Below, one piece after another: positions 1-15,575 of a stretch of 15,575 nucleotides of DNA. Positions within the stretch are counted from its first letter, which is position 1. Each line of letters starts with the position of its first letter. Made by a program: the position numbers and the translations under genes. The DNA is from a virus (lineage: Duplodnaviria; Heunggongvirae; Uroviricota; Caudoviricetes), in the IMG/VR virus record IMGVR_UViG_3300025364_000002; one strand, written 5' to 3'. The notes below the pieces were generated by a model, which worked only from the letters and a program-made list of their open reading frames with translations, made no database searches and was not told where the DNA came from.

Positions 1-4
1 TGGT

Positions 5-124
5 TTATGTTTCAACCTTATCGGTCAGTCTCAACATGCTGAGGATATACCATTGCCTCAATTTATTAGGGACAACTTCTTGGAACATCCAATGTGAATT
101 TGATTGCACGTGATTAGCACGAAT
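5..124 (-). pseudogene. Stranded duplicate of the RNA ligase C-terminus (no start codon)
   Basis: The minus strand translates to IRANHVQSNSHWMFQEVVPNKLRQWYILSMLRLTDKVET*. This parallels the end of the ligase at 716-1345 (YVRANHVTTDERWERNWTPNSLKES*), with RANHV, W and PN-x-L conserved. Confidence 0.8.
111..123. repeat. 13-bp direct repeat TGATTAGCACGAA, copy 1 (left boundary of the LAGLIDADG insertion)
   Basis: Identical to 777-789. Both copies encode the x-RAN-H segment of the ligase on the minus strand. Confidence 0.85.
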
Positions 125-156
125 GCGTGGTAAACCAGTATGTTTATCGTTTGAAC

Positions 157-729
157 ATGATTCTTTCGTTATCAGAAATACAAGCCTATTGGTTAGGCTT
201 TTTGTTTGGAGATGGATATCAAAACGGGTACGAATTAGTTGTGAACCTTGCAGTTAAAGATTACAATCACTTATTTTCATTGAAAAGGGCACTTGATTCA
301 AAACATCCCATCAAAATTATTGATGGCTCAATAGCTTCAATAAGAATTGGAAGTAAGCATTTGTGCAAAGCTCTAACGAAGTTAGGATGCGTTCAAGCCA
401 AAAGCAAAACACTCAAATGGCCCAAAACATTAAAACCGCATCTTCAACGACATTTCATAAGAGGGGTATTTGATGCGGATGGCTGTTTTTATAAGCAAAA
501 GTCTGGACGGACTAAACGTTGGTCTATATATTCAGGGTCCCCAGAATTTTTAGAAGTTATGGCTCAAGTCCTCGCTGGGCATGGTATGCCGACATCAATT
601 AATCAATGTACAATCAATATTACTAAGCAAAAAGTTTTACAGCACATTTATGCTTTTTTATATAAAAAAAGCACTATATATCTACCAAGAAAAAAAGAAA
701 AGTTTGCAACATATATCAACTCTCTTTAA
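157..729 (+). mobile_element. Free-standing double-motif LAGLIDADG homing endonuclease
   Basis: Motif 1 is AYWLGFLFGDG and motif 2 is HFIRGVFDADG. The ORF track starts at GTG 127; ATG 157 (MILSLSEIQAYW) is the more likely start. It is antisense to its neighbours. Confidence 0.9.
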
Positions 730-1345
730 GAGAATTGGGAGTCCAATTTCGTTCCCATCTTTCGTCGGTAGTTACATGATTAGCACGAACATACTTTGCT
801 ACAGATTCCCTAAAATCGTCATAAGCGAAGGAATCATAAAGTCTGATGACGTACCCTTCAGAATTTTCTTCGCCATTCTGGGGCGACCAAGATGCTCTGA
901 TAGCCTCTTCATCATAGAGCCCCACATACAAAACCGGAACATGTTCAATTTCGAGTAGTTGACACCACTCAACCGTAGAACCCCAATCTAAGCAGATGTT
1001 TTCTTCGTTCCAGATCGAGAATGCAAGGAAATATGAGTTGAGTCTTTCATAGGCAATTGAATGTCTGGCAAAGAGATTTTCTCCGCAGATTCGCCATCCT
1101 TCGGGTATATGATGAGATAGACGCCCTTGGAGTGCCTTAACCCAGTTTCGACTGGGGTGGTTCGTCGAAGATGTTGTTCTTGCGTGAATATGGTCTTTAT
1201 ACATGGTTGTGTTTTCGCCATCCATCTTCTCCGTTACTACTACCTTTTTGCCAACAAAATGATCCATCGACTCAAGAATGCTGTCGTCCCGAGTCCCCCC
1301 AGGACTCCAGGGGCAATGATATGTCCGAGGGTATTTGTAATACAT
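716..1345 (-). CDS. ATP-dependent RNA ligase (Rnl2-like, RNA_ligase family)
   Basis: N-terminal KYPRTYH, motif I TEKMDGEN, motif III ICGENL, IIIa FLAFSIW, IV EGYVIR and V AKYVR. A GGAG SD lies upstream. Confidence 0.92.
   Translation of the reverse strand: MYYKYPRTYHCPWSPGGTRDDSILESMDHFVGKKVVVTEKMDGENTTMYKDHIHARTTSSTNHPSRNWVKALQGRLSHHIPEGWRICGENLFARHSIAYERLNSYFLAFSIWNEENICLDWGSTVEWCQLLEIEHVPVLYVGLYDEEAIRASWSPQNGEENSEGYVIRLYDSFAYDDFRESVAKYVRANHVTTDERWERNWTPNSLKES
777..789. repeat. 13-bp direct repeat TGATTAGCACGAA, copy 2 (inside the RNA ligase 3' end)
   Basis: Identical to 111-123; the two copies are 666 bp apart. Confidence 0.85.
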
Positions 1346-1367
1346 GACATTACTCCAGTGATATCAG

Positions 1368-1396
1368 TTTATACCACACGAAAATCGGAAAATCAA
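1368..1396 (-). promoter_or_regulatory. Sigma70-type promoter for the RNA ligase
   Basis: Minus strand TTGATT-17 nt-TATAAA, with TG-n immediately before the -10 box, followed by GGAG and ATG. Confidence 0.7.
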
Positions 1397-1422
1397 CCGA
1401 ATAATGCATATTTGATCAAAAT

Positions 1423-2448
1423 TTATAGTAGTAGATTTTTTACGGTATTTTTAGCATTGGCAGCAGTTTGAAAGATTTTATCTCTGGCTTTTATTGCTAT
1501 TTCTGTATCTGCTTTTTCAAATTTTTTATTGTTCAAGACACTGTCCATCTTAGAAATAAAATTATTTGCTACCGCAACAACAAATTCTTCAGAAGAATTG
1601 TATTGCAATGTCCCGCCATCAAAAATGCCGGCCTTTTCCAAGGCATCCCCGAGAGACTTTATTCCTTGAATGATCCCTTCAACAGATAAGTTATCGACAT
1701 TTACTCCAGGAATTTTTGCACTAACTGTTTTGTCTTTGATGGTTCCATATTTTGCCTGAATAAAGAAATTGACAATATCCTGAAATAGGCTTTCAAAATT
1801 CAGTGATGCGACCTTTTCTTCAGTATGTTTACGAACTCTATAAGGAACTAGAACACCCTTTTGAAGCTTTGCACGAGCGCCTCTATCTCCAATGCTCATC
1901 ATTAAAGCTTCTGCGAGTGCCGCATAAAGCCCACCAGACACAAAACCTTTTACGTTTCTAATTGGAGTGAATCTGGATTTAGCCCAATTGGAATACTTTT
2001 TGTGTGTGACAAAAAAATCAATTTGCACATACTTCCCTGGTTCAATTTCAGCAATTATCACAGGAGTCGTCGCCGCATCACCTTTTGATTCTTCAATGTC
2101 GACGCCTCGGGGTTTGATTTCTCTGAAAAATTCAAACAACTTTTTATTGTAGAACTTTGCAGATATTACTTCATTTTTTCGCTCATCATCGGAGTATTCA
2201 ATCACTGGATATTCAATTAGATAATCAATGTCCCCATAAACATTATTGGGGTTTTCTTCAATATCTTCTTCATAATAATTGCCAGAGCCAATTGGTCGAA
2301 TGGGGTTTATTTCAGGCAACCCTTGATGTTTTAGTTGCAACCATTGATTAAAATCTGCAAGCAGATTTTTGGTGAAGATATCCGCACTTTTTACCAAAAG
2401 TGGCGTAAGAAGAACATCTTGTGTCTTAAGTGACGTCCAACCACCCAT
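1423..2448 (-). CDS. Pol-beta superfamily nucleotidyltransferase, PolX-like core, substrate unknown
   Basis: IGSG...GDIDYLI (GS plus DxD) and a third acid in VQIDFF. The N-terminus may extend upstream (see findings). Confidence 0.7.
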   Translation of the reverse strand: MGGWTSLKTQDVLLTPLLVKSADIFTKNLLADFNQWLQLKHQGLPEINPIRPIGSGNYYEEDIEENPNNVYGDIDYLIEYPVIEYSDDERKNEVISAKFYNKKLFEFFREIKPRGVDIEESKGDAATTPVIIAEIEPGKYVQIDFFVTHKKYSNWAKSRFTPIRNVKGFVSGGLYAALAEALMMSIGDRGARAKLQKGVLVPYRVRKHTEEKVASLNFESLFQDIVNFFIQAKYGTIKDKTVSAKIPGVNVDNLSVEGIIQGIKSLGDALEKAGIFDGGTLQYNSSEEFVVAVANNFISKMDSVLNNKKFEKADTEIAIKARDKIFQTAANAKNTVKNLLL

Positions 2449-2560
2449 TATAATTTGCCCAAACCCAAGTGAAACAATCTCATTCAGTGTTACAGCTTCA
2501 TTTTACAGGATAAACAGCAAACAATAAATCAAGTTTGACCAAGTGTTGATATTTATCCTC

Positions 2561-3280
2561 GTGAGTATCGACATCAAAAGCCTTTCAGTTAAAGAAAAAC
2601 TGAATGACGATATCTGGACGAAGGATAAGAAACTAAAGCCTGAAATTAGAGAAAGGCTTCTTACCCTTGCTGAAGATTTTTATAAAGAGCTTGACATTCC
2701 ATGGGCAGAGCTTGAAGATATTAGGTTTACCGGCTCTCTTGCCAACTACAATTGGTCAAAATACAGTGATGTCGATCTTCATCTCGTTATCGACTACACC
2801 CTTGTTGATGAAAACGTTGATCTTGTTGAAGAATATTTCAAAGCAAGAAAAAGTTTGTGGAATGATTATCACGACATCACCATCCATGGTTTTGACGTCG
2901 AAATATATGTTGAAGATGCTCAAGGAGAGCATTTTTCCTCTGGCGTGTACTCTGTACTGATGGATGAATGGGTAATCGAACCAAAACCGCAAAGTCCAAA
3001 CATCGACAAATTGGCGATAAAAAATAAAGCAAAAGTAATCATGAGGTTGATCGACGATCTTGTTGTTGACAAACTTAAAGAAGGGGATTACGACGGTGCT
3101 ATTAAAGCCGCAGAATTAATGTCGGAAAAAATTAAGAAGATGAGACAGGGTGGTCTTGAATCTGGCGGCGAATACTCAGTAGAAAATCTAACGTTCAAGA
3201 TACTCAGACGAAACGGAACTCTTGATAAGTTGTACGCAACCAAATTGGATGCATACGATAAAATGATGTCAATTGAATAA
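2561..3280 (+). CDS. Pol-beta superfamily nucleotidyltransferase, substrate unknown
   Basis: FTGSLANYNWSKYSDVDLHLVID matches hGS-x10-DhD, with a third acid in FDVEIYVE and a helical C-terminal half. The ORF track starts at GTG 2543; GTG 2561 is preferred. Confidence 0.8.
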   Translation: MSIDIKSLSVKEKLNDDIWTKDKKLKPEIRERLLTLAEDFYKELDIPWAELEDIRFTGSLANYNWSKYSDVDLHLVIDYTLVDENVDLVEEYFKARKSLWNDYHDITIHGFDVEIYVEDAQGEHFSSGVYSVLMDEWVIEPKPQSPNIDKLAIKNKAKVIMRLIDDLVVDKLKEGDYDGAIKAAELMSEKIKKMRQGGLESGGEYSVENLTFKILRRNGTLDKLYATKLDAYDKMMSIE

Positions 3281-3331
3281 ACTTATTTGATTTGTTTGGT
3301 TTTCTCAAGTTTGAAGCTATAATCTCTAGAT

Positions 3332-3745
3332 TCAAACTGCCTCACAAAACAAATTTTTAATTTCATCTTCTATTTCATTTTTATGAATTTTGCTTGGTAT
3401 TGGAAAATAAACAACCTTGTCATTGACGATGAATTTAAAACAATAAAGCCAGTATGTTCTTTTCTCAAGTTCATCATACCAACGAAGTAAAACATAATCA
3501 ACAAAGAAAAAAATGTCGCCGGGTGAAGACACCATAGTAAAAGAAGTTTTGTCAAGGCTGCGTTGACCCATCCACTCTGGATTCGTCACATCTCCATAAA
3601 CCCATACTAGGGACCTGTTCGAGGTATAAATCCTACCCTGTCTTAGACCCATACATTGCAAAATTTCTTCAACCTTTTTTTCTTGATTGCGCTTTGGCTT
3701 CTTTTTGTAAGGTGCTATTCTAGAAAATATATCATCAAAAGACAA
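3332..3745 (-). CDS. Hypothetical protein, possible member of the small SH3/KOW-like family
   Basis: 137-aa ORF with TTG start and GGAGA SD. Contains LRQGRIY...CFKFIVNDKVVYF. Confidence 0.65.
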   Translation of the reverse strand: MSFDDIFSRIAPYKKKPKRNQEKKVEEILQCMGLRQGRIYTSNRSLVWVYGDVTNPEWMGQRSLDKTSFTMVSSPGDIFFFVDYVLLRWYDELEKRTYWLYCFKFIVNDKVVYFPIPSKIHKNEIEDEIKNLFCEAV

Positions 3746-3771
3746 GTTGTTTCTCCGAGTGCAGCTTCATT

Positions 3772-3987
3772 CTACTGTTCTTTGCTATCAAAATCTTCAA
3801 ACCTAACAATGAACACTTTTCCGTAAAGAGTTTTACGCTCGACCCAAGTTTTCGACCAGGTTTTCTTTTCTTTTTCAATCTTGACCCAGCCTTCTTGGTC
3901 ATCCGCCTCAACTGCATCTGGCTCAATTTTGCCATTTAATTCAACTTTATAGTTTTCAAATTTAGGATCATCAGCTTTGTATCTCAT
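3772..3987 (-). CDS. Hypothetical protein (71 aa, MRYKADDPKF...)
   Basis: GGAGAG SD before ATG 3987. The longer start at 4086 overlaps the upstream gene extensively. Confidence 0.65.
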   Translation of the reverse strand: MRYKADDPKFENYKVELNGKIEPDAVEADDQEGWVKIEKEKKTWSKTWVERKTLYGKVFIVRFEDFDSKEQ

Positions 3988-4339
3988 AACTCTCTCCAGA
4001 GACATATTCCCAATAATTGGTCCAATCAAATTGAACAACCACAACCCCTGTGTTGTTTTTTCCGGGCGGTATCGGCACTTCTTCATACCATCTTAGACTT
4101 ACCGGTTCTCCACCTACAAAGAAGTGAAAAAGCCATAGCTCATTATCGATATTTTTATCTTTATGCCAAGGTGGACCACATAGTGCAGCCTTTTCAGAAA
4201 AGAGAAAAAGCACATACGAACCAATATCCATAACATGGTTATGATCAAAAGGATACTTCTGGATAACTCTTAGTAATTTTCCAGGAGTTGGAAGAGAAAC
4301 ATTAGGACTCTTCGCTGTGTCGTCTCTCCATTTCCACAT
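3971..4339 (-). CDS. Hypothetical protein, possible SH3/KOW-like family member
   Basis: 122-aa ORF tiling the operon, with PTPGKLLRV...LFHFFVGGEPVSL. Start uncertain. Confidence 0.6.
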   Translation of the reverse strand: MWKWRDDTAKSPNVSLPTPGKLLRVIQKYPFDHNHVMDIGSYVLFLFSEKAALCGPPWHKDKNIDNELWLFHFFVGGEPVSLRWYEEVPIPPGKNNTGVVVVQFDWTNYWEYVSGESYEIQS

Positions 4340-4730
4340 GTTGTTTAGGATAATCTACCGCTGCAAGCTTTTTCAAAAGCTTTTTGAAATGTTTGATTTC
4401 ATCAACAGCTTCACGATCCCACGTTTCCAGTTTTTCATATTCTTCGTTGGAAACTTCATCCAATCCTTCGTCAAAATATAGGATTTTCTCAATCGCTGCC
4501 TTAGCTCCGCAGATGGCCATCTTGAGATGAAACTCAACTGTTTCTTTCCAGTTTGCACCCTGACTACCTGTTCCTGACGTGGGATGCCAATTATGGCGGG
4601 TGGTGGCCATGACAGCTTCTACCATGTGAAGCTCTGCAAATCTATTACAATATTCGATAAAATCTTTCTTGGTGAGATTGCCGTCTGCAAAATCTTTTTT
4701 CAGCATGTTCATACAAGTTTTTGCGGACAT
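4302..4730 (-). CDS. Hypothetical protein with a WHPTSGTGSQ motif, possibly N-terminally truncated
   Basis: 142-aa ORF tiling the operon, directly downstream of the Thg1 breakpoint. Confidence 0.65.
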   Translation of the reverse strand: MSAKTCMNMLKKDFADGNLTKKDFIEYCNRFAELHMVEAVMATTRHNWHPTSGTGSQGANWKETVEFHLKMAICGAKAAIEKILYFDEGLDEVSNEEYEKLETWDREAVDEIKHFKKLLKKLAAVDYPKQHVEMERRHSEES

Positions 4731-4825
4731 GTCATGTCCCTGGCCCGCATACGATTCGGAAGCACGGTCTTGAACGATGCTTCATACAGTTTCATTCTGT
4801 CGCCTAATGTTGTTTTGTCGGTCAT
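4709..4825 (-). pseudogene. Truncated Thg1-like (tRNA-His guanylyltransferase / 3'-5' polymerase) N-terminal remnant
   Basis: Translates MTDKTTLGDRMKLYEASFKTVLPNRM|RARDMTCPQKLV*. GDRMKxYE-x6-LPxRM is the typical start of bacterial Thg1-like proteins, but the following PVIxRxDG catalytic segment is absent. The ATG overlaps the upstream TGA (ATGA). Confidence 0.75.
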
Positions 4826-5094
4826 AGCAGTTTTCCAGTAAACAAAATTCTAAGTCTCTTACCTAGGCCATGAACACAATCTCTTTCTTCTATGTCGTGT
4901 CTTAGCTTATCAAAACAGGTCTTGCATAAAACCAATTTTCCTGGACTATTAAACTTGTAATCGTTCATCCAGCGTCCAACCCCTAATGTATTTTCTTCGC
5001 TATCACAATTTGCGCAACGACACGGTGCTGTACGATAACTGTCTCTTCTCGGAGTTGAGGGTGGTGTTCGCCAAGGGTAAGGTGTTTTAATCAT
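4822..5094 (-). CDS. Small putative zinc-binding protein
   Basis: CRCANC...CKTC (two CxxC pairs); 90 aa. Confidence 0.6.
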   Translation of the reverse strand: MIKTPYPWRTPPSTPRRDSYRTAPCRCANCDSEENTLGVGRWMNDYKFNSPGKLVLCKTCFDKLRHDIEERDCVHGLGKRLRILFTGKLL

Positions 5095-5102
5095 AAATCT
5101 TT

Positions 5103-5630
5103 CTATACGTAAATTTTTCTATAATATGTTTCAAGCTTTGGCCATTTTGGACCTGGGTGACCGTTCATTCTATGGGTTCCAGAGATAAACCCCATTGTCT
5201 GCCGAAGGTATGTTTTTGCTCGCCTATGTTTTTTTCTTTTGGAGAATCGACCATAGACTCGTCGAGCTTCATCCAAAGTAAAAAACGCATCATCACCAAT
5301 ATAAGCAGCGTGTCCAATGGGCCAATCAACCCAAGGGAGTATATTATAAATAAATGTTCCCTTTAGAGCCTCCAAATCAATTGATCTGTTTGTTTCGGGA
5401 TTTTCATCCCAAATGATCCAGGTACTATTTTTCCGCTCTCCAATGAAATCAGGGAAATTGTGAACGTAGGTCACATCTTGCACTTTAGCCTTCACATAGA
5501 AGGAAGAACAAAATACAAACAATTCATCACCAGGTCGAACAATCCTTCTGACCGGGCACGATTCTGAAATTGGATAATTTTCTGGGTTGTATTCGGTCAT
5601 CTGTATGGTCCTGAAAAACGAGATTGACAT
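5103..5630 (-). CDS. Hypothetical protein
   Basis: 175-aa ORF tiling the operon, with VRPGDELFV and a basic C-terminus. Confidence 0.7.
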   Translation of the reverse strand: MSISFFRTIQMTEYNPENYPISESCPVRRIVRPGDELFVFCSSFYVKAKVQDVTYVHNFPDFIGERKNSTWIIWDENPETNRSIDLEALKGTFIYNILPWVDWPIGHAAYIGDDAFFTLDEARRVYGRFSKRKKHRRAKTYLRQTMGFISGTHRMNGHPGPKWPKLETYYRKIYV

Positions 5631-5635
5631 TCTTC

Positions 5636-6112
5636 TTATTCTCCAATCACTTGGACTTCGGTCTCATCAATATCATTGATGTCAATCGTAACAACTCGTC
5701 CTGAGCCAGTGCAAACAATTCGGCCGTCACTACTAATACCACGAGAAGTAGAGATTTTGGTTATGCCAGTAAAAGTAAGTCCAAGTGCTTCACAAGAAGG
5801 CGAATATTGTTCTCGTTCAGCCGCAGCACTTTGCTCCCTTAGGTCCATGTGAAGATTTTCACATCCTTTGAAAGTTGTAAAAATGATTAAGACCAAGATT
5901 GCAAGACCTAGTAGAACAAATGAACCTATTCCAAAAATTTCCCAGCCTCCCCATTGAATAATGGATTGAAAACATTGTTTCACGAGAACCCAAAACGGTG
6001 GCACTAAATGAGCACCTTCGAGACGTCTGCGCAAGCGGTCAATTTGTTCTCGGGCTTCTTTGTCGATGAAATTTTCTGTTTGAAATTCACCAGACTCTTC
6101 TGATTTGCTCAT
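5636..6112 (-). CDS. Hypothetical membrane protein
   Basis: Hydrophobic stretch IFGIGSFVLLGLAILVLIIFTTF; CGGAG SD before ATG. Confidence 0.75.
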   Translation of the reverse strand: MSKSEESGEFQTENFIDKEAREQIDRLRRRLEGAHLVPPFWVLVKQCFQSIIQWGGWEIFGIGSFVLLGLAILVLIIFTTFKGCENLHMDLREQSAAAEREQYSPSCEALGLTFTGITKISTSRGISSDGRIVCTGSGRVVTIDINDIDETEVQVIGE

Positions 6113-6166
6113 TTTACACTCCGTGGATAGTTCTTAGTATCTGAACTTATCTCTACGGTAGCATAT

Positions 6167-6203
6167 AAAAAAATCCGGATAAACTCAAAAGGCTATCCGG
6201 ATT
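6167..6203 (-). terminator. Intrinsic terminator downstream of 6237-6485
   Basis: 10-bp stem AATCCGGATA/TATCCGGATT (6172-6181 and 6194-6203) with a 12-nt loop, followed by a T-run on the minus strand. Confidence 0.7.
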
Positions 6204-6236
6204 ATACATTTATTTTTTGACACTTTGTAGTATGGG

Positions 6237-6485
6237 CTATTTAGATGATTTAAGCTCTTTTTCTTTCTTTTGGAGCTTTGCATACAATTGCTTTACTTTA
6301 TCTTTTTTTTCTTGCAATGCTTTAAGCTGCTTACGGGCTCTCACCCTTTTTGCTTTACTCTCATTCAAACGACGATTTTGTGTTTTTTTGGCTTCATTGA
6401 TCTTGTGATCAAGTTCTTCTTCAAGAACTTCGTAAATTGTATCTCTGATAGTTTCAAGCAATTGTTCTTTGTTTAGCTTTGTCAT
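6237..6485 (-). CDS. Small acidic-then-basic coiled-coil hypothetical protein
   Basis: 82 aa with GGAG SD; acidic N-terminal half and K/R-rich C-terminal half. TATTTAT motif upstream at 6515-6521. Confidence 0.7.
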   Translation of the reverse strand: MTKLNKEQLLETIRDTIYEVLEEELDHKINEAKKTQNRRLNESKAKRVRARKQLKALQEKKDKVKQLYAKLQKKEKELKSSK

Positions 6486-6544
6486 TGTTTACTCCAACTT
6501 GCGCAAGTCATGAAATAAATATGGCGAAGATGAAGCTTTTTCAA

Positions 6545-6946
6545 CTAAATATCAGAACAATAATCTTGTAAAAAGCTTTCAGAGGGACCCTCGTACCCAT
6601 AATTTACATATCGATGTTTGGTTGAATATTTTTTAATCCAGCCCTTATCGTCCTTTTTTATGGCCTGAGCGTGTTTAAGCTTCCAACGAGCCCTGATCTT
6701 TTTCTGCCGGTTCTTTTCCTTGCCCTCAATTGAAATTGGCCTTAGAAGCTTTGACAGACCTTGGATTGTCACTCCAATATCGATACACTCATCGGCGATG
6801 TCCTCGTTAAACTCCCTACCCGAATTGATTATACGAATAATTTCGTCAATTCGGTCTCTGTAGTCTCTAAGTTTTCTCCCAGCTTTAATGAGATTTTTCG
6901 TTCGATGGACCTGTTCTGCTATTTTCTTTTCTTTCGTTGTGCCCAT
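6545..6946 (-). CDS. Basic hypothetical protein sharing a helical-hairpin domain with the two upstream paralogs
   Basis: 133 aa. LRDYRDRIDEIIRIINSGREFN aligns with LKDLLEVANLLQEQLLDGTELN of 6919-7563. Confidence 0.65.
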   Translation of the reverse strand: MGTTKEKKIAEQVHRTKNLIKAGRKLRDYRDRIDEIIRIINSGREFNEDIADECIDIGVTIQGLSKLLRPISIEGKEKNRQKKIRARWKLKHAQAIKKDDKGWIKKYSTKHRYVNYGYEGPSESFLQDYCSDI

Positions 6947-7563
6947 GTTTCCAAATACCTTGTAACTTGGTCAATCTTATGAAGTCGATCGTTGAGATAG
7001 CGTAGATTTAATTCCGTTCCATCCAGTAATTGCTCCTGAAGAAGATTGGCAACTTCAAGCAAGTCCTTTAGGGCGGCAGCCAATTTCATTTTTTTGTTTG
7101 TTTGTGCCGCCACTTTTGCAGCCTTTTCGTCTTGCTTTTTGGCTTTCCTATTTTCTTTCCTCTTGACAGAAAGACGTGCTTTATAGTCTTTCAGGGATAG
7201 TCCAGCTTTTTTTGCTCCCTTTTTTAGTTTTTCTCGGCGCTCTTGGGCCATTGCACGGTTGTGAGCCTTAATTGCTTCACTTTGAGCTTTTTCTACTTCC
7301 AAAAGAAGTTCTTTATAGTACGGCTTTTTATAGTCTTGGAGGTTGTCAATTTCAACCCAAGTTTTGCCTTTATCTCTACTATAAAAACCAATAGTTTTGC
7401 TGCCATAGTGGCCACTCACAAACTCCCACTTGAGCCAAAATTTGTTAAATTTTCTTATTTCACCTGGCGTTTTTGGAAACTCTTGCCAGATGCTCGTCTG
7501 TCTGGATTTATCCCAAAGTTTTGGGATGGAATAGTAGCTTCCGTCTTTAATAACATAACTCAT
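6919..7563 (-). CDS. Basic hypothetical protein, paralog P1 (Asp-box-like motif, K/R-rich helix, C-terminal helical hairpin)
   Basis: Contains YSRDKGKTW (S-x-D-x-G-x-T-W). Start placed at ATG 7563, which overlaps the TGA of the P2 read-through frame (ATGA); the ORF track start is 7572. Confidence 0.75.
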   Translation of the reverse strand: MSYVIKDGSYYSIPKLWDKSRQTSIWQEFPKTPGEIRKFNKFWLKWEFVSGHYGSKTIGFYSRDKGKTWVEIDNLQDYKKPYYKELLLEVEKAQSEAIKAHNRAMAQERREKLKKGAKKAGLSLKDYKARLSVKRKENRKAKKQDEKAAKVAAQTNKKMKLAAALKDLLEVANLLQEQLLDGTELNLRYLNDRLHKIDQVTRYLETWAQRKKRK

Positions 7564-8225
7564 ATTTGCCATTCCTTTAGGATGTCAACAGCAGTTTGCA
7601 GCCTGCTCGTATAGCGGCTAACATGCGTAATTTTAACTTGGCCCGAATCGAGCTTCTCCATGACTCAATTGATTTCATCTTGGAGTTCTTTTAGAACAGG
7701 ACCAACCTGAATCTTTCTGTTCAACAGTTCTACGTCTTTTTTGGTAGCCTGGCTCTTTCGAGCTTTTTTCTTTCTAGCCTTAAGCTCTTGAATAGTAATG
7801 CCTTTTTTATCGGCCTCTCTCTTTAATTCAGCCCGACGATTTCTTGCTCGTTCACGAGCACGCTGCCTTGCTCTTTCTTTTTTGCTAATTTGAATAGCTT
7901 CTTCAAGCAACTCAACAAGCTTTCTATCAGAGGAGGAACGAACAGCCTCCCGTTCATATCTTTTGGTGTGGTTATCTTCCCGCCAGGTAAGACCATCATC
8001 CAAAGAAAACTTCTTTGTGAGTTTTATAGCGTAAGCGCCACGAACATTATTCCTTTCACGAATATGTGAAGTACGAATCTTTTCTACTGTCCATTTAAAT
8101 AAAATTTTGTCGTGTTTTACGACCAAGTCTGGGGATTCTGGCCAGACTTTGAAGATGGCAGTATCAGCCCAATGCCTTGGTCGAAGTGACTCAATTTTGT
8201 TTGTGGTTTCGTAGTAGTAAGCCAT
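7560..8225 (-). CDS. Basic hypothetical protein, paralog P2, with an internal in-frame TGA at 7665-7667
   Basis: MAYYYETTNK...FSLDDGLTW...LKELQDEIN*VMEKLDSGQVKITHVSRYTSRLQTAVDILKEWQI*. The part after the TGA aligns with the C-terminus of P1. Confidence 0.7.
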
Positions 8226-8231
8226 GAAGGC

Positions 8232-8260
8232 ACTATACCAAATTGTCAGCTGGAATTCAA
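8232..8260 (-). promoter_or_regulatory. Sigma70-type promoter for P2, probably giving a leaderless mRNA
   Basis: TTGAAT-17 nt-TATAGT with TG-n extension. Only 6 nt separate the -10 box from ATG 8225, and there is no SD. Confidence 0.65.
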
Positions 8261-8340
8261 GACAAATAAAAAACCCGAAGCGATTGCTGACCAACCAATT
8301 TTTCAATCTTGGTTATAAGAACCGTATGACACTGATTAAC

Positions 8341-8359
8341 ATTTGCTTAAAAAGCAAAT
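8341..8359 (-). other. Hairpin immediately 3' of the tRNA (processing or termination signal)
   Basis: ATTTGCT-TAAAA-AGCAAAT, a perfect 7-bp stem starting 3 nt after the CCA. Confidence 0.45.
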
Positions 8360-8362
8360 ACT

Positions 8363-8436
8363 TGGCTGCGGGTGTAGGAGTCGAACCCACATTAACCGAT
8401 CCAGAGTCGGTTGTCTTGCCATTAGACGAACCCGCA
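8363..8436 (-). tRNA. tRNA-Gln (anticodon CTG), CCA encoded
   Basis: TGCGGGT TC GTCT AATGGC AAGAC A ACCGA CT-CTG-GA TCGGT TAAT GTGGG TTCGACT CCTAC ACCCGCA G CCA. Full cloverleaf with U1-A72 and G73, typical of tRNA-Gln; 74 nt. Confidence 0.95.
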
Positions 8437-8547
8437 ATCAAGAGAATGGTTTAATGATAAACCTACCAATGTACCCGGCGTTTTACCATTATACTATTCC
8501 CAAATGGTGGCTCTTTTCGAGCCTTGACTCTTCATGAGTTCTGTTAA

Positions 8548-8730
8548 TTATTTGTTAACTTTGCTTTTTACAAACTTAACAAGCTTTGGAACACCCCAGG
8601 AAAGCACCAATCCACCGCCAACAAGCAATGCTGCGACTGCGAGATTTGGAACGCCCCAGACTGCTAGATGCAAACAAAGAAGTGCTGCCGCTGGCCCACC
8701 CCAAAGTGCTACTGTCTTAAGTTTATCCAT
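8548..8730 (-). CDS. Small two-TM membrane protein (60 aa)
   Basis: Two hydrophobic helices and a basic tail; purine-rich leader. A 7-bp hairpin TGAGGAA-ACA-TTCCTCA lies at 8746-8762 upstream. Confidence 0.65.
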   Translation of the reverse strand: MDKLKTVALWGGPAAALLCLHLAVWGVPNLAVAALLVGGGLVLSWGVPKLVKFVKSKVNK

Positions 8731-8818
8731 CTTTCTCTACCTTTCTGAGGAAACATTCCTCAAATAACAAGTAGAGTATACAACGAACAGTATCCACATT
8801 GATAAGTGACTTTTATTT

Positions 8819-9193
8819 TCAGTTTTTGAGCTTATTTCTCCAATAGGTTCTACCCTCTTCTTCGTTGAGATGAAACATGAAATATACGCCCAAATTTATC
8901 AAAACCCAAACAACTATTGCCAAAGCAATCCATTTACCAAACAAACCAAGAGACATTGCAACTATTGCAGGTAACATACCACCATAAAGAAGAATCGCAT
9001 TAATCATTGGCAGAGCCAAATCCCCACCAGATTTATCTACTTCATACCAACCCCATTTAATCATACCAGAAAGAGCCCAAAACCATAGCCAAATTAGATA
9101 TTTGAATGGCCTGATAGGCGAAAAATGTTTCGGTTTCTTGGGTGGCATTGGAATAAAATCCCTCCCATGAGGATCAGACATGTTTTTCTCCAT
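8819..9193 (-). CDS. Hypothetical membrane protein (about three TM segments)
   Basis: Hydrophobic segments YLIWLWFWALSG, AILLYGGMLPAIVAMSLGLF and WIALAIVVWVLINLGVYFMF. Confidence 0.7.
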   Translation of the reverse strand: MEKNMSDPHGRDFIPMPPKKPKHFSPIRPFKYLIWLWFWALSGMIKWGWYEVDKSGGDLALPMINAILLYGGMLPAIVAMSLGLFGKWIALAIVVWVLINLGVYFMFHLNEEEGRTYWRNKLKN

Positions 9194-9548
9194 CGGTAGC
9201 GGTTGTCAAATGCTCAGATGCAATCCAATATAATCGTTCTTGCAATAAGACTTTATAATACCAAGTTCCAGCTCCGTGCTTCTGCTCAAAGCAGAAATTT
9301 AGAACCATTCCACAACCTTCTTGTGGCGGGTTCGACAGTGGTCCAAGAGTAATATCCAAAATTCCAGGCTCGCTTGGATCAATACTCTCTGCTGCCCATT
9401 TCTTGTCTTCGGTTACCGAAGAAGATTTGGAAGTAGCCAAAAAGATACGTTGCCCATATCCACGAGTCATTAACTTTAATGGATGGGTAAAATAAACAAT
9501 TTGCCCAGATTCAAATTGCTTCTTCTTTGGCAGGCTTTTGTTCATCAT
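9174..9548 (-). CDS. Hypothetical protein, small SH3/KOW-like family
   Basis: FESGQIVYF...YYKVLLQERLYWIASEHL. Confidence 0.7.
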   Translation of the reverse strand: MMNKSLPKKKQFESGQIVYFTHPLKLMTRGYGQRIFLATSKSSSVTEDKKWAAESIDPSEPGILDITLGPLSNPPQEGCGMVLNFCFEQKHGAGTWYYKVLLQERLYWIASEHLTTATDGEKHV

Positions 9549-9822
9549 ACACTAACACAAATGCAAGATTGTTTATATTCGTATCAAAGATGCCTTTTCG
9601 TGAAAGAATTCTCATACACCAAGGATTGCAAAATCCAAGTAGTAAAACTGGCTGTCCAGCCTTTGACTCAGGAATCCACTGCCAACCATTTTTGGCACTG
9701 GCTACTGGATGACAATTCCCTTGCTTGTCATCACATAAATCAGTTTGTCCCTTGATACCAACCAAGGAACCGGGAAGAGGGCACCATTTTTTATATTCGA
9801 TCCTCAAAAGCTTATAATTCAT
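9511..9822 (-). CDS. Hypothetical protein, small SH3/KOW-like family
   Basis: PLPGSLVGI...CMRILSRKGIFDTNINNL. Confidence 0.6.
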   Translation of the reverse strand: MNYKLLRIEYKKWCPLPGSLVGIKGQTDLCDDKQGNCHPVASAKNGWQWIPESKAGQPVLLLGFCNPWCMRILSRKGIFDTNINNLAFVLVYDEQKPAKEEAI

Positions 9823-10336
9823 ATACGTTTATAGTAATATTTGTGTCCTTAACGGCCTTTTCCATAAGTTTTTTAACCAAGCCCTTGTCAAGGGCACCAA
9901 GACCACAACCAATCCATGGCATTGCCACTGTTTTCAGTTCAGAGTTGGATTTGGCTCTTTCTAAGTTGATCTCCTGTAAAGATCGTACCATGTTTTTGAG
10001 ACTGCTTTCGACTGCGCTATACGTTGCCGGAAGTCGCCAATGTGATTTGATGGCAAGATTATACACCCAGGTAGAGACAGCCTCTTTTTCTTCAATTCTA
10101 CCAAGAGAATTATGAAAAAGAATCGTCTCATAGTCTTCAAAAAGCCAAGCCATTCCAGGAATTATCCTGCCTTCTTTACATTCATGACGGTAAGCTTCGT
10201 ACATTTGCGGAAACCGTCTTTTGAATTCGACAGCGATGCCTTTGCCCATGGCACCGGCACAATTTACCCCGTGAGCCAAAACCCGCTGCTCCATGACAGC
10301 ATCGAACAAATTTCCCCTAAAAACTTTCACTGACAT
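9812..10336 (-). CDS. Macrodomain protein (Poa1p/TARG1/DarG-like ADP-ribose hydrolase)
   Basis: GNLFD...AHGVNCAGAMGKGIAVEFK...VYNLAIK...AMPWIGCGLG. Confidence 0.88.
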   Translation of the reverse strand: MSVKVFRGNLFDAVMEQRVLAHGVNCAGAMGKGIAVEFKRRFPQMYEAYRHECKEGRIIPGMAWLFEDYETILFHNSLGRIEEKEAVSTWVYNLAIKSHWRLPATYSAVESSLKNMVRSLQEINLERAKSNSELKTVAMPWIGCGLGALDKGLVKKLMEKAVKDTNITINVYEL

Positions 10337-10613
10337 TGATTTTATTCAAAGCCTTTCTTTTTATGAAGACGACTCTTTCATCCCAAAGACATCGGATGCG
10401 ATCTGATTCAAAAAACGGAGCAACAGAGCCTTCAAGTGCGAGTACGATTGAGCCATGAGGAATACGCACAAAATTACCGCCACCTTTAACATAAGCGGTT
10501 ACAAAGGCTGGTTCAGCGAAGCCGGCAAACTCAAGCTTGTTAAAATACTTCTCATGAATATCATCATAAAAAGCATTTACAATGAGCATTTCTCCTGCTT
10601 TGCACCAATACAT
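10317..10613 (-). CDS. Hypothetical protein, small SH3/KOW-like family
   Basis: CKAGEMLIV...RIRCLWDERVVFIKRKAL. Confidence 0.65.
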   Translation of the reverse strand: MYWCKAGEMLIVNAFYDDIHEKYFNKLEFAGFAEPAFVTAYVKGGGNFVRIPHGSIVLALEGSVAPFFESDRIRCLWDERVVFIKRKALNKINVSESF

Positions 10614-10888
10614 GATTCTCTCGCTACGTTATTGGAATTTGCTACCCACACTTCGCCTTCATACAAAACTCTTATCAAGGCTTGATCACCATCCTGGGGT
10701 TTAGAATCCAAAGCCATCAAAACAGTCCCGGCAGGAATTGTCGAATTAGATTCGATACAAGAACCGCTTTCTGTCTTAAAAAAGACTTTTGGCCAAACGC
10801 CATCTGGATCACCTTTAGAGAGATAATGCTCTCTGGTAATTTTTACCAGGTCTCCTGCCACCCAATCATTTAGACGTTTATTGATCAT
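10577..10888 (-). CDS. Hypothetical protein, small SH3/KOW-like family
   Basis: WVAGDLVKI...LIRVLYEGEVWVANSNNV. Confidence 0.7.
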   Translation of the reverse strand: MINKRLNDWVAGDLVKITREHYLSKGDPDGVWPKVFFKTESGSCIESNSTIPAGTVLMALDSKPQDGDQALIRVLYEGEVWVANSNNVARESCIGAKQEKCSL

Positions 10889-11654
10889 CCCCTACAATTT
10901 GATACTTCTTCCAGCATTTCTTAGCTTTTACACTTTTGAAAACACCTTGAGGGTTCTCTGGGGTAAGTATGATGCAAGATAAGCGTCCCCCAAAACATGA
11001 ACCAGTATCTAGTCCGATCATTCGTGCTCCTTTTTTATTGTAATCAACAACAGGAGCATCAAAAGACCGTACATCGTGGCCGTAAATGATGTCAATGTGC
11101 CCATCATAAACTTCAGTCCAATGGACTGAATTTTCTGGTTTGGTAAACCCAGGCCCAAGGCTCAATTGCTGATAAGAATCTTTGTCGATATATCGAGTAA
11201 AGATGTACTCCTCACGGTCACGTTTGTCCCAAGGCTCATCTTTCGGCAAAACACCAGCATGAACCACCAAAGCATTATATTCCCAAATAGGGACACAATA
11301 TTTGCCGGCTTCAAGGTAGTCAAGATTTTTATCGGTTAATGATTGCCAAACTTCTTGCTTGTGTCCATAGAGCGATATGGGGTTGCGATAATGCTTGCGG
11401 CCCACATGGGTTTTCTTCTGTTCGTGACGACGATAGCGGATATACTTGTCATCATGATTGCCGATGCAAATTTCAGCTCCAAGCTCCTCGGCATAGCTGA
11501 CAACTTCTGCCGACTTGGGCCCACGATCGACAAGGTCGCCTGCGAAAATCAGGCGATCCTTATCCTTGTTATACTCGCATAGTTCAATGAGTTCTACCAA
11601 CTCATCGAGCATTCCGTGAATATCCCCACATACAATGACCTTTTTTCTTACCAT
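10878..11654 (-). CDS. Calcineurin-like metallophosphoesterase (ApaH/PrpA/Pnkp-phosphatase-like)
   Basis: Motifs GDIHG, GDLVDRGP, GNHD, VHAG, YGH and LDTG. Confidence 0.92.
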   Translation of the reverse strand: MVRKKVIVCGDIHGMLDELVELIELCEYNKDKDRLIFAGDLVDRGPKSAEVVSYAEELGAEICIGNHDDKYIRYRRHEQKKTHVGRKHYRNPISLYGHKQEVWQSLTDKNLDYLEAGKYCVPIWEYNALVVHAGVLPKDEPWDKRDREEYIFTRYIDKDSYQQLSLGPGFTKPENSVHWTEVYDGHIDIIYGHDVRSFDAPVVDYNKKGARMIGLDTGSCFGGRLSCIILTPENPQGVFKSVKAKKCWKKYQIVGDDQ

Positions 11655-11660
11655 GATAAA

Positions 11661-11689
11661 ACCATATCACCTTGAAGGAAAAGTTTGAA
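11661..11689 (-). promoter_or_regulatory. Candidate extended -10 promoter for the phosphoesterase, supplied by the HEG insert and probably leaderless
   Basis: TTCAAA-17 nt-TATGGT with TG-n; 6 nt to ATG 11654. Confidence 0.45.
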
Positions 11690-12408
11690 TGTATAAACTA
11701 TATTGTTTATTTGAATCAGAAACAGGTCAAGTGTTTTACATAGGAATTACTCGGAGAACTTTAAAGGAAAGACTTCAGTCGCATACTTGGAATTCGCATT
11801 GTAAAATAAACAGAAGATGAAAATCAACAACTCCTAAATCAAATTATATTCGTGAATTAAAAACTAAAAAGAAAAAATTTGAAATTGTTGGTTTGTTGGA
11901 ATCTGCTGACAAAACCTATATTGAAAATGCCGAACGTCGCTATATCGCTTTTGCAAAAAGAATGAAATTTAATTTAACTAATGCCACTTCGGGCGGCCAA
12001 GGAATACAGGAATATAAACATAAACCAGAAACAATAGAAAGGTTACGCAAACTAAATTCTGGCAAAAACAATCCTCAGTGGGGCAAAACTCCTTCAAAGG
12101 AAACTAGAGCAAAACAACGTAAAGCTCTTAAAGGCAAGCCTAGACCACGTCCAAAAGATTATAAAGGATGGAAACGTCGAATTTCAAAAAATCATGCTGA
12201 TGTCTCTGGTAAAAATAATCCAATGTTTGGTAAACCTGCTCCAACACGAAAAAGAACTATTCAATATGATTTGAATGGCAATAAAATTGCCGAATTTGCA
12301 AGTGCTACGGCTGCTGCCAAAGCTATTAATTTATCCCGAGTAACAATTTCTAATTGTGCTTCTGGTTATTCATCAACAGCTGGTGGGTTTGTTTGGAAGT
12401 ACGAATAA
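11689..12408 (+). mobile_element. Free-standing GIY-YIG homing endonuclease with NUMOD3 repeats and a C-terminal NUMOD1/IENR1 HTH; in-frame TGA at 11818-11820
   Basis: From ATG 11689: MYKLYCLFESETGQVFYIGITRRTLKERLQSH...NRR*KSTTPK...AERRYI...NLTN, in frame with track ORF 11893-12408. NUMOD3-like repeats SGKNNPQWGK and SGKNNPMFGK; C-terminal QYDLNGNKIAEFASATAAAK...GGFVWKY. Confidence 0.88.
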
Positions 12409-12427
12409 TTGTTTTAACACGTGCCAT
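12404..12427 (-). pseudogene. Stranded duplicate of the phosphoesterase N-terminus
   Basis: TAAGGTGA SD followed by ATG GCA CGT GTT AAA ACA ATT ATT = MARVKTII, versus the current start MVRKKVIV(CGDIHG). The frame then runs into antisense HEG sequence. Confidence 0.55.
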
Positions 12428-12476
12428 GACTCACCTTATCAAGTTTTTGGCGATTTGTAAACCGGGAAAGTTTTAT

Positions 12477-13106
12477 TTAGCCAAACTTCCAATCCACAGT
12501 AACGTTTACCTTCATTGAAGGAATTCTTTTGTGGTTTGCAAGATTATGCTGTAAACATTCATCCGGAGTAATGAACCAATCTGCGCCTCTCTTTTGAGTG
12601 ACAATATCATAGAAATAATTTTCATCATCGTGACCGCAGTTACTGGCCATCTTTCTATAGATAAGTTTATTCAACCTCGTTGTTTCTTCGGCCGAAGCTT
12701 TAACCTCGGGTTCTTTGCCCCAAGAAAATGAAGAAACATCATGGATAAGCACTGTAGCGTGTGGGCCCACATAACGATGTCCTTCCGCACCACATGTGAA
12801 AAGAACTGCTCCACAAGACATTGCTTTTCCTTCAACAATGGTTGCAACAGGAATTTTACAATGATCAATAGAATCTATCATTGATAGAAGCGCATAAACA
12901 GAGCCACCATAAGAATCAATAACAATTGGAATAATATCCTGTTTAGACTTCATCGCATGTGATTCTGCGATTTCAAGTTCATGCCGAAATCTTTTAGCGC
13001 TTTCTTCACTAAATTCTCCGCTAAAAACTATATAAACTGGAAGATCAAGTTGTTCTTCTGGTTTTTCAATTTTGATTCTTGAATCTAAGTCGACAAGATA
13101 TCTCAT
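12477..13106 (-). CDS. clpP: ClpP-family (peptidase S14) protease subunit
   Basis: IDSYGGSV, catalytic Ser in AMSCGA, His in LIHD, and DWFITPDE. AAGGAG SD. Confidence 0.9.
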   Translation of the reverse strand: MRYLVDLDSRIKIEKPEEQLDLPVYIVFSGEFSEESAKRFRHELEIAESHAMKSKQDIIPIVIDSYGGSVYALLSMIDSIDHCKIPVATIVEGKAMSCGAVLFTCGAEGHRYVGPHATVLIHDVSSFSWGKEPEVKASAEETTRLNKLIYRKMASNCGHDDENYFYDIVTQKRGADWFITPDECLQHNLANHKRIPSMKVNVTVDWKFG

Positions 13107-13124
13107 AAATCTCCTTTGTTGAAA

Positions 13125-13715
13125 TCAGTATACGGGCGCACCATCCACAAGTCCAATAAGTTTTTTAAGGATTTTGAGAGTAAGCTTTGCATCAAATTCT
13201 GCATCGTGTGCTTTAGAATAATCAAAGCCAAAATAGGTAGCAAGACTTTGAAGGCTGCAATCAAGAGTGTCAGGTAATTTACCTGTCAAAATCATATAGT
13301 GGGCGATTGTTGCTGTATCCAATCTACGGTAAGAATAAAATCTCCCCCAGCAATCACCCTCGGAATTATCCGTTTTCAGGAAATGTTTTTTCACAAAGCG
13401 GATATCCAACGACAAATTGTGTCCAGCCGGGATCATCTTTGTAACTCCAAGCGAATGCTTGCAGGAGAAATCGTAGAATTCTTTGGCTGCTTGCTCTTCT
13501 GGAACGGCAACTTTGTCATGTGCGACAAGATCAATATTGTGAACAGAAAGCGCTTCAGCAGTCAAGCTATAAAGCCCATTATTGGGCTTTATTTTTAAAT
13601 CAATTGCGTCAAGTATTTCGAGCTGGTCATTCAAGACCATTCCATAAAGCGTCAACAAGCTGGTTTTCGGGTTCTTGCCGCCGGTTTCCACATCAAACAG
13701 AAAAAACTTCCTCAT
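13125..13715 (-). CDS. DEDDh 3'-5' exonuclease (DnaQ-like)
   Basis: Motifs FDVETGG, GHNLSLDIRF and AHDAEFD. Start set at ATG 13715 (GAGGG SD); the track start 13793 overlaps the TM-coding end of the upstream gene. Confidence 0.9.
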   Translation of the reverse strand: MRKFFLFDVETGGKNPKTSLLTLYGMVLNDQLEILDAIDLKIKPNNGLYSLTAEALSVHNIDLVAHDKVAVPEEQAAKEFYDFSCKHSLGVTKMIPAGHNLSLDIRFVKKHFLKTDNSEGDCWGRFYSYRRLDTATIAHYMILTGKLPDTLDCSLQSLATYFGFDYSKAHDAEFDAKLTLKILKKLIGLVDGAPVY

Positions 13716-13722
13716 TTTACCC

Positions 13723-14271
13723 TCATAAAAATAAAAAAACCATTCCAAAAACCACCAACCCAACCAAAAGAACAACACACGTCCACGCAACAAAACGCAG
13801 ACAAAAGTTGGCTATTGCGTCAACAGTTTTCCTTTGCTCGACTTTGTCAACAAGCTGCGTTTTCAGCCTCTTGTTTTCTTCCTCAAGATTTGCCACATAA
13901 TCACGAAATGATTCACCACGAAAATCGACATCATGCTTTGGGTGCGGGTCGTCCTTGCGCTTATTTTTATTCCAATATTTTTTGGCCAACTCTTTGTTGA
14001 CCGACGCCTTCTTCTCCTCTTTTTGAGAGGAATTATTTTCCCCTTGCTTTACTGTCTTTTTTGCATTATCAAAGTTTTTTCTTACCCTTTTGTGGGCAAG
14101 TTTTGTATCGAACCTCAAATCACCCAAAACTTTAGAAGCATCATTCCAAATTTTTTCCATGTCGTGGCAAAGCTTTTCTACATCGTTTTCAGCAAATTCA
14201 ACATGGTCGAAAGTCTTTTTCATTTCATTGAAAAGACGCTTTCTTCTGGTAAGTTTTCGACTTCTGCTCAT
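13723..14271 (-). CDS. Basic coiled-coil protein with a C-terminal membrane anchor
   Basis: MSRSRKLTRRKRL...FVAWTCVVLLVGLVVFGMVFLFL*. The longer track start (14445) crosses a terminator and another gene. Confidence 0.7.
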   Translation of the reverse strand: MSRSRKLTRRKRLFNEMKKTFDHVEFAENDVEKLCHDMEKIWNDASKVLGDLRFDTKLAHKRVRKNFDNAKKTVKQGENNSSQKEEKKASVNKELAKKYWNKNKRKDDPHPKHDVDFRGESFRDYVANLEEENKRLKTQLVDKVEQRKTVDAIANFCLRFVAWTCVVLLVGLVVFGMVFLFL

Positions 14272-14312
14272 GGGAATGACTCTATAGCAAAGAGAAAAAT
14301 GAATAAACCACC

Positions 14313-14347
14313 AAAACAAAACACGGACCGAAGCCCGTGTTTTGTTT
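14313..14347 (-). terminator. Intrinsic terminator with a cUUCGg tetraloop
   Basis: Minus strand AAACAAAACACGG-GC-TTCG-GT-CCGTGTTTTGTTT(T), just after the stop of 14363-14674. Confidence 0.85.
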
Positions 14348-14362
14348 GTACACATGTATTTC

Positions 14363-14674
14363 TTACATGAAGACTGATTTTTTCCAAGATTCCATAAAAG
14401 AAATGATGTTCTTGGCCCCAACTGGATTTTCACTGTGTACCACATATTTGGGAATTTTATCCGGGTCTGCGCCCATGGTTTCCCAAATGTGATGAAGCTC
14501 TTTCAGAAACCTCATTGTATCATCTTTTTCACCAAGATCATGGTCAAGACTCATCAATTCAGGCAGCTCGTTACGTTCAACACAACGAACAACTGCCATG
14601 ACAGAAGATCGAACAACGGTCCAGCCAGCCTGGGTCGGGTTTCTTTCATCATCAAGATATAATTTCCAAGTCAT
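14363..14674 (-). CDS. Cyclic-phosphate-processing receiver (cREC) domain protein
   Basis: KLYLDDERNP...MSLDHDLG...VHSENPVG signature. Start at ATG 14674 (AGAGGA SD). Confidence 0.85.
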   Translation of the reverse strand: MTWKLYLDDERNPTQAGWTVVRSSVMAVVRCVERNELPELMSLDHDLGEKDDTMRFLKELHHIWETMGADPDKIPKYVVHSENPVGAKNIISFMESWKKSVFM

Positions 14675-14681
14675 TTTTCCT

Positions 14682-14999
14682 CTACTGCTTTCTCGCAAGC
14701 TCCAGGAGCTGTTGAAATTTTTTATAATTGTTTGTTGGATCTACACGATTCCAGATGATTTTTCCTTGTCTGACAAGGTCGCAGGCACTTAAAACAATAG
14801 ACAGCTCAACCTCTCGCTGTATCACCTGTTCTCGATGTAAGAAACTATATTTAAACTGGCGTATTTGGCCAGGTTTTACCCAAATCTCTTCGGGGTCAGA
14901 AATCAAGAGAAGAATCCGTGAGAAATTCTCATCAACTCCCTGAAATCCCCAATATATAAAAATATCACCAGCTTTAGGCGATGGCAGCTTCATTTTCAA
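14682..14999 (-). CDS. Hypothetical protein, small SH3/KOW-like family
   Basis: PKAGDIFIY...KYSFLHREQVIQREVEL. Confidence 0.65.
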   Translation of the reverse strand: MKMKLPSPKAGDIFIYWGFQGVDENFSRILLLISDPEEIWVKPGQIRQFKYSFLHREQVIQREVELSIVLSACDLVRQGKIIWNRVDPTNNYKKFQQLLELARKQ

Positions 15000-15276
15000 A
15001 CAATCTTTTTAGATTAGTTTCACGGATTCGAACCATTCTTTCTTCAAGAAGAATGTCATACCAATTATTGCCACAGCGATCAATTTTTCGGGTAACAACG
15101 AAAGCGCTTGAACCAGTTTTGGCTCCATCAGAATCCCAACCCCAAAACTTGCTTTCATCACCTGGGTCAGGTCGGCAAACGACAACATATTTCGGAGCCC
15201 GTTTTTTCCCACCTTTTCTCGCTTTGTGTGGCGGTGAATAAATCTTCACCAAGTCTCCAGGAGAGAAATCAGCCAT
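14974..15276 (-). CDS. Hypothetical protein, small SH3/KOW-like family
   Basis: FSPGDLVKI...WYDILLEERMVRIRETNL. Confidence 0.7.
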   Translation of the reverse strand: MADFSPGDLVKIYSPPHKARKGGKKRAPKYVVVCRPDPGDESKFWGWDSDGAKTGSSAFVVTRKIDRCGNNWYDILLEERMVRIRETNLKRLFENEAAIA

Positions 15277-15571
15277 GATACTGCCCCTTCAAGTCACTTC
15301 TAAGAACCCACCAAAGTTGTTCGTCAACAAGCACCTGACAAAGATCCGCATATGTTGTTCGTTCCGTTTTGATCAACATTGCAACGCTGTCAAATAAATC
15401 TTGCCTTTTGACATATTCGATCTCTCTTCGTTTTTCGGTAAATTTTGATGAGAAGGCTGGATGGAGTTCTTCGGCTGTATATTTCCCAGGCCACAGTCTA
15501 ATACCTCGACTAAAAACCCATTCGTTGGGCCTGATATTATTAGATGGATCTCCCACAAATTGTACAAGCAT
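15269..15571 (-). CDS. Hypothetical protein, small SH3/KOW-like family (may be 5'-partial)
   Basis: C-terminal LCQVLVDEQLWWVLRSDL; the frame is open to the window edge. Confidence 0.6.
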   Translation of the reverse strand: MLVQFVGDPSNNIRPNEWVFSRGIRLWPGKYTAEELHPAFSSKFTEKRREIEYVKRQDLFDSVAMLIKTERTTYADLCQVLVDEQLWWVLRSDLKGQYHG

Positions 15572-15575
15572 TCCG

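Follow-up and report, generated by a model that had tools for sequence, protein, structure and literature searches.

A LAGLIDADG endonuclease cassette that probably supplies a substitute C-terminus to a phage RNA ligase

The window, the whole 15,575-nucleotide stretch of DNA that was analysed, comes from an uncultured and probably large phage. Positions 125–776 are very probably a free-standing homing-endonuclease cassette located within the 3′-terminal part of an RNA ligase gene (PF09414), where it replaces the tail of the ligase and displaces the native one. The cassette measures 652 bp in the window, against about 1042 bp when full-length. Read in the sense of the ligase, it would supply an entire replacement C-terminal tail, stop codon included; its opposite strand would carry a zinc-finger LAGLIDADG gene, the 3′ end of which overlaps the substitute tail, and a scrap of the ligase tail of an earlier host would travel with it. 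The native tail would have been pushed downstream, start-less, where its decay has begun. As the native body and the foreign tail are in frame and the latter has its own stop, the ligase would be translated as a hybrid without splicing. An earlier note on this DNA had proposed such an invasion by a cassette with its own C-terminal tail, and the sequence comparisons below (tail affinities, syntenic relatives and recurrence) support it.

The ligase gene is located at 716–1345 on the (−) strand and encodes 209 amino acids, the C-terminal end reading ...AKYVRANHVTTDERWERNWTPNSLKES before the stop codon. The protein matches Pfam PF09414 (RNA_ligase, E 2.3e-34) over residues 34–186 and phrog_24030 ‘RNA ligase’ (E 1e-69). 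The phmmer search against PDB sequences gave no match for the ligase, and no NCBIfam model matched either the ligase or the endonuclease. The motif I lysine (KxDG) is present as EKMDGEN, with K40, D42 and G43 invariant among homologues. The best Foldseek matches of the AF2 model (pLDDT 93.2) are T4 Rnl2, the Naegleria RNA ligase (NgrRnl) and archaeal Rnl3 (probability 1.00, TM about 0.5). By profile, motif I and predicted fold, the protein is an ATP-dependent, stand-alone nucleotidyltransferase domain (PF09414; Rnl2/Rnl5-like fold). The native body lies at 790–1345 (−), residues 1 to approximately 185, and extends from motif I to motif V (AKYV). The placing of motif V is suggested by the ends of the Pfam domain, the family-invariant residues and the spacing by analogy with T4 Rnl2. 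Over the body (approximately residues 1–186), identity with the nearest relatives is 78–85%. The insertion point is, with the same high probability as the cassette itself, the pair of Val-Arg codons closing the nucleotidyltransferase domain (AKYV/RxNHV).

From the body, the ligase frame runs on into the expressed tail at 716–776 (−), the putative foreign replacement, which ends ...VTTDERWERNWTPNSLKES and a stop codon. The displaced native C-terminus is located at 5–124 (−), beyond the endonuclease gene. This start-less ligase frame, pointed out earlier and read again here, begins I-RANHVQSNSHWMFQEVVPNKLRQ... and stops at 5–7. Its ancestral stop at 50–52 is now TGG (TAG in L004), and for this reason the frame extends by 15 codons to 5–7. 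Both tail segments start with the same 13-mer, TGATTAGCACGAA (+ strand), which has exactly two copies in the window. The left copy (777–789; sense strand TT CGT GCT AAT CA, codons V-R-A-N-H) opens the duplicated tail segment, and the right copy (111–123) opens the native remnant. With one mismatch allowed, 0.03 copies would be expected by chance, and none of 200 shuffles gave two. The repeat lengthens to 16 nt with one mismatch (108–123 and 774–789, spacing 666). The exact direct repeat around an antisense LAGLIDADG gene, as described in the earlier note, is real. The 666-bp spacing given there is correct for the window but not general, as it is 1056 bp in L001 and L002, which have 390 more bp between window positions 171 and 172. 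A target-site duplication was considered as the origin of the repeat; more simply, it would represent the conserved first codons that two homologous tails have in common, and these may have been homogenised at the crossover.

The two tails show different affinities, as had been suspected. The remnant shares 17/18 amino acids and 50/57 nucleotides with P0005, and 14/18 amino acids with each of the near relatives P0006 and P0016. Its HWMF-type ending occurs in all nearest relatives of the body (P0004–P0009 and P0016), which agrees with the earlier view that it is closer to the usual family ending; the expressed type occurs in none of them. The expressed tail matches these relatives at 5–8 of 18 positions (P0005, 5/18), whereas it matches the distant P0017 at 14 of 18 amino acids, the runner-up among 119 homologues reaching 10/18. 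The change is seen along the protein: the window ligase (P0001) is 84–86% identical to P0004 over residues 1–150 and shares 30/36 residues in 150–186 but 11/21 in the tail, while with P0017 it has about 56–60% identity in the body but shares 19/23 tail residues. The tail had been described as recoded. It does differ from the native one, but it is better regarded as a homologous tail from another ligase lineage, since it shares 40/57 nucleotides with P0017 and 19/57 with the remnant (counted after the RANHV codons). The tail appears to matter to the enzyme, because R187, H190, W197 and N204, which do not vary among 65 homologues, are all kept in the expressed tail. The tail-only protein search (residues 165–209) returned just the query protein and P0191, the tail of which is ordinary. 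The P0017 locus (L003) has neither endonuclease nor remnant. The donor lineage is represented by P0017 alone, and the P0017 tail is only 70% identical in DNA.

The same comparisons bear on a local origin of the second tail, in which the 3′ end of the ligase was copied in place (for example, during break repair) with the endonuclease between the copies, and the expressed copy then diverged in situ with nothing foreign involved. The exact 13-nt start common to both copies would agree with this, as would the moderate similarity of the two tails at three related loci (L014, L105 and L106; 12–16 of about 22 positions alike), where a foreign origin of the tail is not demonstrated because both tails are fairly alike. 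In the window, the expressed tail is close to one rare type, that of P0017, and none of the 118 other homologues exceeds 10/18. In addition, the remnant is 88% identical in DNA to P0005, yet identity between the two copies is only 33%, so divergence in situ would need extreme, one-sided and convergent change. We regard a local duplication as improbable.

The endonuclease core is located at 157–729 (+), antisense to the ligase, with an in-frame GTG at 127, and its last 14 nt (716–729) overlap the ligase tail. The motifs LGFLFGDG and IRGVFDADG are both present, and D138/G139 and D225, D227 and G228 are invariant across 19 endonuclease homologues. The protein matches PF14528 (E 2.4e-9). The AF2 model of the full-length endonuclease (pLDDT 90.6) has a double-motif LAGLIDADG fold, and its best Foldseek matches include I-Tsp061I, I-DmoI and I-AniI (E 1e-6 to 1e-9). 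Motifs, profile and modelled fold identify a monomeric two-motif LAGLIDADG enzyme, for which cleavage is predicted. The full-length form is found in L001 and L002, other assemblies of the same phage that are >99.7% identical to the window. Relative to these, the window carries a 390-bp in-frame deletion with its junction at 171/172. The deletion takes out four Cys-rich (FCS-type) zinc-finger repeats, the cysteines of which are invariant in the family alignment, and likely also the true start of the endonuclease (MKYQEP...). Without its zinc-finger half, the window copy may be degenerating. Close to the junction, at 148–168 (−), is an older and shorter ligase remnant of 21 nt that reads R-K-N-H-V-Q-T. 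In L001 and L002, it follows a Y-stop and lies 22 nt upstream of the full-length endonuclease ATG, and L011, L014 and L015 have homologous remnants in a comparable place. It is in all likelihood a scrap of an earlier host’s ligase tail carried by the cassette. The far end of the cassette is a spacer (125–147), read from the sequence, between this older remnant and the native one.

Relatives without the endonuclease carry an unbroken ligase allele, as expected earlier: in the syntenic L006–L009 and L010, the ligase is followed directly, after 40–49 bp, by DNA_pol_A. The order in L001 is ligase, antisense endonuclease, remnant, 24 bp and DNA_pol_A. Among these relatives, the endonuclease is thus present (L001 and L002) or absent (L006–L010) at one site. 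Positions 5–19 of the window are a 15-nt stretch in common with the ligase–polA spacer of L010. When the window ligase was searched in metagenome and viral contigs, only 47–53% relatives were found, none with the endonuclease downstream. Contig collections yielded neither an endonuclease-free allele of the same phage nor a close donor, and blastn of window positions 1–3300 against published phages gave one weak 168-bp match only.

The polarity of the exchange could in principle be reversed, with the expressed tail native and the endonuclease arriving downstream of the ligase stop together with a piece of tail (5–124) from a previous, P0005-like host. The cassette does carry an earlier host’s tail scrap at 148–168, so tail pieces travel on that side. 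However, the nearest relatives of the body (P0004–P0009 and P0016) all have the HWMF-type tail of the remnant, and the remnant runs straight on into the native spacer and polA, a stretch that contains the 15-nt match to L010. The 14-nt overlap of the endonuclease is, furthermore, with the expressed tail and not with the remnant. Reversed polarity seems slightly less probable still than a local duplication.

The arrangement of the cassette recurs in other phages. Six of seven further sampled homologues of the zinc-finger LAGLIDADG enzyme (37–50% identical, from different phages) are convergent with an RNA ligase 3′ end, and five of the seven loci have a remnant that begins at the same Val-Arg codons. 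At L011–13, L014, L015, L105 and L106/107, the endonuclease is 40–48% identical and convergent with a PF09414 ligase in varied gene neighbourhoods; the two genes overlap by 20–74 nt, and the start-less remnant begins at the same Arg codon, usually after the TT of the Val codon. The L016 homologue (39%) is also convergent with a ligase, but a clear remnant is absent. The L108 homologue is the exception, being located at the ligase 5′ end without a remnant. The nearest homologue of the window phage’s endonuclease is 48% identical. None of 79 more distant LAGLIDADG loci has a ligase nearby, and an IMG/VR scan with the endonuclease alignment found mostly generic LAGLIDADG genes without ligase neighbours, L016 alone being informative. 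Judged from these alignments, the same insertion point is used in at least six divergent ligase lineages, and site-specific cleavage is predicted.

The recurrent loci also bear on a self-splicing intron with an antisense endonuclease gene, in which 125–776 would be removed from the mRNA and the ligase would use the 5–124 tail. The remnant frame in the window is still open, and removal of one repeat copy with the segment gives a seamless ligase. The remnants of L011 and L015 are, however, frameshifted or interrupted by stops, damage that would be incompatible with use as an exon, and the ancestral stop of the window remnant is lost. Both strands of window positions 1–1500 gave no Rfam match at E ≤ 1 (group I and group II introns included), and the upstream frame goes on to encode a whole tail in which every invariant residue is present, closed by a stop. 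An intron is accordingly very unlikely, and the earlier proposal that the ligase is complete without splicing appears sound. An intein was ruled out, as the endonuclease is encoded on the opposite strand and is not read in the ligase frame. An assembly error that fused two ligase alleles on either side of an unrelated endonuclease gene can be dismissed almost entirely: although the contigs are metagenomic and the window differs by a 390-bp indel from the other assemblies, the ligase/cassette and cassette/remnant junctions are identical in three assemblies of different source (the window, ENA k141_8531 of 43.8 kb and a JGI contig), and the layout recurs in unrelated phage contigs.

In the reading with a substitute tail, the enzyme would cut endonuclease-free ligase alleles at the conserved Val-Arg motif. 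Repair would then copy the cassette in, guided by homology to the ligase body on one side and to the native tail plus downstream DNA on the other. The occupied allele would escape cutting because neither junction keeps the entire site. As a point against this, the expressed allele retains native sequence for 13 nt beyond the insertion point; with a short recognition site centred on Val-Arg, the occupied allele would be unprotected. A bolder and distinctly tentative interpretation is that the tail-to-tail overlap acts as a retention (addiction) device and that a zinc-finger LAGLIDADG clade has specialised on one codon pair, swapping ligase tails between lineages. As the only working C-terminus of the ligase lies in the cassette and overlaps the endonuclease 3′ end, clean loss of the endonuclease would kill the ligase, so the element might decay only from its far 5′ end, the site of the 390-bp deletion. 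The clade would hop among lineages whose ligases are 31–51% identical, and the nested remnants would be the record of its travel.

Free-standing endonucleases of this kind are known either to shelter inside an intron or intein, or to divide the host gene into two subunits. A spare gene end brought along would be a third way to reside inside an essential-looking phage gene, and with it such elements could target the most conserved and most reliable enzyme sequence without cost to the phage. The ligase would be a chimera of two lineages; trees or recombination analyses could be misled if its tail is included, and a 40-codon fragment of real coding sequence is unannotated. The enzymes appear to form a family that combines LAGLIDADG with a zinc-finger array and shares one target motif, and this family may interest those who study or engineer meganuclease specificity.

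An endonuclease with a spare gene end is known from fungal mitochondria; no phage case was found in the literature searched. Mobile-ORF ‘gene hybrids’ are described for atp6, atp9, cox2 and nad3 of Glomus sp. (Beaudet et al. 2013, PMC3630166), and Allomyces macrogynus atp6 is a further case as cited there. The likeness is close: an endonuclease ORF (LAGLIDADG or GIY-YIG in the mitochondria) is located in the 3′ part of a gene, the inserted C-terminus continues the frame of the gene core, and the native C-terminus is duplicated downstream of the ORF. The displaced native end is closest to near relatives and the inserted end is phylogenetically foreign. Our case differs in its phage host, in the zinc-finger array at the N-terminus of the enzyme, in the use of one target codon across at least six divergent ligase lineages and in its nested remnants. 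The mitochondrial endonuclease is on the same strand and often in phase, whereas here it is antisense, with a tail-to-tail overlap with the new tail. Among phages, free-standing endonucleases inside genes include T4 mobA in gene 39/60, Aeh1 mobE in nrdA and a seg-like gene in gene 43 of phage 25 (Edgell et al. 2010, PMC2988022). These, too, occupy a conserved part of a phage enzyme gene that is critical to function, with no intron or intein, and host function is kept, as the sequence predicts for the ligase. They are HNH or GIY-YIG rather than LAGLIDADG enzymes, and their insertion leaves the gene product as two polypeptides that reassemble; the ligase is unsplit, its downstream part swapped for a portable copy and the original discarded. 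Intronless homing and co-conversion by T4 Seg and Mob enzymes, with nuclease genes at recombination boundaries, and in-frame deletions within zinc-finger DNA-binding repeats of phage endonucleases have both been reported (Barth et al. 2023, PMC10448857). As in T4 co-conversion, the endonuclease of the window marks the boundary where a flank of foreign ancestry begins; co-conversion, however, swaps homologous sequence and leaves no duplicate, whereas in the window the replaced segment is still present as a remnant.

The RNA ligase gene (716-1345, minus strand) encodes 209 amino acids and matches PF09414 (RNA_ligase, E 2.3e-34), with the profile match ending at residue 186, at ...AKYV. Its 3′ end overlaps that of an endonuclease ORF (127/157-729, plus strand) with two LAGLIDADG motifs and a match to PF14528. 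The endonuclease gene is bracketed by two exact copies of a 13-mer (111-123 and 777-789), the only ones in the window (0.03 matches expected by chance with one mismatch allowed, 200 shuffles); the direct repeat can be extended to 16 nt with one mismatch. Beyond the endonuclease gene, a frame with no start codon (5-124, minus strand) reads I-RANHVQSNSHWMFQEVVPNKLRQ followed by 15 further codons, with its stop at 5-7. The exact bracketing repeat, the endonuclease, the ligase and the start-less ligase-tail frame had all been described in an earlier note, whose factual statements on them hold throughout. The feature is real, and the note's interpretation of it as a cassette is correct.

The tails were compared with those of 119 ligase homologues. 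The homologues most similar in the body (P0004 to P0009 and P0016, 66-85% identical) share one tail type, ...HV-Q-[ST]-D-x-HWMF-x-x-[VI]VPN.... The remnant fits this type well (17/18 with P0005, 14/18 with P0006 and P0016), whereas the expressed tail (716-776, minus strand) agrees with these homologues at only 5-8/18. The sole good match of the expressed tail is P0017 (14/18, or 19/23 with RANHV included; the runner-up tail reaches 10/18), a ligase whose body is only about 60% identical to that in the window. Over the 57 nt that follow the shared RANHV codons, the expressed tail is identical to P0017 at 40 positions and to the remnant at 19, and the remnant is identical to P0005 at 50. Since the remnant matches the P0005 type and the expressed tail P0017, the expressed ligase is, judged from these alignments, chimeric, the breakpoint falling at residue 187 or immediately ahead of it. 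The earlier note had proposed that the endonuclease cassette carried its own C-terminal tail into the ligase; the comparison supports this. Duplication of the ligase 3′ end in situ with subsequent divergence is contradicted by the specific match of the expressed tail to P0017.

The phage is present in two further assemblies, L001 (43.8 kb, ENA) and L002 (JGI). In L001 the ligase is succeeded by the antisense endonuclease and the remnant, and DNA_pol_A begins 24 bp beyond the latter. Relatives that have no endonuclease, L006-L009 (ligase 66% identical) and L010 (68%), keep the flanking genes; in them the ligase is unbroken, as the earlier note anticipated, and its stop lies 40-49 bp before DNA_pol_A. 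The polA proteins are 48-62% identical. Window positions 5-19 (15 nt) match the ligase-polA spacer of L010. The TAG stop of the P0005 gene (contig L004) is TGG in the remnant (50-52, minus strand), so the remnant frame runs on for 15 codons further. The spacer match, the DNA_pol_A neighbour and the P0005-type stop position together mark the remnant as the original end of the ligase gene, still in its original place and beginning to decay. The opposite polarity, with a foreign remnant and a native expressed tail, is contradicted by the concordance of body and tail types and by the continuity of the remnant with the native spacer. An assembly artefact is contradicted by the presence of both junctions in all three assemblies. 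P0005 and P0004, the two nearest ligases free of an endonuclease, are each on a contig (L004 and L005) that ends within 2-14 nt of the ligase stop; these ends could be assembly breaks at a polymorphic site or chance in short contigs.

The gene context of seven further endonuclease lineages was examined. In L011-13, L014, L015, L105 and L106/107 the endonuclease is convergent with a PF09414 ligase (3′ ends overlapping by 20-74 nt), and the gene neighbourhoods are all different. Upstream of each of these endonucleases, on the ligase strand, is a start-less remnant that opens with the same Arg codon, in most cases directly after the TT of the Val codon. Stops or frameshifts interrupt the remnants of L011 and L015, and those of L014, L105 and L106 are intact. 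In L011 and L015, RxNHV is missing altogether from the new tail (KYVG-PKFKS...), which is how a replacement that destroys the target would be expected to look. L011-13 and L015 are from related phages (endonucleases 74%, ligase bodies 66% identical); this pair excepted, ligase bodies at occupied loci are only 31-51% identical, and the common insertion point is therefore not inherited synteny. This endonuclease clade is associated with ligase 3′ ends. A self-splicing intron is rejected (no Rfam match in window 1-1500 at E <= 1, a complete upstream ORF, degraded remnants at other loci), in line with the earlier claim that the ligase is made without splicing, and an intein is excluded by the strand of the endonuclease, which is opposite to that of the ligase.

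The L016 endonuclease (39% identical) is also convergent with a ligase, with no clear remnant seen at the locus. The exception is L108, a 496-kb contig. Its homologue (1817-3319, 38% identical, two zinc fingers) lies upstream of a complete RNA ligase and points away from it, 24 nt from the ligase start; no remnant lies beside it at this 5′ end. The 79 more distant IMG/VR LAGLIDADG loci, without zinc fingers, have no ligase nearby. In two endonuclease-free ligases (L098:3538-3621 and L104:3538-3636, 51-52% identical), the conserved VRxNHVQTD of the tail is replaced by VSGNFIIGD or VSSRFQIGD, which resembles the changed tails at L011 and L015; these may be resistant alleles remaining after endonuclease loss. 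Directly upstream of the hybrid ligase of L106 is an IS605 OrfB/TnpB-like gene (4336-5598, Cas12f1-like_TNB).

The model of the full-length endonuclease (pLDDT 90.6) matches the folds of I-Tsp061I, I-AniI and I-DmoI. Its nearest homologues (37-50% identical) share an N-terminal Cys-rich FCS-type zinc-finger array. A stretch of 390 bp that L001 and L002 contain (L001:5465-5854) is missing from the window at the 171-172 junction. This in-frame deletion, with no microhomology at the junction, takes out all four zinc-finger repeats, whose cysteines are invariant across the family, together with the probable true start, and joins an upstream in-frame ATG (157) to the LAGLIDADG core. In-frame deletions within zinc-finger repeats are known for phage endonucleases (PMC10448857). 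The zinc-finger half (L001:4907-5836, residues 2-116) matches phrog_1271, annotated as HNH endonuclease (E 1e-8); the module seems to be a DNA-binding unit common to phage endonucleases of different catalytic domains. Elsewhere in the window, the stretch between the ClpP and phosphoesterase genes holds an antisense GIY-YIG-like frame (11689-12440, plus strand; YIGIT...R...E...N) that a single in-frame TGA interrupts. Near 12400-12440 (minus strand) a short frame, MARVKTII, resembles the phosphoesterase start MVRKKVIV, a possible second terminus swap.

A second, older ligase remnant (148-168, minus strand), R-K-N-H-V-Q-T, is placed between the native remnant and the start of the endonuclease, and 24 unrelated nt separate it from the native remnant. 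The Y-stop that precedes it in L001 and L002 identifies it as a decayed form of Y-V-R-K-N-H-V-Q-T. It stands upstream of the full-length endonuclease, 22 nt from the ATG, a distance similar to that of the only remnant in L011, L014 and L015. We infer from this seven-residue match that it may be a piece of an earlier host's tail carried along by the cassette; its position and strand, and the parallel loci, make so short a match credible.

The AF2 model of the ligase (pLDDT 93) resembles the nucleotidyltransferase domains of T4 Rnl2, Naegleria RNA ligase and archaeal Rnl3 in a fold search; homologues are frequent in very large phages. The foreign tail retains R187, H190, W197 and N204, four residues invariant in 65 homologues. 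The ligase probably depends on its tail to work, and an insertion here that brought no substitute for it would therefore come at a cost. The comparisons show that the gene is chimeric, that its native tail is displaced and that the insertion point is conserved. In homing, a double-strand break in the empty allele is repaired from the occupied one. The endonuclease would be predicted to recognise conserved DNA around AAG-TAT-GTT-CGN-...-AAY-CAY-GT, and the ligase body on one side and the native tail with downstream DNA on the other would serve as homology arms. The occupied allele would be immune because neither junction keeps the full site; as it retains 13 native nt past Val-Arg, such immunity would depend on the extent of the recognition site.

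Full-text literature searches, limited in coverage, turned up no account of terminal replacement in a phage gene. According to the review literature searched, a free-standing phage endonuclease located inside a gene divides it into two subunits (PMC2988022). The nearest published parallel is the 'gene hybrid' of mobile endonuclease ORFs in fungal mitochondria, in which the gene core is expressed together with an inserted foreign C-terminus and its native C-terminus is found downstream (PMC3630166). The feature in the window is very probably a phage version, antisense and recurrent, of this mitochondrial mechanism.

Follow-up and report, generated by a model that had tools for sequence, protein, structure and literature searches.

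Two homing-endonuclease cassettes in a huge phage that probably supply substitute ends for the genes they interrupt

How can a homing endonuclease gene (HEG) lie inside the coding sequence of an enzyme gene, without intron or intein, and leave the enzyme whole? This question is raised by a stretch of 15,575 nucleotides (the window) from a huge uncultured phage, whose longest assembled contig is ~461 kb. According to gene calls on near-identical contigs, only three genes of the stretch are on the plus strand, an ORF at 2543..3280 and two HEGs, one of the LAGLIDADG and one of the GIY-YIG family. An earlier note on this DNA had already counted the two HEGs among just three plus-strand units, had described both as antisense and a few codons away from a conserved motif at a gene end, and had reported a duplicated gene end next to each; all these elements were indeed found where it had placed them, the duplicates being a stump of a ligase tail and a stump of a phosphoesterase start. 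Each locus comprises a complete host frame, an inserted terminus and a displaced native terminus. From sequence comparisons we conclude, with a probability of about 0.85, that the loci are two substitute-terminus homing-endonuclease cassettes, each inserted within a gene and each consisting of an antisense nuclease gene and a diverged copy of the displaced end. The enzymes would remain whole because each HEG came with a spare copy of the end that it displaced.

The first host gene (716..1345, minus strand) encodes an RNA ligase of 209 amino acids (Pfam PF09414, E 2e-34). The profile is covered at positions 2-171 of 171, the full domain is present, and motif I (KxDG, here EKMDGEN) as well as the lysine of motif V (AKYVR) are found, as in Rnl2-like ligases. 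The gene is a hybrid of a native body and a foreign tail of 22 codons that reads (V)RANHVTTDERWERNWTPNSLKES. Its last 20 codons and the stop codon (716..776, minus strand) make up the substitute tail, which is matched by the ligase P0015; homology to a HEG-less relative, L018, ends at ~774. The LAGLIDADG ORF (157..729, plus strand, 190 amino acids, PF14528, E 2e-9), a deletion allele, is antisense to the ligase gene at its 3′ end, with the insertion point 1-3 codons past motif V, and its own 3′ end overlaps the last 14 nt of the substitute tail. It starts with an ATG at 157, a GTG at 127 being the alternative given in the earlier note. Two LAGLIDADG motifs are visible, LGFLFGDGY and IRGVFDADGC, and the PF14528 cut-off was exceeded by the ORF of the window as well as by those of L002, L027 and L030. 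On the far side of the HEG, the displaced native tail (5..123, minus strand) persists as a stump of ~38 codons that reads (I)RANHVQSNSHWMFQEVVPNKLRQ and ends with a stop at 5-7; over 60 nt it shares 88% identity with the native tail of L018 (E 1e-16). Both junctions are marked by the same 13-nt string, TTCGTGCTAATCA. The first copy as read from the sequence (777..789, minus strand) covers the codons V186-H190 just past the motif V residue Lys184, and the identical second copy (111-123) begins the stump. The alignment with L018 breaks at ~774 and 121 of the window, and its two BLAST segments overlap at the string at 777..789. Outside this string the two tails differ strongly, with an indel of one codon in one of them.

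The second host gene (10878..11654, minus strand) encodes a calcineurin-like phosphoesterase of 258 amino acids (PF00149, E 1e-15) with the metallophosphoesterase motifs GDIHG and GDLVDRG. The gene starts MVRKKVIVCGDIHG and is again a hybrid, in which substitute codons 1-9 are fused to the native body from GDIHG onwards. The substitute 5′ end (11628..11688, minus strand) opens with a 34-nt spacer, in which AAGGTGAT is found, and continues with the start codon and codons 1-9, MVRKKVIVC; in L017, a second lineage that carries the HEG, these codons read MARKKVIVC. The endonuclease gene (11689..12408, plus strand, 239 codons, interrupted by a TGA), with GIY-YIG, NUMOD3 and NUMOD1 matches in Pfam, is antisense to the phosphoesterase gene at its 5′ end, and its TAA stop (12406-12408) comes from stranded native phosphoesterase codons. 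The displaced native start (12404..12437, minus strand) still has a Shine-Dalgarno sequence AAGGTGA (12437-12431), an ATG (12427-12425) and codons 1-8, MARVKTII, and the stranded frame continues antisense to the HEG as far as 12350. Taken alone, this stump of 8 codons is statistically no different from chance, and it was missed by a flank-against-flank screen. It was accepted as a duplicate because the HEG-less, syntenic relative L010 is colinear with it through codon 8. The protein encoded by the stump is identical to the start of the HEG-less P0124, and the inserted start is common only to the HEG-bearing P0122. The stump of L017 is a copy 4 nt shorter than that of the window.

Relatives without HEG place each insertion within a few bases. 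In L010-L015 the phosphoesterase gene directly adjoins a ClpP-like protease gene, the upstream neighbour (12477..13106, minus strand, PF00574) by which the empty site can be recognised as syntenic. In L010, 50 nt separate ClpP from the phosphoesterase gene, which starts MARVKTIIVGDVHG; homology of this region to the window is unbroken from ClpP to 12404 and restarts at 11627 (codon 10). Likewise, in L018-L021 a DNA polymerase gene follows 30 nt after the ligase gene, with no insert between them. The inserts are present (window, L002, L003, L006-L009 and L017) or absent (L010-L015 and L018-L021, with the targets intact) at one precise site, and HEG-less alleles occur in a lineage whose distance from the window roughly equals that of the HEG-bearing L017. 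The same cassette structure was found in independently assembled contigs from ENA and JGI.

Each inserted end is either foreign to the body of its host gene or travels with the nuclease gene. The ligase body is 79-85% identical to P0002-P0004, whereas its current tail shares only 8-10 of 22 residues with theirs; the best match of this tail outside its own cluster is P0015 (18/22), the body of which is 60% identical. The stump, in contrast, is most like close relatives, matching P0003 in 20, P0014 in 18 and P0004 in 16 of 22 residues. The spare ligase tail is, judged by these matches, phylogenetically foreign, and for the phosphoesterase, too, the displaced end is native and the inserted one foreign. 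No LAGLIDADG gene was found near the ligase of P0015 that shares the substitute tail. Between lineages, the GIY-YIG element and its spare end are closer in sequence than the genome around them: in the comparison with one second lineage (L017, a 3-kb contig in which the left boundary of the cassette is outside view), the HEG was 88.7% and the spacer with the new codons 91.8% identical in nucleotides, compared with 74.1% for four flanking genes (Fisher p 3e-17 for the excess in the cassette). The HEG of L017 is intact (239 amino acids) and is accompanied by the substitute start seen in the window and by a stump of L017's own. The predicted payload of the LAGLIDADG cassette is the last ~20 codons and the stop of the RNA ligase; that of the GIY-YIG cassette is a ribosome-binding site, the start codon and the first 9 phosphoesterase codons. 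The latter must bring the ribosome site and the start codon because it replaces a 5′ end. The proposal that insertion within a gene is tolerated by means of a spare end, independently in two HEG families, is supported by the mapping of both insertions against empty sites, the foreign tail, the shared GIY-YIG cassette and the recurrence described below.

Both nucleases are damaged in the window. The GIY-YIG frame is broken by a TGA at 11818-11820 (codon 44) within the catalytic domain, and the cut-off for PF01541 was reached only with read-through of this codon (24.1 vs 22.6 bits), so that the window has no open frame of a catalytic domain with a DNA-binding module. The nonsense codon is fixed: L006-L009 carry it, with 0 differences. 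In the L017 orthologue the codon is TGG and the frame of 239 amino acids is open. A reading of TGA as tryptophan, which would reopen the frame, was rejected; TGA is an ordinary stop here because it ends 10 of 25 genes of the window, including the ligase gene at the same position as in its homologues. The LAGLIDADG ORF has suffered an in-frame deletion of 390 bp (130 codons), with the junction between 171 and 172. In the matching stretches L002 and L003 agree with the window at 99.8-99.96% identity, but they have 390 extra bases, which encode three CxxC...C..C zinc-ribbon repeats. Direct repeats were looked for at the edges of the deletion and not found. The lost part is, to judge from these repeats, a zinc-ribbon DNA-binding region, and both nucleases are apparently past their active phase here. 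Neither element is likely to be mobile in the window now because both nucleases are damaged.

The arrangement at the ligase recurs. Relatives of the LAGLIDADG protein with 40-48% identity (L027, L030, L031 and L032) are found in four other phage contexts, where each HEG runs antisense into the 3′ end of a PF09414 ligase gene; a stump of the native tail, beginning with the same codons, (R/x)xxHV, is retained in every case. The genes next to the five ligases are unrelated, and the loci differ greatly in base composition; four of the five stumps are still open and recognisable, the one in L027 being frameshifted. The flank-against-flank protein screen accordingly recovered four of the five ligase duplicates and missed that of L027. 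At the distant GIY-YIG loci L022-L024 it detected no flank duplication, a screen of this kind being blind to stumps of 8 codons. In this small sample, duplicated termini are indeed present at other HEG loci, as expected by the earlier note. Its suggestion of a general, possibly overlooked strategy holds in part: recurrence is borne out by the four LAGLIDADG relatives, but the layout was not wholly overlooked, having been known from fungal mitochondria since the description of Allomyces atp6. In five of five cases a single lineage of LAGLIDADG genes is found at one and the same ligase motif, which suggests a stable parasite-target relationship that could be studied over metagenomes. Scans of IMG/VR gave one relative of the ligase (51%), none of the LAGLIDADG protein and three of the GIY-YIG protein (28-36% identity), and one metagenome scan with the GIY-YIG protein led back to these distant loci. 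Among isolated phages, tblastn retrieved just seg-like GIY-YIG genes and distant LAGLIDADG cores of the intron type, and megablast with the complete window as query gave no match among 50,697 phage records.

Could the two loci be explained otherwise? One ancient insertion per gene, inherited ever since, would make the recurrence at the ligase a matter of shared ancestry and not of repeated homing. The decay of both nucleases in the window and the identity of just 40-48% among the five LAGLIDADG proteins, which fits an old divergence, agree with such a relic. We nevertheless regard it as unlikely: the unrelated neighbours and the differing base composition of the five ligase loci speak against it, as do the four stumps that have stayed open despite deep divergence of the HEGs, which points to renewal by repeated invasions. 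Moreover, HEG-less alleles are found in a lineage roughly as distant as L017, and the GIY-YIG cassette is 15 points closer between lineages than the host genes are. Still less probable is a tandem duplication of the gene ends by replication error with later insertion of a free-standing HEG, in which case no end would have been transported. The identical 13-nt string on both sides of the ligase insert is what such a duplication might leave, but past this string the tails are highly diverged and differ by a codon. The in-gene tail groups with the distant P0015 and the stump with close relatives, the opposite of what is expected of paralogous ends, and the substitute phosphoesterase start is common to L017 within the cassette.

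LAGLIDADG and GIY-YIG genes are mostly borne by introns or inteins, and HEG insertions that split phage genes are documented (PMC2988022), so one might assume that the two HEGs belong to a group I intron or intein, or that the host genes are split. This we consider very improbable: each HEG runs opposite to its host gene, the two host frames are continuous and of full length compared with homologues, and stumps of 8 and ~38 codons are too short and too redundant to function as parts of a gene. At Rfam gathering scores the window gave no match to an intron family, a tRNA being the sole Rfam hit. That chance resemblance or an assembly artefact accounts for the loci is the least credible explanation, hardly deserving weight. 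It could appeal to the insignificance of the 8-codon stump by itself; that stump, however, is part of an unbroken colinear homology from ClpP through codon 8, the ligase stump matches L018 with E 1e-16, and the same junctions were found in at least six independent assemblies. Regulatory signals were given no weight in this assessment. Sigma-70 promoter-like sites around both loci showed no excess over shuffled sequence; stem-loops resembling terminators did (5 versus a mean of 1.0, and 3 versus 1.2), but none could be assigned to the boundary of a HEG or gene at either locus.

For the substitute-terminus cassettes, the following course of events may be envisaged. The nuclease would cut an uninterrupted allele across the junction; the candidate targets, deduced from the junctions alone, are KYVR|ANHV in the ligase for the LAGLIDADG enzyme and codons 8-10 of the phosphoesterase, just before GDxHG, for the GIY-YIG enzyme. 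Repair of the break off a cassette-bearing genome would then copy in the nuclease gene and the donor gene end, and the recoded end together with the split site would make the new allele uncuttable. The stump would be the recipient's own end outward from the break and could later serve as a homology arm. The very first entry, with no homology on the far side, probably involved one homologous and one illegitimate junction. If so, phage HEGs can invade coding sequence without intron, intein or splitting, the spare end paying for the damage. The junctions indicate likely targets of two uncharacterised nucleases, which is useful in searches for rare-cutting enzymes. The stumps are dated fossils of invasion and may account for short "orphan" frames that lack annotation and for chimeric ends of enzymes in phage genomes.

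It is tempting to go further and to see in the zinc-ribbon-LAGLIDADG family a dedicated, long-lived natural "home-and-rescue" drive on PF09414 ligase tails in huge phages, although we consider this rather doubtful. The stump upstream of the nuclease start would then be maintained as the far homology arm and would not be debris. I-TevI represses its own promoter via a site that resembles its homing site, and the stump could, on the drive hypothesis, be an operator for a similar repression by the nuclease. Phages might, in that case, commonly exchange gene ends by way of cassettes for 5′ and for 3′ ends, a route so far unrecognised.

The closest known counterparts of the two cassettes are the mORF gene hybrids of fungal mitochondria, such as atp6 of Allomyces macrogynus, atp6, atp9, cox2 and nad3 of Glomus sp., and cob and atp6 of Endoconidiophora (PMC3630166, PMC6279837). 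There, too, a LAGLIDADG or GIY-YIG gene is near the end of the host gene and comes with a foreign copy of that end, and the native end is left downstream and is closer to near relatives than the inserted one. The fungal elements are organellar and co-oriented with the host gene, often in phase, whereas the HEGs of the huge phage are antisense, with the ligase tail overlapping the 3′ end of the HEG. Antisense orientation may, as the earlier note proposed, keep the HEG off the transcript of the host operon, but it is not required, since the fungal equivalents are co-oriented and in phase (PMC3630166). The cited fungal cases are all C-terminal, whereas the phosphoesterase cassette replaces a 5′ end. 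The layout is thus known from fungal mitochondria; we found no description of it in phages in an incomplete literature search, and the phage version is apparently undescribed.

Among phage elements, the free-standing seg and mob HEGs of T4-like phages share NUMOD or zinc-finger modules and conserved neighbouring genes as targets with the cassettes. Intronless homing of these genes likewise involves repair of a break, co-conversion of the flanks and immunity by differences in the donor allele. The T4 elements are intergenic, whereas the insertions described here are inside coding sequence and leave a displaced duplicate end. Free-standing HEGs in critical regions of enzyme genes, without intron or intein, are known from nrdA/mobE of Aeromonas phage Aeh1, gene 60/mobA of T4 and gene 43 of phage 25 (PMC2988022). 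In those cases the split gene gives two polypeptides that reassemble; in the window the genes remain in one piece and the lost end is replaced. The same principle has been engineered in home-and-rescue drives, in which a nuclease cassette in a needed gene is combined with a recoded, cut-immune rescue copy (PMC7968924). Those drives are synthetic, CRISPR-based and made for insects, whereas the system described here is natural, protein-guided and found in a phage; the resemblance is one of logic, not of ancestry.

Both homing endonuclease genes (HEGs) of the window, a LAGLIDADG gene at an RNA ligase gene and a GIY-YIG gene at a phosphoesterase gene, lie within enzyme genes with duplicated gene ends, as an earlier note had claimed; displaced native ends (stumps) and uninterrupted, HEG-less empty sites were found for both loci. 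The core of that proposal, that insertion is tolerated by means of a spare gene end, is supported as well: the hybrid host genes are complete, and their substitute ends are foreign or travel together with the nuclease gene. Nearly all genes of the window are on the minus strand. In near-identical contigs, gene calling gives only three plus-strand genes, which agrees with the note's count: the two nuclease genes and an ORF at 2543-3280, a non-nuclease gene that relatives also keep. No DNA match to the window was found among 50,697 phage records; at the protein level it resembles huge and jumbo phages. Its ligase shares 50-53% identity with those of uncultured 480-735 kb phages, Salicola phage SCTP-2, Ralstonia phage RsoM2USA and Caulobacter jumbo phages, and metagenome contigs of up to 461 kb encode the exact phosphoesterase protein. 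A tRNA-Gln gene (anticodon CTG, 8363-8436, minus strand; Rfam 58.7 bits, also called by ARAGORN) is placed among small minus-strand ORFs.

The PF09414 RNA ligase gene (716-1345, minus strand) is complete (E 2e-34, profile positions 2-171 of 171) and its product ends ...AKYVRANHVTTDERWERNWTPNSLKES. The LAGLIDADG ORF (PF14528, plus strand) overlaps the last 14 nt of the ligase ORF, and beyond it the stump frame (5-123, minus strand) reads (I)RANHVQSNSHWMFQEVVPNKLRQ.... An identical stretch of 13 nt (TTCGTGCTAATCA) occurs twice: the ligase contains it at 777-789, and the stump begins with it at 111-123. Similarity to the ligase is absent upstream of this latter copy. The empty site is seen in a HEG-less related phage with the same gene order (ENA scaffold_485 and three further assemblies, L018-L021), whose ligase ends ...KYVRANHVQSDSHWMFEEVVPNKLKV and is followed 30 nt on by the same 427-aa DNA polymerase A gene. 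In a BLAST comparison of L018 with a cassette-bearing contig the alignment reaches window ~774 and resumes at window 121 (88% over 60 nt, E 1e-16), the two segments overlapping by 14 nt. These breaks give an insert of ~650 nt in the window (124-776); in the near-identical contig L002 it measures ~1,040 nt. At 427 aa, the DNA polymerase A-family protein encoded after the stump (L002 6046-7329, just past the left end of the window; L018 2869-4152) is smaller than a complete PolA, and it may be a split polymerase or a fragment of one. In one of two assemblies of the HEG-less relative, a Thg1-like gene takes the place that two small ORFs have in the other, a gene swap (L019 7597-8355 against L018 8064-8770).

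Where does the tail now on the ligase come from? In a comparison with 118 homologues, the stump best matches the tails of the closest relatives of the ligase body (P0003, 20/22, body 79%; P0014, 18/22; P0004, 16/22), whereas the current tail matches these at only 8-10/22 positions. Its best match is P0015 (18/22), a ligase whose body is only 60% identical. Judged from these alignments, the in-gene tail is foreign. P0015 is encoded on an unrelated, GC-rich contig without a LAGLIDADG gene; it may belong to the donor clade or be an allele from which the nuclease was lost. Just upstream of the junction, ligase residues ~173-187 (window 785-830) include DFRESVAKYVR, like P0015 (AFRESMAKYVR) and unlike the closest relatives (DFEKS, DFEES, DFGKC). 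This may be a short co-conversion tract from the donor of the tail; RES is also present in other homologues.

The same arrangement recurs elsewhere. LAGLIDADG homologues of 40-48% identity were found in four other contexts: next to a tRNA synthetase and a PARP-like gene (L027-29), among nucleotide-metabolism genes (L030), on a GC-rich contig (L031) and next to a TnpB-like gene (L032-33). Each of the four has the nuclease gene overlapping, on the opposite strand, the 3' end of a PF09414 ligase gene, and each has a further ligase tail shortly before the nuclease start. The stumps read NHVQTTEHWKNQEITRNGL in L030, RPNHVQTGDHWMYQEIVPNGLASR in L031 and VRRGHVQTSNFWMNEMVIPNRLKK in L032, and in L027 KNHVMSVGNW / IPNLLKHN, which is frameshifted. 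Since every stump starts within ~6 nt of the same AAY-CAY-GT position, the insertion point directly behind motif V is one and the same at 5/5 loci. A single inherited event would be the alternative to repeated invasion of this site. Because the neighbourhoods are unrelated and the stumps are still readable, we argue for repeated site-specific invasion. The TnpB-like gene at L032 (4336-5598), of the IS605 OrfB type, is directly upstream of the invaded ligase, which puts mobile nucleases of two kinds at this locus.

The ligase-associated nuclease itself is truncated in the window. L002 and L003 are 99.8-99.96% identical to the window over matching stretches and encode the full-length protein (309-320 aa), with three CxxC...C..C zinc-ribbon repeats followed by a two-motif LAGLIDADG core. 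Relative to both, 390 bases are absent from the window between 171 and 172; the loss is in frame, takes out exactly the zinc-ribbon region, sparing the LAGLIDADG core as well as an in-frame ATG upstream (157). Direct repeats flanking the deletion were not found. In-frame deletions in repeated zinc-finger DNA-binding regions are described for HEGs of phage ICP1 (PMC10448857).

Several genes around the ligase or in its relatives give the region the look of an RNA-repair module. The ligase neighbours at 1423-2448 (minus strand) and 2543-3280 (plus strand) matched no Pfam family significantly; strings of the GS...D.D type, resembling nucleotidyltransferase-fold motifs, are present in each, and the latter gene is kept in a HEG-less relative (L016 19332-20051). 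A Macro-domain gene is at 9812-10336, and Thg1, an Rnl1-type ligase and NUDIX are found in relatives. On the GC-rich contig L004, a conserved element of ~40 nt recurs ahead of successive genes (about 230-290, 940-1000, 1270-1330 and 1640-1700). It reads ...RFTSD(R/L)QFGII... in one frame and is probably a promoter or other regulatory repeat.

At the second locus it is the 5' end of the host gene that was exchanged. The calcineurin-like phosphoesterase gene (10878-11654, minus strand) starts MVRKKVIVCGDIHG, and 34 nt upstream of it, on the plus strand, is a GIY-YIG/NUMOD3/NUMOD1 gene of 239 codons (11689-12408) with a TGA at codon 44. Six assemblies of a HEG-less relative (L010-L015) have ClpP, then 50 nt without a nuclease gene, then a phosphoesterase starting MARVKTIIVGDVHG. 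The window aligns unbroken to this empty locus from ClpP over the Shine-Dalgarno sequence and the ATG through codon 8, ending at 12404, and the alignment resumes at 11627, the G of GDIHG. Thus, 776 nt (11628-12403) are inserted between native codons 8 and 10. The native start is stranded at 12404-12437, where its codons ATT ATT complete the last codon and the TAA stop of the GIY-YIG gene, and in its place the phosphoesterase has a substitute spacer, start codon and nine codons. The frame opened by the stranded start spans 25 codons (12427-12350). Taken alone, the 8-codon stump is not significant; it is synteny with the empty locus that proves its identity.

A third lineage, L017, whose phosphoesterase protein is 82% identical, shares this arrangement: its substitute start reads MARKKVIVC and its stump is 4 nt shorter. 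Its nuclease frame is open (239 aa), with TGG at the position of the window's TGA. By their host genes, the window, L017 and L010 are about equally distant from one another. In the comparison of the window with L017, identity is 88.7% for the nuclease gene and 91.8% for the spacer plus substitute codons, whereas four host genes average 74.1% (cassette versus host genes, Fisher p 3e-17). A selfish gene is not expected to exceed enzymes in conservation, and the cassette with its spare start was thus shared more recently than the genomes. Four other assemblies (L006-L009) carry the TGA with no difference at all, and TGA serves this genome as an ordinary stop codon, closing 10/25 genes. On these counts, the TGA at codon 44, which falls within the catalytic domain, is a nonsense mutation that has become fixed.

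Homing by double-strand break repair with co-conversion is established biology (PMC2988022), from which we infer the following steps. The nucleases would cut uninterrupted alleles at sites spanning the junctions, and repair would copy the nuclease gene together with the gene end of the donor. The new allele would be protected by the recoded end and the split of the site, and the recipient's own sequence beyond the break would stay as a stump that could later serve as homology arm. Where the neighbouring genes differ, entry into a genome probably involved one illegitimate junction at the break, which would account for the fixed start position of the stumps. The antisense orientation may, as the note proposed, also keep the nuclease off the transcript of the host operon; promoter-like sites around the two loci were no commoner than in shuffled sequence and carry no weight for or against this.

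A review of phage HEGs lists intragenic insertions as gene-splitting events only (PMC2988022), and in the literature searched, whose coverage is incomplete, no phage description of the substitute-end layout was found; this does not prove its absence. The same layout is known from mobile endonuclease ORFs of fungal mitochondria, in which a LAGLIDADG or GIY-YIG gene brings along a foreign C-terminal gene segment, with the native C terminus left downstream, as in Allomyces atp6, Glomus atp6, atp9, cox2 and nad3, and Endoconidiophora cob and atp6 (PMC3630166; PMC6279837). Unlike these, the loci described here are in a phage and their nucleases are antisense, the substitute ligase tail physically overlaps the 3' end of the nuclease gene, and one of the two cassettes is of a 5'-end type that brings in translation signals. 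Of the new points, the most useful are the association of LAGLIDADG gene and ligase at 5/5 loci and this clean 5'-end case, with its empty-site control and intact sister cassette.
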